This document shows, piece by piece, positions 1-64,000 of a stretch of 64,000 bases of DNA; position 1 is the first letter of the stretch, and every line of letters begins with the position of its first letter. A program made the translations under genes and the position numbers. Under the pieces are notes generated by a model. That model ran no database searches, was not told the DNA's origin, and saw nothing but the letters and a program-made list of their open reading frames with translations. Where the stretch lies: sequence record PQ416618.1; one strand, 5' to 3'. This DNA comes from Escherichia phage vB_VIPECOMC06.

Positions 1-1
1 A

Positions 2-268
2 CGTCAACGTTCTAAACAAGGGTTGGATGCAATTCTTTCTCACATTCGTCAAGGCCGTTCGCAACTAGCCCGTACTATGGGCACTAACAATATTGAATAT
101 GATGTAATCTTTGTTGCAGCTAAGAACATGAAACCCCTGACTACTGGTTACGGTAAAGGACAATTGGCTCTGGCATTCACTCGCAATCATACATCAGAAT
201 ATCAAACACTCACTGAAATGAACCGTCTTCTGGCAGATAATTTCAAATTCATTCTGCAGAGTTACTAA
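2..268 (+). CDS. ndd: Nucleoid disruption protein Ndd, C-terminal part (5' end lies outside the window)
   Basis: Frame is open to the window edge; translation (…[25 protein letters not shown]…[20 protein letters not shown]…NFKFILQSY) matches my recollection of the T4 Ndd C-terminus; located upstream of gene 52 as in T4. Confidence 0.75.
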
Positions 269-320
269 TTTATACAGGCCTATTAAGCTAGGCCTTTAAT
301 TTATTTTTGAGGTAATTAAA

Positions 321-470
321 ATGGTAGCATGGATTATTGCATTGCTGTGTTGGTCGTTTTTATTCGTTAACACTTTAGTTACAGGCGAAACAACAGTATT
401 TCAACAGGCTGTGTCACAAGGTACCTTAGCGGTCTTAGCTCTTCTTAACGTATTAAAAGGCGAGCAATGA
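321..470 (+). CDS. Small hydrophobic membrane protein, 49 aa (below ORF-track cutoff); positional candidate for T4 ac
   Basis: ATG at 321 preceded by GAGGT; translation MVAWIIALLCWSFLFVNTLVTGETTVFQQAVSQGTLAVLALLNVLKGEQ; stop overlaps next start (ATGA). Confidence 0.45.
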   Translation: MVAWIIALLCWSFLFVNTLVTGETTVFQQAVSQGTLAVLALLNVLKGEQ

Positions 471-607
471 TTAAGAAAATCTTAGCAGGAGCCTTCGGGC
501 TCTTGTTGTTGCTTACTGTTCTGTACTACGGTGTGATGTTTGGGCTAATCCAAGTAGTGCTTTTCATTTCGGATGTTATAATGGTTATTCGTTCATTAGT
601 ATGGTGA
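467..607 (+). CDS. Small hydrophobic membrane protein, 46 aa (below ORF-track cutoff)
   Basis: ATG overlapping previous stop; translation MIKKILAGAFGLLLLLTVLYYGVMFGLIQVVLFISDVIMVIRSLVW; ends 4 nt before gene 52. Confidence 0.4.
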   Translation: MIKKILAGAFGLLLLLTVLYYGVMFGLIQVVLFISDVIMVIRSLVW

Positions 608-611
608 AAAT

Positions 612-1937
612 ATGCAATTGAATTCTCGTAATCTAAAAAGTATTATTGATAACGAAGCCTTAGCATATGCGATGTACACCGTTGAAAACCGTGCAATCCC
701 AAACATGATTGATGGATTTAAGCCGGTTCAACGTTTTGTGGTTCATCGTGCGTTAGATTTGGCTCGTGGTAATAAAGAAAAATTTCATAAACTTGCGTCA
801 ATTGCAGGCGGTGTTGCAGATTTAGGTTATCATCATGGCGAATCTTCTGCACAAGATGCAGGTGCATTGATGGCTAACACATGGAACAACAACTATCCAC
901 TGTTAGATGGCCAAGGCAACTTTGGTTCTCGAACAGTCCAAAAAGCTGCAGCATCTCGTTATATTTTTGCTCGTGTAAGTAAAAATTTCTATAACGTATA
1001 TAAAGATACTGAATATGCTCCAGCTCATGAAGATAAAGAACACATTCCACCAAAATTCTATCTTCCTATTATTCCGACAGTTCTTTTGAATGGTGTCTCT
1101 GGTATTGCAACCGGTTACGCAACAAATATTCTGCCTCATAGTTTTAAAACAGTCAAAAAGGCTGTATTACAAGCTCTTCAAGGTAAAAATGTCACTAAGC
1201 CAAAAGTTGAATTCCCGGAATTCCGTGGTGAAGTACATGAAGTTGATGGGCGTTATGAGATTCACGGAACATATAAGTTCACATCTCGCACTCAAATGCA
1301 GATAACTGAAATCCCATATAAATTCGACCGTGAAACGTATGTGAGTAAGGTTCTTGACCCGTTGGAAGACAAAGGTCTAATCTCATGGGAAGATGATTGC
1401 GGTGAACACGGCTTTGGGTTTAAGGTGAAGTTCCGTAAAGAGTACTCGCTTCCTGATGATGAAGAGCTACGTCATGAAAAAATCATGAAAGATTTTAGTC
1501 TCATCGAACGTCGTTCACAAAACATCACAGTGATTAATGAAAAGGGTAAATTAGCGGTCTATGATAACGTAGTGGACTTAATCAAAGATTTTGTTGAAGT
1601 CCGTAAGACTTACGTTCAAAAACGTATTGACAACAAAATCCTTGAATCTGAAAAAGCATTTAAACTGGCTTTTGCTAAGGCACACTTCATCAAAAAAGTT
1701 ATTACAGGTGAAATTGTGATTCAGGGCAAGACTCGTAAAGCTTTGACTGAAGAGCTAGCACAAATCGAAATGTACAAAGAACATGTCGATAAACTGGTAG
1801 GCCTTAACATCTTCCATATCACTTCCGACGAAGCACGTAAACTGGCAGAAGAAGCTAAAGCTAAGAAAGAAGAAAATGAGTATTGGAAGTCTACCGATGT
1901 TGTGACAGAGTACACTAAAGACTTGGAGGCACTTTGA
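612..1937 (+). CDS. 52: DNA topoisomerase II medium subunit (gp52)
   Basis: 441 aa, GyrA-like N-terminus (NRAIPNMIDGFKPVQRF); length and sequence match T4 gp52; followed by motA as in T4. Confidence 0.95.
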   Translation: MQLNSRNLKSIIDNEALAYAMYTVENRAIPNMIDGFKPVQRFVVHRALDLARGNKEKFHKLASIAGGVADLGYHHGESSAQDAGALMANTWNNNYPLLDGQGNFGSRTVQKAAASRYIFARVSKNFYNVYKDTEYAPAHEDKEHIPPKFYLPIIPTVLLNGVSGIATGYATNILPHSFKTVKKAVLQALQGKNVTKPKVEFPEFRGEVHEVDGRYEIHGTYKFTSRTQMQITEIPYKFDRETYVSKVLDPLEDKGLISWEDDCGEHGFGFKVKFRKEYSLPDDEELRHEKIMKDFSLIERRSQNITVINEKGKLAVYDNVVDLIKDFVEVRKTYVQKRIDNKILESEKAFKLAFAKAHFIKKVITGEIVIQGKTRKALTEELAQIEMYKEHVDKLVGLNIFHITSDEARKLAEEAKAKKEENEYWKSTDVVTEYTKDLEAL

Positions 1938-2013
1938 GTGCCCTAGCCTTAGGATTTCTCGGTGCAATAGCTGCACTAGTGATTTGGCTGTATCGGTTGG
2001 ACAAACATGATTA

Positions 2014-2035
2014 GGGAGCTTCGGCTCCCTTTTGT
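2014..2035 (+). terminator. Intrinsic terminator hairpin (UUCG tetraloop) after gene 52
   Basis: GGGAGCTTCGGCTCCC followed by TTTTGTG. Confidence 0.65.
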
Positions 2036-2054
2036 GCATTTTTCTCACAAAACA

Positions 2055-2088
2055 GTTTACATGTGCTTCAAACATGATATTATAGACC
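2055..2088 (+). promoter_or_regulatory. Early (sigma70-type) promoter upstream of motA
   Basis: GTTTAC -35 and GATATTATAGAC extended -10 at T4-early spacing. Confidence 0.65.
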
Positions 2089-2122
2089 TATCAAAACAAA
2101 ACAACCAAATTGGAGAAATAAA

Positions 2123-2755
2123 ATGTCTAAAGTTACTTACATCATCAAAGCTTCTGAAAACGCTCTGAATGAAAAAACTGCTGCAATAATGGTTTATATC
2201 ATTAAGAACAACTTCACCACTGCTGCCAATGTCCGTGAAGCTCTGGAAGCGGAATACAATGCATCAGTTGTTAACTCTAACATTGGTGTATTGATTAAGA
2301 AAGGTTTAGTCGAAAAATCCGGTGATGGACTTATAGCAACAGGCGAAGCAATGGATATTATCCAAAAAGCTGCAGACCTCTTTGCCCAAGAAAATGCTCC
2401 AGAACTTCTTCAGAAACGTAACACTAGAAAAGCACGTGGAGTTACTCCTGAAATGCATGAATTAGCAAACTTTGTTTTTGAAAATATTAAAGATAAAGTT
2501 GAAGTTAAAGAAATTGGTGAAAACCGTAGTAACTTGGAAGTTCGATTTGCAAAACGAGTTCTAGGTATTCGTCAGATCGAAATTCGTCGAGATGGTTGTC
2601 TTAGAATATTTGCATACAACATGTCAGAAACTGAATCAAAACTGTTTACTTCTCTTGAAAATGATGTTAAAATTAAGATCGGTGGTAAATATACTTACAT
2701 TGACTTCCCTAATGTATCCAAAGAAATCATTACCCTTGTAACTAACGTACTGTGA
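2123..2755 (+). CDS. motA: Middle-transcription activator MotA
   Basis: 210 aa; MSKVTYIIKAS…SNIGVLIKKGLVEKSGDGLI… matches T4 MotA; RBS GGAGAAA. Confidence 0.95.
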   Translation: MSKVTYIIKASENALNEKTAAIMVYIIKNNFTTAANVREALEAEYNASVVNSNIGVLIKKGLVEKSGDGLIATGEAMDIIQKAADLFAQENAPELLQKRNTRKARGVTPEMHELANFVFENIKDKVEVKEIGENRSNLEVRFAKRVLGIRQIEIRRDGCLRIFAYNMSETESKLFTSLENDVKIKIGGKYTYIDFPNVSKEIITLVTNVL

Positions 2756-2765
2756 GGAATACATA

Positions 2766-3110
2766 ATGAATAAGCTGAATATTATTAACGAACTTCGTAA
2801 ATGTGCAGAACCTACTCAGGAAGGATGGGATATTTGGTACCACGGGGCTTATTTAGGGACAATTGTAAAGATTAAAGCTGGGTTATATTTAATTATTCGC
2901 GAAAATTCTGAATTCCCTAATGGAGTAGCTCCTGGCGGTATACGTAAAAACTACATGGCAGCGATCAGTTCATTTGTTGATGCAGCTTACGAAATCTATA
3001 AAGAAGATTATAAAGAATATCAGCAGTCACAACCGGTTATTCGTTCGATTGGTGTAAATAAACAAGCACAAAAATCTATTTGGCAACGTATTAAGGAATG
3101 GTTTAAATGA
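2766..3110 (+). CDS. Hypothetical early protein (motA.1 position)
   Basis: 114-aa ORF, tightly packed, overlapping stop/start with next ORF. Confidence 0.6.
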
Positions 3111-3568
3111 AATCATTTAAAGAACGTTTAGAGCTATTAGATTTGGCCTTGTCTCGTGAGACTCCTGAAAGTCTAGCAGAAAAATTCCAGTCCTATGGTT
3201 ATAATTATTCTGCTGATGATATAATGAATGAAGTTCCTGAAATCTGTTGGCAAACGTGTTATTGGAATAATGACCAAAAAGTTCAACGTGTTATAGTATG
3301 TGCAGCTAATAGGTTTAAATTGAAGAGTGGTGGAACTCTGGTTATTCCTGGAGTTCGTCATTACTCTAAAGATATGGCTGAAGTACTTGATATAGTTGGT
3401 CCTCAATTAGTCTCTCAACAAGTTTGTGGTGACGATCAAGGCTTTATCGACCAATACTCTAATTATTGGACTCGTGAAGAAGCAATGATTATTGCAACGT
3501 ATGCTGGACAGGTACGTATTGAACGTGGCGGAAGCGAGAAAGAACTTTATTCAGAGGACCTTTATTAA
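3107..3568 (+). CDS. Hypothetical protein, 153 aa
   Basis: ORF with coupled stop/start; no recognisable family. Confidence 0.6.
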
Positions 3569-3849
3569 TGAATATTAAACAACTCCAGAAAGATGCTATT
3601 GAATCACGTATCCAAGATATCAAACGTCTTAATCATATGATGGAAGAAAACTATGGTATGTATGCTAATCAGCCTGGTTGGGACGCTTTAGACCATCCTT
3701 ATTTGGTCAATTTATGTAAAGGTGATACGTTAGCAATTATTCGTGATGGGCTAAAACCTTTCTTGCGTGATATGTATATTAAAATGAACGAAGAAATTAT
3801 TAGCTCGTTGCAATATCAATTAAGGAAATTAGATGATGAGAATAATTGA
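3568..3849 (+). CDS. Hypothetical protein, 93 aa
   Basis: ORF in operon-like packing. Confidence 0.55.
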   Translation: MNIKQLQKDAIESRIQDIKRLNHMMEENYGMYANQPGWDALDHPYLVNLCKGDTLAIIRDGLKPFLRDMYIKMNEEIISSLQYQLRKLDDENN

Positions 3850-4060
3850 TTCTAAAGCAGATTATTTTAATTCTGTTAATGATAAGAATAAAGCTTTAAT
3901 TCGCCACTTTATTACTGAGATGGGATACACTGACTCTAAAGATTTGAAAGAGCACATTATCGAATGTTCTGTGGCTAAAAAGTTTTCTTTTACCGATAAA
4001 TGTTTAAACGAGGTTATAAAGCATTATGAACAATCTTGTAGCAAAACACGATTTCAATAA
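3833..4060 (+). CDS. Hypothetical protein, 75 aa
   Basis: ORF overlapping previous gene end. Confidence 0.5.
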   Translation: MMRIIDSKADYFNSVNDKNKALIRHFITEMGYTDSKDLKEHIIECSVAKKFSFTDKCLNEVIKHYEQSCSKTRFQ

Positions 4061-4134
4061 GGCTTCTGTTCATAAGGACAAGAAGAAATCAGAACTTCAA
4101 TCTAAACGCAAACAAAAACATAAGGGTAAAGACT

Positions 4135-4434
4135 ATGCTTACTAAAATCAAAGAAAATCCTGCCACTGAACTTGTTATTCGTTGTGAAGAACTTGCAGAG
4201 CTTTATCAGGTTAACCGAGAAGTGTATCGTAGTGTTATCATAGATATGGAAGATGAAGTCTGCTCTCGACTTGAGTTTAGTGTTGATTTCAGTCATTTTA
4301 AACCTGGTGAAATCACTATTGTATTTGGTTCTGACTACACCGAAGAACAGGCTCTTAATGCCCTAGAATATGAAATATCATTCTTCGACATACAGGACTA
4401 CATTGATAGTTATAAGGAACAATATGAGTCATAA
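4135..4434 (+). CDS. Acidic small protein, 99 aa; candidate Arn-like DNA mimic (by position and charge only)
   Basis: About 24 D/E in 99 aa; lies next to asiA where T4 carries arn; sequence identity to T4 Arn not verifiable from memory. Confidence 0.5.
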   Translation: MLTKIKENPATELVIRCEELAELYQVNREVYRSVIIDMEDEVCSRLEFSVDFSHFKPGEITIVFGSDYTEEQALNALEYEISFFDIQDYIDSYKEQYES

Positions 4435-4585
4435 TCTTCAGAACGTAGTAGAGGCCGAACGTGAGCGTGAGGCTTTAGTCTATAATGAACTATTAGCTCA
4501 GTTCTTAGCCTTACACTCGTATGAACAGGAAGACTATACCAATTACGTTAAAAGCGTAGAAAAAGCCGTTTACAATCAACACTGA
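4424..4585 (+). CDS. Hypothetical small protein, 53 aa (ATG start inside track ORF 4370..4585)
   Basis: ATG at 4424 preceded by AAGGAA; overlaps upstream stop by 11 nt. Confidence 0.35.
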   Translation: MSHNLQNVVEAEREREALVYNELLAQFLALHSYEQEDYTNYVKSVEKAVYNQH

Positions 4586-4631
4586 TAATGGTACTATATC
4601 CATATCAACTAAGTGGAATGAATAAAACGTT

Positions 4632-4904
4632 ATGAATAAAGACATTGAAATCGTACGTGAAATTATTACTATTGCTTCTATTTTGATTAAATTCTCTAGG
4701 GAAGATATTGTTGAAGACCGAGCAAGTTTCATCGGATTCTTGAATGAGATTGGAATTAAAAAAGATGGTCGGCAGCTAAATCAGAATTCGTTCAGAAAAC
4801 TAATTACAAATTTAACTGCCGAAGAAAAGAAAACACTGATTAGTGAATTCAACGAAGGTTTTGAAAATATTTATCGTCATTTAGCGATGTATTCTAACAA
4901 CTAA
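4632..4904 (+). CDS. asiA: Anti-sigma70 factor AsiA
   Basis: 90 aa; MNKDIEIVREIITIASILIKFSREDIVE… nearly identical to T4 AsiA. Confidence 0.95.
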   Translation: MNKDIEIVREIITIASILIKFSREDIVEDRASFIGFLNEIGIKKDGRQLNQNSFRKLITNLTAEEKKTLISEFNEGFENIYRHLAMYSNN

Positions 4905-5564
4905 TTATTTGGCCCTTCCTAGTATTCGGATCGCTTGGTTGCATATAGCCGCTAAGCGATCTTCCTCAAGTATATTACTCCCCTTATACCAATACATCGT
5001 CACAGTTCCGGCATAGATGTTATCCAAATTAAAGTATGGACAACTATACATATAAGAAAGTTCAGCAGTCTTAGATTTTGTAGGCAAAAATGCAAATTCT
5101 GATTTAGATGAGAAATGACGGCCACTTAAATGAATTATATATTCATTGGCCGTTTTATCCACCGGGAATCCGCCAAGGGACTTTTCAGAAATTGTGCTAG
5201 GTAGTTTGCCTTCATAAGCTATAAGGTCGACGAAATAATTTAAGTTTTTAGGTCTGAAAGAATACACAGCACTAAAATCTGCACCAGATGAGATATGAAC
5301 TATTTGCAGTTGTTCTAGAGCCGCAGATTCAAAACGTAAAGCTCGTTCTTTTTGGATTATTTCAGTATAAGTATCATACTTAGCTCTTACGTAATAATCC
5401 AGCAAAATACTTCCTTTGTACCATATTAGTGCCATTAGGAACAAAAGAATAATTACCGCTACTCGTGACATTAAAACCTTTCCAGTAGCGTTATCTTTGA
5501 AAATACGATCTAGCAACCCAAATAGAATATCACTAGGCGAAGATGATACTTTTGGTGTTGCCAT
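4905..5564 (-). CDS. t: Holin T
   Basis: 219 aa; N-terminus SPSDILFGLLDRIFKDNATGKVL, single TM, C-terminus …ILGRAK as in T4 gpt. Confidence 0.95.
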   Translation of the reverse strand: MATPKVSSSPSDILFGLLDRIFKDNATGKVLMSRVAVIILLFLMALIWYKGSILLDYYVRAKYDTYTEIIQKERALRFESAALEQLQIVHISSGADFSAVYSFRPKNLNYFVDLIAYEGKLPSTISEKSLGGFPVDKTANEYIIHLSGRHFSSKSEFAFLPTKSKTAELSYMYSCPYFNLDNIYAGTVTMYWYKGSNILEEDRLAAICNQAIRILGRAK

Positions 5565-5573
5565 AATACCTCC

Positions 5574-6125
5574 TTACTTAAAGATATTTATAATCGCTTT
5601 GACAATAGATTTGTTTTCAAGGTCAGGGAATTTGGGGAATTCACCGCCAAGATGTTCATGTTTTTCTAAAAGGGCAAAGAATTTTTTGAGCTCTTTAAAT
5701 TTTCGTTTTTCTTCTCTATTAGCAACCTCTGCGTCAATAAGAGAACTTAAAACACTGAATAATTTATAGAGTTCATGAATTTTCTTATCACGTTGAACTA
5801 CGCGTTTATATGCTTCATCTTCCTTCCACCCGTCGTCGGTCCAAATGTCAAATTCGCCAGGTTCTTCTGTAGTAACATTTTGAAGAGCCCCTGGAGTGTC
5901 AATAACAATTTTTTGCTTATCATAAGTCCATACTGTTTTTCCGCGATGGTCTTCAACATAAACCCATTCTTGCTCGCGTTCGTCAAATATAACAGCATAG
6001 CCTTCTTTATGGTCTAAAGGTTTTTTTGGTGTCGAATGAGCCGGAAATCCTACGCCTTTTAATGGTTTATAATTTTCTTCTTTGTAAAATTCTTTAGTGT
6101 CAAAATAATAGTGATAGAGTTTCAT
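5574..6125 (-). CDS. 38: gp38, T4-type long tail fibre assembly/receptor-recognition protein
   Basis: 183 aa; MKLYHYYFDTKEFYKEENYKP…ALLEKHEHLGGEFP matches T4 gp38. Confidence 0.9.
   Translation of the reverse strand: MKLYHYYFDTKEFYKEENYKPLKGVGFPAHSTPKKPLDHKEGYAVIFDEREQEWVYVEDHRGKTVWTYDKQKIVIDTPGALQNVTTEEPGEFDIWTDDGWKEDEAYKRVVQRDKKIHELYKLFSVLSSLIDAEVANREEKRKFKELKKFFALLEKHEHLGGEFPKFPDLENKSIVKAIINIFK
5586..5593 (-). promoter_or_regulatory. Late promoter (TATAAATA) for holin t
   Basis: TATAAATA on minus strand 22-29 nt upstream of t start, inside gp38 3' end. Confidence 0.6.
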
Positions 6126-6132
6126 ATTATAA

Positions 6133-6150
6133 AAGGGACCGAAGTCCCTT
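6133..6150 (-). terminator. Stable UUCG hairpin between genes 37 and 38
   Basis: AAGGGACCGAAGTCCCTT; on the minus strand the loop reads CUUCGG. Confidence 0.5.
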
Positions 6151-6154
6151 CTCC

Positions 6155-9100
6155 TTATGCTAAACGAACGATATAGTTAAAAGCAACGTTTTTAACTGTG
6201 TTTTCTGTATTTCCTGTGGCATTTACAGTTATTGTATGTCCATGGGAACCAATTGCAACAGTATGAGAATGAGCACCAATACCTACCGTATGGGTATGAG
6301 CACCAATACCAACAGTGTGGGCATGGTTACCCGTAGCGCTAGTAGTACCAGACCAACTATGGGTGTGGGCACCGTCTGAAGAAGTTTTGGCCATATTCGA
6401 CGATGCAGTAGCACCGCTCACGGATCCAGTGATTTTAGCGTTACCGTTTGGACCAGCACTATTGTATCCATCATAGAATATGCTAGCGGGTACGCCGCCT
6501 TGTATCTGAGGGCCTGAACGCGCGTGTTGGTGAGCACCGGCGGAACTAGTATTACCACTCACTGTATGGTTATGGTTGCCAGTGGTATTACTGGTCTTAG
6601 TACCATAATCAAAGCTTGAAGTCGTTTTGCTACCGTAATCAAAACTAGAAGTGGTCTTAGTACCCAAATCTGTGTTTGATGCACTTGCACTATGGCTATG
6701 TGACTTAACACCGTCTGCTTCTGTACTTAATACAGCACGCCCAGATGGTTTACCCTTGATAGTTTGACCACGCATATCAGGCAGAGAACCGGAAGGATAC
6801 ACAGCGGCTAACTTAGGATACAAGCCAGCATCAAATGTTTGACCTTCCATTATGGCATAACCTTCAGGAGGTGTATCAGTAGGCCAAGGAATCGGAGCAC
6901 CAATTGGATAACTTGAGACAATATCCGTCTTAAGGTTATTTATTGTGGTATTCAAGTTAGCAAAGTTACCAGAACCACCAGTAATATTACCATCAGTTCC
7001 TAGTTGGGCATTTCCGACTTTAAAGGGTTTAGTGATTGACACGAAATTATCACTTATAACAAGACCGTGTCCATACGATTGGCTATAAAGTGATAAATCA
7101 TTTCCAGAACCACCAAGACCAACATACCAAGATCTAGTTCCAGCTTTAGAACCCTGCAAATAATTAGCAGAAGAAGATGAAGGAGAATCTAGAGTAAGCG
7201 CTGCATTACGTTCATTAATAGTTACTGGACATATCATTTTAATAGTTTTAAGACTATTACTTACTTGTAATAATCCTGTACCAGATCCAGAATCTCCTAA
7301 ATGAACATCGTGCGACATTTTAACTGTGCCAGTGTTCAGTTCTATTGTCAATGGTCTAAGATTACTTATACCGCCTGATTCTCCAGCATCTTTAGGAGTC
7401 GGGATAATATATAATGATGCTTCTGAACGACGGAAAATTGCCCCGTATTCAGCATTCCAAATTCTTAATGCATCAGCTGTTCCGCCGATTTTAACTTGAC
7501 CAGTAATAGAAGAACCACCAGTTAAATTAAGCCCATTATTCATGGTCACAGCACCTTCATGTGTACTCAATCCTCCCACATAAAGGTTGCCAGTGGCGGT
7601 CAATGTTCCTTTTGCATTTAAAGAACCTGAAACTTGCATTAATACAGGGCCTATAGTTTCGTCACCTGTAGGCGCACCACGTTGAGAATAAAAATGGTAT
7701 CCTTGTCCGTCACTAACTTCAAATACAGTTTCACGATATTTATCACCAGTGGTGTTAAATGCATTACCCCATGCTTTAACAGTTACATAACTCTTATTCT
7801 GACCTGCTCGAGTACCACCTTCCCACATGATTTGCTTAGTGCCATCAATACCTGAAGCTGCTTTAAAAACTAGAGAAGCATTAGTTCCATCACCATTAAA
7901 ATATAATCCATTATTAAGTTTTAATGTTTGAACAGAAGCGATGGTACCATCAGCACGTAAATTTAATGAATTTGAACCAGTTTTAAGATCTAAAATTCCT
8001 GGTTCAACAAGAAGTCCATCGCCCATGCTAACAGACATACGACCCGTGCCGCGGAAATAGTGATACATTTTAGAATTACTGCTATAACCAATATGAGTCT
8101 GCCCATCGCCGTTATTATTACCATCAACATCGGTGCGTGCGGTAAACATTGCTTGGTTGTTATTTGGAAAATCCCAAGTAGAACCGGAATCTCGACTATA
8201 ACCAACCGTCAATTTTTTAGTACTATTAATACCATTATTCAAAATGGTAGCGGTTGAAATACTGTTAGCCATTAAGTCAATAACGCCATCACGGACCCAT
8301 TTAATACCAGTATCGTTATCGCCAATTGCAATACCAATGGAAATGGCAGACTCTAAAGGATAACGCCCATTTGTACCATTATCAGGAAGACCTACTGAAA
8401 TAGATTTACCTGCGGTAATACGCCCGGAAGTATCAAACGCCCATTGGAAATATTGAGCACCAGTCCCTGTCCACCAAGAAATTTCGTGTGGTTTACCTGA
8501 ACGAGCATCAGCAATTTCATGGAAAATAGCAGAAGAAACATGTCCGCGGAATTTACGAAGGTAGTTTATACCATTAGTATCCAAATCCGTTTCGGTTGGA
8601 GTATAGCGCCAAGTCGGTAATGAAACTAAATCATATGCAGTATCAATATTAGTGTCCCAAGATTTAGTGCTCACATTGATATTTTTGGTAATAACTTTAG
8701 GACCAATTAAAGAACCAGCTTTAGTTTCAATATTACTTTGAGTAACTAAATATCCATTAGCTACTAATAAATTTCCGGAATCAACTTGAAAATTACCATT
8801 ACGGTTAAAGGTCCAATATTTCGAAGTGCCTGTTTCATCAATATAATGCATCTTCATTGAGCCTTCATTAACTAAGGTCCCTAATGAGAAAGTACCATCT
8901 TTATAACGTTGCTTAATTAACGGGTTATATTCTGAAGTAGCGGTTGATGCGGAAATATCCATGAAAATAGGGGCTTTTGCCGTGTGTTGACCAGCCCAAG
9001 AACCAACTCCGGTGGCCTTATAAGCAAATTCGATATATCCACCAGATGCAACATTTTGTGAGCCTATTAAATTAAATGTACCTGTCTGAGTATAGTTACC

Positions 9101-9295
9101 TACATGAGTTACATTACCGTTAATATCCCCGCCTTTAGCAAAACCCAGATCAATGATATTTCCTAAATCATCTTTAGTAAAAATTGTTCTATCTTTTAAG
9201 TTTATAGCCAATTCACCTTCGGCTAATACTGAAGCAGCAGGGCGTGCACCTGCGGTTTTGCTTCTTTTAAATTGTATTTGTTTTAAAGTAGCCAT
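6155..9295 (-). CDS. 37: Long tail fibre distal subunit gp37
   Basis: 1046 aa; N-terminus [21 protein letters not shown]…; C-terminal His-x-His-x-Thr repeats typical of the gp37 needle. Confidence 0.95.
6230..6345 (-). repeat. In-frame tandem His-x-His-x-Thr-Val-(Gly/Ala)-Ile-Gly coding repeats at the gp37 C-terminus
   Basis: Protein segment [36 protein letters not shown]; DNA shows repeated ATGAGCACCAATACC-like units. Confidence 0.7.
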
Positions 9296-9303
9296 AAGTC
9301 CTC

Positions 9304-9969
9304 TTAATAATAGCCGAAATCTTGAACAGAATCCTTAATTACGATTTGGTCGAAACGAGGAACATGATTAGCCTCAGACGCCGGATTCTGTGAGAAAAAG
9401 TTTGGTGCTGTTAAAGTACCAGTCATGGTGTCGCCTTTACGCAATACACGGGAATTTGCGTTATCCGTAACAATATTTATTCGTCCATCAACATAGTCCT
9501 TTCTAGTAAGGTCATTCGCTGCTACAGGAGCAGTAGCGTTAGAACGGACAGGACCAGTTGCATAAATACCACCTTTAGTGCTGATATCACCAGTACGAGT
9601 GTTAACAACAACAGTTCTACCTGCAGATCCTTGTGATGATTTAAAACCAATGCCATACCATGAAACAATATCAATATTTGCTGTATCAAAAGTAGCAGCA
9701 TCGCCATTGCCAGGATAAATACCACTTTGATTTGTGTTATTTACGGCATAAGGTACTTGCACACCATTATTAAATGTTACTCGAGCGGCATACGTACCAC
9801 CATTAGCTTTAGAAACAAAATCGTTATCAGCCGCTTGTGGTTTATTATATTCTGAATAGAGTTTAAACGTTTTATACAGGACGTCATCACCTGCTGGCAT
9901 TAAAGGGAAATTACCTTGATGCCATATAACGGCACCGCCAGTTGTACTACCAGCTTTTAAATCGGCCAT
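9304..9969 (-). CDS. 36: Long tail fibre hinge connector gp36
   Basis: 221 aa, same size as T4 gp36; sits between 35 and 37. Confidence 0.9.
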
Positions 9970-9993
9970 AGTTGTCTCCTTATATGTATACCA

Positions 9994-10001
9994 TATTTAT
10001 A
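9994..10001 (-). promoter_or_regulatory. Late promoter for gene 36
   Basis: TATAAATA on minus strand about 25 nt upstream of gp36 start. Confidence 0.65.
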
Positions 10002-10008
10002 CAAAAAT

Positions 10009-10026
10009 GGGAGACCGAAGTCTCCC
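10009..10026 (-). terminator. Stable UUCG hairpin between genes 35 and 36
   Basis: GGGAGACCGAAGTCTCCC with flanking T run on minus strand. Confidence 0.5.
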
Positions 10027-10031
10027 TAAAT

Positions 10032-11159
10032 TTATTCTGATGCTTCTTTAAATTCTTGTCCAAATACCTTACCAGTATCAGTTGAAGATTGAGTAGGTAA
10101 TGTCATTATGTCTGTGGCACTTAAAGATTCTGAAACATAATTTACACGAATACCATTTATACCAAACTCAGCAGGTTTTGAAACGCTTCCATTATATGAT
10201 ACTTCAGTGAATATAACGTTTCTTAATCCACCTTGCCCGACTGGAGCTGTACGATAACAATAAATCGTGAACCCGTCAGCACCAGCAGGAATTTCTATGT
10301 AGTCTTCATATATCTTCCATTCACCTGCAGCCCCATCAAAGTTTATATCCTTAAATGAAATAGGTGAAGTAGAAGGAGATTTAAAGAAACGAATAGAAAG
10401 TCGTGTCGTCCCTTGTGCTAACAAATCAGCATCGGCCATTAGTTGGAATTTCATATAAAGGAAATCTCCAGGCTTCAATTTATACCCAGCGAGAGGTGTA
10501 ATAAGGGACGTTGTAGGCATCCTTTTAATTTCATTATTAGTACCTCCAACAGCAGATAAAAATGTGTCTGTCGATTCGTACGTACGACTAGGGAAGCCGG
10601 TAGCACCAATATCATCGATCGTGTCGTACACAACATCAAGTGGTGTACTATAGTCGGTTGAAGTTTTCTTATTACTATACTTAATATGTTCTAGTGCTAT
10701 AGCATTCTTACCAGAAATATAAAATGCAGAATAAGAAATGTCCACTATATTTAAAACTTGTTGAGCTAATGGAATAACAGAACTCCCAGCTTTAGTAAAC
10801 CATGCAAGAACTTCAGGTGGAAAGTTCGTTTTAGCGTTAGTAACAAGAGCAAATATAAAATTTGAAGCATATGTGTCCATGAAAGTAACAAATGCACTTG
10901 ACGTGGCGTCGTTTTCAGTAGAGAAATTATATGACTTAGATTCAACTACTGCACCTGTTGTAGGATTTATTACACGAACGTTTAATCCAACGGAAAAAAC
11001 CTGGGACCCAAGTGGATTATCTTGGAACTTAATATAAGCAGGAGATGTTGATAGCGGACAAGAGCCCGCTATACTTAATTTAAATCGTACTGAATTGCTT
11101 TCCGATAAAAATGGCGTTTGGACATATCCTTGTCCAAACTTAGCCATAAATTTTTCCAT
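10032..11159 (-). CDS. 35: Long tail fibre hinge protein gp35
   Basis: 375 aa; size and synteny as T4 gp35. Confidence 0.9.
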   Translation of the reverse strand: MEKFMAKFGQGYVQTPFLSESNSVRFKLSIAGSCPLSTSPAYIKFQDNPLGSQVFSVGLNVRVINPTTGAVVESKSYNFSTENDATSSAFVTFMDTYASNFIFALVTNAKTNFPPEVLAWFTKAGSSVIPLAQQVLNIVDISYSAFYISGKNAIALEHIKYSNKKTSTDYSTPLDVVYDTIDDIGATGFPSRTYESTDTFLSAVGGTNNEIKRMPTTSLITPLAGYKLKPGDFLYMKFQLMADADLLAQGTTRLSIRFFKSPSTSPISFKDINFDGAAGEWKIYEDYIEIPAGADGFTIYCYRTAPVGQGGLRNVIFTEVSYNGSVSKPAEFGINGIRVNYVSESLSATDIMTLPTQSSTDTGKVFGQEFKEASE

Positions 11160-11167
11160 AATACCTC

Positions 11168-14100
11168 TTATTCAACCCATTCAAATTTAACAGATTTATT
11201 CACAGGGTCTGGAATAATGCGGACATTACCAATCCTTAAGAAATCACGAATAGTAAGATTCCCCATTGTAGCATTATCAGATGGTAAAGCGCCAATATCA
11301 GAAGGTTGAGGAGGGTTTCCACCATCAAATACCTGAACAAAACTCGACCAAGAATTTTTAGTTTTCTGCCATGTACGTGTCCAACGGGTTGTACGTGCTT
11401 CTGGAGTTGTTGGATAAGTAATCCAATCTTGGTAAAGCGAATCAAGTGTGTTACCAAACTGAGTCAATGTACCAGGAGATTTAACTTCTTCGCCACGTTC
11501 TAAGTATGGAAGTCCAGTCACTTCATTAGTTTTTTCAACCATTTTAAAATAACCTGGGAACTGGTTATAAGTGGCTGAATCGTTAATATCGATTGACCAG
11601 AATCCTACAGTATCAGATGTTGGTGCACGTGTATATAAATCAGATGTTTTAGTACCTTGAGAACGAATTCTCGAGTTAACCGTTAAACCACCTGAATTTA
11701 TAGTAGCACCTTTAGCAATGATTAAGCTTTCACCAATCGTTACTTGACCAGATGTATTGTTAATAGCTAAAGGACGTAATCCATTAAATCCACCAGTCTG
11801 ATCACCTGATGCAGTAAGCATAAAATAGGTATTAACAGCATCATTACGAATAAAGAATCCGTAATTACCACTAATAGCTCTAAAAGCATTCGATGATTTG
11901 CTGATGAATTCACCATTAGCAGTAACTGAACTACCAAATGTTGCAACGCCGTTCGCGTTCAAAGAACCTGAAGCGTTGACATTTATCGGCATCACAGTAC
12001 CATTGATACTAAACGTTATATTCCCAGCTTTATTGCGTTGAGAATAAAAGTGATTAGACGTTTCATCACCAACTTCAAATACAGTAGAACGTGTTGTATC
12101 TGAACCGCCACCAAACTGATTTCCCCATACACGGATGCTCATTGACTGTGCTGGGTTAGTTCCAGTTTGAGGTCCTTTTTCAAAAATCAGACGAGTTGCT
12201 GTTCCAGCGTTAGAAATAGTTAATGTACTATTTGCCGAAACTGAACCACCAAACGTAGCAGTACTAGATGATACAAGAGGGGCACTCAGATTCGTTTGTT
12301 GGGTTAATGTTAGTGAACCATTAACCGTCTGTGCAATGTCCCTACGAATGAACTGAGATGAATCTAGGCCATCCAATAAATTCGTGTCAGCAGCTTTTGC
12401 TTTTAATGGCAAGTAATTTGCTAATACACGGTTTAATTCATATGGTGATACTGCATAGCTATTTTTCTCATATAGCTCTAAGTTCTGTGTAGAACCGACT
12501 GTATCATTACCAACGAATGTAATTGAACCGGATGAAGTTTTAACGAATCCACGAATTGCTGTAGTAGCAGCCCATGTTGGTTCGTTCTGGACAATCCATT
12601 TTAAATTCTTAGGAGATACAGCAGTGTTCGCTGACGTTCCAGTCACAGTTTCAGTCTGGGTTGCAACCTTGATTACACCTTCAGACGTTTCAGTGGACTT
12701 AGTCCCTAAAAGCTTTTTAGGAGTAATAAGAACATCATCTAAAGTTCCTGCATTAGATTCTGCCTGGGTCGCTACGCGAAGTGTACCACGTTGTGTTTCA
12801 TTTGCTTTAGAAATATCAAGAGTATAATGGTTCCACAAGGTTCCTTCTTCAATAAGTCCGGAATCAGAATTAACACTGGTACGGTCAGAAGAATCAAAAT
12901 GAGTTTTAATTTTCAGTGGAGTCGAGATACGAGTATCATCAGTTCCAGTATCAAATTCAACTTGCGTAGCAATTTCGGCTATGCCGGATAATCCTTCCGT
13001 CGCTCTCCTATCATTTAACGTCTTAGGCGTTACTGCACGTGTATAATCAGTCCCAGCATTAGTTTCTGCTTGCGTAGCAATTTCAATTAAACCAATACGT
13101 CCATCAGTAGAAGTTTTCTTATGTAGTGTTTCAGGAGTTACTACAGCATGAGAGTATCCAGACTGAGATTGTCCAGCAATTACTTCACTATCAATAGCTA
13201 AAATTACTGCACCTTGTTGAGCATACGTTGCTTTATATTGGTCAAGGGCTTTAGGAGAAATAGTTAAATTATTTACGGTTTTATTATAAACGTTAGTGCC
13301 TGCGGCCCCACGAGTTTCGGCAGGAGTAGCAGAAGTAGTCGATACATATTTAACTATACCAGACAGCGTTTCAGAGCCCTGACGTGCCTGTAATTTCTTA
13401 GGCGTAATAATCGTTGTGTCATCAAGACCAGCATCGGTTTCAGTCTGAGTAGCAATTTCAGCAAGACCGCGACGAGTTTCAGTTGCTGTACGCTCATTTA
13501 GTTTTTTAGGCGTAACAATAGTATCGTCCACAAATGATGCTGTGGAGTTCTGGTTAACTTGTGCTGTTGTAGCAATTTTAGCGATACCACGTCGAGCTTC
13601 AGTTGCTGTACGATTTGCCAACGTTTCAGGAGTAATAGCAACTTCTTTAGCCGGAGTATTCTCTAAATCAACATTTGCTTGCGCTTGAGTAGCAAGAGCA
13701 ATAACACCTAAACGAGCTCGTGTAGCATCAGATCCAGCATCAACACGTTCTACCGTAGGGACATTCTGTTGCACAACCCAATAATGAGTGTCAGAATCAG
13801 TGTCTTCGATATACGCTAATTCTAATACAGGAACATATGAAGTAGTGCCATTGAATTCTAGTTCAGTAACAGAGACCCATTGAGCATCAGGTGGATATTC
13901 AGAACGTTTAGGGAACTGAAGTAATGCGACAGAAGAAGCAATTGTATCACCTTCGGCAGCTTTAATTTTTACTGTTTGGCCTTTACGCATGTAGTTCATT
14001 GAAATTTTAACAGTGTCACCACTCAAAATTCCAGTAGGCAGCGTAAGATTAATAGTTCCGGTTGTAGCGTTATTTGTGCCAAAAATAAGAACTTCTTCGT

Positions 14101-15043
14101 TTGGACGAATATTTGAATCTGCACGGATAATACGAAGACGCGATTTCTGGTCGCCTTCCCATATACGCCATAAACTATTTGCAGCATCAAAAACAAAAAA
14201 CGCGTCAGAGTCATTTCTGCCTTCGGCAATATGAGTCCCTACTTCACCAATAGACGTTGTATCATCAAATGTTTTAACAATTGTATGATACAGTGGGTTT
14301 AATCTATCTAAATCGACTAGGCTGATTATATCACCATTGTTAGCATTACGTGGAAGTGTAATGTTGATTGGTGCTGCACTAGTAAAACGACGAACTATAA
14401 AATCATTTGCTTGTGCTTGATATGGTGTCGCAGGTGTAACAGTGATTGATTCTTTACCGTAATCAATGATATACATCTGCCACAAACGATTACTAAACAC
14501 AAACACTAGTTGTGAACGTGGTCGCGTCATTAAAACTGAACGAACTTGTTCGCCTCTAAAGTTTAAAATACTCTGCACAGACGCGTTAATCTGTACTTTA
14601 ACTGTCCCGGTTCTTCCACCAATATCAGCCAAAACAACAGTATCACCATCAACCGGCGCATTTGGCAATGTGAAAACCATATCATTGCCGGCACCGGTGT
14701 TAACCGAAATCGAATCACCTGAAGAAAGTTGATAAGTCCCAGAAGCGACAGTTATCCATTGTGCATCTGTACGAACTGCACGCCATTGTAAAAGGTTAAA
14801 TGTCCCGGAAGGAGACACGATATCATTTATTGCTTGATATAAACGGTTGTCATAAAGAACAACAAATCCTTTGTTATATCCACGCGTAGAATCATATACT
14901 TGAACGGTGTTTTCTTGTACCAGGAAGTCAACGTTTACGCCATCAGTACCTACTGTACGGTCGGCTAATGCTACGTTAACAATCTTGTCGCCACCGGCGT
15001 CCAGACCGTCTTCGGCTCTGAACTTACGTTTGATGTCGGCCAT
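11168..15043 (-). CDS. 34: Long tail fibre proximal subunit gp34
   Basis: 1291 aa; MADIKRKFRAEDGLDAGGDKIVNV…; internal TPK(K/T)L…ATE…G…IAT repeats. Confidence 0.95.
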   Translation of the reverse strand: MADIKRKFRAEDGLDAGGDKIVNVALADRTVGTDGVNVDFLVQENTVQVYDSTRGYNKGFVVLYDNRLYQAINDIVSPSGTFNLLQWRAVRTDAQWITVASGTYQLSSGDSISVNTGAGNDMVFTLPNAPVDGDTVVLADIGGRTGTVKVQINASVQSILNFRGEQVRSVLMTRPRSQLVFVFSNRLWQMYIIDYGKESITVTPATPYQAQANDFIVRRFTSAAPINITLPRNANNGDIISLVDLDRLNPLYHTIVKTFDDTTSIGEVGTHIAEGRNDSDAFFVFDAANSLWRIWEGDQKSRLRIIRADSNIRPNEEVLIFGTNNATTGTINLTLPTGILSGDTVKISMNYMRKGQTVKIKAAEGDTIASSVALLQFPKRSEYPPDAQWVSVTELEFNGTTSYVPVLELAYIEDTDSDTHYWVVQQNVPTVERVDAGSDATRARLGVIALATQAQANVDLENTPAKEVAITPETLANRTATEARRGIAKIATTAQVNQNSTASFVDDTIVTPKKLNERTATETRRGLAEIATQTETDAGLDDTTIITPKKLQARQGSETLSGIVKYVSTTSATPAETRGAAGTNVYNKTVNNLTISPKALDQYKATYAQQGAVILAIDSEVIAGQSQSGYSHAVVTPETLHKKTSTDGRIGLIEIATQAETNAGTDYTRAVTPKTLNDRRATEGLSGIAEIATQVEFDTGTDDTRISTPLKIKTHFDSSDRTSVNSDSGLIEEGTLWNHYTLDISKANETQRGTLRVATQAESNAGTLDDVLITPKKLLGTKSTETSEGVIKVATQTETVTGTSANTAVSPKNLKWIVQNEPTWAATTAIRGFVKTSSGSITFVGNDTVGSTQNLELYEKNSYAVSPYELNRVLANYLPLKAKAADTNLLDGLDSSQFIRRDIAQTVNGSLTLTQQTNLSAPLVSSSTATFGGSVSANSTLTISNAGTATRLIFEKGPQTGTNPAQSMSIRVWGNQFGGGSDTTRSTVFEVGDETSNHFYSQRNKAGNITFSINGTVMPINVNASGSLNANGVATFGSSVTANGEFISKSSNAFRAISGNYGFFIRNDAVNTYFMLTASGDQTGGFNGLRPLAINNTSGQVTIGESLIIAKGATINSGGLTVNSRIRSQGTKTSDLYTRAPTSDTVGFWSIDINDSATYNQFPGYFKMVEKTNEVTGLPYLERGEEVKSPGTLTQFGNTLDSLYQDWITYPTTPEARTTRWTRTWQKTKNSWSSFVQVFDGGNPPQPSDIGALPSDNATMGNLTIRDFLRIGNVRIIPDPVNKSVKFEWVE
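12950..13750 (-). repeat. Diverged in-frame repeats in gp34 (about 28-aa units TPK(K/T)L-x-RTATE-x-(R/S)G-IA-(E/K)IAT-Q)
   Basis: At least six copies of the motif visible in the gp34 translation. Confidence 0.6.
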
Positions 15044-15073
15044 TCGTTTTTCCTTTATTGTTTCAATAATACT

Positions 15074-15081
15074 TATTTATA
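15074..15081 (-). promoter_or_regulatory. Late promoter for gene 34
   Basis: TATAAATA on minus strand about 31 nt upstream of gp34 start. Confidence 0.7.
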
Positions 15082-15084
15082 CCA

Positions 15085-15118
15085 GTTTACGCTTTCAAAT
15101 GAGTATGTTACTATAGAC
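15085..15118 (+). promoter_or_regulatory. Early promoter upstream of rnh
   Basis: GTTTAC … GTTACTATAGAC. Confidence 0.65.
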
Positions 15119-15146
15119 AAGTTGACTAACTGAACAAGAGGTTCAT

Positions 15147-16064
15147 ATGGATTTAGAAATGATGTTGGATGAAGATTACAAAGAAGGTATTGCACTTGCC
15201 GACTTTAGTAACATTGCATTGGCAGCTGCATTAAACAACTTTGAAGACGGCGATAAAATTACTGTTCCGATGGTTCGCCATGTAATCTTGAATTCAATTC
15301 GTAAAAACGTAGTGATGTTCCGTAAGCAAGGCTATACAAAATTTGTATTGTGTATGGATAATGCTACTTCAGGTTATTGGCGTCGTGACTTTGCTTACTA
15401 TTACAAGAAAAATCGTAAAACCGATCGTGAAGCTTCAAAGTGGGATTGGGAAGGATATTTTACTGCACTCCGTCAAGTTGTTGATGAGATTAAGAAATAC
15501 ATGCCATACGTTGTAATGGATATTGACAAGTATGAAGCGGATGACCATATCGGTGTATTAACTAAATATTTGTCATTAGCTGGACATAAGGTATGTATTG
15601 TTGCATCAGATGGTGACTTTACACAATTACACAAATATCCTAACGTTAAACAGTGGTCGCCACCACAGAAAAAATGGGTTAAAATTAAGAACGGTTCTGC
15701 TGAAATTGATTGCATGACTAAAATTCTTAAAGGTGACCGTAAAGACGGCGTTGCATCTGTTCGAGTTCGTGGCGACTTCTGGTTTACCAGAGTTGATGGT
15801 GAACGAACTCCGAGCATGAAAACAACGATTATTGAAGCAATTGCCAATGACCGTTCTCAAGCTGAAGTATTATTAAGTGCGGAAGAATATAAACGGTATC
15901 AAGAAAATTTGGTTCTCATTGATTTTGATTATATCCCTGATAATATTGCTTCAACCATTATAGAGTATTATAACTCATATAAACCACAACCTAAAGGCAA
16001 GATTTATTCATACTTTGTAAAATCTGGTCTTTCTAAATTAACAAGTGTAATTAATGAATTCTGA
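15147..16064 (+). CDS. rnh: RNase H (5'-3' exonuclease/flap endonuclease)
   Basis: 305 aa; MDLEMMLDEDYKEGIALADF… matches T4 Rnh. Confidence 0.95.
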   Translation: MDLEMMLDEDYKEGIALADFSNIALAAALNNFEDGDKITVPMVRHVILNSIRKNVVMFRKQGYTKFVLCMDNATSGYWRRDFAYYYKKNRKTDREASKWDWEGYFTALRQVVDEIKKYMPYVVMDIDKYEADDHIGVLTKYLSLAGHKVCIVASDGDFTQLHKYPNVKQWSPPQKKWVKIKNGSAEIDCMTKILKGDRKDGVASVRVRGDFWFTRVDGERTPSMKTTIIEAIANDRSQAEVLLSAEEYKRYQENLVLIDFDYIPDNIASTIIEYYNSYKPQPKGKIYSYFVKSGLSKLTSVINEF

Positions 16065-16071
16065 GGTAAAC

Positions 16072-16341
16072 ATGGCTAAGAAAGAAGCAGTTGAATTTAA
16101 TCAAGATGTGCATGGTGAAGAACTGGCTAAACTAGTCAAGGAAGCTTCCGATAACAAACTTAAAATTTCTGGTTATAATGAACTGATTAAAGACATTCGT
16201 ACTCGTGCTAAAGAAGAGCTTGGCGTCGATGGAAAAATGTTTAATCGTTTGTTAGCTCTTTATCATAAAGATGCTCGTGATCAATTTGAAGCTGAAAACG
16301 AAGAGGTAGTCGAGCTTTATGACACAGTTTTCACTAAGTGA
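16072..16341 (+). CDS. dsbA: dsDNA-binding protein DsbA (late transcription)
   Basis: ATG at 16072 with GAGGT RBS gives 89 aa MAKKEAVEF… matching T4 DsbA; track start 16054 is probably too far upstream. Confidence 0.9.
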   Translation: MAKKEAVEFNQDVHGEELAKLVKEASDNKLKISGYNELIKDIRTRAKEELGVDGKMFNRLLALYHKDARDQFEAENEEVVELYDTVFTK

Positions 16342-16657
16342 TATTAAACCGGTTGATGAGGCCGGTTTATCTGAACAAGAATTAGCGGTAAAACACGATA
16401 AAGATGATATCGCTAAATTGCTTGACCGACAAGAAAACGGATTCATTATCGAATCCATGGTTGAACAATTTGGTATGTCTTATTTAGAAGCAACAACTGC
16501 TTTCTTGGAAGAAAATTCTATTCCAGAAACACAATTTGCTAAATTTATTCCTACAGGAATTGTTGAAAAAATTACAAGCGAAGCAATTGATGAAAACATG
16601 CTTCGCCCATCAGTTGCTCGTGGTGAAAAAACTAATACGTTAGATTTCTTATTATGA
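16319..16657 (+). CDS. 33: Late transcription co-activator gp33
   Basis: 112 aa; MTQFSL…ENSIPETQFAKFIP…KTNTLDFLL matches T4 gp33. Confidence 0.9.
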   Translation: MTQFSLSDIKPVDEAGLSEQELAVKHDKDDIAKLLDRQENGFIIESMVEQFGMSYLEATTAFLEENSIPETQFAKFIPTGIVEKITSEAIDENMLRPSVARGEKTNTLDFLL

Positions 16658-17337
16658 AATACGTTGTGTATAAAACTACCAATAAAATAAATGGTAAAAT
16701 TTATATAGGCGTACACAAAAAACATAAAGAGAAAGATTGGTATATTGGGTCTGGCCGCGCTATATTAGCGGCCAAAGCTAAATACGGACTAAAAAATTTT
16801 TATACTGAAGTTCTTTATGAATATGATAATGACAAGGACGCCTATAAAAAAGAAGCAGAATTGGTTAATGAAGATTTTGTTTTGCGAACTGATACTTATA
16901 ACCTGGTTCCAGGTGGTAAAGGTGGCCCTGGTAAAAAACAAAGTGATGAAGCTAAAAGGGCTATTTCACTTTCTAAAATAGGGAAACCTAGATCTGAAGA
17001 GACTAAGGCTAAAGTATCTAAAACCAGATTAGAAAGAAAAATACCATCACCTAATAAGGGTAAGAAACTATCTGAAGCTCATAAATTAGCTTTGAGTAAA
17101 GTCCGAAAAGGGCGAAAAACGAATAAGCCGATGCCTGATTCAACCAAAGAAGCTCTTAGAATAGCAAATTCAAAGCCGCATTCTAAAGAAAGAACTATTA
17201 AAAAACAAAAACCTATAATTATTGATGGTATAAAATACTCATCATGTACAGAAGTTTCGGATGTTTTTAATATTTCTGCATCTCTAGTTACGTATAGACT
17301 TAAATCTTCAAAATGGCCTGGATGGAACTATGATTAA
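16654..17337 (+). CDS. Free-standing GIY-YIG homing endonuclease (Seg-like)
   Basis: 227 aa; N-terminal GIY-YIG motifs (GKIYIG … WYIGSG), central basic repeats (NUMOD-like), C-terminal HTH-like region; inserted between 33 and 59 with overlapping stop/start at both ends. Confidence 0.85.
   Translation: MKYVVYKTTNKINGKIYIGVHKKHKEKDWYIGSGRAILAAKAKYGLKNFYTEVLYEYDNDKDAYKKEAELVNEDFVLRTDTYNLVPGGKGGPGKKQSDEAKRAISLSKIGKPRSEETKAKVSKTRLERKIPSPNKGKKLSEAHKLALSKVRKGRKTNKPMPDSTKEALRIANSKPHSKERTIKKQKPIIIDGIKYSSCTEVSDVFNISASLVTYRLKSSKWPGWNYD
16654..17337 (+). mobile_element. Putative homing endonuclease gene insertion between genes 33 and 59
   Basis: Seg-type GIY-YIG ORF at a junction that I recall as directly adjacent in T4. 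Confidence 0.5.
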
Positions 17338-17983
17338 AATACGCATGCCTCCTGACGGAGAACGTTATATTAATGGTAAATCAGTATATAAACTATACTT
17401 GATGTGCAAAAACCACTTTGGTGGTCGGTATGACGTAATCAAATATAACTGGTGCATGCGTGTTTCGGATAATGCGTATCAAAAACGCCGAGATAAATAT
17501 TTCTTTGAAAAACTAGCAGAGAAATATAAATTGAAGGAACTCACCTTGATATTTATAAGCAACTTAGTTGCTAACCAAGACGCATGGATTGGTGAGATAT
17601 CAGACGCTGATGCATTAGTTTTCTATAGGGAATATATTGGACGTCTCAAACAAGCCAAGGAGACGTTTGCTGAAGATGTACGTAACATCTACTATTTCAG
17701 TAAGAAAGTGGAAGTTAGTGCGCTTCAAGAGATATTTGATTATAATAACAACGTTCAGTCGAGCTACATATTCAAATTGCTACAAAGCAATATAATTTCA
17801 TTTGAGACTTTCTTATTGTTGGACTCATTTTTGAATATTATAGATAAGCACGACGAACTTACTGACAATTTGGTCTGGCAAAATTATTCTACCAAATTAA
17901 AGGCATATCGAAAAATACTTCAAATCGATGGAAATGCTGCTAAGAAATTGTTCATAGAAACAATCAAATCATGTAGGTATTAA
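17330..17983 (+). CDS. 59: Helicase loader gp59
   Basis: 217 aa; MIKIRMPPDGERYINGKSVYKLYLM… matches T4 gp59. Confidence 0.95.
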   Translation: MIKIRMPPDGERYINGKSVYKLYLMCKNHFGGRYDVIKYNWCMRVSDNAYQKRRDKYFFEKLAEKYKLKELTLIFISNLVANQDAWIGEISDADALVFYREYIGRLKQAKETFAEDVRNIYYFSKKVEVSALQEIFDYNNNVQSSYIFKLLQSNIISFETFLLLDSFLNIIDKHDELTDNLVWQNYSTKLKAYRKILQIDGNAAKKLFIETIKSCRY

Positions 17984-18012
17984 GCTTTATTTCTTGTGTG
18001 TTAAAATTACTT

Positions 18013-18020
18013 TATAAATA
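18013..18020 (+). promoter_or_regulatory. Late promoter upstream of gene 32
   Basis: TATAAATA on plus strand in the gene 32 leader. Confidence 0.55.
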
Positions 18021-18030
18021 AATCATACCA

Positions 18031-18100
18031 GCTACGAGGTATAAGTGTCGTAGCAACCAACTGTAAATAAATTAAATAATCTAAATAAAGGTAATAATCC
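18031..18100 (+). promoter_or_regulatory. Gene 32 mRNA leader: hairpin/pseudoknot-like element plus AU-rich unstructured tract (candidate translational operator)
   Basis: Inverted repeat GCTACGA…TCGTAGC followed by an A/U-rich run (AAATAAATTAAATAATCTAAATAAAGG) reaching the RBS. Confidence 0.5.
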
Positions 18101-19000
18101 ATGTTTAAACGTAAATCTACTGCTGACCTCGCTGCTCAAATGGCTAAACTGAATGGTAACAAAGGTTTCTCTTCAGAAGATAAAGGCGAATGGAAGCTGA
18201 AACTCGATGCATCTGGTAATGGTCAAGCGGTAATTCGTTTCTTGCCAGCAAAAACTGATGATGCACTACCATTTGCAATTCTTGTTAACCACGGTTTCAA
18301 GAAAAACGGTAAATGGTATATTGAAAATTGCTCTTCTACACATGGTGATTATGACTCTTGTCCTGTATGTCAGTACATTAGTAAAAATGACCTGTACAAT
18401 ACTAACAAAACTGAATATTCTCAACTGAAACGTAAAACTTCTTATTGGGCTAATATTCTGGTTGTTAAAGACCCTCAAGCTCCAGATAACGAAGGTAAAG
18501 TATTTAAATATCGTTTCGGTAAAAAGATTTGGGACAAAATTAATGCAATGATTGCAGTTGATACTGAAATGGGTGAAACTCCAGTTGATGTTACTTGCCC
18601 GTTTGAAGGTGCTAACTTCGTTCTTAAAGCTAAGCAGGTTTCTGGTTTTAGCAACTATGACGAATCTAAATTCTTGGGTCAATCTGAAATTCCTCGTATT
18701 AATGACGAAGCATTCCAGAAAGAACTATATGACCAGATGGTAGACCTTACTACTTTGACGGCTAAAGACCAGTTCAAATCCTTTGAAAAATTAAATGAAT
18801 CTTTCGCTAAGGTTCTTGGTACTGCCGCTCTTGGTGGTGCAGCAGCCGCAGCAGCTTCTGTTGCTGATAAAGTTGCTTCTGACCTTGACGATTTTGATAA
18901 AGACATGGAAGCCTTTAGTTCTGCAAAAACTGAAGATGACTTCATGAGTTCCTCGTCTTCTGACGATGGCGACCTCGATGACCTGTTAGCTGGTCTATAA
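18101..19000 (+). CDS. 32: ssDNA-binding protein gp32
   Basis: 299 aa; [23 protein letters not shown]… with acidic C-terminus; matches T4 gp32. Confidence 0.95.
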
Positions 19001-19007
19001 TAAATTG

Positions 19008-19029
19008 GGAGACTTCGGTCTCCCTTTTG
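19008..19029 (+). terminator. Intrinsic terminator after gene 32
   Basis: GGGAGACTTCGGTCTCCC + TTTT. Confidence 0.7.
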
Positions 19030-19055
19030 AGTATCTGTAAATTGCCGAAAAAGTT

Positions 19056-19088
19056 GTTTACTTTTCCTTTAAACATGATACTATAGAC
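19056..19088 (+). promoter_or_regulatory. Early promoter upstream of ORF 19114
   Basis: GTTTAC … GATACTATAGAC. Confidence 0.65.
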
Positions 19089-19113
19089 TTATCAACAACA
19101 TGAGGAAATCAAA

Positions 19114-19500
19114 ATGGAAATCGGAAAATCTTATATCATTAACCCTTTATTTAAAGACGACTTTGCTAACGAGTGCCGTTGCAATGCAATGATGCTAAAT
19201 TTAATAGAGAAGCACGGACCTAGTTTTGTTGTAGATGAAATGGAAAGTGATGATTGTGCTGGTGACTGTGTGGTACGTGTAACTATGGAAGACGGCACTG
19301 AATACATGGCCGGTGGCCCACTTGAGACGTATTTTGAGATTTACTCTGAAGAATTCAAATACTTTACTGAGGTAACTTTAGAAAAGCCTCAACCTACTAA
19401 CGAAGGTATAACTTTAGGTGTAACAAAAATCCATTGTATCGTAGATGAAACCAACGTCGACGAAATCATCAAACTTTTGCAAAAAACTTTTAAAAAGTAG
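19114..19500 (+). CDS. Hypothetical early protein (frd.x position)
   Basis: 128-aa ORF with GAGGAAA RBS and early promoter upstream. Confidence 0.6.
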   Translation: MEIGKSYIINPLFKDDFANECRCNAMMLNLIEKHGPSFVVDEMESDDCAGDCVVRVTMEDGTEYMAGGPLETYFEIYSEEFKYFTEVTLEKPQPTNEGITLGVTKIHCIVDETNVDEIIKLLQKTFKK

Positions 19501-19538
19501 TTTACAACAAGATAGGGCTATGTTATAGTAGCCCTATC
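19500..19538 (+). promoter_or_regulatory. Early promoter with stem-loop (PeSL-like) upstream of ORF 19562
   Basis: GTTTAC -35; -10 TGTTATAGTA flanked by perfect 10-bp inverted repeat GATAGGGCTA / TAGCCCTATC. Confidence 0.65.
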
Positions 19539-19561
19539 AAATAAAAGTGAAGGAGAATAAA

Positions 19562-21257
<1,696 letters not shown>

Positions 21258-21258
21258 A

Positions 21259-21513
21259 ATGATTTTACGTTTTATTAATTCATATGGCACCACAATTTTT
21301 GAAATGAAAAATCCTACCGAACTGGATATCCCTTCACCGAATAGTGAAATCACAGTTAAAGGTGAACGATTCATTTGTTATTCACATGAACGAATTTATG
21401 AATATCGTGAATTTTGTGGTGGCTACGGCATGGAAAAAGAACCGTTGGTTTATTTCGATATCACGGTCTTGACACCTAAAGAATACGAAGAAATTATTGC
21501 TGAGGATAATTAA
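21259..21513 (+). CDS. Hypothetical protein, 84 aa
   Basis: ORF immediately after td. Confidence 0.55.
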   Translation: MILRFINSYGTTIFEMKNPTELDIPSPNSEITVKGERFICYSHERIYEYREFCGGYGMEKEPLVYFDITVLTPKEYEEIIAEDN

Positions 21514-21565
21514 CGCTTCAGTTTAAAAGTGTATAATAAATTAACGGGATAAATACTATCCCGTT
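21514..21565 (+). promoter_or_regulatory. Putative promoter and leader hairpin upstream of nrdA
   Basis: CGCTTCA … GTGTATAAT, then hairpin AACGGGA…TCCCGTT. Confidence 0.4.
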
Positions 21566-21600
21566 TGGAGTAATGTCTATCAACCTATACTGAGGAATAT

Positions 21601-23856
21601 ATGCAAGTAATTAAGAGCAGTGGGGTATCCCAAAATTTTGATGCACAGAAAATTATTCAAGTCTTAACTTGGCAGTGTGAAGGAACACAAATCGACCCGT
21701 ATGAATTGTATGAAGAAATTAAGACCCATCTGGTTGATGGGATGAGCACCAAAGATATCCAGAAGATTTGTATTAAAGTTGCAGCTAACTCGATTTCTGT
21801 CGAAGAACCTGATTATCAGTATGTCGCCGCCAAAGGGCTAATGTTTGCACTCCGTAAAGATGTATACGGACAGTTTGAACCGCCTGCTTTTATCGACCAT
21901 ATTTCTCACTGTGTTAATGAAGGCAAATACGACCCTGAGTTGTTGTCTCAATATTCAGCAGAAGAAATCATTTATCTCGATTCACAGATTAAACATGAAC
22001 GAGACTTTGACCTGACTTATGCTGGTGCTATGCAGCTTAAAGAAAAATATCTAGTTAAAGATAAAACAACTGGGAAGATTTATGAAACTCCACAGTTTGC
22101 TATCATGGCTATTGGCATGGCCTTACACCAAGACGAAACTCATGACCGTTTGAAACATATTATTCGTTTTTATGATGCCGTTTCTACTCATCAAGTTTCA
22201 TTGCCAACCCCAATTATGGCAGGTGCTCGTACTCCGACTCGCCAGTTCTCTAGTTGTGTAGTTATTGAAGCCGGTGATTCGTTAAAATCTATTAACAAAA
22301 CTTCAGCATCAATTATTGAATATATTTCTAAACGAGCTGGTATCGGTATCAACGTTGGTATGCTTCGTGCAGAAGGTTCTAAGATCGGTACGGGTGAAGT
22401 TCGACATACAGGTGTTATTCCATTCTGGAAACATTTCCAAACTGCAGTAAAATCTTGTTCTCAAGGTGGTATTCGTGGTGGTGCTGCTACAGCGTATTAT
22501 CCGATGTGGCACTTAGAAGTAGAGAACCTATTAGTTCTGAAAAATAACAAAGGGGTGGATGAAAACCGTATTCGACATATGGACTACGGAATTCAGATTA
22601 ATGACCTTATGATGGAACGCCTTGGTAAAAATGATTATATTACTTTATTTAGCCCTCACGAAATGTCAGGCGAACTATACTACTCGTTCTTTGAAGATCA
22701 AGATAAATTCCGTGAGCTTTATGAGAAAGCTGAAAAAGACCCGACAATCAGAAAGAAAAGAATCAAAGCACTAGAACTCTTTGAATTGTTCATGACTGAA
22801 CGTTCTGGCACTGCTCGAATTTATCCACAATTCGTTGATAACACGAATAACTACACTCCGTTTATTCGCGAAAAAGCTCCAATTCGTCAGAGTAACTTAT
22901 GTTGTGAAATCGCTATTCCGACTAATGACGTGAATGGTCCTGATGCTGAAATTGGTTTATGCACATTATCTGCTTTTGTATTAGATAAATTTGATTGGCA
23001 AGACCAAGATAAAATTAATGAACTTGCTGAAGTACAAGTACGTGCACTCGATAACCTGTTAGACTATCAAGATTATCCGGTTCCAGAAGCTTTAAAAGCT
23101 AAAAAGCGTCGTAACTTGGGTATTGGTGTGACGAACTATGCTGCATGGTTAGCTTCTAACTTTGCTTCATATGAAGACGCTAACGATTTGACTCATGAAT
23201 TGTTTGAGAGATTGCAATATGGCCTTATCAAAGCTTCAATCAAACTCGCCAAAGAAAAAGGATGTTGCGAGTATTATTCAGACACTAAATGGTCTAGAGG
23301 CGAATTACCTATCGACTGGTACAATAAAAAGATTGACCAAATCGCAGCCCCGAACTACGTCTGTGACTGGGAAGAACTTCGAGCTGAACTCAAAGAACAT
23401 GGAATTCGTAACTCAACGTTGTCTGCACTCATGCCTTGTGAGTCAAGCAGTCAAGTATCGAACTCTACAAACGGGATTGAGCCCCCACGCGGTCCAGTAA
23501 GTATTAAAGAATCTAAAGAAGGCAACTTCCGACAGGTTGTTCCTAATATAGAACATAACATGAGTCTTTACGACTACGCGTGGAAACTTGCTAAGAAAGG
23601 TAATAAACCTTATTTGACCCAAGTTGCTATCATGTTGAAATGGGTGTGCCAATCTGCTTCTGCTAATACTTACTATGACCCTGCAGTATTTGAGAAAGGT
23701 AAAGTGCCAATGTCAGTAATGCTTGACGATCTACTTTACTTCTGGTACTTTGGTGGAAAAAACCTCTACTATCATAACACTCGTGATGGGTCAGGTACAG
23801 ATGACTATGAATTAGAAACACCTAAAGCTGAAGATTGTTCTGCTTGTAAGCTTTAA
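21601..23856 (+). CDS. nrdA: Aerobic ribonucleotide reductase large subunit
   Basis: 751 aa; class Ia RNR alpha motifs; matches T4 NrdA. Confidence 0.95.
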   Translation: MQVIKSSGVSQNFDAQKIIQVLTWQCEGTQIDPYELYEEIKTHLVDGMSTKDIQKICIKVAANSISVEEPDYQYVAAKGLMFALRKDVYGQFEPPAFIDHISHCVNEGKYDPELLSQYSAEEIIYLDSQIKHERDFDLTYAGAMQLKEKYLVKDKTTGKIYETPQFAIMAIGMALHQDETHDRLKHIIRFYDAVSTHQVSLPTPIMAGARTPTRQFSSCVVIEAGDSLKSINKTSASIIEYISKRAGIGINVGMLRAEGSKIGTGEVRHTGVIPFWKHFQTAVKSCSQGGIRGGAATAYYPMWHLEVENLLVLKNNKGVDENRIRHMDYGIQINDLMMERLGKNDYITLFSPHEMSGELYYSFFEDQDKFRELYEKAEKDPTIRKKRIKALELFELFMTERSGTARIYPQFVDNTNNYTPFIREKAPIRQSNLCCEIAIPTNDVNGPDAEIGLCTLSAFVLDKFDWQDQDKINELAEVQVRALDNLLDYQDYPVPEALKAKKRRNLGIGVTNYAAWLASNFASYEDANDLTHELFERLQYGLIKASIKLAKEKGCCEYYSDTKWSRGELPIDWYNKKIDQIAAPNYVCDWEELRAELKEHGIRNSTLSALMPCESSSQVSNSTNGIEPPRGPVSIKESKEGNFRQVVPNIEHNMSLYDYAWKLAKKGNKPYLTQVAIMLKWVCQSASANTYYDPAVFEKGKVPMSVMLDDLLYFWYFGGKNLYYHNTRDGSGTDDYELETPKAEDCSACKL

Positions 23857-23908
23857 GTCTTTTGATTATAATTTACTCATGGATGAGTTAAACTAAGTGA
23901 GAAATATA

Positions 23909-25087
23909 ATGAGTACAGTTTTTAACACACAACAAGTCGATGTTTTGAATGAGCCGATGTTCTTTGGTTCTGGTCTTGGTATTGCGCGTTATGATATTCA
24001 ACGCCATAAAGTTTTTGAAGATTTGACCGAAAAACAATTGTCATTTTTCTGGCGCCCCGAAGAGGTAAACTTGATGTTGGACTCTGCGCAGTTCAATAAG
24101 CTTCCTCAGTTCCAACAGGACATCTTTACAAACAACCTTAAGTATCAATCATTATTAGATTCTATCCAAGGCAGAGCCCCATCTGCGGTACTTATGGCAC
24201 TGATTTCTGACCCTTCATTAGATACATGGGTTGCAACATGGACATTCAGTGAAACTATTCACTCTCGTTCGTATACTCATATTATGCGAAATCTTTATAC
24301 AGACCCATCTAAGGTATTTGATGAAATTGTATTAGACGAAGCAATCATGAAACGAGCTGAATCAATAGGTAAATATTACGATGATGTTCTAGTTAAAACA
24401 CGTGAATGGGAAAATGCTAAAGAAATTTTTAAATGTTTTTCCGAAAATGAATATGATTTGGATGCATATTCAAATAGTCTTATGCATGTGGAAGAATGTA
24501 AACGTGCATTAATGAAGTCTCTTTATCTCTGCTTACACGTTATTAACGCCTTAGAAGCTATTCGTTTTTATGTATCTTTTGCATGTACTTTCAACTTCCA
24601 TAAGAACATGGAAATCATGGAAGGTAATGCAAAGATTATGAAGTTCATCGCTCGTGACGAACAACTCCACCTTAAAGGCACTCAGTACATTATCCGTCAA
24701 CTTCAATCTGGTACTGATGGTGATGAGTGGGTTCAAATTGCTAAAGAATGTGAACAAGACGCAGTTGACATTTTTATGGAAGTAAATAGACAAGAGAAGG
24801 AATGGGCTGCACACCTCTTTAAAGACGGTACATGCCCGGGTATCAATACGCAGAGTATGTGTGCTTTTGTTGATTACTTGACTGTGTCTCGTATGAAACA
24901 GTGCGGTTTGCCATGCCCAATAACTGATGCTCCGACCAAGCATCCGTATCCTTGGATTCGTGAATATCTGAACTCTGATTTAGTTCAATCAGCTCCTCAG
25001 GAAGTTGAAATCAGTTCTTATCTTGTCGCACAAATTGATAATGATGTAGACCAAAATGTAATCAATTCATACAAAAAATATTTCTAA
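23909..25087 (+). CDS. nrdB: Aerobic ribonucleotide reductase small subunit, uninterrupted (no intron)
   Basis: ATG at 23909 gives MSTVFNTQQVDVLNEPMFFG… matching T4 NrdB; track start 23897 is a GTG. Confidence 0.95.
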   Translation: MSTVFNTQQVDVLNEPMFFGSGLGIARYDIQRHKVFEDLTEKQLSFFWRPEEVNLMLDSAQFNKLPQFQQDIFTNNLKYQSLLDSIQGRAPSAVLMALISDPSLDTWVATWTFSETIHSRSYTHIMRNLYTDPSKVFDEIVLDEAIMKRAESIGKYYDDVLVKTREWENAKEIFKCFSENEYDLDAYSNSLMHVEECKRALMKSLYLCLHVINALEAIRFYVSFACTFNFHKNMEIMEGNAKIMKFIARDEQLHLKGTQYIIRQLQSGTDGDEWVQIAKECEQDAVDIFMEVNRQEKEWAAHLFKDGTCPGINTQSMCAFVDYLTVSRMKQCGLPCPITDAPTKHPYPWIREYLNSDLVQSAPQEVEISSYLVAQIDNDVDQNVINSYKKYF

Positions 25088-25091
25088 GGAC

Positions 25092-25109
25092 GGGACTTCG
25101 GTCCCACTT
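25092..25109 (+). terminator. Hairpin/terminator after nrdB
   Basis: GGGACTTCGGTCCC + CTTT. Confidence 0.55.
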
Positions 25110-25113
25110 TATT

Positions 25114-25524
25114 ATGAAAGATATTGCCGCCGAATATTCCTTTATTAAATATACAGAATTGGAGCTATTAGAAGATGCAACAATTAAAACAGTTGATGTC
25201 CCTAATAAGAAAAATGTCATATACGCTATTGCTATAGATGACGAACTTGTGTATATTGGTAAAACCAAGAATTTAAAGAAACGCATTAACTATTATCGAA
25301 CAGCCATAAATCGAAAAGACCAGACTTCAGATTCAAGAAAATCTCTTATGATTTTGGATGCCTTAATGCAAGGCAAAAAGGTTGAATTCTGGGCCCGCCA
25401 ATGTTTTGACCTTTCAGTCACCAACGAACTTGGTTCAATGACCATCGCAACAATGGACCTTGAAGAACCGCTTTTTATCAAAAAGTTCAACCCGCCTTGG
25501 AATATCCAACATAAGAAAAAGTAG
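25114..25524 (+). CDS. denA: Endonuclease II
   Basis: 136 aa; MKDIAAEYSFIKYTELEL…FNPPWNIQHKKK matches T4 DenA. Confidence 0.9.
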   Translation: MKDIAAEYSFIKYTELELLEDATIKTVDVPNKKNVIYAIAIDDELVYIGKTKNLKKRINYYRTAINRKDQTSDSRKSLMILDALMQGKKVEFWARQCFDLSVTNELGSMTIATMDLEEPLFIKKFNPPWNIQHKKK

Positions 25525-25556
25525 TTTACATGCCACAAGGATTGTGGTACAATTTA
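25524..25556 (+). promoter_or_regulatory. Early promoter with stem-loop upstream of rnlA
   Basis: GTTTAC; inverted repeat CCACAA/TTGTGG; -10 TACAAT. Confidence 0.6.
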
Positions 25557-25571
25557 AAAAAAACTAACTGA

Positions 25572-26705
<1,134 letters not shown>

Positions 26706-26707
26706 TG

Positions 26708-26740
26708 GTTTACAAACACCACGGAAGGTGTTACTATGGC
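26708..26740 (+). promoter_or_regulatory. Early promoter with stem-loop upstream of alc
   Basis: GTTTAC; inverted repeat AACACC/GGTGTT; -10 GTTACTAT. Confidence 0.6.
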
Positions 26741-26767
26741 TTTTATCAACAACACGAGGAGAAAATT

Positions 26768-27268
26768 ATGAATATGCAATTGATTACTAACGATATGGTT
26801 GTGGCAGCATTTGGTGATTCTACAGACGGAATCCGAGTCTTTAAGAAAGGACGTCCAGTTGGTTATCTTACTGACCTACGTGTTACACTGGCCAAAAATG
26901 CTAAAAAGAAGTTAAAGCAAAAAGAATATTCAACACGTTACACCGAAGAGAAACGTGAAGCGATGCCAGAAGCAGTTAATGCCATGGTAGAATTTCTTCA
27001 AAACAATTTGACTAAATATGACGCTAATGTGTTCATTAATATTAGTCAACCAAATGTACATATCGCAGGTATAAAATTCTACATTATTTGCGACCCTCTT
27101 ACCGACAAATTCAACCGCCTCGGAATTTCAAGTCCATATCATACAGCAGAAGAGTTGTGTGTATTGTTTGAATCGTACAAAATCCAGTGCGATGGTCCGA
27201 AAACCGTTCTTATCAATGGATTATCCCGAGATGAAATCATTGAGATTATTAAAACATGCTTAAAGTAA
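26768..27268 (+). CDS. alc: Alc (transcription termination on dC-DNA)
   Basis: ATG at 26768 after GAGGAG RBS gives MNMQLITNDMVVAAFG… resembling T4 Alc; track start 26705 lies inside an early promoter. Confidence 0.8.
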   Translation: MNMQLITNDMVVAAFGDSTDGIRVFKKGRPVGYLTDLRVTLAKNAKKKLKQKEYSTRYTEEKREAMPEAVNAMVEFLQNNLTKYDANVFINISQPNVHIAGIKFYIICDPLTDKFNRLGISSPYHTAEELCVLFESYKIQCDGPKTVLINGLSRDEIIEIIKTCLK

Positions 27269-27612
27269 ATCCGATTTATGCTATAGTAGCAGCTTTTGCT
27301 CTAGTTTCTACGGTAACAATAGTTGTCTTAAACAACAAAGTTGATTCGTTGAATACTGAATTAGCTTCTGTCAAAGAGACCGCTAAAAACAATGCTAAAG
27401 TATTAGACGACTTCAAGGTTCAATATCAGTCAATCGAAGAAATGACTTATAAGAACCGTGTTTTAGTTGACCAACTTAAGGCCGAAAATGAAAAGCTCCG
27501 TAAGGATTCGAAGAAGAAGAACGTGGTGGCGAGTAAGCCAGGATTGGTCGAAAAACAAATCAACAAGTCCTTCGATTCCTTTGCAGAAGACCTCAGGAAG
27601 CTCTCAGAATGA
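27256..27612 (+). CDS. i-spanin (inner-membrane spanin subunit; pseT.3 position)
   Basis: 118 aa; N-terminal TM helix then coiled-coil; followed by overlapping lipoprotein ORF. Confidence 0.75.
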   Translation: MLKVNPIYAIVAAFALVSTVTIVVLNNKVDSLNTELASVKETAKNNAKVLDDFKVQYQSIEEMTYKNRVLVDQLKAENEKLRKDSKKKNVVASKPGLVEKQINKSFDSFAEDLRKLSE

Positions 27613-27899
27613 TTAAATTAACCGCAGTTGTATTATCTATTGGCATTTTGGCTGGGTGTGCCCAGGATGTGCCCTTAAGCCCTAAAGAAACTTTACATCC
27701 GCCATGGCCTGAATCTATTGTTGAATATAACCAGAAATGGCAAGTAAAGGTTATTGATGGTAATCCGTGGGTTGGAATGCCGTTTGAAGACTCTCAAGAA
27801 TTTCGTATCTGGTTAAACGACGTAAAAAGATATGTACATGACCAGAAGACTATGATATGTTATTATCGTAGTGGTTTAAAAGAGGAAAAATGCCAATGA
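27609..27899 (+). CDS. o-spanin (outer-membrane lipoprotein spanin subunit; pseT.2 position)
   Basis: 96 aa; signal peptide with lipobox LAGC; ATGA overlap with i-spanin. Confidence 0.8.
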   Translation: MIKLTAVVLSIGILAGCAQDVPLSPKETLHPPWPESIVEYNQKWQVKVIDGNPWVGMPFEDSQEFRIWLNDVKRYVHDQKTMICYYRSGLKEEKCQ

Positions 27900-28114
27900 C
27901 TAAAGAACAGCACGAATACATTAAAGGGCTTATCTATGAATCTGAAATGGCGGCTATGATTTATGGGCGACAGATTCAACGATTAGAATCTTTGCCTCCG
28001 ACTAACGACCGCTTGTTAGTTCAGTCTCGTGCTAATCTGAAAAATGAATATCAGAATAAGTGGGCAGTAGCGACTAAAGCTCTTCACGAGTATATTGAAT
28101 CTTTAGTAAAATAG
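27890..28114 (+). CDS. Hypothetical protein, 74 aa (pseT.1 position)
   Basis: ORF overlapping o-spanin stop. Confidence 0.5.
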   Translation: MPMTKEQHEYIKGLIYESEMAAMIYGRQIQRLESLPPTNDRLLVQSRANLKNEYQNKWAVATKALHEYIESLVK

Positions 28115-28148
28115 TTTACAAACTCTCGGGAGCAGAGTATAATGCTCC
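28114..28148 (+). promoter_or_regulatory. Early promoter with stem-loop upstream of ORF 28150
   Basis: GTTTAC; GGAGCA … TATAAT … TGCTCC inverted repeat around -10. Confidence 0.6.
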
Positions 28149-28149
28149 T

Positions 28150-29383
<1,234 letters not shown>

Positions 29384-29384
<1 letters not shown>

Positions 29385-29575
29385 TGAAACGATTATATGA
29401 AGTGATTGAGGCCATCGAACAGCATAAAGAATATTTGTTTGTAGCCTGGCCTTTAGTAAATGGACAGTTCGGTATTGATGTGCTGGACTATGAGCATGAA
29501 GAACGTTTGGACTGCGGTATATTTGATAACGTCGACCAGGCAATTGAATGGTTAAATGAAAACTATGTACGATAA
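29384..29575 (+). CDS. Hypothetical protein, 63 aa
   Basis: ORF with ATGA overlap to pseT. Confidence 0.5.
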
Positions 29576-29780
29576 ACATCACGAAATCGAAGATGAAGCA
29601 TACAAAATGCTTCGTAAACTAGTGGGACTCAATATGAGTTCTACATTAATCAACAAGCTTACCGAAATTCGTAACGACCTGAATACTCGTTACAAAGGCG
29701 AATATCATGTAGAGTTTGTTCCTGTAGGTGAACCGACCGAGCAATTTGTTGTTCGAGTTAAAGTAAATACTGTACACTGA
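29556..29780 (+). CDS. Hypothetical protein, 74 aa
   Basis: ORF. Confidence 0.5.
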   Translation: MKTMYDKHHEIEDEAYKMLRKLVGLNMSSTLINKLTEIRNDLNTRYKGEYHVEFVPVGEPTEQFVVRVKVNTVH

Positions 29781-29787
29781 GGTAATT

Positions 29788-30063
29788 ATGTTCCCAACTT
29801 ATTCTGAAATTGTAAAGGTAGTCTTCAGTCAGATTATTGCTAATAATATGTTTGAAGTGTTTGATAATGCAGCCGAACTCAGAGTTCATGCTCAACTAAC
29901 TCATGTACTCAATGCTTTGCTCCCAGACCAAGTAGATTCTATTGCTATTACTCTTCTCCCTGGGTCTGCACACGTCATAGTGGTATTTGATCTTGACGGC
30001 GATTTAGTTATCCAATGTGATATCAATTTCGGTACACAAAAAATTGAATGCAAAGCAATTTAA
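29788..30063 (+). CDS. Hypothetical protein, 91 aa
   Basis: ORF. Confidence 0.5.
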   Translation: MFPTYSEIVKVVFSQIIANNMFEVFDNAAELRVHAQLTHVLNALLPDQVDSIAITLLPGSAHVIVVFDLDGDLVIQCDINFGTQKIECKAI

Positions 30064-30065
30064 TG

Positions 30066-30099
30066 GTTTACAACATGGTGGAGTTGTGATACTATAACT
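30066..30099 (+). promoter_or_regulatory. Early promoter upstream of ORF 30124
   Basis: GTTTAC … GATACTATAACT. Confidence 0.6.
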
Positions 30100-30123
30100 C
30101 TACCAACAAATGAGGAAATAGAA

Positions 30124-30360
30124 ATGCTAAGTGAAAACCCAATTACAGTACACGAATTTCAGATTAAAGTAAAAGAATTTGCTCAAGCACTCATCAATAA
30201 AGTGTCTGAACGTTTCCAAGATGCAACATTACGAGTTATTCAAGAATCTCCACGTTCTTTTCTCATAATCGTTAATCCTAAAGATGGTGACCAAATTACT
30301 AATCTTAAATTAGGCAGTGATGGTCTTGTTGAAGCAACTCGAGTATATGGAACACTATAA
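30124..30360 (+). CDS. Hypothetical early protein, 78 aa
   Basis: ORF with GAGGAAA RBS and early promoter upstream. Confidence 0.55.
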   Translation: MLSENPITVHEFQIKVKEFAQALINKVSERFQDATLRVIQESPRSFLIIVNPKDGDQITNLKLGSDGLVEATRVYGTL

Positions 30361-30480
30361 TTAGAGCTATCTCATTACTATCGAGAATGGTCATAAATCT
30401 GAGCACTACCAACTTAGCCTGTCTAATCCGGTTAAAGGTGTTGTTGAATCAGAATCTGTTTATATCTCCTAAGGATTGTT

Positions 30481-31473
30481 ATGTTACCTGTCATCAGAAA
30501 ACTTATTTCTCCAAAAGAACTGGCTGAGATTATTCCTTTGTCGGAAGCTTACGCATCACAAGTGGCTTCTCATCGCGAACAAGTTAATTCGATTATGAAC
30601 GGTGAAGACCCACGCAAACTTATTGTTGTAGGTCCTTGTTCAATTCATGACCCTATTGCTGCTGTTGAATACGGCAAACGTCTGGCTGAACTTCAAACTC
30701 GTCTTCCTAATGTTCTGTTAGTGATGCGCGTTTATTTTGAAAAGCCTCGAACTACCGTAGGTTGGAAAGGTCTTGTAAATGATCCATATCTTGACGGAAG
30801 TTTTGATATGAACCACGGTCTTATAGTTGCACGAACATTGTGTCGTAAACTTCTACGCATGGGACTTCCATTAGCAACTGAAGTATTAGACCCATTCACG
30901 ATTAAGTATCTTTCTGGTATTTTCTCATGGGTTGCTATTGGCGCCCGTACGACTGAAAGTCAGACACATCGTGAAATTGCTTCAGGTCTACCGATGTGCG
31001 TAGGCTTCAAGAACGCAACCAATGGTTCTATTAAAGTAGCTACAGACGCGATGTATAGTGCCGCCTGGCCTCATCGGTATATGGGTATGGACGTCGATGG
31101 TACTGTAGGCATTGTTGAAGCTGAAGGTAATCAGAATACGCATATCGTATTGCGTGGCGGGACTAACGGCCCGAACTATCATTCTTCTGATATTCAAGAA
31201 GCTTCTAACAAAGCAAGTGCATTAGGTCTGAATCATTATGTAATGGTTGACTGTAGCCATGCAAACGCTGATGGGTATTATAGCAATCAAATTGGTATTG
31301 GTAAAAATTTAGCAGCTAATGATTTGGTCAAAGGAATTATGATAGAATCATTCCTACATGAAGGAAATCAAAAAATTTCTGATAATATGTCCTATGGCGT
31401 TTCCGTTACCGATGCGTGCATCAGTTGGGAACAAACTAAAGAGCTGTTAACTTATATTAATAAGGTTCAATAA
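30481..31473 (+). CDS. 3-deoxy-D-arabino-heptulosonate-7-phosphate (DAHP) synthase, class I (AroG/AroF/AroH-like)
   Basis: 330 aa; colinear with E. coli AroG: …VVGPCSIHD…, MRVYFEKPRTTVGWKGLVNDP, GARTTESQTHRE, DCSHAN, MIESFLHEGNQ, SVTDACI; all four metal-ligand positions (Cys, His, Glu, Asp) present; TAATG coupling to cd. Confidence 0.9.
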   Translation: MLPVIRKLISPKELAEIIPLSEAYASQVASHREQVNSIMNGEDPRKLIVVGPCSIHDPIAAVEYGKRLAELQTRLPNVLLVMRVYFEKPRTTVGWKGLVNDPYLDGSFDMNHGLIVARTLCRKLLRMGLPLATEVLDPFTIKYLSGIFSWVAIGARTTESQTHREIASGLPMCVGFKNATNGSIKVATDAMYSAAWPHRYMGMDVDGTVGIVEAEGNQNTHIVLRGGTNGPNYHSSDIQEASNKASALGLNHYVMVDCSHANADGYYSNQIGIGKNLAANDLVKGIMIESFLHEGNQKISDNMSYGVSVTDACISWEQTKELLTYINKVQ

Positions 31474-32054
31474 TGAAAGCTAGCACATATCTTCAAATTG
31501 CTTATTTGATTTCTCAAGAATCAAAATGTTGTTCATGGAAAGTTGGTGCCGTCATTGAAAAAGATGGACGCATTATCTCTACTGGATATAATGGCTCACC
31601 AGCAGGTGGCGTTAACTGTTGTGAACATGCATCCGAAAATGGTTGGTTGAAGAATAAACCAAGCCCGGTCATCGTTGCTGGACATAAAGAAGGCACTACG
31701 GCATTTGGACGGGCAGATAATTTTGTTTTGGCTAAAGAACATCGGGCCGCTCATAGTGCATGGTCTGCTAATAATGAAATCCATGCGGAATTGAACGCAA
31801 TTTTGTTTGCAGCTCGTAAAGGTAATTCTATTGAAGGTGCTACGTTATATACGACGCTTTCTCCGTGTCCTGATTGCACTAAAGCTATTACGCAGTCAGG
31901 TATTAAAAAGGTTGTATACGCAGAATTATATGACAGATCTCCTGAAAATTGGGCAGACATTCTAAAACAAGCCGGTATTGAAGTAATTCAGTACTCTCGT
32001 AATAATCTTCGTTCTCTGAATTGGGAACAAATCCGAAACTTTTGTGGTGAATAA
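31473..32054 (+). CDS. cd: dCMP deaminase
   Basis: 193 aa; MKASTYLQIAYLISQESKCCSWKVGAVIEK…HAE…SPCPDC matches T4 Cd. Confidence 0.95.
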   Translation: MKASTYLQIAYLISQESKCCSWKVGAVIEKDGRIISTGYNGSPAGGVNCCEHASENGWLKNKPSPVIVAGHKEGTTAFGRADNFVLAKEHRAAHSAWSANNEIHAELNAILFAARKGNSIEGATLYTTLSPCPDCTKAITQSGIKKVVYAELYDRSPENWADILKQAGIEVIQYSRNNLRSLNWEQIRNFCGE

Positions 32055-32055
32055 T

Positions 32056-32352
32056 ATGATTTTAACTGAACAAGAAACTATGGTTCTTCGTGAACGTATT
32101 AAAACTATTCTATCTGTAGGCGTTCATTGTGTTGTATTTGAAAAGGCTAACGGCGAGGTACGCACTATGTTTGCTTCGCGCGATGAACTTGAAGTCAAAT
32201 ATGAAAATAACAATCCAGCAACAGAAGTTCGTTATGAACCTCGTGAATCAGTTCGAGCATTCGATACCAAGTTAGGCCAGTGGCGTTCTTTCCGCCTTGA
32301 TAAAGTAATTTCGGTTGATGGTACTCCGGTGGAACGTTTGCTTCTTATGTAA
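32056..32352 (+). CDS. Hypothetical protein, about 98 aa
   Basis: ATG at 32056 (track ORF begins at alternative start 32044). Confidence 0.55.
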   Translation: MILTEQETMVLRERIKTILSVGVHCVVFEKANGEVRTMFASRDELEVKYENNNPATEVRYEPRESVRAFDTKLGQWRSFRLDKVISVDGTPVERLLLM

Positions 32353-32380
32353 TATGCTTTACGAATAGTATGGTATTATT
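32353..32380 (+). promoter_or_regulatory. Middle promoter (MotA box) upstream of gene 31
   Basis: ATATGCTTTA MotA-box-like element followed about 12 bp later by TATTAT -10. Confidence 0.5.
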
Positions 32381-32409
32381 AATCTATCGTCAAACAACAA
32401 GGAAATAAG

Positions 32410-32742
32410 ATGTCTGAAGTACAACTCCCAATTCGTGCTGTTGGTGAATATGTCATTCTGGTTTCTGAACCCGCTCAAGCAGGCGATGAAGAAGTTACAG
32501 AATCAGGACTTGTGATTGGTAAACGTGTTCAAGGTGAAGTTCCTGAACTATGTGTAGTTCATTCTGTAGGTCCTGATGTTCCTGAAGGTTTTGTTGAAGT
32601 CGGTGATTTGACTCCACTACCAGTTGGACAAATTCGAAATGTTCCGCATCCATTTGTGGCTTTAGGTCTTAAACAACCTAAAGAAATTAAACAGAAATTC
32701 GTAACATGTCACTATAAAGCTATTCCATGTCTTTATAAGTGA
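32410..32742 (+). CDS. 31: Co-chaperonin gp31 (GroES functional analogue)
   Basis: 110 aa; essentially identical to T4 gp31 ([33 protein letters not shown]…). Confidence 0.95.
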
Positions 32743-32752
32743 TATAAATAAC

Positions 32753-32760
32753 TATATGAA
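32753..32760 (+). promoter_or_regulatory. Late promoter upstream of rIII
   Basis: TATAAATA on plus strand after gene 31. Confidence 0.5.
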
Positions 32761-32866
32761 GAGAACACTCTTCTAAGCGGTAGCCTACAACTGAGAGACT
32801 TGTCGAAAGAAGGTGAAATTCAGAAGAACGTGGCTACTAAATATTATCTCGAATTGAGAATTTAAA

Positions 32867-33115
32867 ATGATTAAACAATTACAACACGCTCTTGAACTGC
32901 AACGCCATGCATGGAATAATGGCCATGACAATTACGGTGCATCTATTGATGTTGAAGCCGAAGCTCTTGAAATCTTACAGTATTTCAAACATCTGAATCC
33001 AGCACAAGCCGATCTTCGCGATATCCTGGTCCAGAAAGATGAATTGAAATATGCTAAGCCTCTGGCTTCTGCAGCACGTAAAGCAGTTCGTCATTTTGTT
33101 ATTACTTTGAAATAA
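32867..33115 (+). CDS. rIII: Lysis inhibition accessory protein RIII
   Basis: 82 aa; MIKQLQHALELQRHAWNNGHDNYG… matches T4 RIII. Confidence 0.9.
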   Translation: MIKQLQHALELQRHAWNNGHDNYGASIDVEAEALEILQYFKHLNPAQADLRDILVQKDELKYAKPLASAARKAVRHFVITLK

Positions 33116-33278
33116 TTACTACCATGCGTCAGCAAAATGTTAGCTGTGTAAGTCATGGTAGGTATGATGACGGGTTTACGGTTATCCTGTCGTTAAATAT
33201 CCAAAACCTATGTTCCCCTTGAGGGCTTGAGCAGGCAATGTCAATAAGTCCTGCATTTTCATTTAAAGAGAATTTATA

Positions 33279-33458
33279 ATGGCAAAACAAGCTAAAGCAA
33301 AGAAAGCAGTCGAAAAGAAAGTTGATGGTACCTCTAAACGCGCTGGATACAAGCGTGGGTCGAACTATCGTATTAATCAAACCGTTGAGAAGATCATGCG
33401 CAGAGCACGTGCAGTTCTTCGAGATGATGCTTCTCGTTTTGGAAAGGTTGTTGCATAA
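33279..33458 (+). CDS. Small basic protein, 59 aa (below ORF-track cutoff)
   Basis: MAKQAKAKKAVEKKVDGTSKRAGYKRGSNYRINQTVEKIMRRARAVLRDDASRFGKVVA; followed directly by a UUCG terminator hairpin; explains locus better than antisense track ORF 33153..33380. Confidence 0.5.
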   Translation: MAKQAKAKKAVEKKVDGTSKRAGYKRGSNYRINQTVEKIMRRARAVLRDDASRFGKVVA

Positions 33459-33463
33459 TTTTA

Positions 33464-33485
33464 GGGAGACTTCGGTCTCCCTTTT
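33464..33485 (+). terminator. Intrinsic terminator after small ORF 33279
   Basis: GGGAGACTTCGGTCTCCC + TTTTGTG. Confidence 0.7.
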
Positions 33486-33518
33486 GTGCGTTTAGGGCAG
33501 AAAAAGTTTAAAAAAGAT

Positions 33519-33551
33519 GTTTACTCTCCTGTAGGATGTGTTACTATAGAC
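33519..33551 (+). promoter_or_regulatory. Early promoter upstream of ORF 33589
   Basis: GTTTAC … GTTACTATAGAC. Confidence 0.65.
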
Positions 33552-33588
33552 TTGTACCACCTAATCAATAAAACAACCGGAGAATAAA

Positions 33589-33960
33589 ATGAACATTATC
33601 AATTTAAATGCTACAATTAAATGCCGTGACCATGATGGATATAAATCTCAAGTTGTTAACGAGTTACAGTGGATGGTTCGTTCAGTTCAAGGTGATGTGG
33701 TTTATTGTACAACTCCTGATGGCCCTTCAGACGATTTTTGTTATCATATCGAAATCGAAAACTTTTTCACTGGTGAAATTTACCGTCTGAATTCTACAGT
33801 TTATGGTTGTATTCGTTCTAAAACTTACGAAGATGAAGAGACTGGTTACTCTGAAGATGTTGTATGGTACGAAAATGCCAGAAATCGCGCAGAGGCATTA
33901 ATCGAGAAGATTAAAGCAAAAGGTGTTATCGATTCAGCTAAGTGGACAAAAATCAAATAA
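33589..33960 (+). CDS. Hypothetical early protein, 123 aa
   Basis: ORF with own early promoter and RBS GGAGAA. Confidence 0.6.
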   Translation: MNIINLNATIKCRDHDGYKSQVVNELQWMVRSVQGDVVYCTTPDGPSDDFCYHIEIENFFTGEIYRLNSTVYGCIRSKTYEDEETGYSEDVVWYENARNRAEALIEKIKAKGVIDSAKWTKIK

Positions 33961-33964
33961 AAAT

Positions 33965-34004
33965 GTTTACTTTGGTACAGGTTTTGTTATTATAGACCTG
34001 TACC
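33965..34004 (+). promoter_or_regulatory. Early promoter with stem-loop (PeSL-like) upstream of ORF 34035
   Basis: GTTTAC; -10 GTTATTATAGAC flanked by inverted repeat GGTACAGG / CCTGTACC. Confidence 0.65.
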
Positions 34005-34034
34005 AACAAACAACTTAAACATCTGGAGAATAAA

Positions 34035-34400
34035 ATGAACTACATCAACTTCGAACGTAAATATGTTTCTAACGGTATTGCTGGTTCTATTGATACGATT
34101 TGCTTATGGAAACATAATAACGGTTCAGTATGTGAAATTGAGCAGTATATGACTCCTAATTACGTTTATATGCGATTTGAAAATGGCATCACGGTTTCAA
34201 TCACGATGGAAGGTTCTACTTTTAAAATCGCTTTAGATGATGATTTCCGTCAACGTGATTTAGGTACCCATCCTTGCTGGAACGGCGTTAATCGTAAGCT
34301 TCTGGTTAAAACCTGGATTCGTCACATCCTGAGCAACCGAGCTAAACCTGAACATCTCGAAGCAATCTTTGATGTAGTTCTGAATGAATTCGATATCTAA
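34035..34400 (+). CDS. Hypothetical early protein, 121 aa
   Basis: ORF with own early promoter; followed by UUCG hairpin. Confidence 0.6.
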   Translation: MNYINFERKYVSNGIAGSIDTICLWKHNNGSVCEIEQYMTPNYVYMRFENGITVSITMEGSTFKIALDDDFRQRDLGTHPCWNGVNRKLLVKTWIRHILSNRAKPEHLEAIFDVVLNEFDI

Positions 34401-34410
34401 TCTTAAAAAT

Positions 34411-34430
34411 GGAGGCTTCGGCCTCCTTTG
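34411..34430 (+). terminator. Hairpin/terminator after ORF 34035
   Basis: GGAGGCTTCGGCCTCC + TTTG. Confidence 0.55.
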
Positions 34431-34441
34431 AGGAAAATATT

Positions 34442-34729
34442 ATGTTTATGACCACTTATTTCGATACTCGTAAAAATTTCTGTGAAGTTGTTTTCTCTAA
34501 AGCTGGTAAAGACGTTCCTGCCGACAAACAACCTACTCGTGAATCTATTAAGGCTTATGCTGATGTTGTATGCCCGGTAGAATTCCGTACTGTTAATGGA
34601 CGTGATACCCTGGCAATCACTAAGCTCAACCGTGACATCAATATCGACCCAAGTGTCGCCCGTGAAGTCAATACCTCTGACATCTATGGTGGTAATGTTA
34701 AATCACACGGCTTTCAGATGAGGTTCTAA
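34442..34729 (+). CDS. Hypothetical protein, about 95 aa
   Basis: ATG at 34442 after GAGGAAAA; track start 34409 would read through the terminator hairpin. Confidence 0.5.
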   Translation: MFMTTYFDTRKNFCEVVFSKAGKDVPADKQPTRESIKAYADVVCPVEFRTVNGRDTLAITKLNRDINIDPSVAREVNTSDIYGGNVKSHGFQMRF

Positions 34730-34923
34730 TGCAACTATTCTTATCACAAACAGTCCAGTTAAAAGGCATAGGTATTCCTGGAATGATTTCAAAGGTTCTA
34801 CCTGCTTTTAAATTAGGTAATGTTACTATTAAAAAAGCCTACGCCGTCTTATGGGTCGATGGAACTGAAGACGTTCGCATGAGTTCTGAATTAGAAGTTA
34901 TCAAAAACCTTAAAAGACTATGA
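34729..34923 (+). CDS. Hypothetical protein, 64 aa
   Basis: ORF with coupled stops and starts. Confidence 0.4.
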   Translation: MQLFLSQTVQLKGIGIPGMISKVLPAFKLGNVTIKKAYAVLWVDGTEDVRMSSELEVIKNLKRL

Positions 34924-35372
34924 TTGAAATCAGAAGCAATTTTCCATGGCCGTCATGTGCATTAAGTAACTTTGCTAAATGGCCTTTTGTTATGGATGGT
35001 ATTCAATTCGGAGGTCTTGAAGGATTTCTCCAAGGATGTAAGGTGAAAAATATTGAACAACAAAAACGTATATTTGGGTTGTCCGGATTGGCTGCACAGC
35101 AAGCTGGAAGGTCTTATGCAAGAGCTCAGGACCGTGGGACTCTCTTCTGGTTAGGAGTTCCATTTTCAAGATACTCCGAAGCGTGGAAAGAATTATACAC
35201 AAATGCATATTTTGAAGCCGCGATCCAAAACAAGGGGTTTCGTGATGCCTTACAAGCCTCTAAAGGAAAAATTTTGAAGCACAGCATGGCTAGCGGTCTA
35301 ACAAAAGATGATACAATACTAACCGAAGCTGAATTTATTGATGTGTTAAACCTATTAAGAGACTCTTTATGA
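34920..35372 (+). CDS. NADAR-family (YbiA/DUF1768-like) protein
   Basis: 150 aa; …LSNFAKWPFVMDGIQFGGLEGFLQGCKV… and C-terminal helical region align in pattern with E. coli YbiA (FSNFAAWPIKVDGKTWPTSEHYFQAQKF…). Confidence 0.6.
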   Translation: MIEIRSNFPWPSCALSNFAKWPFVMDGIQFGGLEGFLQGCKVKNIEQQKRIFGLSGLAAQQAGRSYARAQDRGTLFWLGVPFSRYSEAWKELYTNAYFEAAIQNKGFRDALQASKGKILKHSMASGLTKDDTILTEAEFIDVLNLLRDSL

Positions 35373-36193
35373 AACCTACTATTTTGACCGATATTGATGG
35401 TGTATGTTTAAGCTGGCAATCCGGACTTCCTTATTTTGCCCAAAAATATAATCTTCCATTAGAACATATTTTAAAAATGATTCAGGACGAAAAATTTATT
35501 TCTCCTGGTAAACTATTCAATACCGACGATAACCTTGGTAAACAATTAATAGAAAAATATAATAGCTCTGATTTTATTCGTTACTTAGCGCCTTATTCAG
35601 ATGCTCTTCGAGTTATCAATAAACTAAAAGAAGACTATAATTTTGTAGCCGTGACGGCGCTAGGTGATTCAATTGATGCTCGATTGAATAGACAATTTAA
35701 TTTGAATGCTTTGTTCCCAGGCGCTTTCTCTGAAGTAATGATGTGTGGTCATGATTCTTCAAAGGAACAATTATTCGAACTAGCTAAAACAAAATATAAC
35801 GTGATTTGTTACGTTGACGATTTAGCTCATCACTGTGACCATGCAGCAGAAATTCTTAATGTACCGATTTATTGGTTGGCTCGAGGTGAACGTGATGCCA
35901 TTCCTCGTACTGCACAACGTGTACACACGTGGGATGATATTGAATCTCGTTTGGTTCCACCTGAGCATAAGTCAGGTTCAGATCGTGAAGACCTTTTAAA
36001 ACGATTGGCCGATTTGCTTAAAGAATCTGGTGCAACAAGTCCAGGTGCATGGCCTAATCAAATCGGCGGCCCCTCGACAACACGTACTCCATATACCTGG
36101 CGAACTCCAGGACCAACTGATATGCAGCCGTGGTGGACGATTCAAAACTTTCCTTTAGATTCGTCTAAATGGACTTGGTCTATAAATTGTTAA
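35369..36193 (+). CDS. HAD-superfamily phosphatase-like protein (5'(3')-nucleotidase-like N-terminal domain) with unusual Trp/Pro/Thr-rich C-terminal tail
   Basis: 274 aa; motif I DIDGV near N-terminus, later VDD motif; C-terminal 60 aa compositionally odd. Confidence 0.5.
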   Translation: MKPTILTDIDGVCLSWQSGLPYFAQKYNLPLEHILKMIQDEKFISPGKLFNTDDNLGKQLIEKYNSSDFIRYLAPYSDALRVINKLKEDYNFVAVTALGDSIDARLNRQFNLNALFPGAFSEVMMCGHDSSKEQLFELAKTKYNVICYVDDLAHHCDHAAEILNVPIYWLARGERDAIPRTAQRVHTWDDIESRLVPPEHKSGSDREDLLKRLADLLKESGATSPGAWPNQIGGPSTTRTPYTWRTPGPTDMQPWWTIQNFPLDSSKWTWSINC

Positions 36194-36202
36194 GGGTTAA
36201 TT

Positions 36203-36472
36203 ATGTTTGTAGTTCATGATATTACAGATGGCAAAAACACAACGCGTGACTACGGTCACGTTAACATGTTCTTTCGAGACTGGCCATTGTTTCGTTCAGT
36301 AAAAGACGCAGAAATATTTAAAGAGTGTGTTGAACAAGGGTTCATCTACATTTCAGAATACTATGTTGAAGGACTCGGTAAATGGATTACCACTTATCAG
36401 AAAACGCTGAAATCGCTTCTAGATGAAGTGGCTTATAATAGAACCGTAACCAAAATCGAGGACATCAAATGA
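36203..36472 (+). CDS. Hypothetical protein, 89 aa
   Basis: ORF directly upstream of ligase. Confidence 0.5.
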   Translation: MFVVHDITDGKNTTRDYGHVNMFFRDWPLFRSVKDAEIFKECVEQGFIYISEYYVEGLGKWITTYQKTLKSLLDEVAYNRTVTKIEDIK

Positions 36473-37962
36473 TTTTAGATATTTTAAACCAAATAGCTGC
36501 GATCGGTTCTACTAAAACAAAACAAGAAATCCTTAAGAAAAATAAGGACAACAAATTACTTGAACGTGTGTATCGTTTAACATATGCACGTGGTATCCAG
36601 TATTATATTAAGAAATGGCCGGGGCCAGGTGAAAGGTCTCAAGCATATGGTCTTCTTGAATTAGATGACATGTTGGATTTTATTGAGTTCACATTAGCCA
36701 CTCGTAAACTCACTGGTAATGCTGCAATTAAAGAGCTCATGGGTTATATCGCTGATGGTAAACCTGATGATGTAGAAGTCCTTCGACGTGTAATGATGCG
36801 CGACCTTGAAGTAGGTGCTTCAGTGTCTATCGCGAATAAGGTGTGGCCTGGACTTATTCAATTGCAACCACAGATGTTAGCATCTGCATATGATGAGAAA
36901 TTGATTACTAAAAATATTAAATGGCCTGCATTTGCCCAATTAAAAGCAGATGGTGCTCGTTGTTTCGCTGAAGTTCGCGATGATGGTGTTCAATTCTTTT
37001 CTCGTGCCGGTAACGAATATCACGGTCTTACTCTATTAGCGGATGAACTAATGGAAATGACTAAAGAAGCTCGTGAAAGACACCCTAATGGGGTTTTAAT
37101 CGACGGTGAATTAGTTTATCATTCATTTGATATTAAAAAGGCTGTGAGCTCAGGAAATGACCTGTCGTTCTTATTTGGTGATAATGAAGAATCTGAAGAA
37201 GTACAAGTTGCAGACCGTAGCACTTCAAATGGTTTAGCAAATAAATCTCTTCAAGGGACTATTTCTCCTAAAGAAGCGGAAGGTATGGTTCTTCAAGCCT
37301 GGGACTATGTTCCTTTAGATGAAGTCTATTCTGATGGCAAAATTAAAGGTCAGAAATACGATGTTCGTTTTGCTGCTCTTGAAAATATGGCTGAAGGCTT
37401 TAAGCGAATTGAGCCAATTGAAAATCAGTTAGTTCGTAATCTTGATGAAGCTAAAGTGGTTTATAAAAAATATGTTGACCAAGGTCTTGAAGGTATTATC
37501 CTTAAAAACCGTGATTCATATTGGGAAAACAAACGCTCTAAGAACCTAATTAAATTTAAAGAAGTTATTGATATCGCTTTAGAAGTTGTAGGATACTATG
37601 AACACTCTAAAGACCCTAACAAATTAGGTGGTGTCGAACTCGTATCACGTTGTCGTCGTATTACAACCGATTGTGGTTCAGGGTTTAAAGATACAACTCA
37701 TAAAACAGTTGACGGTGTAAAGGTTCTTATTCCTTTAGACGAGCGTCATGATTTAGACCGTGAACGATTAATGACCGAAGCTCGTGAAGGTAAATTAATT
37801 GGACGTATCGCTGATTGTGAATGTAATGGTTGGGTTCATTCTAAAGGCCGTGAAGGTACTGTAGGTATTTTCCTTCCAATTATTAAAGGGTTCCGTTTTG
37901 ATAAAACAGAAGCGGATTCGTTTGAAGACGTATTTGGACCGTGGTCCCAGACAGGTTTATAA
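36469..37962 (+). CDS. 30: ATP-dependent DNA ligase gp30
   Basis: 497 aa; MILDILNQIAAIGSTKTKQEIL…, adenylation motif KADGAR; matches T4 DNA ligase. Confidence 0.95.
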   Translation: MILDILNQIAAIGSTKTKQEILKKNKDNKLLERVYRLTYARGIQYYIKKWPGPGERSQAYGLLELDDMLDFIEFTLATRKLTGNAAIKELMGYIADGKPDDVEVLRRVMMRDLEVGASVSIANKVWPGLIQLQPQMLASAYDEKLITKNIKWPAFAQLKADGARCFAEVRDDGVQFFSRAGNEYHGLTLLADELMEMTKEARERHPNGVLIDGELVYHSFDIKKAVSSGNDLSFLFGDNEESEEVQVADRSTSNGLANKSLQGTISPKEAEGMVLQAWDYVPLDEVYSDGKIKGQKYDVRFAALENMAEGFKRIEPIENQLVRNLDEAKVVYKKYVDQGLEGIILKNRDSYWENKRSKNLIKFKEVIDIALEVVGYYEHSKDPNKLGGVELVSRCRRITTDCGSGFKDTTHKTVDGVKVLIPLDERHDLDRERLMTEAREGKLIGRIADCECNGWVHSKGREGTVGIFLPIIKGFRFDKTEADSFEDVFGPWSQTGL

Positions 37963-38150
37963 TGAAAGCTTATTTAGAAACAGTTGTTGTAGCTAAGAAG
38001 GATGGTGGAGATGTTTCCACCTCTTGCTCTCAGATTATATTAGATTTTCCTAATGAAAATTCGTATCGGGTTTTCGTAGATAACGTTAATGGGTACGAAA
38101 AAGGCCCCAATTTTGAAGTTTATCGCACTTTGCTCCCGATTGTAGATTAA
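37962..38150 (+). CDS. Hypothetical protein, about 62 aa
   Basis: ATG at 37962 overlapping ligase stop (TAATG); followed by UUCG hairpin. Confidence 0.45.
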   Translation: MKAYLETVVVAKKDGGDVSTSCSQIILDFPNENSYRVFVDNVNGYEKGPNFEVYRTLLPIVD

Positions 38151-38169
38151 GAGCCTTCGGGCTCTTTTT
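38150..38169 (+). terminator. Intrinsic terminator after ORF 37962
   Basis: AGAGCCTTCGGGCTCT + TTTTG. Confidence 0.65.
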
Positions 38170-38205
38170 GGCATAAATATAAATTATTACTAAAAGGAAA
38201 ACACT

Positions 38206-40293
38206 ATGTCTGAACAATTAAATGAAGTGTTTGAATCTGAAGGCAGTCTTCCTGTCGTCAATTTGAACCCTAAAGCTAAAGTTCCACAAGTCTGGAAAAT
38301 TGGTGATGTTGATACAAACATTGTAGTTCGCTTATTCTCTTACCTTTCTGAAGGCGATGCTGTAAAACAAGTTAAACTTGGCGACAAATACGCTCATGTT
38401 GTTATTATGAGTCTGTCTGAAAAGGGTAATCTCGCTGAATTGAAAAACGGCCTTGGTCCTGCTCCTATTGATGCAATCAACACCATTTTCAATACAGTAT
38501 ATGAACAAGTTAAAGCTCTTCGTATGGATGCAGTTCTGTTCCGATTCCCTACAAAGAAATTGAAAGGACGCGGACAACAACTTCAAACTCTTCTTGCTCG
38601 TTTAGTTTCTACTAAAACCGGTGGTCGTTTTAAAGTATTGTCGGCAATGTATCAATTCACAGGTAAACACACCTATGTGATGATGGTTCGTAAAAATGCT
38701 AACATTGAAGATATTAAAGGCATCCCTAACATTAACACAGAGTTGTACACGAAAGTTGATTCTGACGTTGGAGAAGTTTATGTGAGTAAAAAGACTGGTG
38801 AAATGGTCACCAAAGAAACGGCTATCGCTGGTTCTATTGCTGCTGTAGAAGAAAAACGTAAAGATAAGCCTGTTATTGCTCGTACTAAAATTTCTCGTCG
38901 TGCTATTGCAGCAAGTCAATCTTTAGAAGCTGACCGCCAAGAAGGTGAGTTATTCCAGAAATACGAAAATTCTGCTAAAGAAGTTAGTGGCCCAGCTACA
39001 GCCGAATTACTTCCTGAAGCATATGAAATCGTACTAGCCCAAGCATCGTCCACAGCAAAAGGCACTTTAGTTGCTGATATCGAAAATAAGATTTATAATC
39101 GTATTGATGAATCCTTTAGATTTGCTGATGAAGTTTCTTATGGTAGTGTTATTAAACCAACTTTAGAAAAGTTTGCTAAGAAAATTAAAACTGAAAAAAC
39201 AACATCTGTTAAAGCATTAGCTGCTTTTGTTGAAGCTGCAAATGAAATTGCAGACTCTATTAAAGACGAATGGTTTGAAGATTTTAGACGTGATAATTTC
39301 CAACTGGCTGACGACGTTTTAGCTGAAGTATCTGAAAAAACTTGGAAACAACGTAAATCAGCGTTCTTGTCTAATGTGATGTATACTTATGCACGAGAAT
39401 CGGCTAGAGGCACCTTTAATATAACAATGAATCGGGTCCCTAATCAATACTCTGTTGCTGAAAAACGAGCTATTCGTGAATATGCCTCTTCTGCGTATAC
39501 TGATATCAATAATATGTTGTTAGGTCGTTATAAACCAGATTTTTACGATGTTGCAGATGAAGATGAAGTTAAACGCGCTATTGATGGTCTTGATTCAGCG
39601 TTTTTAAATGGAGACCGTTTACCTGAAGGACTAACGTTATATAGAGCTCAGTCTATCAGAATGCCTATTTACGAAGCAATGGTTAAAAATAAGGTATTCT
39701 ACTTCAGAAACTATGTTTCCACTTCACTAGCTCCTATTATTTTCGGTGGGTTTAAAGAGAACGTTGCCCTTGGACTTGCTCCTGAAGAAGTTCGCAAAGA
39801 GCTTAACATTGACAATAATGACGAAGGTGTTACTATTTCTCCTAGTCTGGTGCGTACCGCTATGCATGCACCAGACCAAATCCGTGTTAACGTTGGATGG
39901 GCTATTGATGGCGCCCATAAAGTTAACGTGATTTATCCTGGACAGTTGAGTAATCACCCTAATGAGCAAGAAATTATTTTGCCTAGAGGTATTCTCTTGC
40001 AGATAAATAAAATTACAGATGCGTCATCTGACACCGGTGCAGGTTTAGAATCCAACCTTAAATTTATTCAAGCTGAAGTCATGTCCTCAGACCAGTTGGA
40101 CGAAGCTGTCATTTACGATGGTGATGTTCTCATGGAAACAGGCGAGGTGGTTGCTATGACTGGTGAAATCGAATCGGATGAGCCGGTATCGTTCTCTTCA
40201 TTTGTAGAAAAAACTAGTGCTCCTAAAGGATTGAAATTGTTAGCATCTTTAATGGATTTAGAATCAGTTCCGTTTAAATTTGTCCAAGGATAG
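38206..40293 (+). CDS. alt: Alt-like ADP-ribosyltransferase (packaged, modifies host RNA polymerase in T4)
   Basis: 695 aa; position next to gene 54 as in T4; R-S-E-type ART signature elements (…LYRAQS…, …YVSTSL…, …EQEIILPRG…); conserved …ISRRAIAASQSLEA…. Confidence 0.8.
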   Translation: MSEQLNEVFESEGSLPVVNLNPKAKVPQVWKIGDVDTNIVVRLFSYLSEGDAVKQVKLGDKYAHVVIMSLSEKGNLAELKNGLGPAPIDAINTIFNTVYEQVKALRMDAVLFRFPTKKLKGRGQQLQTLLARLVSTKTGGRFKVLSAMYQFTGKHTYVMMVRKNANIEDIKGIPNINTELYTKVDSDVGEVYVSKKTGEMVTKETAIAGSIAAVEEKRKDKPVIARTKISRRAIAASQSLEADRQEGELFQKYENSAKEVSGPATAELLPEAYEIVLAQASSTAKGTLVADIENKIYNRIDESFRFADEVSYGSVIKPTLEKFAKKIKTEKTTSVKALAAFVEAANEIADSIKDEWFEDFRRDNFQLADDVLAEVSEKTWKQRKSAFLSNVMYTYARESARGTFNITMNRVPNQYSVAEKRAIREYASSAYTDINNMLLGRYKPDFYDVADEDEVKRAIDGLDSAFLNGDRLPEGLTLYRAQSIRMPIYEAMVKNKVFYFRNYVSTSLAPIIFGGFKENVALGLAPEEVRKELNIDNNDEGVTISPSLVRTAMHAPDQIRVNVGWAIDGAHKVNVIYPGQLSNHPNEQEIILPRGILLQINKITDASSDTGAGLESNLKFIQAEVMSSDQLDEAVIYDGDVLMETGEVVAMTGEIESDEPVSFSSFVEKTSAPKGLKLLASLMDLESVPFKFVQG

Positions 40294-40326
40294 TTTACAA
40301 ACACATGGATGTGTGATACTATCATC
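40294..40326 (+). promoter_or_regulatory. Early promoter upstream of ORF 40352
   Basis: GTTTAC; near-palindromic ACACATGGATGTGT; -10 GATACTAT. Confidence 0.6.
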
Positions 40327-40351
40327 CCATCAACAACATGAGGAAAACGTT

Positions 40352-40645
40352 ATGAAATCTATGCTTCGCTTTAATGGTCAAGAACTAGTAGTTGAAGATG
40401 TTATCCCAGCGGATGATGCTTTTAACGAAGCTGTGATTGACGAATTGAATCGAGTATTCCCAGGTGCATTCCATATTGCTATGGAACCTCTTAAAAACTT
40501 TCGTGACCCTGAGCACACTGATCAAATTTTTGTCGGTGTAGTGACAGGTCATTTAGAAACAGAGGTACCAATGGTTGTATTAGTTAAATACTCTAAAGAT
40601 GATACTCCATTCCGAGCACCAGCATTCCTTTCATTCCGTAAATAA
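40352..40645 (+). CDS. Hypothetical early protein, about 97 aa
   Basis: ATG at 40352 after GAGGAAAA with early promoter upstream; track ORF 40280 starts inside the promoter. Confidence 0.5.
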   Translation: MKSMLRFNGQELVVEDVIPADDAFNEAVIDELNRVFPGAFHIAMEPLKNFRDPEHTDQIFVGVVTGHLETEVPMVVLVKYSKDDTPFRAPAFLSFRK

Positions 40646-40652
40646 ACCCCTA

Positions 40653-40676
40653 AAGGGAGACGTTGTCTCCCTTTTT
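40653..40676. terminator. Bidirectional terminator between ORF 40352 (+) and gene 54 (-)
   Basis: AAGGGAGACGTTGTCTCCCTT flanked by A run and T run. Confidence 0.65.
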
Positions 40677-40678
40677 CC

Positions 40679-41641
40679 TTATAGTCCTAAAACTCTTGAC
40701 GCAGAATTCACAACACCTGTCAATGTGTTTATATTAGACACACCTCCAGCAGTCCCACCTAATCTAGAAAGTCTTGATACTGCACTTCCTAGACCAGAAT
40801 CATTCTGATTATTTCCAAACATTCCTGAAACACTACTAATAAGTCCTGATTCCAGCCATTCTAAAGCAGCCTGTCTATTTACAGCACCTGATTGCATAAC
40901 GCGATAAGCAAATGTTACATCAAAAACTGTTATCTGATTATCACCATCATACGTTAACTCAGGAGAAGAGACACTAACAGGAATACATCCAGTGAACATG
41001 ACAGCGGTATGTGGTAAACCATTTCGTGCATGTAAATTAACCTGAATATCTGCTTCGACGTCTTGTGGTAAAGCACGAAGACCTGTTACAGGGTCTTGGA
41101 CTGAGTTTACCCAGTCTTGCATTGCTCTAAAGTTAGATGCTTCTGAATCCATTCTAAAGCTTATTACTAACGGGTCCATTTCACGGCCGGTAATTCGGAT
41201 GTTCGGTGAGTTATGGTTGAAATCTGTTTCATAAGATAATCGGTTCTCAGGCATTTTTACAGAATAAATCATTAAACCTGTATTATTATATGCCATATTG
41301 AAGAAGTCTATCAGATAAGATCCTACTGTGAACTCGCCTAACAAGCTTTGTACCGTACGTTGACTCATTGCTCCAATCAGATATTTACTTACACCCGATT
41401 TTCGAATTAATTTCTGTGTTCCTGCTGTAATCAGGGTTGTTACGCCCTGATTGATATCACCTTGAGTTAATCCTAACCAATCGGAATCCAACCCTAAGTT
41501 ATTATAAGCAAAACTACCAATTGACGAAATTAGTGAAGACGATTTGGTTGATGGTGTAGTAGCAAATACACAACTAAACATATTGTTTCGTTGGAAATCT
41601 GCATTTATAGCTTGGTTATTAAATTCTTCTAAAGAGTACAT
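40679..41641 (-). CDS. 54: Baseplate tail-tube initiator gp54
   Basis: 320 aa; MYSLEEFNNQAINADFQRNNMFSCVF… matches T4 gp54. Confidence 0.85.
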   Translation of the reverse strand: MYSLEEFNNQAINADFQRNNMFSCVFATTPSTKSSSLISSIGSFAYNNLGLDSDWLGLTQGDINQGVTTLITAGTQKLIRKSGVSKYLIGAMSQRTVQSLLGEFTVGSYLIDFFNMAYNNTGLMIYSVKMPENRLSYETDFNHNSPNIRITGREMDPLVISFRMDSEASNFRAMQDWVNSVQDPVTGLRALPQDVEADIQVNLHARNGLPHTAVMFTGCIPVSVSSPELTYDGDNQITVFDVTFAYRVMQSGAVNRQAALEWLESGLISSVSGMFGNNQNDSGLGSAVSRLSRLGGTAGGVSNINTLTGVVNSASRVLGL

Positions 41642-42750
41642 TAGAAAGTCCCCGCATAAAGTGAAGAACGGTTTAATGTAATAATTTCTCGCATTGTTAT
41701 CTCTAACGTAAATGTTGATGGTAAGTTAGGAGCAACAGCGAGACCATTAAATTGTCCATTTGGAGTTTTATCAAAACGTACGCTTTGAATTTGGCATGGG
41801 CCAAATACGTCAGTTAATCCATCAAATTTAGACGTATAACCAAAGTTTTTAACCATCCAAATTGTAGGGTTGCTTACAACTAATACATTTGTTAATGACG
41901 CAGTAATCTTTTCAAACAATGTCTTATTTTTTACTGCATCATCAGGCGTCATAGGCTCAATAAACGTTGAACGGTACCATTCGTCTAAATAACTTTTAAT
42001 CTCTTGGGCGTACTGTGATTTACCGGTCTCACCATATGAGAAATAGTTAAAATACTGGTAAATGTTTATAATAGCCATAAGGTCTTCAGTTGAACGTGGA
42101 GTTAAATCCCATGTAAAGACTTTAGTACGGTTCTCAGCACCGCCATACATACTACGAGAAGTCGTATAAATCTGTTCGTTATTATCAGCCATAAGCCCTT
42201 GAGTAATAGAATCTAATGCACCAAAAACTGCAGTAGAAGCAATGTTACTTAAAACACCCGTAGCAGTACCTCCACCTTTAGTAATAAGGCTATCACCGAT
42301 ATCGTTAAAACGATGTGAAGTTGTATCAACGTCAGATTTGGAACGTGGCAAAAGTATATTAGCAACAGGAGTTTTATTTATAGTAGGTTTATTAGCTCCG
42401 GCAGGAAGCAACCCATTAGAGAATTTAGTCACTGCATCTTTCACATTATCAGTTAAATCTGATATGATACCATTAGATGAAGTGCCGGCGTATGCCGGAC
42501 GTAAATTCCTGAGGGATCCTGAATCTCGTGCAGACATATTGTACGCGGTAAATAATAACCCATTCTTATAAAGGTCTGTTACCTGGAAGTCTCCTGTGGA
42601 GTCATTTCCGGCTGCTCTTCCTGTAGGAAATTGAGCAACATAAGTTTTAGTAGTTGTTTCGGTTTTAGTGCTTTGCCCAGCACTTTCTGAGACTGGGATT
42701 GCTTTATTTAAATCCTTTGCATCTACTACTATTTCTTTTACACTAATCAT
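41641..42750 (-). CDS. 48: Baseplate tail-tube junction protein gp48
   Basis: 369 aa; size and synteny as T4 gp48. Confidence 0.85.
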   Translation of the reverse strand: MISVKEIVVDAKDLNKAIPVSESAGQSTKTETTTKTYVAQFPTGRAAGNDSTGDFQVTDLYKNGLLFTAYNMSARDSGSLRNLRPAYAGTSSNGIISDLTDNVKDAVTKFSNGLLPAGANKPTINKTPVANILLPRSKSDVDTTSHRFNDIGDSLITKGGGTATGVLSNIASTAVFGALDSITQGLMADNNEQIYTTSRSMYGGAENRTKVFTWDLTPRSTEDLMAIINIYQYFNYFSYGETGKSQYAQEIKSYLDEWYRSTFIEPMTPDDAVKNKTLFEKITASLTNVLVVSNPTIWMVKNFGYTSKFDGLTDVFGPCQIQSVRFDKTPNGQFNGLAVAPNLPSTFTLEITMREIITLNRSSLYAGTF

Positions 42751-42758
42751 AATAATCC

Positions 42759-44531
42759 TTAATTAACACCGGTGGCATGGAAAATTCCAGGAGCCGTTGT
42801 ACTTGTTACAGGGGTCATATTCTGGACTACGGTATTCTTTTTGACGACATTATTTGTGTTACTAATCGCCGCTACCGGTTGCTGTTGTTTAGATTCAGAA
42901 GCACGTCCTTTCTCTATTGACTGAACTTGTTTTGCTTCAGGAGATTTAGTCGAAGATTCAGGCTTAACTGTCGTCTGAGCCTTTTTGGCTTCAGCCATTT
43001 TATTATTTAGCTTTTCAAATCTAGCATCTAATTCCTTTTTAACAACAGGAGTTTTATTAAGTTCAGGGTCTTTAATAAGTTTACTTAAATCAGCATAAGA
43101 CTTCTCGACGTTTTTAGCATTTTCTGGATTAGTCATATCGATTTTATCGATATAATCCTCAAATCTAACCAGCGCCGCACGAGTTTCATTAGCTTTTATA
43201 TACGCCTCTTTACGCTCCTCTTCAGGTAACTCTTTTAATTTTGCTGATTCCGCAGCACGCTCATCGCTTGTACTAAACTCTTCTTTATTGTCATTACCAC
43301 GAACCCAGTTAGTAACGAATGTTTTGCCGCGTTGTAACATATCAAGACCTTTAGAAACGGTTCCTAATTCCCCATCGTCACGCTTCATTTGATATTTAGC
43401 GACTTTCTCTTGGTCTTCTTTCTTTAATGTGTTCCCAGTAGTTTCTTGGAATCCTTCCAAAGCACGTCCTTCTATTTCGTCCGCAGTATCACCAAAACCT
43501 ATAGCACGCAATATAGACGCGGAGAGTTTGGCCATTCCTAATTGAATTAGTTCACCTAAGTTCATTAATGCTGTTCCTACACCTTTGACAATAGCAACGG
43601 TTAAACCACCCCAGTCTCCAGCTTCCCACAATTGTTTTATAGAGTCGATAGAAGTGAATATATCACTTAAGAATTTACCCCACTCTTTAGCTTCATCGGA
43701 GAATTTAGTAAAGTTTTCATCAAATAAATCCCAGGCAGAAGTGAACTTGTCTGTCCAATATTTGAAATGGACTATCAATAAATCAATACCGATAACAATA
43801 CCAAGAATAAGTGCGGCCATTTTTGCTGCTTCAATAGCCGCCGTTATAGTGTATTTGAAAAGCATTCCAGCAATTCTGTCTGAAATTGATATTGATTTAT
43901 TAAACCCGGCTTGAACTGTTTTGGTGAGCATTGCGATTTTATCGCTCAATTTAAAGCTAATTCCGCCTTTAGAATCGGAAGTAGAATTAGCACTTTCTTG
44001 AACCGGGGCCGGGAAGAAATCTTCGTCTGGCTTATTATCAATCTTTTCAGGTGTAGGTAATGCTTTAAACAGCTCATCATAAGTTTCATTCTCAACCACT
44101 TTAACAGGTATTGCGTTCTCAATTACTTCAAGAGAGGTGCCTCCTGTATTTTGAATAGCGGTAGATGTTTGTAATTTTTGCTCTAATAATGTAGCTAATC
44201 GGTCTAACTTAGAGCTTATTGCACTAGAAACTTCGTTTATACTTTTAGTGACTTCAGTTTGTTTTTCAATAACTTCTGCGATAAGCTCTGTGCCTTCAGC
44301 AGTATTATCTGTCGAATTCTTTAAGTCTCCAATTGATTCAATAATTCCATTGCCTTTATCTTCTACACTTTGTGATGTGAGTTCAGACGCGGCTTGGACA
44401 TCGTCTAGTTTTGATGAAATGTCATTCAATGCTTCTAATGAATCGGTAGCTGCTGTTGCAGCTACTTTTTGTGGTTTATTATCGGCAATGACCTTATTTC
44501 TACGCATGGATTTCATTTCTTCAGGTTTCAT
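42759..44531 (-). CDS. 29: Baseplate hub / tail length tape-measure protein gp29
   Basis: 590 aa, same length as T4 gp29; synteny. Confidence 0.85.
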   Translation of the reverse strand: MKPEEMKSMRRNKVIADNKPQKVAATAATDSLEALNDISSKLDDVQAASELTSQSVEDKGNGIIESIGDLKNSTDNTAEGTELIAEVIEKQTEVTKSINEVSSAISSKLDRLATLLEQKLQTSTAIQNTGGTSLEVIENAIPVKVVENETYDELFKALPTPEKIDNKPDEDFFPAPVQESANSTSDSKGGISFKLSDKIAMLTKTVQAGFNKSISISDRIAGMLFKYTITAAIEAAKMAALILGIVIGIDLLIVHFKYWTDKFTSAWDLFDENFTKFSDEAKEWGKFLSDIFTSIDSIKQLWEAGDWGGLTVAIVKGVGTALMNLGELIQLGMAKLSASILRAIGFGDTADEIEGRALEGFQETTGNTLKKEDQEKVAKYQMKRDDGELGTVSKGLDMLQRGKTFVTNWVRGNDNKEEFSTSDERAAESAKLKELPEEERKEAYIKANETRAALVRFEDYIDKIDMTNPENAKNVEKSYADLSKLIKDPELNKTPVVKKELDARFEKLNNKMAEAKKAQTTVKPESSTKSPEAKQVQSIEKGRASESKQQQPVAAISNTNNVVKKNTVVQNMTPVTSTTAPGIFHATGVN

Positions 44532-45061
44532 TCAAGCAATCCAATAATTTCTGCTATACCCTTAATAGGGCCATTAGGGCCTGGAATAGCAATAGTTGTC
44601 GAAAGGTCTTCTGCCCATTTGATTACAAAAGCAGGCATCTCAAGGAAAGAAATTTCTTTCTCTTCGTCATTAACTTTTATTAAGCAATTTGATAGCATTT
44701 CACTGATTGTAGCGAATTGTTCAAATTTGCCTGGAGGTCTAAAATAAAAAGTATTACCTTGAAATTGGAATTCTGTTCGTTGGCATACATAGACGTCATC
44801 TAGTTTATAAGTGAATCCATCTTTTTCAACTTCAGACTTAAGTTTGTTATTAAATTCCAATATGTGTAGACATGCAAAATCAAAATCTGCGGGACTCATA
44901 TTTTTACAAATAGAATCAGCTAAGATTTTCATGTTTTCGTCAGGACCTTTAACGTCCTTTAAAAGATTATAATGTTTGAGCCCTAATTTAGGAATCATTA
45001 CCTTTTTATTAGACTGTGGTAGAATTATTTTCTTTAGAGGTAGAATCAGATTTAAGTTCAT
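44528..45061 (-). CDS. 28: Baseplate hub distal subunit gp28
   Basis: 177 aa; synteny; overlaps gp27 end as in T4. Confidence 0.8.
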
Positions 45062-46181
45062 TTTTAACCTTAACCGGGTTAACAGGTTCTAACACCATTG
45101 AGTTGGTAAACATATACAGATGAGTTTGTGAGTTGTTATTTGATAACTCATGAATAACTTCATCCACGTAAAATTCGGATTTGAATTGGTTCTTTTGGTC
45201 AACAAATATAATTTTAGTAGCAGGCGTTATGTTAAAATTACCTGTAGTAGTGCATTTAGCATATCCGTCATATTGAGCCATTGTCTGAAGACGACTTGCT
45301 TCTTCAAATCCATTACGATAGGTCATTTCAGAATATCCACCAGATCTTGACACAAGAATAGCGTTATCACCGTCGCCTGTAACAATAACCGGAATAGATG
45401 TATCTAAAAATGAATGAGCGAATATCGTGGCGTTTTTAATAGGGTCTCTTGTAAATTGGTTAGCTTTAGTCATCCAGGTGAAATCCCATACTAATGGATA
45501 CTCAAGCTCTTGAATATACTGACCTACAGTATTTGGCTCGCCTACAATCATCTTAATGCCTTCCTGACCAATAAGAGTATCATAGTCAATCATGTTTACG
45601 CCTAAAATATCTTGCCATACGAATACGAACTTATCACTCGCTGTAGCAAGTCCTAATTCTCTGACATATGCCAAATAATCATCAAATGTGCTTGTCCAAG
45701 GAATATCAGGAACATAAGCATTAATAGTGTTTATTGGCGGAGTAATTAACGTACGGTCTTTATATATGACACCTAACATTTCACGTATAGATTCTCCTGC
45801 ATCTGAGAAGAATGGACGCCCAAATTTAAGGTTCTCTATAGAATGTATTGTTCCAAGCTCAATTGCAATAATATTGTCACCTTTTGAGTCCACAGACACA
45901 GAATAATGTCTACATCCATAAATTCGAGTTCTAACTTGGAGAGGTGTGTTTGAATTTGAAACAGAGATTTGGACTATCTGTCTACCATCCATTTTAGTGT
46001 GGATGTTTTTAGTGTCATAAAATTGAAGAATCCCTTCATTTCTTCCATATAGCGAATCTCGCATTGTTAAAGTTGTTATTGTTGCTGCGAGTTCAACGTA
46101 TCTATTTTCTTGCCAAGCCGAATAATCTTGATATAATTTAACGCTTAAGTTAGGATATCCTGGACGTTGGAATACTGTCAT
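45009..46181 (-). CDS. 27: Baseplate hub subunit gp27
   Basis: 390 aa; …[12 protein letters not shown]…[22 protein letters not shown]… matches T4 gp27. Confidence 0.9.
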
Positions 46182-46930
46182 TTTTTATGGTCCTTTTCTA
46201 CTAATGTTAAAGCAATACCACGTTCAACAGGAATCATTTGCATAATAGAATCCAATGTGTATTGACTCTTTACTAGTGAATGGTTTATCTGATAGAATGT
46301 AAAAATCTCATCAGGGTTAACTAACAATTTAAAAACCTCTAAGATATCAGTATATGTTTTAACATGACGTTCACAACAACCTAATCTAAGGGTCAAATTA
46401 ATAGGGTTCATAGAAGCAATAACCTTCTCGAGCGAGTCAATGTCTATTGCTTCTATTACTTGGATTTGGTTCTCTTCAGTCAAATCATTCCATGGGTACC
46501 ATTCATCATTATAATATATTTCCTTTATGTTTTCACTTATCATTAATGCTTTATTGTCATAAAACTTTTCAGGGAAAGAAAAACGTATTTTTATACCAGC
46601 AACATCAAGTTCAGGTTCGACTAGTTCTTTTTGATATATCTCAAATGGTGCAGTTTTTTCTTTAGAGCATTTAGGGCAAGTGAAAATAACGGGAACTTTT
46701 GTTTTGCCTATAGAGCCTGCAAAAACTTGCAGGAATATAAATGGTTGCCATGTTTTAGGGTACTCGCCAAAATAATCATCAATCAGATCGGCAATTATTT
46801 CTTTTTGTTCTTGCGGCGAACGATGTTCGATATCATTTCTAACTAGTAAAAAGTCTCTATAATCCGCCACAGTGAACGGCTTAAAACGATGAACACCATC
46901 CGGTAATTTACAACGAATTATATTAGCCAT
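46178..46930 (-). CDS. 51: Baseplate hub assembly catalyst gp51
   Basis: 250 aa; synteny with 27 and 26. Confidence 0.8.
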
Positions 46931-46947
46931 AATTACTCCTTTTCTAT

Positions 46948-46959
46948 TATTTATAAATA
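46948..46959. promoter_or_regulatory. Overlapping divergent late promoters for gene 51 (minus) and gene 26 (plus)
   Basis: Quasi-palindrome TATTTATAAATA reads TATAAATA on both strands in the 47-nt divergent intergenic region. Confidence 0.6.
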
Positions 46960-46977
46960 CACAATAAAGGAGTTAAC

Positions 46978-47604
46978 ATGTACAAATATACGTTTACCGT
47001 ACGTTTAGGCGATAAAGAAGTGAATTGTAGAGCCTTTACTTTAAAAGAATATTTAGGACTCATTGGTGCGCGGGCTACCGGTACTATTGAATCAGCAGTG
47101 AACAATATTATCACTAATTGCTCTAACGCTAAAAACTTGACTAAACAAGAAGCCGAGTTATTGTTGGTAAATCTGTGGGCACATTCATTAGGTGAAGTGA
47201 ATCAAGAACACACCTGGAATTGTTCCTGTGGGCATTCATTTCAAGTCTATATGAATTTATTGCACACTCAATTAGATGAACAGGCCGATCCCTGGTATTC
47301 GTTCAGTGGTATTAAAATTAAGTTCCGTCAACCTAAATTATTTGACGATAAAAATATCGCATTAATGATTGCTTCATGTATTGAGGCCGTTTTTGTCAAT
47401 GGAGAGTCCATCCCTGTTGAAGATTTAACTGAAGCAGAAATAAACGACCTTTACGGCCTTATAACAGAAGATGACATGATCAATATTAAAAATCTTTTAG
47501 TATCGCCATCAATTTATCTGGCAACCCCTATTAAATGTCCCAAATGTGGGGCGTCACACGTTCACACAATACGAGGCCTCAAAGAATTCTTTGAGTTACT
47601 ATAA
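46978..47604 (+). CDS. 26: Baseplate hub subunit gp26
   Basis: 208 aa; synteny; C-terminal Cys pairs. Confidence 0.8.
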   Translation: MYKYTFTVRLGDKEVNCRAFTLKEYLGLIGARATGTIESAVNNIITNCSNAKNLTKQEAELLLVNLWAHSLGEVNQEHTWNCSCGHSFQVYMNLLHTQLDEQADPWYSFSGIKIKFRQPKLFDDKNIALMIASCIEAVFVNGESIPVEDLTEAEINDLYGLITEDDMINIKNLLVSPSIYLATPIKCPKCGASHVHTIRGLKEFFELL

Positions 47605-48002
47605 TGTCTAATATCAATAAACTTTATTCAGATATCGACCCAGAAATGCGTATGGATTGGAACAAGGACGTTGCTCGTTCTGTAGGACTTCGTTCTATTA
47701 AAAATAGTCTTCTTGGCATAGTGACAACTAGAAAAGGCTCACGCCCCTTCGACCCTGAATTTGGATGCGATTTGGTCGACGAACTTTTCGAGAACATGAC
47801 ACCACTTACAGCCGATACGATTGAGCGTAATATCCAGGCAGCTGTTCGTAACTATGAGCCGCGCATCGACAAACTTTCTGTAAGTGTAACGCCAGTATAT
47901 GATGACTATACAGTTATAGTAGAGATTAGATTTTCGGTCGTAGACAACCCTGACGATATTGAACAAATTAAACTTCAGTTAGCGTCAAGCAATAGAGTGT
48001 AA
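47604..48002 (+). CDS. 25: Baseplate wedge subunit gp25 (LysM-like fold)
   Basis: 132 aa; MSNINKLYSDIDPEMRMDWNKDV… nearly identical to T4 gp25. Confidence 0.95.
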   Translation: MSNINKLYSDIDPEMRMDWNKDVARSVGLRSIKNSLLGIVTTRKGSRPFDPEFGCDLVDELFENMTPLTADTIERNIQAAVRNYEPRIDKLSVSVTPVYDDYTVIVEIRFSVVDNPDDIEQIKLQLASSNRV

Positions 48003-48082
48003 TGCTTCAAGGCAACCTATGTATAATGGTTTTAGGTCCTTCCGATACAGCCGGGAGATTATTAGTTAAAAGAGAGAACATT

Positions 48083-48496
48083 ATGAAGCTGGAAGATTTA
48101 CAGGAAGAGTTGGACGCAGACTTAGCTATTGATATGTCAAAGTTGCAATATGAGACGGCGAATAATGTTAAGTTATACAGCAAATGGCTACGTAAGCACT
48201 CATTTATTCGTAAAGAAATGTTGCGTATAGAGACTCAGAAGAAAACTGCTTTAAAAGCAAGATTAGACTACTACTCGGGACGAGGTGACGGTGATGAATT
48301 CAGTATGGACCGATACGAGAAATCTGAAATGAAAACTGTCCTGGCTGCAGATAAAGATGTGCTTAAAATAGAGACTACTTTACAATACTGGGGAATTTTA
48401 CTTGAGTTCTGTAGTGGTGCACTTGACGCAGTTAAGTCTCGTAGTTTTGCACTTAAACATATCCAGGATATGCGAGAATTTGAAGCGGGGCAATAA
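48083..48496 (+). CDS. uvsY: Recombination mediator UvsY
   Basis: ATG at 48083 gives 137 aa MKLEDLQEELDADLAIDMSKLQYE… matching T4 UvsY; track start 48002 is an upstream extension. Confidence 0.95.
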   Translation: MKLEDLQEELDADLAIDMSKLQYETANNVKLYSKWLRKHSFIRKEMLRIETQKKTALKARLDYYSGRGDGDEFSMDRYEKSEMKTVLAADKDVLKIETTLQYWGILLEFCSGALDAVKSRSFALKHIQDMREFEAGQ

Positions 48497-48720
48497 TGCG
48501 TTATTCAATTGAAGATGCCTTTAATAATGATGAAGAATTTGAAACTGAAATTAAATTCTTAATGGGAAAGTATCGTCTACGTCGTCAGGATATTCGTATT
48601 CTGGCAGACCACCCTTGTGGCGAAGACGTCCTTTATATTAAAGGAAAGTTTGCTGGGTACATCGACGAGTATTTTTATACAAAAGATATGGGTATCGATA
48701 TGTGTATGCGAGTGATATAA
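48496..48720 (+). CDS. Hypothetical protein, 74 aa (uvsY.-1 position)
   Basis: ORF coupled to uvsY stop. Confidence 0.55.
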   Translation: MRYSIEDAFNNDEEFETEIKFLMGKYRLRRQDIRILADHPCGEDVLYIKGKFAGYIDEYFYTKDMGIDMCMRVI

Positions 48721-48723
48721 ATA
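48716..48723 (+). promoter_or_regulatory. Late promoter for small ORF 48753
   Basis: TATAAATA about 30 nt upstream of ATG. Confidence 0.55.
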
Positions 48724-48752
48724 GATATGTAATTTCAACTTAGGAGGCAATC

Positions 48753-48920
48753 ATGTCAGATAAGATTTGTGTTGTCTGTAAAACTCCAATCGATTCTGCA
48801 TTGGTTGTTGAAACAGACAAAGGACCAGCACATCCTGGACCTTGTTATAATTATGTCCAACAAATGCCGGTTTCAGAAAGTTCAGAAGAGCAATTGAACG
48901 AAACCCAACTTTTACTATAG
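48753..48920 (+). CDS. Small Cys-containing protein, 55 aa (below ORF-track cutoff)
   Basis: ATG at 48753 after strong RBS TAGGAGG; TATAAATA about 30 nt upstream; MSDKICVVCKTPIDSALVVETDKGPAHPGPCYNYVQQ…; terminator hairpin downstream. Confidence 0.55.
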   Translation: MSDKICVVCKTPIDSALVVETDKGPAHPGPCYNYVQQMPVSESSEEQLNETQLLL

Positions 48921-48930
48921 TGTTACCTTT

Positions 48931-48972
48931 TTTGCCTATGGTTTTGGCCCTTCCAAAAAGGTCGGGCCTTTT
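48931..48972. terminator. Bidirectional terminator between small ORF 48753 (+) and uvsW.1 (-)
   Basis: GGCCC…GGGCC hairpin flanked by T runs on both sides. Confidence 0.55.
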
Positions 48973-48976
48973 TTAA

Positions 48977-49210
48977 TTAGAAGTCTTCTTCCTCATCCTC
49001 ATCATCATCGCCTTCAAGTTCGGCACGCTTACCTGCTAAGGCATCCCTGACAGAAATATCATCTGTATCTTTTAATTCCGTTTCTTTTATACGTTTCTTA
49101 TAATAAGCTTCCAATTCTTCAAGCCCTTCTAGGGTATGACAACTAGCAATTTTACCCATGAATTCGTCAATAGATGCTTCGTATAAAAATTGTTTAAATT
49201 CAAGTACCAT
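48977..49210 (-). CDS. UvsW.1-like small acidic protein
   Basis: 77 aa with acidic C-terminus; immediately downstream of uvsW, separated by a stop codon, a hairpin and its own RBS. Confidence 0.7.
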   Translation of the reverse strand: MVLEFKQFLYEASIDEFMGKIASCHTLEGLEELEAYYKKRIKETELKDTDDISVRDALAGKRAELEGDDDEDEEEDF

Positions 49211-49221
49211 TTTTATCTCCT

Positions 49222-49237
49222 AAGGGCCGAAGCCCTT
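49222..49237 (-). terminator. Hairpin between uvsW and uvsW.1
   Basis: AAGGGCCGAAGCCCTT immediately after uvsW stop, followed on minus strand by RBS and ATG of uvsW.1. Confidence 0.45.
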
Positions 49238-50750
49238 ATAAATTAATTGTTTTCATTACATAGTTAAATTTCTCATCAGCGTAACGTTGGATACGATCAA
49301 TACCGTGTTTTAACAAGTAATTAAGATGAGTATACTTCTTTTTAGTATTTAATGATTTAGGTTTTACACCTGCGTCATCGATGAGATCCCAAACTGTAGC
49401 AACAGCTTTAGAACCATGCTTACGAAGCACACGACCTACGGTTTGAAGTACGATAATTTTTGATTTAACACCATGGGCAAAAATAACATGATGAAGATTC
49501 TTGACTGAAATACCAGTAGAGAATACTCCATATGATGCGACAATAATAATGCCTTTACCATTTTCTGCCATGACTTTAAGCGCGTTACGTGTTTCAGTAT
49601 CAACTTCACCTGATACGTAATAAACTTTTTCGTATCCAAGCTCTTTAATAGCTTCAAATATTTCTTTACCGTGTGTAACGTGTTTAAACATTACAAAGGC
49701 GTTCTCGTCTTTCTTAGCCAATTTGACTGAAAGTTGAGCAATCCACTTTGTACGACGTTTTAGCCCGGTAATAATTTTAACTTCTTCTTGGTATGTTTTA
49801 CCTTTTAATTTAACAGTGAATTCGTCCGGATAACGAAGGAAAATACTATTAATCTTAAGCTCAGTTACTTGTCCGTCTTCCATTAATTTAGACGTGCTAA
49901 CAGGACGGAAGATTTCGCCGAACATACCTACATACTGCATTACATTGGCTTTTCCGTCTCTTAATGAGCCAGATAAACCGAATTTAAACATGCAATTATT
50001 TAATCCTGAGATGATTGAAGAAATACTTTTGCCTGTTGCTAAGTGGCATTCATCGTTCATCATCATACCGAATTGAGAGAACCATTCTTTAGGCTGCTTA
50101 ACTACCGTTTGCCATGTGCCAACAATAATTGGAGCGTCGTTTTTAGATTTGTCTGCTTTATCAGCACCACCGCCAATTTTCTTAATCATCGAATGACTAA
50201 ACAAGCGGTAATCAACAAAATCATTAGCCATCTGGGTTGTCAATGCTGTTGTAGGGACGATAATGAGAATTTTACCTTCATAGTTCTCTAGATAATATCG
50301 AGCTAAAAGTGCTTGGATTAGTGATTTACCTGCTGATGTCGGAAGGTTTAAAATTCGACGACGATTAACTAGTCCTTCGTATACTGCATCTTTTTGATAC
50401 CAATGTGGTTCGATTTTAGAGTTGCCCGAATAAATTTCTTGTTTAGAAAGCCATTCGTCAAAATCTTCCCTGGTAAGGTCTTCGGTTTCAAAGATTTTAG
50501 GGTCAATCCATACAGAATAACTCATATTGTTACAGAACTTTTTTATTTGTCCTACAAGTCCATATGGTAACAAACGGTTGTAATCTAAAAGTCGAATTCT
50601 ACCATCCCATTGCCCATAGCGATATTTTGGGTTAAATTTATACCCGTCAGCTTCAAAGCTAAAAAAGTCACGAAGTTCGTAAAACGTACTTTCGTCGCAT
50701 TCAATGCGCACGTGACTAAAATCATAAAAATGTACTTTAATGTCAGTCAT
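49236..50750 (-). CDS. uvsW: UvsW RNA-DNA and DNA-DNA helicase (SF2)
   Basis: 504 aa; MTDIKVHFYDFSHVRIECDESTFYELRDFFSFEADGYKF…, Walker A PTSAGKS, DECH box; matches T4 UvsW. Confidence 0.95.
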   Translation of the reverse strand: MTDIKVHFYDFSHVRIECDESTFYELRDFFSFEADGYKFNPKYRYGQWDGRIRLLDYNRLLPYGLVGQIKKFCNNMSYSVWIDPKIFETEDLTREDFDEWLSKQEIYSGNSKIEPHWYQKDAVYEGLVNRRRILNLPTSAGKSLIQALLARYYLENYEGKILIIVPTTALTTQMANDFVDYRLFSHSMIKKIGGGADKADKSKNDAPIIVGTWQTVVKQPKEWFSQFGMMMNDECHLATGKSISSIISGLNNCMFKFGLSGSLRDGKANVMQYVGMFGEIFRPVSTSKLMEDGQVTELKINSIFLRYPDEFTVKLKGKTYQEEVKIITGLKRRTKWIAQLSVKLAKKDENAFVMFKHVTHGKEIFEAIKELGYEKVYYVSGEVDTETRNALKVMAENGKGIIIVASYGVFSTGISVKNLHHVIFAHGVKSKIIVLQTVGRVLRKHGSKAVATVWDLIDDAGVKPKSLNTKKKYTHLNYLLKHGIDRIQRYADEKFNYVMKTINL

Positions 50751-50779
50751 GTCAAATTACCATGTAATAAATATAGTTA

Positions 50780-50787
50780 TATTTATA
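50780..50787 (-). promoter_or_regulatory. Late promoter for uvsW
   Basis: TATAAATA on minus strand about 30 nt upstream of uvsW start. Confidence 0.55.
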
Positions 50788-50800
50788 ATGAGGAAATACC

Positions 50801-51469
50801 ATGATCGATAAAGACTATATTGAAGAGTTACGTGCTCTTTCTGATAAAAAGGAAGCCAAAGCTAAACTGTTTGAATATGCGGAACAATTTGGCATTAGTG
50901 TTAAGAAAACAAAATCATTTGATAATATTGTTATTGATATCGAAGAAGCTCTTAACGCACTGGCTGATGAACCATTACCTGAAACTGATGGATTATCTAT
51001 CACCGATTTAATTACTGCCGCAGATGATGTGGACGGTGTTAATTTCACCAACGAAGAAGTTAAAGAAGAAGCTATTCTGTTGTTTGATTCTCCAACAGAA
51101 CAAGTTGAAGTATTAGAAGTTGTCGAACAAGAAAAAGAATTCGACCATGATAAATTCAAAGAAGCAATTACTCAGGTTGTTGAATCTGAAAAAGAGCCTG
51201 AGGCAGAGGTAAATAAAGAAGTAAAATTTGTTCTGCCTGAAAATTTTAGTCCTACACTCATTAAATTAGGCAAAAGCCCAGGATATGTTACTGTTCCTTG
51301 GTGGATTTATCAATGGATAGCCGAAACCCCAGATTGGAAATCTCGCCCAACTAGTTTTGTGCATGCTTCTGCTCACCAAACATTATTTAGCTTAATTTAT
51401 TATATTAATCGCGATGGATCAGTTCTAATTCGTGAATCTCGTAATTCTTCTTTCGTAACATTAAAATAA
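50801..51469 (+). CDS. Hypothetical acidic protein at the position of T4 inh (prohead protease inhibitor)
   Basis: 222 aa; assignment by synteny (upstream of hoc) and similar length only. Confidence 0.5.
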   Translation: MIDKDYIEELRALSDKKEAKAKLFEYAEQFGISVKKTKSFDNIVIDIEEALNALADEPLPETDGLSITDLITAADDVDGVNFTNEEVKEEAILLFDSPTEQVEVLEVVEQEKEFDHDKFKEAITQVVESEKEPEAEVNKEVKFVLPENFSPTLIKLGKSPGYVTVPWWIYQWIAETPDWKSRPTSFVHASAHQTLFSLIYYINRDGSVLIRESRNSSFVTLK

Positions 51470-51478
51470 GGATAACTT

Positions 51479-52609
51479 ATGGCTTTTACAGTTGATATAA
51501 CTCCTAAAACACCTACTGGAGTTATAGATGAGACTAAGCAGTTTACTGCTACTCCCAGTGGTGAAACTGGAGGTGGAACTATTACCTATGCATGGAGTGT
51601 AGACGATGCTCCTCAAGTAGGATCGGCAGAAACTTTTGATTATGTGTTAAAAGGACCTGCTGGAACAAAAACAATTAAAGTTGTTGCAACAAATACTATT
51701 CCTGACTCTGAAGCTGAAACAGCTGAAATTAGTACAACTATTACAGTTCAAAACAAAACACAGACAACTACGTTGGCAGTAACTCCTAATAGTCCTCCAG
51801 CAGGAGTAATTGGAACCCCAGTTCAATTTACTGCTGCCTTAGCTTCTCAACCGGCTGGAGCGTCTGCTACGTATCAGTGGTATGTAGATGATTCACAGGT
51901 TGGTGGAGAAACTAACTCTACATTTAGCTATACTCCAACTACAAGTGGAGTTAAAAAAATCAAGTGTGTAGCTCAAGTAACCGCAACAGATTATGATGCA
52001 CTGAGCGTTACTTCTAATGAAGTATCATTGACAGTTAATAAGAAGACAATGAATCCACAGGTTACATTGACTCCTCCTTCTATTAACGTTCAGCAAGATG
52101 CTTCGGCTACATTTACTGCTAATGTAACTGATGCTCCTGAAGAAGCGCAAATTGCGTATTCATGGAAGAAAGATTCTTCTCCTGTAGAAGGGTCAACTAA
52201 CGTATACACCGTTGATACATCATCTATTGGAAGTCAAACTATTGAAGTTACTGCAACTATTACTGCAACTGATTACGATAGCAAAACTATTACAGCAGAA
52301 GGTCAAGTTCAAGTGACTGATAAAGTTGCTCCAGAACCAGAAGGTGAATTACCTTATGTTCATCCTCTTCCACATCGTACTTCAGCTTATATCTGGTGCG
52401 GTTGGTGGGTTATGGATGAAATCCAAAAAATGACTGAAGAAGGTAAAGATTGGAAAACTGACGACCCGGATAGTAAATACTACCTGCATCGTTACACTCT
52501 TCAGAAGATGTTGAAAGACTATCCGGAAGTTGATGTTCAAGAATCACGTAATGGATACATCATTCATAAAACTGCTTTGGAAACTGGTATCATCTATACA
52601 TATCCATAA
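51479..52609 (+). CDS. hoc: Head outer capsid protein Hoc (tandem Ig-like domains)
   Basis: 376 aa, same length as T4 Hoc; repeated Ig-like segments (…TPKTPTGVIDETKQFTATPSG…, …TPNSPPAGVIGTPVQFTAAL…). Confidence 0.85.
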   Translation: MAFTVDITPKTPTGVIDETKQFTATPSGETGGGTITYAWSVDDAPQVGSAETFDYVLKGPAGTKTIKVVATNTIPDSEAETAEISTTITVQNKTQTTTLAVTPNSPPAGVIGTPVQFTAALASQPAGASATYQWYVDDSQVGGETNSTFSYTPTTSGVKKIKCVAQVTATDYDALSVTSNEVSLTVNKKTMNPQVTLTPPSINVQQDASATFTANVTDAPEEAQIAYSWKKDSSPVEGSTNVYTVDTSSIGSQTIEVTATITATDYDSKTITAEGQVQVTDKVAPEPEGELPYVHPLPHRTSAYIWCGWWVMDEIQKMTEEGKDWKTDDPDSKYYLHRYTLQKMLKDYPEVDVQESRNGYIIHKTALETGIIYTYP

Positions 52610-52614
52610 TCGTA

Positions 52615-52640
52615 AGGGGCTTCGGCCCCTTTCTTCGTTT
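52615..52640 (+). terminator. Intrinsic terminator after hoc
   Basis: AGGGGCTTCGGCCCCT + TTCTTCGTTTTT. Confidence 0.65.
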
Positions 52641-52702
52641 TTAAAGCATACAAAACACATCTTGAGATTGATGTATAATGGCACAAACCAAATGATACGG
52701 GA

Positions 52703-52903
52703 TTGATTATGAGAGTTGAAGTTGAAGTTTATACATTACATGAGGCGGGATTTTCATTCGTAGAAATTGCTCAAAAAATCGGTTTACAACCTAAAGAAGT
52801 TGGATTACTATGGACTAAAGCCGAGACAGCTCGGTCAAAGTTTAAAGCAAAAGAAAAAGTTGTATACCGTAAACGTTTGATTAACAAAAAGGTGAAGAAA
52901 TGA
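52703..52903 (+). CDS. Hypothetical small protein with HTH-like segment
   Basis: 66 aa; …EAGFSFVEIAQKIGLQPKEV… resembles a helix-turn-helix. Confidence 0.5.
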   Translation: MIMRVEVEVYTLHEAGFSFVEIAQKIGLQPKEVGLLWTKAETARSKFKAKEKVVYRKRLINKKVKK

Positions 52904-53151
52904 GTTTTGCACAGGAATTAAGAGAAAGGGCGCTGGCCACTAAAGCCAATTTGTTGAAAGATTTTATTACTAACTTCTCTGTGATGGCAGAGAAAGCCGC
53001 TGACAAAGGCCAGACACAATTTACATACTATCCGTCAAAGAATGATTTAACTATCACCGAGCAAATCGGGGAATGGTTCCGTGATAATGGCTTTCAGTAC
53101 AAAATTAATCATGACCAGCGTGATGGGCACTGGATAGAAATCAAGTTCTAG
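52900..53151 (+). CDS. Hypothetical protein, 83 aa
   Basis: ORF coupled to previous gene. Confidence 0.5.
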   Translation: MSFAQELRERALATKANLLKDFITNFSVMAEKAADKGQTQFTYYPSKNDLTITEQIGEWFRDNGFQYKINHDQRDGHWIEIKF

Positions 53152-53152
53152 T

Positions 53153-53180
53153 ATGCTTTACATTTTTTGATGGTATAATG
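53153..53180 (+). promoter_or_regulatory. Middle promoter (MotA box) upstream of rnlB
   Basis: ATGCTTTA followed by TGGTATAAT -10. Confidence 0.5.
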
Positions 53181-53270
53181 AATCTAGGTTCTATCCATTC
53201 AAATTAAACATTGGGCCAGAGATAGAGTCTCTGCTAATTATTTTGATATTATTATTTATAATGGTGATTT

Positions 53271-54269
53271 ATGTTTAAGAAATACAGCAGTCTTGAAAAC
53301 CACTACAACTCTAAGTTTATTGAAAAACTCTACACTAATGGTTTGACTACTGGTGTTTGGGTAGCACGTGAGAAAATCCATGGGACCAACTTCTCGTTAA
53401 TAATTGAACGTGACAACGTCACATGCGCCAAGCGCACAGGCCCTATTCTTCCAGCAGAAGATTTTTACGGCTATGAAATCGTACTCAAGAAGTATGATAA
53501 AGCTATTAAAGCCGTTCAGGAATTAATGCACGCAGATCGAGCAGTATCATATCAAGTATTCGGTGAATTCGCTGGTGGTGGAATCCAGAAAGGTGTTGAC
53601 TACGGTGAAAAAGATTTTTATGTGTTCGATATCATTATCAATACAGAAAGTGGTGATAATACGTATTTGACCGATTACGAAATGCAAGATTTCTGTAATG
53701 AATTCGGTTTTAAAATGGCACCAATGCTTGGTCGTGGCACATTTGATTCTCTTATCATGATTCCAAACGACCTTGATTCCGTCTTAGCCGCTTATAATGC
53801 TACTGCGTCAGAAGACCTTGTAGAAGCAAATAATTGTGTATTTGATGCTAATGTTATTGGCGATAATACAGCAGAAGGTTATGTTCTGAAGCCTTGTTTC
53901 CCTAAATGGCTGCCAAACGGTACTCGTGTAGCTATTAAGTGCAAGAACTCTAAATTCAGTGAAAAGAAAAAGTCTGATAAGCCTATTAAAACTCAGGTTC
54001 CATTAACCGAAATTGACAAAAACTTGCTTGATGTTCTAGCTTGTTATGTTACATTAAACCGTGTTAATAATGTGATTTCTAAGATTGGGACTGTAACGCC
54101 AAAAGATTTTGGCAAAGTGATGGGATTAACTGTTCAAGATATTCTGGAAGAAACTTCTCGTGAAGGTATTGTATTAACATCATCTGATAATCCGAATCTT
54201 GTTAAGAAAGAATTAGTCCGAATGGTGCAAGATGTTCTGCGTCCTGCATGGATTGAATTAGTATCATAA
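53271..54269 (+). CDS. rnlB: RNA ligase 2
   Basis: 332 aa; [21 protein letters not shown]…[16 protein letters not shown]… matches T4 Rnl2. Confidence 0.9.
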
Positions 54270-54277
54270 CGAAAAAG

Positions 54278-54298
54278 GGACCTTACGGTCCCTTTTTA
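54278..54298. terminator. Bidirectional terminator between rnlB (+) and gene 24 (-)
   Basis: GGGACCTTACGGTCCC flanked by A run and T run. Confidence 0.7.
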
Positions 54299-55579
54299 TT
54301 AATCAATAATAATTTTAGGCAATTTAACACCGAGTAAAACAGACAAGTCTGAACGTCCTGCCATTTTATCCATGTCCCCACCATCAATTATTCTCGCTTC
54401 TTTTTCATCTTTTGCTACTGTGTAAGGATTTGCTGATAAAGCATATCTAACCAATAATCCGATAGATGGTTGCAAGCTTTCTGGATCAACTACGACTTTA
54501 AATGCACCGACATGTTCCGGGTCATCTAAATCTACTCCTTCAGTGTATGGAGCATAAAAGACGGACCCTACAATTTCTTTTTCGCCGATATTTTCTACAA
54601 CACCCACAATAACATAATCTAACGGACTGTTGGTATCGCAGTAAAGAGGTAATCCATTTGCCAAGAATCCATAAGCATTTTGTGAAAGATACTTGTCATC
54701 TTCTGGCTTATGTTTTAACCAACCGGAAGCAGCAAGAATAGCAGCTGCACGAGCTGAGGCTACACAAAACGTTGCAGTATAAGTTGTCTCTTTTTGAATG
54801 TGTGATACCATTTCACACACCATTCGATATAACGAACGACCTGCTTCTGGAGCGGATGCATAGCTCAAGTCAATAAATCCGGTGTCAGTAATTCCAGTAA
54901 CTTTATAACGTTTCGATACAGTAATTAAAGACTGAAGAATATCTTTATTAATTTCATCAGCCATTTCAGTGGCAAGCAAATCTTCTAAGAAGTTAGGGGC
55001 ATCAAATCCATTCGCTTCCAAATCTTGCGCTAATTCAACCGTGAGGCCAGTTTTAAGTTTACGAGATTTGACTGAAGTTTGCCATTTATTAATCTGGAAT
55101 CTTGCATCAGCAATTTCGCTACCAGAACTTTCAAATTTGCTTGTTACCGCTGCATCTGAAAATAACCGTACCTTTAAATGAACGACTGCAATCTGAAGAG
55201 CTAATTCTAGATCACTTTCTTGAATATCTGCAAATGGTGTATCTTCTAACACTTTATAGACGATATTATTATATTTGAAAAAATCGCCTTTATTTAGTGT
55301 GTCTTTTGATTCTTCTGTGAGCTCAGTAATTTTTTCTCGGTCTACATATCCAACTTCGCCTGCATAAGTAGCACCAGTTTTAAATGTGAATTCGTTATCT
55401 GGGTTAAGATATTTGATACCATAAAAAGCAGCAACAGGTTGATTAGTTCTTTGTGTTGCTACAATGTCAGAATATATTAATTTAGTCGTAGCGCGAGTCA
55501 AAGCAACGAGATTTGGGCGACCGATTGAGTTGCTAGTAGACGTTGTAGATTCACGCAATAATTTTTGGATTTTACTCAT
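54299..55579 (-). CDS. 24: Capsid vertex protein gp24
   Basis: 426 aa; …LLRESTTSTSNSIGRPNLVALTRATTKLIYSDIVATQRTNQPVAAFYG… matches T4 gp24. Confidence 0.95.
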   Translation of the reverse strand: MSKIQKLLRESTTSTSNSIGRPNLVALTRATTKLIYSDIVATQRTNQPVAAFYGIKYLNPDNEFTFKTGATYAGEVGYVDREKITELTEESKDTLNKGDFFKYNNIVYKVLEDTPFADIQESDLELALQIAVVHLKVRLFSDAAVTSKFESSGSEIADARFQINKWQTSVKSRKLKTGLTVELAQDLEANGFDAPNFLEDLLATEMADEINKDILQSLITVSKRYKVTGITDTGFIDLSYASAPEAGRSLYRMVCEMVSHIQKETTYTATFCVASARAAAILAASGWLKHKPEDDKYLSQNAYGFLANGLPLYCDTNSPLDYVIVGVVENIGEKEIVGSVFYAPYTEGVDLDDPEHVGAFKVVVDPESLQPSIGLLVRYALSANPYTVAKDEKEARIIDGGDMDKMAGRSDLSVLLGVKLPKIIID

Positions 55580-55606
55580 TGCATTTTTTCCTTATGTGAT
55601 ATAGAT

Positions 55607-55614
55607 TATTTATA
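55607..55614 (-). promoter_or_regulatory. Late promoter for gene 24
   Basis: TATAAATA on minus strand about 28 nt upstream of gp24 start. Confidence 0.7.
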
Positions 55615-55620
55615 AAGATT

Positions 55621-55654
55621 GTTTACAACGTATTTGGTATGTGATACTATAGAC
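55621..55654 (+). promoter_or_regulatory. Early promoter upstream of ORF 55681 (inside late head module)
   Basis: GTTTAC … GATACTATAGAC. Confidence 0.65.
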
Positions 55655-55680
55655 TTATCAACTACAGAGGAGTAAACAAA

Positions 55681-55950
55681 ATGACTAAAGCACGTTTCTT
55701 ACGAGATACTTTAAAAGTTCTGGAAGCTGAAGCAGTTAAGTTAGTAGAAAAATATGGTGCAAAAGTTAATGGTAATGCCTTCAACAAAGTATGGATGAAA
55801 GTTGATTCTGAAGCTCGAGCTAAAGGTTATTGGGCCACTGATAAACTTGCATCATTCAAAAACAAAGATGGTTCTCCAGCATATGTCCAAGAAGGTATGC
55901 CTAATTGGCAAAATATTTTGAAAACTTACATCGAAATTGCACAGAAATAA
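55681..55950 (+). CDS. Hypothetical early protein, 89 aa, embedded between late genes 24 and 23
   Basis: ORF with GAGGAG RBS and own early promoter; opposite strand to flanking head genes. Confidence 0.55.
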   Translation: MTKARFLRDTLKVLEAEAVKLVEKYGAKVNGNAFNKVWMKVDSEARAKGYWATDKLASFKNKDGSPAYVQEGMPNWQNILKTYIEIAQK

Positions 55951-55960
55951 AACCAAAAAT

Positions 55961-55978
55961 GGGAGACCGAAGTCTCCC
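55961..55978. terminator. Bidirectional terminator between ORF 55681 (+) and gene 23 (-)
   Basis: GGGAGACCGAAGTCTCCC flanked by A runs. Confidence 0.7.
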
Positions 55979-56002
55979 AAAATAAGATTTAATCAATTAA
56001 GA

Positions 56003-57571
56003 TTAGATGCCTTTTACATATACACGGCGGAAGTAAGCGTTCTTACCAAGGCTGTTCAGGATAGACGGCATACCGGACTGGATGCGAGCACCTGGAGCCT
56101 GCAGGGAACTTTCAGCAAACGGGTTAACACCGATACCGTAACGAGTTTTAAAGCCCATTACCGGCTGGAAGTTCTTAGGATCGGAACCACGCAGTGGGGT
56201 AAGTGCAACGTAAGGAGCATAGTAAATACCTGCATCCATTTCGTTAGCGCCTTTGTAACCAACGGTAAAGTAATCCTGTTTAGCATACTGGTCGATGTAT
56301 ACGCGGTACTTACCACCAAGTACACCGGCAAATACAGACTTAGTAGTGTCGGTATTAAAACCAGAAGCCAGACCCTGTGCAGCGTAAGAAATACCAGTAT
56401 CAACTGAAGCCAGTACGTTAACTACGTTACGGGAAGCGATAATGAAGTTACCTTCACCACGACCGGTTTGACGAGCAATTTCAACTGCTTCTTTATCAAT
56501 CTGGAACAACAGAGCTTTAAAGCTTTCACCGGCCCAACGAGCACCACGGATATCAATCGGGTCCTGGAAGTCAAATACACCAGCTTTAGAACCAACGATA
56601 TTAGTCATACCAGATTTACCAACCTGAGCGGAGTAGTTAATCCAGTCAACAACTTCACGGTTGATTTCCAGCATAATTTCAGTAGCAAGAATACCACTCA
56701 GTTCAGCATCAGCATCCATACCGTGTACTGCACGGAGGTCTTGTGCCAATTCGATGGAGTAAGCTGCTTTCAGCTGACGAGATTTAGCTTCAATAACTTG
56801 TTTGTCGATACGGAAGCCCATTTCGTTCCATGGGTTATCGGTAGAACCGTTGAAACCTTCCTGAAGCTCGGCGATAGAAGTAGCCATACCTTCAGCGATT
56901 TCTACCAGTACACCAGCTTCCATTTGTTTCTTAATTTCAGCATCCAGTTTAGTTGCATCGGTAGCACTAGCATCGATTGTTACTACAGCAGAAGCTTGTA
57001 GATACACAGTACCAGTGTCCTGGAAGAAGTGAGTATAGATATCACCTACAACGGTTTGTGTGCTAGCAGCCAGAGCTGGGAATTTCTTAGCAGCACCCTG
57101 ACCAGAGAACATCGCGTCTGGAGCATACATCGGATGGAAAGCTTCTTTAGCGTCAGCAGCGATAGGGTCTTTACCATATACTGCACGGAGAGCAAATACC
57201 TGACCGGTAGGGCTGTTCATAGGCTGAACACCACAAATATCGAAAGCGATCAGATTAGGAATAGCACGACGAACCATACCCATAACTGCCGGCCCAATCT
57301 GGGTTACTGCACCGGAGGTTTGACCTGCTGCGATGTTCTGAGCATTATAACCGTGGTCACCACCAATTTCAGCTTCGGTCAAGAAAGAACCAAATGCCTG
57401 AGCGATTTTCTCGTCTTTATATTCAGGGGATACTTCGAAATCTTTTTCCTGGTTTTCGAAGATTTTAGCGATAATAGCCTGCTTGCTATTAGCGATTTCC
57501 GGCAGGCCTTCACCTTCCAGCAGTTCTTTCCATTTGTCTACGAGCTGAGCTTTAGTTTTGATAGTAGTCAT
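56003..57571 (-). CDS. 23: Major capsid protein gp23
   Basis: 522 aa; MTTIKTKAQLVDKWKELLEGEGLPEIANSKQAIIAKIFENQEKDF… nearly identical to T4 gp23. Confidence 0.97.
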   Translation of the reverse strand: MTTIKTKAQLVDKWKELLEGEGLPEIANSKQAIIAKIFENQEKDFEVSPEYKDEKIAQAFGSFLTEAEIGGDHGYNAQNIAAGQTSGAVTQIGPAVMGMVRRAIPNLIAFDICGVQPMNSPTGQVFALRAVYGKDPIAADAKEAFHPMYAPDAMFSGQGAAKKFPALAASTQTVVGDIYTHFFQDTGTVYLQASAVVTIDASATDATKLDAEIKKQMEAGVLVEIAEGMATSIAELQEGFNGSTDNPWNEMGFRIDKQVIEAKSRQLKAAYSIELAQDLRAVHGMDADAELSGILATEIMLEINREVVDWINYSAQVGKSGMTNIVGSKAGVFDFQDPIDIRGARWAGESFKALLFQIDKEAVEIARQTGRGEGNFIIASRNVVNVLASVDTGISYAAQGLASGFNTDTTKSVFAGVLGGKYRVYIDQYAKQDYFTVGYKGANEMDAGIYYAPYVALTPLRGSDPKNFQPVMGFKTRYGIGVNPFAESSLQAPGARIQSGMPSILNSLGKNAYFRRVYVKGI

Positions 57572-57588
57572 TTGTGTTAACCTTTAAA

Positions 57589-58401
57589 TTAGAAACGAGA
57601 TGCGACTTTCGCATATAAACTTACATTAGAATTCTGTTCTACCTGAGTTGTGGTAGTGTCAACTGCTTCGGCAACAAAATTAAGACCGGCAGCGTCATTG
57701 TCAACTGTATTTATATTTTCGGTAATAGCGGCTTCTTCTTTAGTAGAACCTTTAACCATTTCTACAATAGCAGTTAACTTAGTACCAAATGCGTCAGAAT
57801 AATCCATACCTTCAACCAGGCCAATAACTTTTTCTTTCTGAGATTCAGTCAGGTCTTTTACGCTTTCAATAATAGCGGTTTCACGCTGAACGTAATTGAT
57901 ATATGCATCACGTTTGGTAACTTCTTCGAACAAACGAGCGGTTTCTTCTTTATGTTCGGCCAGCTCTTCTTCCATTTCTGCTACAACATCTACAGATTCT
58001 TCTGGAACAACAACGTTATGTTCAACAAACAGTTCTTTCAGACCACCAAGCATGGATTCGAACAAATCAGCTTTAATGCCTTTATCAACTGCGATTTGGT
58101 TTTCTGCGAGCCATTCTTTTGCAAGATGGTCTAGGAATTTAGAAGCTTGTTCAGCCAATTTTTTATCAGCTTTCTCTTCAGCATCTTCTTTAGCCTTTTC
58201 AACTTCTTCTTCGGCCTTTTCGGCGATGGCTTTGATATGAGATTCAGCCAGTTTGACTGCTTCCTGCTTAACGGTGGCTTCGAATACAGTGCTGAAATTA
58301 GCTTTAACGTCCGGAGACAGTTCTACTGATTCGAAAACACTATTAAGAGCAACTGAAGTCTCGATGTTTTGAGCTTCTTTCAAAAGTTGTTCTTTGATCA
58401 T
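57589..58401 (-). CDS. 22: Prohead core scaffold protein gp22
   Basis: 270 aa, acidic coiled-coil; matches T4 gp22. Confidence 0.9.
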   Translation of the reverse strand: MIKEQLLKEAQNIETSVALNSVFESVELSPDVKANFSTVFEATVKQEAVKLAESHIKAIAEKAEEEVEKAKEDAEEKADKKLAEQASKFLDHLAKEWLAENQIAVDKGIKADLFESMLGGLKELFVEHNVVVPEESVDVVAEMEEELAEHKEETARLFEEVTKRDAYINYVQRETAIIESVKDLTESQKEKVIGLVEGMDYSDAFGTKLTAIVEMVKGSTKEEAAITENINTVDNDAAGLNFVAEAVDTTTTQVEQNSNVSLYAKVASRF

Positions 58402-58431
58402 TTTAGTGTCCTGTGGTTTAGATTACATTAT

Positions 58432-58439
58432 TATTTATA
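58432..58439 (-). promoter_or_regulatory. Late promoter for gene 22
   Basis: TATAAATA on minus strand about 31 nt upstream of gp22 start, overlapping gp21 stop. Confidence 0.7.
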
Positions 58440-59076
58440 ATGCTTTTAAACTCTCTGCGAGAGCTTTAAATGCTTCGTCAGCACTGTTTTTGGTGATTTC
58501 CACCGAATTTTCTGATTCTGATATTTGTTTAGGAGTAACCCAAGCATCTGGAGCAGAAGGTCCCCATACGGCATCTACGCCGACGGTTAATTTAAATCCT
58601 TCGTTCACGATACGGTACCCTTTATTGGTGTCGGTTAAAGAACCAAGACCACGAGAGGAAACACCTGGAATCCAACCAGCTCGTATATTAGCAGCTAATT
58701 TATCGCCGGGACCATGGTCGCCTTCAATAATTCTAGCACGTCCATATACATCGTTTCCTTTCCACCACATATCTTCAATAATGATAGCGGCTTGCATAGG
58801 GTCAACATTTGCACGAGGTGGATGGTTTAATTCTCCAAGGGCTTGTTTGGTTGCAACTTGTTCTTTAATATAGTCACTTACTGCTTTTTCCAAAACACGT
58901 TTAGGATATAAACGTTTATTTCGGTTAACAACCTCTGCCTGAAGAAAAATACCTTCTATATAAAGCCCTGGTTTTAAGCCAGAATCTTTTCCATCATGAG
59001 ATTCCAACATTGGAACGCCATCAATAATCTCACCGGGTTGACCCCAAGTTTCAATAAGTAACTCGGGTTTATTCAT
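58435..59076 (-). CDS. 21: Prohead core protease gp21
   Basis: 213 aa; …LIETWGQPGEIIDGVPMLESHDGKD… matches T4 gp21. Confidence 0.95.
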   Translation of the reverse strand: MNKPELLIETWGQPGEIIDGVPMLESHDGKDSGLKPGLYIEGIFLQAEVVNRNKRLYPKRVLEKAVSDYIKEQVATKQALGELNHPPRANVDPMQAAIIIEDMWWKGNDVYGRARIIEGDHGPGDKLAANIRAGWIPGVSSRGLGSLTDTNKGYRIVNEGFKLTVGVDAVWGPSAPDAWVTPKQISESENSVEITKNSADEAFKALAESLKAL

Positions 59077-59501
59077 TAGCTTAATCCTAATGCTTTACGA
59101 CGTTTAAGAGCTTTTTTACGCTTACGTAAGCCTTTAACTTGGCCTGAAGGGTTAGCTTTTTTAGCTTTAACGACCTTACGAGCGATTTGTCTACGTTTTG
59201 CTTTAGAAAGACCAGTTGTTTGGAACGCGTTACGTTCACGAGTTTTACGGTCTTTAGTGCGAGTGACTTCACCACGAGAAGAAACATGTTTAACGATAAA
59301 CTCATTTAACTGTTCTTCATTAATAATGGAAGCCATTGCAACAGCTAAATCCGTTTCAGTTTCAAGCATGTTCTCGATAATAGTATTTATATCGTCAATA
59401 TCGAGAGCAGAAGACAATGCATCGATTAGGCCCTGTGCTTCAGGAATAAGTGCTTCGACATTTTCGAGTACTAATTCATAAGATTCAGGGATAAGATACA
59501 T
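59076..59501 (-). CDS. 68: Prohead core protein gp68
   Basis: 141 aa; synteny between 21 and 67. Confidence 0.8.
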
Positions 59502-59728
59502 TATTCATCGTCCTCATCATCTTCGTCTTCGTCGTCATCATCTTCGTCTTCGTCGTCTTCCGAAGCTTTCTCTTCTTCAGGTTCTTCGCCTTCAATCAAA
59601 AATTGAGAAGCGATTTCTGCTTTGCGTGCTTCAATCAAACGAACCGTTTTTTCTGCCATTGCACTTTCAAAAAACTTTCGAGTAGCAACGAGGTCGTTTG
59701 ATTTAATAGCTTGAATTAAATCGTCCAT
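59501..59728 (-). CDS. 67: Prohead core protein gp67 (acidic)
   Basis: 75 aa with poly-D/E C-terminus. Confidence 0.8.
59510..59575 (-). repeat. Poly-acidic codon repeat (GAAGACGA-like) encoding the gp67 D/E tail
   Basis: Protein C-terminus [19 protein letters not shown]. Confidence 0.6.
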
Positions 59729-61299
59729 TAAAAATCCTCTTGTTCTTGGTCGGGGTCTTGGAAACGAGCCTCTTTCGACTCTTCTTCAATTTGCTTAGCC
59801 TCTTGTTCAATTTCCTCGTCAGACATCTGAAGAATATCTTTCATAGCTGTTCTGTGAGAAATATATTTACCAATAAATGGTTCGGCCATCTGAAGCATAT
59901 TAATGCGACGCTCCAGAATCTCAGCATCCTTTAATTCCGAGAAATAACTATCCCGATGAAATTTTATCTTAATATTATTTATTTCATCATTCCACTCATC
60001 TTCTGTAATAATTCCTTTAAGAATTAAATTAGTTTTAAGCGGGTCTAGGAATATCTCTTCAAATTTATGTTGCAGCTCACGAATAAATTTACCAAATGAC
60101 AATTCATCTCGTGTAATAGAAGTACCAGCATCAAACTGTATACCACCTTGGTCACTTGGAATACGGGTAATAGGAATACGTAAAGCCATATAAAGCGCAT
60201 TACGGAACCAACGTACATCTTCCATATTTCCGGTATTATCTGCACCTGGTAATGTGTCAACTTCTGTTACTGCTTTACCATCACGTCGTTGTAACCAATA
60301 ATCTTCGGTCATCGACATAATATGCTGCTGGTTTTTAATCTTGCCTGTAGTAGCATCATATGCAATACGGTTTTTCATCGTATTCATAACATGTTGCATA
60401 TGTTCTGCTGCTTTTCTTGAAGGCATATTACCTGTATCAACGTACCATACACGACGATCAGGAGCACGAGTAATACGATAAATTACTACGGCATCCTCAA
60501 GAAGTTTTAATTGGTTCGCTGGCTTAATAGCCCGATGCAAATAACCGATGATATTTTTACCACAACAATCAACTAAACCAGAATGGGCATAAACAATAGC
60601 GGCTTTAGGGATTTTTATTTTTGTGCCAGCTTCATATATGCGACCATCACAAGCATAAGATTCTTGTGATGTGTCATAAATGAAATATTCTTTATAACCC
60701 TTGACTATTTTAACACCAGCTTCAGTGGTTGTAATAACTTCACGGACATATTGAACTTGACGTGGGTCTAAACGACGAAGCTCTTTAATACCTTCTTTAG
60801 GGCGTTTAGGGTCAATAATTTTATGGAAGAAAATTCGAGAATCCACATACCAACGTCTAAAATGATCTGAACCTTTACGTTGGAAAGATAAATGATTTAA
60901 CACTTCGTTAAATTCATCCAACATCATTGATTTGATATTTGGACTAAATTTTGTGTTGTCTAAATTTATAGAAACGACTTCTGTATCATCTTCATACACG
61001 ATAGCATCGGAAACTATTTCAGAGACCGCGTTATCCACTTCATAGTTCGTCATCAAATTTCGATACGTATCGATTAATTCACGGGTTGATTTGAGCCCTG
61101 GTTCTTGACTACCGAACATTCTCTGAAACATAGCATTATATGTTTGCTGTGCTTCATTTTCAGATACTTCGTATTCTTTAGCGCCGTCGTCTAATTTTGG
61201 TGCGGTGATAGATTCTAAATTTTCTTTTTCTTGGTCTTTGTAATCACGTTCGTCCATTTTTGCCCATGGAGCAAACAAACTTAAGATATTAAATTTCAT
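59728..61299 (-). CDS. 20: Portal vertex protein gp20
   Basis: 523 aa; [26 protein letters not shown]… matches T4 gp20. Confidence 0.95.
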
Positions 61300-61327
61300 T
61301 GTATTCTCCGAATGGGAATTATAGTTA

Positions 61328-61335
61328 TATTTATA
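61328..61335 (-). promoter_or_regulatory. Late promoter for gene 20
   Basis: TATAAATA on minus strand about 29 nt upstream of gp20 start. Confidence 0.7.
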
Positions 61336-61383
61336 TGGACTTCTCCGTCATCACGGGAAGCTGGGGATTTCTCCCCAACCAGA

Positions 61384-61875
61384 TTATTCCCACCAATCAA
61401 GAGCAAGAGTTACTTCGAACGTTTCAATCTCGTTATTGCTGTCCCAGTCAAGAGATACTTCACCAACGTTAGTAGGCCACAAGCCAACAATTTCAACTTC
61501 TTTAGTGACCGTTTTAGCATCACGAGCAAATTGACGAACGATAGCAGTCTTTTTATATTCAGCAGGTTTACCACCGGTAATTTCGTTACCTTGTCCTGCT
61601 GCAATACCTTGCCAATCAACAAATTTCTGACGAATGCTATGAGCATCATCGTTCATTACTGTAATAGTCCAATCATCGAATGTACGATCACCGGCCACGT
61701 TAATTTTACGGTTCATATAAGAAACAGGAACCTTTTCAACGATCGCAGCAGGAAGAGCCGTAGCACGACACTGGAAGCTAAAGTTTTGCCCAAGATAAGA
61801 GATTTCTACTTCGAACAGGTTAGGGCGAGCGAAATCACCTGATTCGAAGGCACGAGTTACGTCATCTACAAACAT
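61384..61875 (-). CDS. 19: Tail tube protein gp19
   Basis: 163 aa; MFVDDVTRAFESGDFARPNLFEVEISYLGQNF… matches T4 gp19. Confidence 0.95.
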   Translation of the reverse strand: MFVDDVTRAFESGDFARPNLFEVEISYLGQNFSFQCRATALPAAIVEKVPVSYMNRKINVAGDRTFDDWTITVMNDDAHSIRQKFVDWQGIAAGQGNEITGGKPAEYKKTAIVRQFARDAKTVTKEVEIVGLWPTNVGEVSLDWDSNNEIETFEVTLALDWWE

Positions 61876-61947
61876 ATTAGCCTCTGTAGTAATATGGGCT
61901 TAGGATTAACCGGAGGCCCATAGAATTAATTTTTAAACGATATAGTA

Positions 61948-61955
61948 TATTTATA
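61948..61955 (-). promoter_or_regulatory. Late promoter for gene 19
   Basis: TATAAATA on minus strand in the 18-19 intergenic region. Confidence 0.6.
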
Positions 61956-61987
61956 TGGGCTACCGAAATAGCCCATCAGGCGTCTTA

Positions 61988-63970
61988 TTAGCCACTTACA
62001 GTACCAATTAGTTCGTCGAAATCGGCACCGGTTGCTGTTGCTACAAAGTTCAACGTAATATAATTTATCGAGCGGGCAGGTTGTAAGTAGAAAGTAGCTA
62101 CAAATTCATTACGGTCGATAACTGCTGGGGTGTTATTGGTAGTATCACAAACAACTTTAAAGTTATATACACCACCAAGAGCTTTAATACCCTGTAGATA
62201 TTGAGAAGTCTCTGTACGGAAAGAAGAACGGGTAAATGCGTTGTTCAATTCAAACAGGCGATATTTAGATGCTGAACCAATGTTCGTTTTAACCATATTG
62301 AACAAACGACGAACGTTAATACGGTCAAATGGTGAAGGAACAGAAGTGGCAGTTTTATCACCATACAGAACATACCCATCACCACCGGTACCAGTAACAG
62401 GGTTAATAGCTTCCTGATACAAACGATCGCGCTGTGGTTGGCGAGTTTCAATTGCAAGCTTAATAACGTTAAGAATTTGTCCACGGTTATAACCGGCAGG
62501 AGACATCCAAGGCTGAGAAATATTGTCTGTGCGAGCACAAAGACCAGCAATATCAGCAGCTAATGGAACCCAACGATTCACGTCGTTATATTTGTCATAT
62601 TGATATTTATAGTTACCGTCAATAGCAGCATAAGTAGAACTTATATTAAAGTTATTATCGGTGTAAGTTCCTGACGCAGTACGCCAATCAACCAGATTAT
62701 CAACTGCACGATTAACAGGAATACCGACTATGGTTGCACGTGGCGGTGAGCAAAGAACCAAACAATCTTGGCGAGAATCACCAATTGCTACAACATGTTT
62801 CTGAACTGTAGAAGCAACTTCTAAAGATTCACCTGCACAAGAACCGGCAATAAACAACTGCGCATTAACAGATTCACGGTCAGCAAACAAATCCCAAGCT
62901 TCCATTAAATCACCAGCGTCAACCGTTTCATTAGATGATAAGCCACCACTCAGTTTGATTACACCAGAGAAACCTTTTGGCCAACCTTGTGCAGTAGCGA
63001 AAATATAATTGCTTGCGCCTTTAGCAAAGAAATCATCAATAAAGATATTACTACCATAAATATCGCGTTCACCGCGCTTAGTAGAAAGAATTACGCTCTG
63101 AACTACAGCATCGTTACGACGAACGATAATTGCATATTGGTCATCAGTTTGCGGGCCATATCCAAACACTGCTTTAGCAGTAGATGCACGAGTACCACCA
63201 TCAGGATAAATTTTTAACTGGGCTGAAGCACCTTTGTCATAGTCTGCTTTAGATACGATTTCAATTTCAAGCTGGTCACCAAGTTCACCAGGATAAAGAG
63301 CAACTACGCCTGGGACACCATATTTTTTAATAGATTCTTGGAAAGTTAGAGAAGTAATAGCTTCTTCAGAAGTTTCAACTTCAGTTAACAGAATACCCGA
63401 ATCGGTTACGATAGAACCAATTGTAATAACGCCGGAAAGTCCAGAAGAAGAACTGGCAACTTCGGCCGTCCAATTAGAACCCAATGTCGGATATTCATTA
63501 ATTTCTTTTGCACGAGCAATAATTTTACCGGTTGGGATATAAATGTTAAGAATTTTACCATCGACATCAACTGAAGTGACATAACCATCTGCTTCAACAG
63601 TTTCAGTCAAATACTTAACGATAATTTTATCACCAACTGCATAGTTACTACCAGTAGCAGAGATTGTGAATTCAATATTGCCTGCTACAGGAGATGAGTT
63701 CTTAGCAGTATCACGATCAACTGCGCGTACAACACGAAGGTCATTACCATATTGAAGGAAGTTCATAGCAGACATGAAATAATCTGCTGTATCCGTATTA
63801 GGAGTACCAAACATATCAACTAATGAAACTTCATCAGTGATTTGTTTAATCTGGAATGCCGGTCCCCATTGGAATTTTCCAGCCAGGGCAGCAGTACCAG
63901 TGGAGTTATTAACTACAGTACTCTGTACGGTAGTTTCTTTGAGCTCAACGCCCGGAGAGAGAAGTGCCAT
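61988..63970 (-). CDS. 18: Tail sheath protein gp18
   Basis: 660 aa; MALLSPGVELKETTVQSTVVNNSTGTAALAGKFQWGPAFQ… matches T4 gp18. Confidence 0.95.
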   Translation of the reverse strand: MALLSPGVELKETTVQSTVVNNSTGTAALAGKFQWGPAFQIKQITDEVSLVDMFGTPNTDTADYFMSAMNFLQYGNDLRVVRAVDRDTAKNSSPVAGNIEFTISATGSNYAVGDKIIVKYLTETVEADGYVTSVDVDGKILNIYIPTGKIIARAKEINEYPTLGSNWTAEVASSSSGLSGVITIGSIVTDSGILLTEVETSEEAITSLTFQESIKKYGVPGVVALYPGELGDQLEIEIVSKADYDKGASAQLKIYPDGGTRASTAKAVFGYGPQTDDQYAIIVRRNDAVVQSVILSTKRGERDIYGSNIFIDDFFAKGASNYIFATAQGWPKGFSGVIKLSGGLSSNETVDAGDLMEAWDLFADRESVNAQLFIAGSCAGESLEVASTVQKHVVAIGDSRQDCLVLCSPPRATIVGIPVNRAVDNLVDWRTASGTYTDNNFNISSTYAAIDGNYKYQYDKYNDVNRWVPLAADIAGLCARTDNISQPWMSPAGYNRGQILNVIKLAIETRQPQRDRLYQEAINPVTGTGGDGYVLYGDKTATSVPSPFDRINVRRLFNMVKTNIGSASKYRLFELNNAFTRSSFRTETSQYLQGIKALGGVYNFKVVCDTTNNTPAVIDRNEFVATFYLQPARSINYITLNFVATATGADFDELIGTVSG

Positions 63971-64000
63971 TTTAATTCCTCTTAATTTGCTTTATTTTAT

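Follow-up and report, generated by a model that had tools for sequence, protein, structure and literature searches.

The window analyzed here, a stretch of 64,000 nucleotides of Escherichia phage vB_VIPECOMC06 (PQ416618.1), belongs to a Mosigvirus (RB69-like) and shares 99.8% DNA identity with PhAPEC2. We investigated the junction between capsid genes 24 and 23, which both lie on the minus strand and encode proteins with 94.8% (gp24) and 94.3% (gp23) amino acid identity to their T4 counterparts. The gap between them holds a small gene on the opposite strand, together with the following features.

54299..55579, minus strand: gene 24 (capsid vertex protein), 426-aa ORF, gp24 in the PhAPEC2 annotation; left flank
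55580..56002: intergenic gap between genes 24 and 23, 423 bp
55588..55593, minus strand: ribosome-binding site AAGGAA of gene 24, 8 nt before its ATG, read from the sequence
55614..55607, minus strand: T4-type late promoter TATAAATA of gene 24, 27 nt before its ATG
55621..55650, plus strand: T-even early-type (sigma-70) promoter, predicted; −35 GTTTACA, 17-nt spacer, TG-extended −10 TGaTACTAT
55667..55672, plus strand: ribosome-binding site GAGGAG of the small ORF, 8 nt before its ATG, read from the sequence
55681..55950, plus strand: ORF of 89 aa with ATG start, homologue of RB69ORF188c/189c (PHROG 6003)
55950..55979, minus strand: intrinsic terminator of gene 23; 8-bp stem, UUCG loop, U-run on the minus-strand RNA
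56003..57571, minus strand: gene 23 (major capsid protein), 522-aa ORF, so named from the PhAPEC2 annotation; right flank

The first-pass annotation had described a plus-strand early promoter, ribosome-binding site and ORF, antisense between genes 23 and 24, and a minus-strand late promoter of gene 24 in the same region. All of these elements were recovered, and the promoter–ORF arrangement exceeds what chance would give. The late promoter was also predicted in RB69, as Pl:109573 (Nolan et al. 2006); its TATTTATA was invariant in all junction states, empty ones included, and the block TTTCCTT in the gene 24 ribosome-binding region was kept in every junction aligned. The gene 23 of phage 04086, which looks truncated, is intact, and its appearance reflects an annotation fault.

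The early-type promoter and the late promoter stand back to back, 7 nt apart. In a promoter scan, the early boxes (TTTACA at 55622–55627, 17 nt, TACTAT at 55645–55650, with TG at 55642–55643) gave 9 of 12 matches plus the TG. Using the T4-type early consensus from PMC1524935, we found GTTTAC-N14-18-TGnTAnnAT 12 times in the window, every time on the plus strand (12/12), against 0.07 occurrences expected. The promoter of the ORF likewise has a GTTTAC −35, a TG-extended TAnnnT −10 and an A/T-rich upstream region, and lies on the early strand. Its −35 and extended −10 boxes were kept across 10 divergent junctions, T4 among them, despite scrambled spacers; these unrelated spacers came from Mosig-, Dhaka-, Gapriver- and Tequatrovirus loci as well as metagenomic loci. 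An early promoter at the same locus in RB69 had been predicted independently by HMM (Pe:109605; Nolan et al. 2006). We regard the element as a predicted early-type promoter, and the consensus match together with the omics data for T4 segD (see below) suggests early timing.

Downstream of the ORF lies a hairpin with arms TGGGAGAC/GTCTCCCA at 55960–55979, the only inverted repeat within 55560–56020; no stem-loop occurs at the promoter. The first-pass annotation had called it a bidirectional UUCG terminator. The hairpin does fold on both strands (−16.8 and −13.5 kcal/mol on the minus and plus strands, z about −4.2 and −4.5), but a terminator was called on the minus strand only, where the UUCG loop is followed by the tail UUUUUGGUUU; read on the plus strand, it begins 9 nt after the ORF stop and has a CGAA loop and the tail AAAAUAAGAUUU, which lacks a U-run. 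The hairpin, which is also present in empty junctions, belongs to gene 23, and it is not demonstrably bidirectional. RB69 has a terminator predicted in 2006 at this place ("23-><-RB69ORF188c"; Nolan et al. 2006), and the counterpart hairpin in Gaprivervirus VR20 has T-runs on both sides. On the plus strand, no canonical terminator follows the ORF, so transcripts may read through antisense to gene 23.

The ORF encodes a protein of 10.1 kDa with a pI of 9.6 and matched PHROG 6003 over its whole length (E = 2.1e-45, residues 1–89 against profile positions 1–90 of 90). The first-pass annotation had allowed for an ORF that is not conserved in relatives; instead, tblastn placed the family in 239 phage records, of which about 117 have an intact copy with ≥95% identity, with frameshifted or truncated copies in RB69, mogra and 310Ecol104PP. 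The GGAG of the ribosome-binding site was at the same position in all homologous cassettes. Within allele classes, dN/dS was 0.06–0.18; between classes, dS was saturated. On the basis of the PHROG match, the 239 records, the low dN/dS and a confident AF2 model, the ORF is a real gene under selection. It is also dispensable, and compared with its neighbors it evolves two to four times faster: identity between the window and QL01 was 33% for the ORF, 69% for gp24 and 83% for gp23. Syntenic copies of the ORF occupy the 23/24 junction in Mosig-, Dhaka- and Gaprivervirus, as well as in a single Tequatrovirus; most Tequatroviruses lack it, although their gp23 and gp24 are ~95% identical to those of the window. 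Elsewhere, family members occur as stand-alone units in unrelated phage contexts, within arrays of small early-type genes and with no capsid gene facing them. A conserved gene partner was considered and rejected, as no neighbor was common to the different contexts.

The AF2 model (pLDDT 88.9) is a helix–helix–β-hairpin–helix, whose N-terminal helix is integral to the fold (pLDDT 93–98). The first-pass annotation had assigned the ORF to no recognizable family and had proposed profile and structure searches. Those searches agree with it insofar as no functional family emerged; the sole family match was PHROG 6003, which has no assigned function. Pfam gave nothing above the cut-off (DUF4859 fell below it at E = 0.003), NCBIfam and PADLOC gave no significant match, and a profile search of PDB sequences reached a best E of only 0.026. 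Foldseek of the model against the PDB returned no match at E ≤0.001; a few winged-helix domains appeared at probability <0.2 and TM about 0.25. In BFVD, the sole significant fold match was an 88-aa member of the same family (TM 0.77, E = 1e-5). Family alignments showed a conserved core of M1, K3, F6, an N-G-N motif at 30–32, N35 and Q70; of these, M1, K3, F6, G31, N32, N35 and Q70 look structural and offer no clue to catalysis or binding. Two large proteins from an exhaustive HMM search, P0022 (E = 1e-15) and P0024, were rejected as spurious because they are Big_2/Ig-repeat and filamin-type repeat proteins whose scores were summed over 9–11 weak repeats and which are all-beta, as opposed to the helical model. 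Among the other sequences from the family search, P0020 is a chimeric short contig, and the JGI name of P0006, "NADPH-dependent curcumin reductase CurA", is a misannotation. A literature search by locus tags, accessions and PHROG id of the family found nothing on function, transcript, protein or phenotype.

We then compared the 23/24 junction across T4-like phages, as the first-pass annotation had suggested. Four states were found: empty, ORF, ORF plus a SegD-like endonuclease, and promoter plus segD, as in T4. The commonest is the empty junction of about 85 bp. As the first-pass annotation stated, a seg-type endonuclease gene occupies this junction in T4: segD lies there, in the same orientation. 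The further idea of a hotspot into which different cargo is swapped held only in part. The junction is variable, but its cargo is not freely exchanged; just two types were found, the ORF family and the SegD-type endonuclease, and segD appears to sit inside the ORF cassette. ORF and endonuclease stand in tandem in 38 records, where the endonuclease ATG follows 3 nt after the ORF stop, under the same promoter and without its own ribosome-binding site; over its full length, this endonuclease shares 57% identity with T4 SegD. About 200 of the 239 ORF-bearing records have no endonuclease, and segD without the ORF occurs in T4, T6 and about 50 other records. In LF82-1, a Mosigvirus backbone carries a replaced tract of about 1.1 kb that begins exactly after the ribosome-binding site and ends within the last ~90 nt of gene 23; this endonuclease-bearing tract has its own Dhaka-type ORF allele.

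In T4, the cassette promoter and 5' leader are kept before segD, whereas the ORF body is missing. The best promoter match upstream of segD, TTTACA-17-TGaTATTAT, is positionally homologous to the promoter in the window. The T4 leader also bears a short resemblance to an ATG...TAAAATG fusion. Edgell et al. (2010) could identify no segD-specific promoter in T4, while omics data class segD as "early RNA, middle protein", with SegD peptides detected (PMC9697503 supplement). With an early-type promoter conserved at this position, early RNA and protein being made, the T4 data fit a cassette model better than the earlier view of a promoterless, barely expressed segD, and T4 segD thereby gains a testable account. 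Since ORF and endonuclease stand in tandem under one promoter in 38 records, and since T4 keeps the cassette promoter and leader before segD, SegD is better understood as having invaded the ORF cassette, not as an alternative independent of it. As for the direction of events, T4 may have lost the ORF, or a promoter standing alone may have acquired segD.

Taken as a whole, the 23/24 gap is probably explained by a self-contained early cassette that carries an accessory ORF and also serves as a landing site for SegD. The cassette would consist of an early sigma-70 promoter, a ribosome-binding site and one small gene, inserted between the gene 24 late promoter and the gene 23 terminator and running opposite to the late capsid operon. 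Unmodified host RNA polymerase would initiate near 55657 early in infection and transcribe the ORF, whose translation would yield a basic, soluble 10-kDa helix–helix–hairpin–helix protein; late in infection, TATAAATA would drive gene 24 in the opposite direction. For a GIY-YIG homing endonuclease of the SegD type, the same cassette may act as both landing site and expression platform. The ORF product most likely acts early as an accessory protein, binding a macromolecule of the host or the phage (in host takeover, counter-defense or exclusion), as suggested by its being dispensable, fast-evolving and encoded singly in several phage contexts that are unrelated. This is our best guess, drawn from generic traits only (small, basic, early, fast-evolving, sporadic), and a capsid component is unlikely.

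The same insertion against the late operon could instead act through its RNA. An early transcript antisense to gene 23 ("anti-late" RNA) might damp or delay capsid expression, with the ORF incidental. In T4, early promoters lying within late regions are known to produce anti-late RNA, the want of a U-tract terminator past the ORF on the plus strand makes antisense read-through into gene 23 plausible, and the promoter is kept in T4 even without the ORF. Yet the coding sequence is under strong purifying selection (dN/dS as above), ribosome-binding site, ORF length and protein fold are all conserved, and homologues are found in phages with no capsid gene opposite them. Most T4-like phages, moreover, have no promoter at all at this junction, and the T4 promoter precedes a translated gene. 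We therefore consider a primarily RNA-based role unlikely. A role of the protein in the head, whether in assembly or as a protein that is internal or associated with the scaffold, encoded beside its partner genes, would suit the position between genes 23 and 24 and a product that is small and basic, as T4 internal proteins are. Such T4 proteins are expressed late or in the middle period, carry a cleavable N-terminal sequence for capsid targeting that ends in L/I-x-E, and are present in heads. Its N-terminus, M-x-K-x-x-F with VLE/A at 13–16, loosely recalls a capsid-targeting sequence and a gp21 cleavage motif, and phrog_8765, a family named "internal virion protein", matches weakly (E = 0.09). 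That match is not significant, however, the N-terminal helix is integral to the fold, and the Glu of the putative cleavage motif becomes Asp in Dhaka-type alleles. The ORF also lies on the opposite strand behind an early-type rather than a late promoter, is absent from Tequatroviruses with nearly the same gp23 and gp24 (about 95% identical), and has homologues that elsewhere sit in arrays of small early-type genes. A head protein thus appears very improbable.

The remaining two alternatives concern the endonuclease. The first-pass annotation had raised the possibility of a degenerate endonuclease fragment, and site and orientation are indeed those of T4 segD, with the ORF adjoining a SegD homologue in the 38 tandem records. 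As a decayed remnant or accessory domain of a SegD-type endonuclease, however, the ORF is effectively refuted: hhalign against T4 SegD gave a probability of 1.2%, Pfam gave no GIY-YIG match, the predicted fold is not GIY-YIG, and neither the PDB nor BFVD offered an endonuclease-type match. Where both occur, they are separate complete genes, and purifying selection acts on the ORF in roughly 200 endonuclease-free genomes. These genomes also bear on a working partnership, in which the ORF product would be a regulator, target-site protector or specificity factor of the endonuclease and would stand alone only after endonuclease loss. The 3-nt gap without a separate ribosome-binding site suggests translational coupling, and the LF82-1 tract brought its own ORF allele into a Mosigvirus backbone. 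Nevertheless, the endonuclease is missing from the great majority of ORF-bearing records, segD does without the ORF in T4, T6 and others, no endonuclease adjoins the family members of other phage types, and co-transfer is expected anyway through co-conversion of flanking DNA. We consider such a partnership improbable.

The accessory early cassette can be extended into a bolder and more tentative reading, which we regard as possible although somewhat doubtful. The cassette would be the original resident of the T-even 23/24 junction and the "host gene" invaded by SegD; T4 segD would be an orphaned remnant in which promoter and leader were kept and the ORF body was deleted; and the ORF product would act early, as a fast-evolving effector directed at a function or defense system of the host, with a fold unseen in solved structures. 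If true, the orphaned-remnant part would account for a long-standing anomaly of T4, namely a wrong-facing endonuclease gene reportedly without a promoter.

The ORF itself is already known: it is annotated as hypothetical in >200 records, and its RB69 promoter and terminator were predicted in 2006. The window is therefore of little weight on its own, holding one of many small T-even early ORFs without assigned function. It has modest value, first as a compact and clear-cut example of an accessory gene placed antisense within the capsid module, the most conserved one, and second through the account of T4 segD given above. The four natural junction states occur in otherwise near-identical backgrounds, which makes isogenic comparison and phenotype screening easy, for instance with panels of defense systems.

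Among known systems, RB69ORF188c/RB69ORF189c, PhAPEC2_170, VR7ORF190c and QL01 gp177 (PHROG 6003) are the same gene as the ORF in the window, all hypothetical proteins, and the PhAPEC2 record annotates its own copy as "similar to RB69ORF188c". Unlike in the window, two frameshifts break the gene in two in the reference record of RB69, so the 89-aa form is not visible there. The T4 segD locus shares with the window the junction, the orientation against genes 23 and 24, the back-to-back late and early promoters and a similar leader, and it abuts the same gene 23 terminator hairpin. It differs in having no small ORF and in its unrelated cargo (hhalign probability 1.2%, as above). In the 38 other records, by contrast, the SegD homologue follows the small ORF and does not replace it as in T4.

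PeSL are composite promoter and stem-loop motifs that flank an ORFan on both sides in hyperplastic regions (Arbiol et al. 2010, PMC2839356; Comeau et al. 2014, PMC4122927). Like a PeSL cassette, the 23/24 cassette is one orphan ORF behind a strong sigma-70-like early promoter of its own, accompanied by a G+C-rich stem-loop; it occurs in some close relatives and not in others, and it is transcriptionally insulated from its neighbors. Compared with a PeSL-flanked ORFan, we found the promoter upstream of the orphan ORF, and neither a stem-loop at the promoter nor motifs on both sides. The one stem-loop in the gap is the gene 23 terminator; the ORF stands between it and the promoter, and the site lies within the conserved capsid core module. 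Lambdoid morons are genes inserted, with a promoter and a terminator of their own, between two genes of a late operon. Classical morons differ from the 23/24 cassette in that their expression from the prophage benefits the lysogen, whereas the window belongs to a virulent phage and its cassette has a T-even early-class promoter and no terminator of its own. What the two share is the overall design: a solitary accessory gene with an autonomous promoter that sits, oppositely oriented, between two conserved structural genes; close relatives lack it, and virion structure does not depend on it.

The interval 55580-56002 is the exact gap separating genes 24 and 23, and all the features that the first-pass annotation had named were found in it, including a plus-strand early promoter, a ribosome-binding site (RBS) and an ORF, and the minus-strand late promoter of gene 24. 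Over 55400-56200, Escherichia phage vB_EcoM_PhAPEC2 was 99.8% identical to the window, and about 107 other records of Mosigvirus, the genus of RB69-like T-even phages, were at least 99% identical. The window's gp24 and gp23 were 94.8% and 94.3% identical to those of T4, respectively.

Features of the 23/24 junction
54299..55579, minus strand: gene 24
55614..55607, minus strand: TATAAATA, gene-24 late promoter, 27 nt before the gene-24 ATG
55622-55650, plus strand: sigma-70-type site TTTACA-17-TACTAT with TG extension
55667-55672, plus strand: GAGGAG, RBS of the small ORF, 8 nt 5' of its ATG
55681..55950, plus strand: small ORF, 89 aa, ATG start
55960-55979: G+C-rich hairpin, 8 bp
56003..57571, minus strand: gene 23

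The hairpin had been described as a bidirectional UUCG terminator. It does fold on both strands (plus strand: −13.5 kcal/mol, z −4.5), but the terminator scan made just one call, for the minus strand, where the loop is UUCG and the tail UUUUUGGUUU; the plus-strand version, with loop CGAA and tail AAAAUAAGAUUU, lacks a U-run and is thus not a canonical terminator. Because the same hairpin is also present in phages with a gene-free 23/24 gap, it belongs to gene 23 and not to the inserted cassette.

Judging from its homologs, the small ORF is a real gene. It matched PHROG 6003 (function unknown) end to end (E 2e-45), and tblastn found it in 239 phage records (about 117 full-length at ≥95% identity and 119 at 30–38% identity), so it is by no means absent from related phages. 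Distant copies occupied the same place and orientation in Gaprivervirus VR20, Dhakavirus QL01 and 04086, Tequatrovirus KIT06, and four metagenomic T4-like contigs. Nei–Gojobori dN/dS was 0.06–0.14 among Dhaka-type alleles and 0.12–0.18 for more distant pairs, with synonymous sites saturated between allele classes. The product (10.1 kDa, pI 9.6) is hydrophilic, and a confident AlphaFold2 model (pLDDT 88.9; 14-sequence alignment) predicts helices at 3-25, 31-48 and 76-88 and a beta-hairpin at 56-70. Residues M1, K3, F6, G31, N32, N35 and Q70 are invariant across the family. The family itself is tiny: 5.8 billion proteins contained about 25 clusters of it at 90% identity, and an exhaustive HMM search yielded no more than seven credible representatives.

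Homology searches assigned no function to the small ORF. Pfam returned only a sub-threshold match to DUF4859, and NCBIfam, PADLOC and a profile search of PDB sequences gave no significant match, which agrees with the earlier remark that the ORF has no recognisable family, PHROG 6003 being the only one. Profile–profile comparison with T4 SegD, the GIY-YIG homing endonuclease encoded at the same junction, gave a probability of 1.2%, which argues against a degenerate endonuclease fragment. Two giant Ig-repeat proteins that the exhaustive HMM search also returned (database proteins P0022, E 1e-15, and P0024, 5e-7) were rejected as artefacts, their scores being summed over 9–11 weak repeat matches. 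These scores, and the JGI name of one family member (P0006), "NADPH-dependent curcumin reductase CurA", are traps for automated annotation.

A generic promoter scan found 2 sites against 2.3 expected, which is not above background. The T-even early consensus GTTTAC-N14-18-TGnTAnnAT is far more specific: it has 12 matches in the 64-kb window, 12/12 on the plus strand, with 0.07 expected by chance, and 55621-55650 is one of them. The 11 other exact matches, also on the plus strand (2055, 2644, 4568, 15085, 19056, 25524, 26708, 30066, 33519, 33965 and 40293), look like a convenient map of the window's candidate early promoters. For ten junctions whose ORFs are only 30–70% identical, we made an alignment of the leader, the stretch between the start of gene 24 and the ATG of the ORF. 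The late box TATTTATA was invariant, followed 5–7 nt later by a −35 box, (G/T)TTTAC or GTGTAC, and an extended −10 box, TG(T/A)TA(C/T)TAT (CATAAT in VR20), with GGAG 7–9 nt 5' of the ORF ATG; the 17-nt promoter spacers had no common sequence. Boxes that stay constant amid scrambled sequence are good comparative evidence for a functioning promoter, probably kept by selection. For RB69, early promoter Pe:109605, late promoter Pl:109573 and terminator "23-><-RB69ORF188c" were predicted by Nolan et al. (2006; PMC1524935 supplements), and the cis-acting part of the finding is thus already in the literature.

The junction had been proposed as a hotspot where accessory cargo is swapped. Span arithmetic on a distant BLASTN search, single-locus inspection and joint-spanning queries resolved four states.

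States of the 23/24 junction
i, empty: 81–96 bp; gene-24 RBS, TATAAATA and gene-23 terminator; most Tequatroviruses, Gelderlandvirus S16, Jiaodavirus KPV15 and others; up to about 598 records (an upper bound, as the ≥80%-coverage count takes in at least one ORF-bearing record, G28)
ii, promoter and ORF: about 420 bp; Mosig-, Dhaka- and Gaprivervirus, Tequatrovirus KIT06; about 200 records
iii, promoter, ORF and SegD-like GIY-YIG endonuclease: about 1090 bp; LF82-1, JM10, 04086, mobillu and others; 38 records
iv, promoter and segD, no ORF: 812 bp; T4, T6 and others; 53 records

T4 does have a seg-type endonuclease gene here, and the junction is variable, but a straight swap does not describe it, since ORF and endonuclease stand in tandem in 38 records. 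The first-pass interpretation is therefore partly supported: accessory ORF and junction variability hold, whereas the bidirectional terminator does not. In the empty 96-bp junction of Salmonella phage S16 (L012:649-744), TTGTTTTACA lies directly past the late promoter, where the window has the cassette −35 box (TTGTTTACA), with neither −10 box nor ORF downstream; this may be the footprint of a deleted cassette, or chance. Upstream of the junction, gene 24 is present as two tandem paralogues ("capsid vertex protein I and II") in Dhakavirus, Gaprivervirus and related phages from metagenomes (L002:1-2394, L003:1-2399, L016:1-2401, L019:1-2397), and as a single gene in the window and T4. The 04086 record (OR842557, L004:3502-5061) shows gene 23 as a 1110-nt truncated CDS with a 414-nt ORF on the opposite strand; since tblastn recovers an intact 519-aa gp23, the record is wrongly annotated and there is no insertion.

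The small ORF is missing from most Tequatroviruses despite near-identical capsid genes. It is frameshifted into two ORFs in mogra (L005:1501-1769) and its product is cut to 64 aa in 310Ecol104PP (P0019); both are independent natural disruptions and fit a dispensable gene. In the RB69 reference record (NC_004928), two frameshifts break the gene, hence its annotation as two fragments, ORF188c and ORF189c. There (L023:5211-5633; record 109210-109632), a +1 frameshift in a mismatch cluster is followed about 150 nt on by a −1 frameshift, all other bases being near-identical to the window; the split could be a lab-strain pseudogene or a 2003-era sequencing error. Between the window and QL01, identity was 33% for the ORF, 69% for gp24 and 83% for gp23. 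Away from the junction, family members occurred in three settings with no neighbour in common: a different site (2501-2767) in a T4-like metagenomic contig (L021); long arrays of small unannotated genes, all pointing one way, in phages of roughly 140–150 kb (ABPH49, L015, L025, L026); and between tail and replication genes in a siphovirus-like contig (L014). The L021 member is divergent from baseplate or tail genes, and two genes past it, beyond one ORF (2782-3036), lies a DUF5417 protein 52% identical to a window ORF (about 19562-19780; window 19547-19810).

With anatomy, conservation and promoter homology established, we propose that host RNA polymerase would transcribe the ORF during the opening minutes of infection, and that the small basic protein would serve host takeover, counter-defence or exclusion by binding a macromolecule of the host or the phage, taking no part in head assembly. 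Sporadic distribution, fast between-lineage divergence, within-lineage purifying selection and dispensability are typical of accessory early genes, and none of these traits points to a target. All rival readings are weaker. A capsid role, which the flanking genes might bring to mind, is contradicted by the promoter class, the strand of the gene and its lack in phages whose capsids are near-identical. Selection on the protein contradicts a role as antisense RNA alone, and about 200 genomes without the endonuclease and 53 without the ORF contradict an obligate partnership with SegD. As a discovery the element is ordinary: an uncharacterised accessory gene that had been annotated before and whose regulatory signals were predicted in 2006.

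Strictly speaking, the cassette is no PeSL-type element: the gap has one stem-loop, 3' of the ORF, and this is gene 23's terminator. Its possible specialist value lies in its relation to segD. The state iii endonuclease is 57% identical to T4 SegD over the full length, and its ATG lies 3 nt past the ORF stop without a Shine–Dalgarno sequence of its own, which suggests dependence on the ORF's promoter and translational coupling. LF82-1 has a Mosigvirus backbone with 97–100% identity to the window across genes 24 and 23, rising to 100% for the initial 93 nt of the junction; directly after GAGGAG it switches to a Dhaka-type ORF allele and then the endonuclease, returning to Mosigvirus sequence about 90 nt into the gene 23 3' end. 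The replaced tract of about 1.1 kb (L007:2494-3576: ORF, SegD-like endonuclease, terminator and the final ~90 nt of gene 23) is the pattern expected of homing with co-conversion, or of plain homologous recombination in conserved flanks; with its left breakpoint exactly after the RBS, it looks like a homing or co-conversion scar. The Dhaka-type cassette of KIT06, a Tequatrovirus, shows that exchange crosses genera too.

In T4 (NC_000866), a strong match to an early-type promoter, TTTACA-17-TGaTATTAT, lies on the segD strand at the site homologous to the window promoter, directly upstream of segD (L006:7254-7282; record 107253-107281), and is the best sigma-70-type match in the junction (10/12 plus TG). 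The T4 leader (…TATACAAACGGAG…) resembles that of a metagenomic cassette, L016 (…TATACCAACAAACGGAG…), and the segD start region ATGTTTAAAATG resembles the ORF start codon joined almost directly to TAAAATATG, which in LF82-1 joins ORF stop to endonuclease start. At the annotated segD start (L006:7221-7240) the RBS is only 2 nt upstream. Of its two ATGs, the second lines up with where the LF82-1 homologue starts (L007:2760-2775), and the first may be left over from the start codon of the deleted ORF. segD is the sole T4 homing endonuclease gene oriented against its neighbours, with no specific promoter identified and very low expression assumed (Edgell et al. 2010, PMC2988022), and time-resolved omics from 2022 classed it as "early RNA, middle protein", with listed intensities of SegD peptides increasing as infection proceeds (PMC9697503 supplements). 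Together, these points agree with a putative course of events: SegD would have inserted into the small-ORF cassette, facing the way the cassette does, and T4 would afterwards have lost the body of the ORF and kept the promoter. The shared early promoter and the tandem ORF–endonuclease operon in 38 genomes would thus offer a simple, testable explanation of the orientation, supposed promoter lack and observed early expression of T4 segD.
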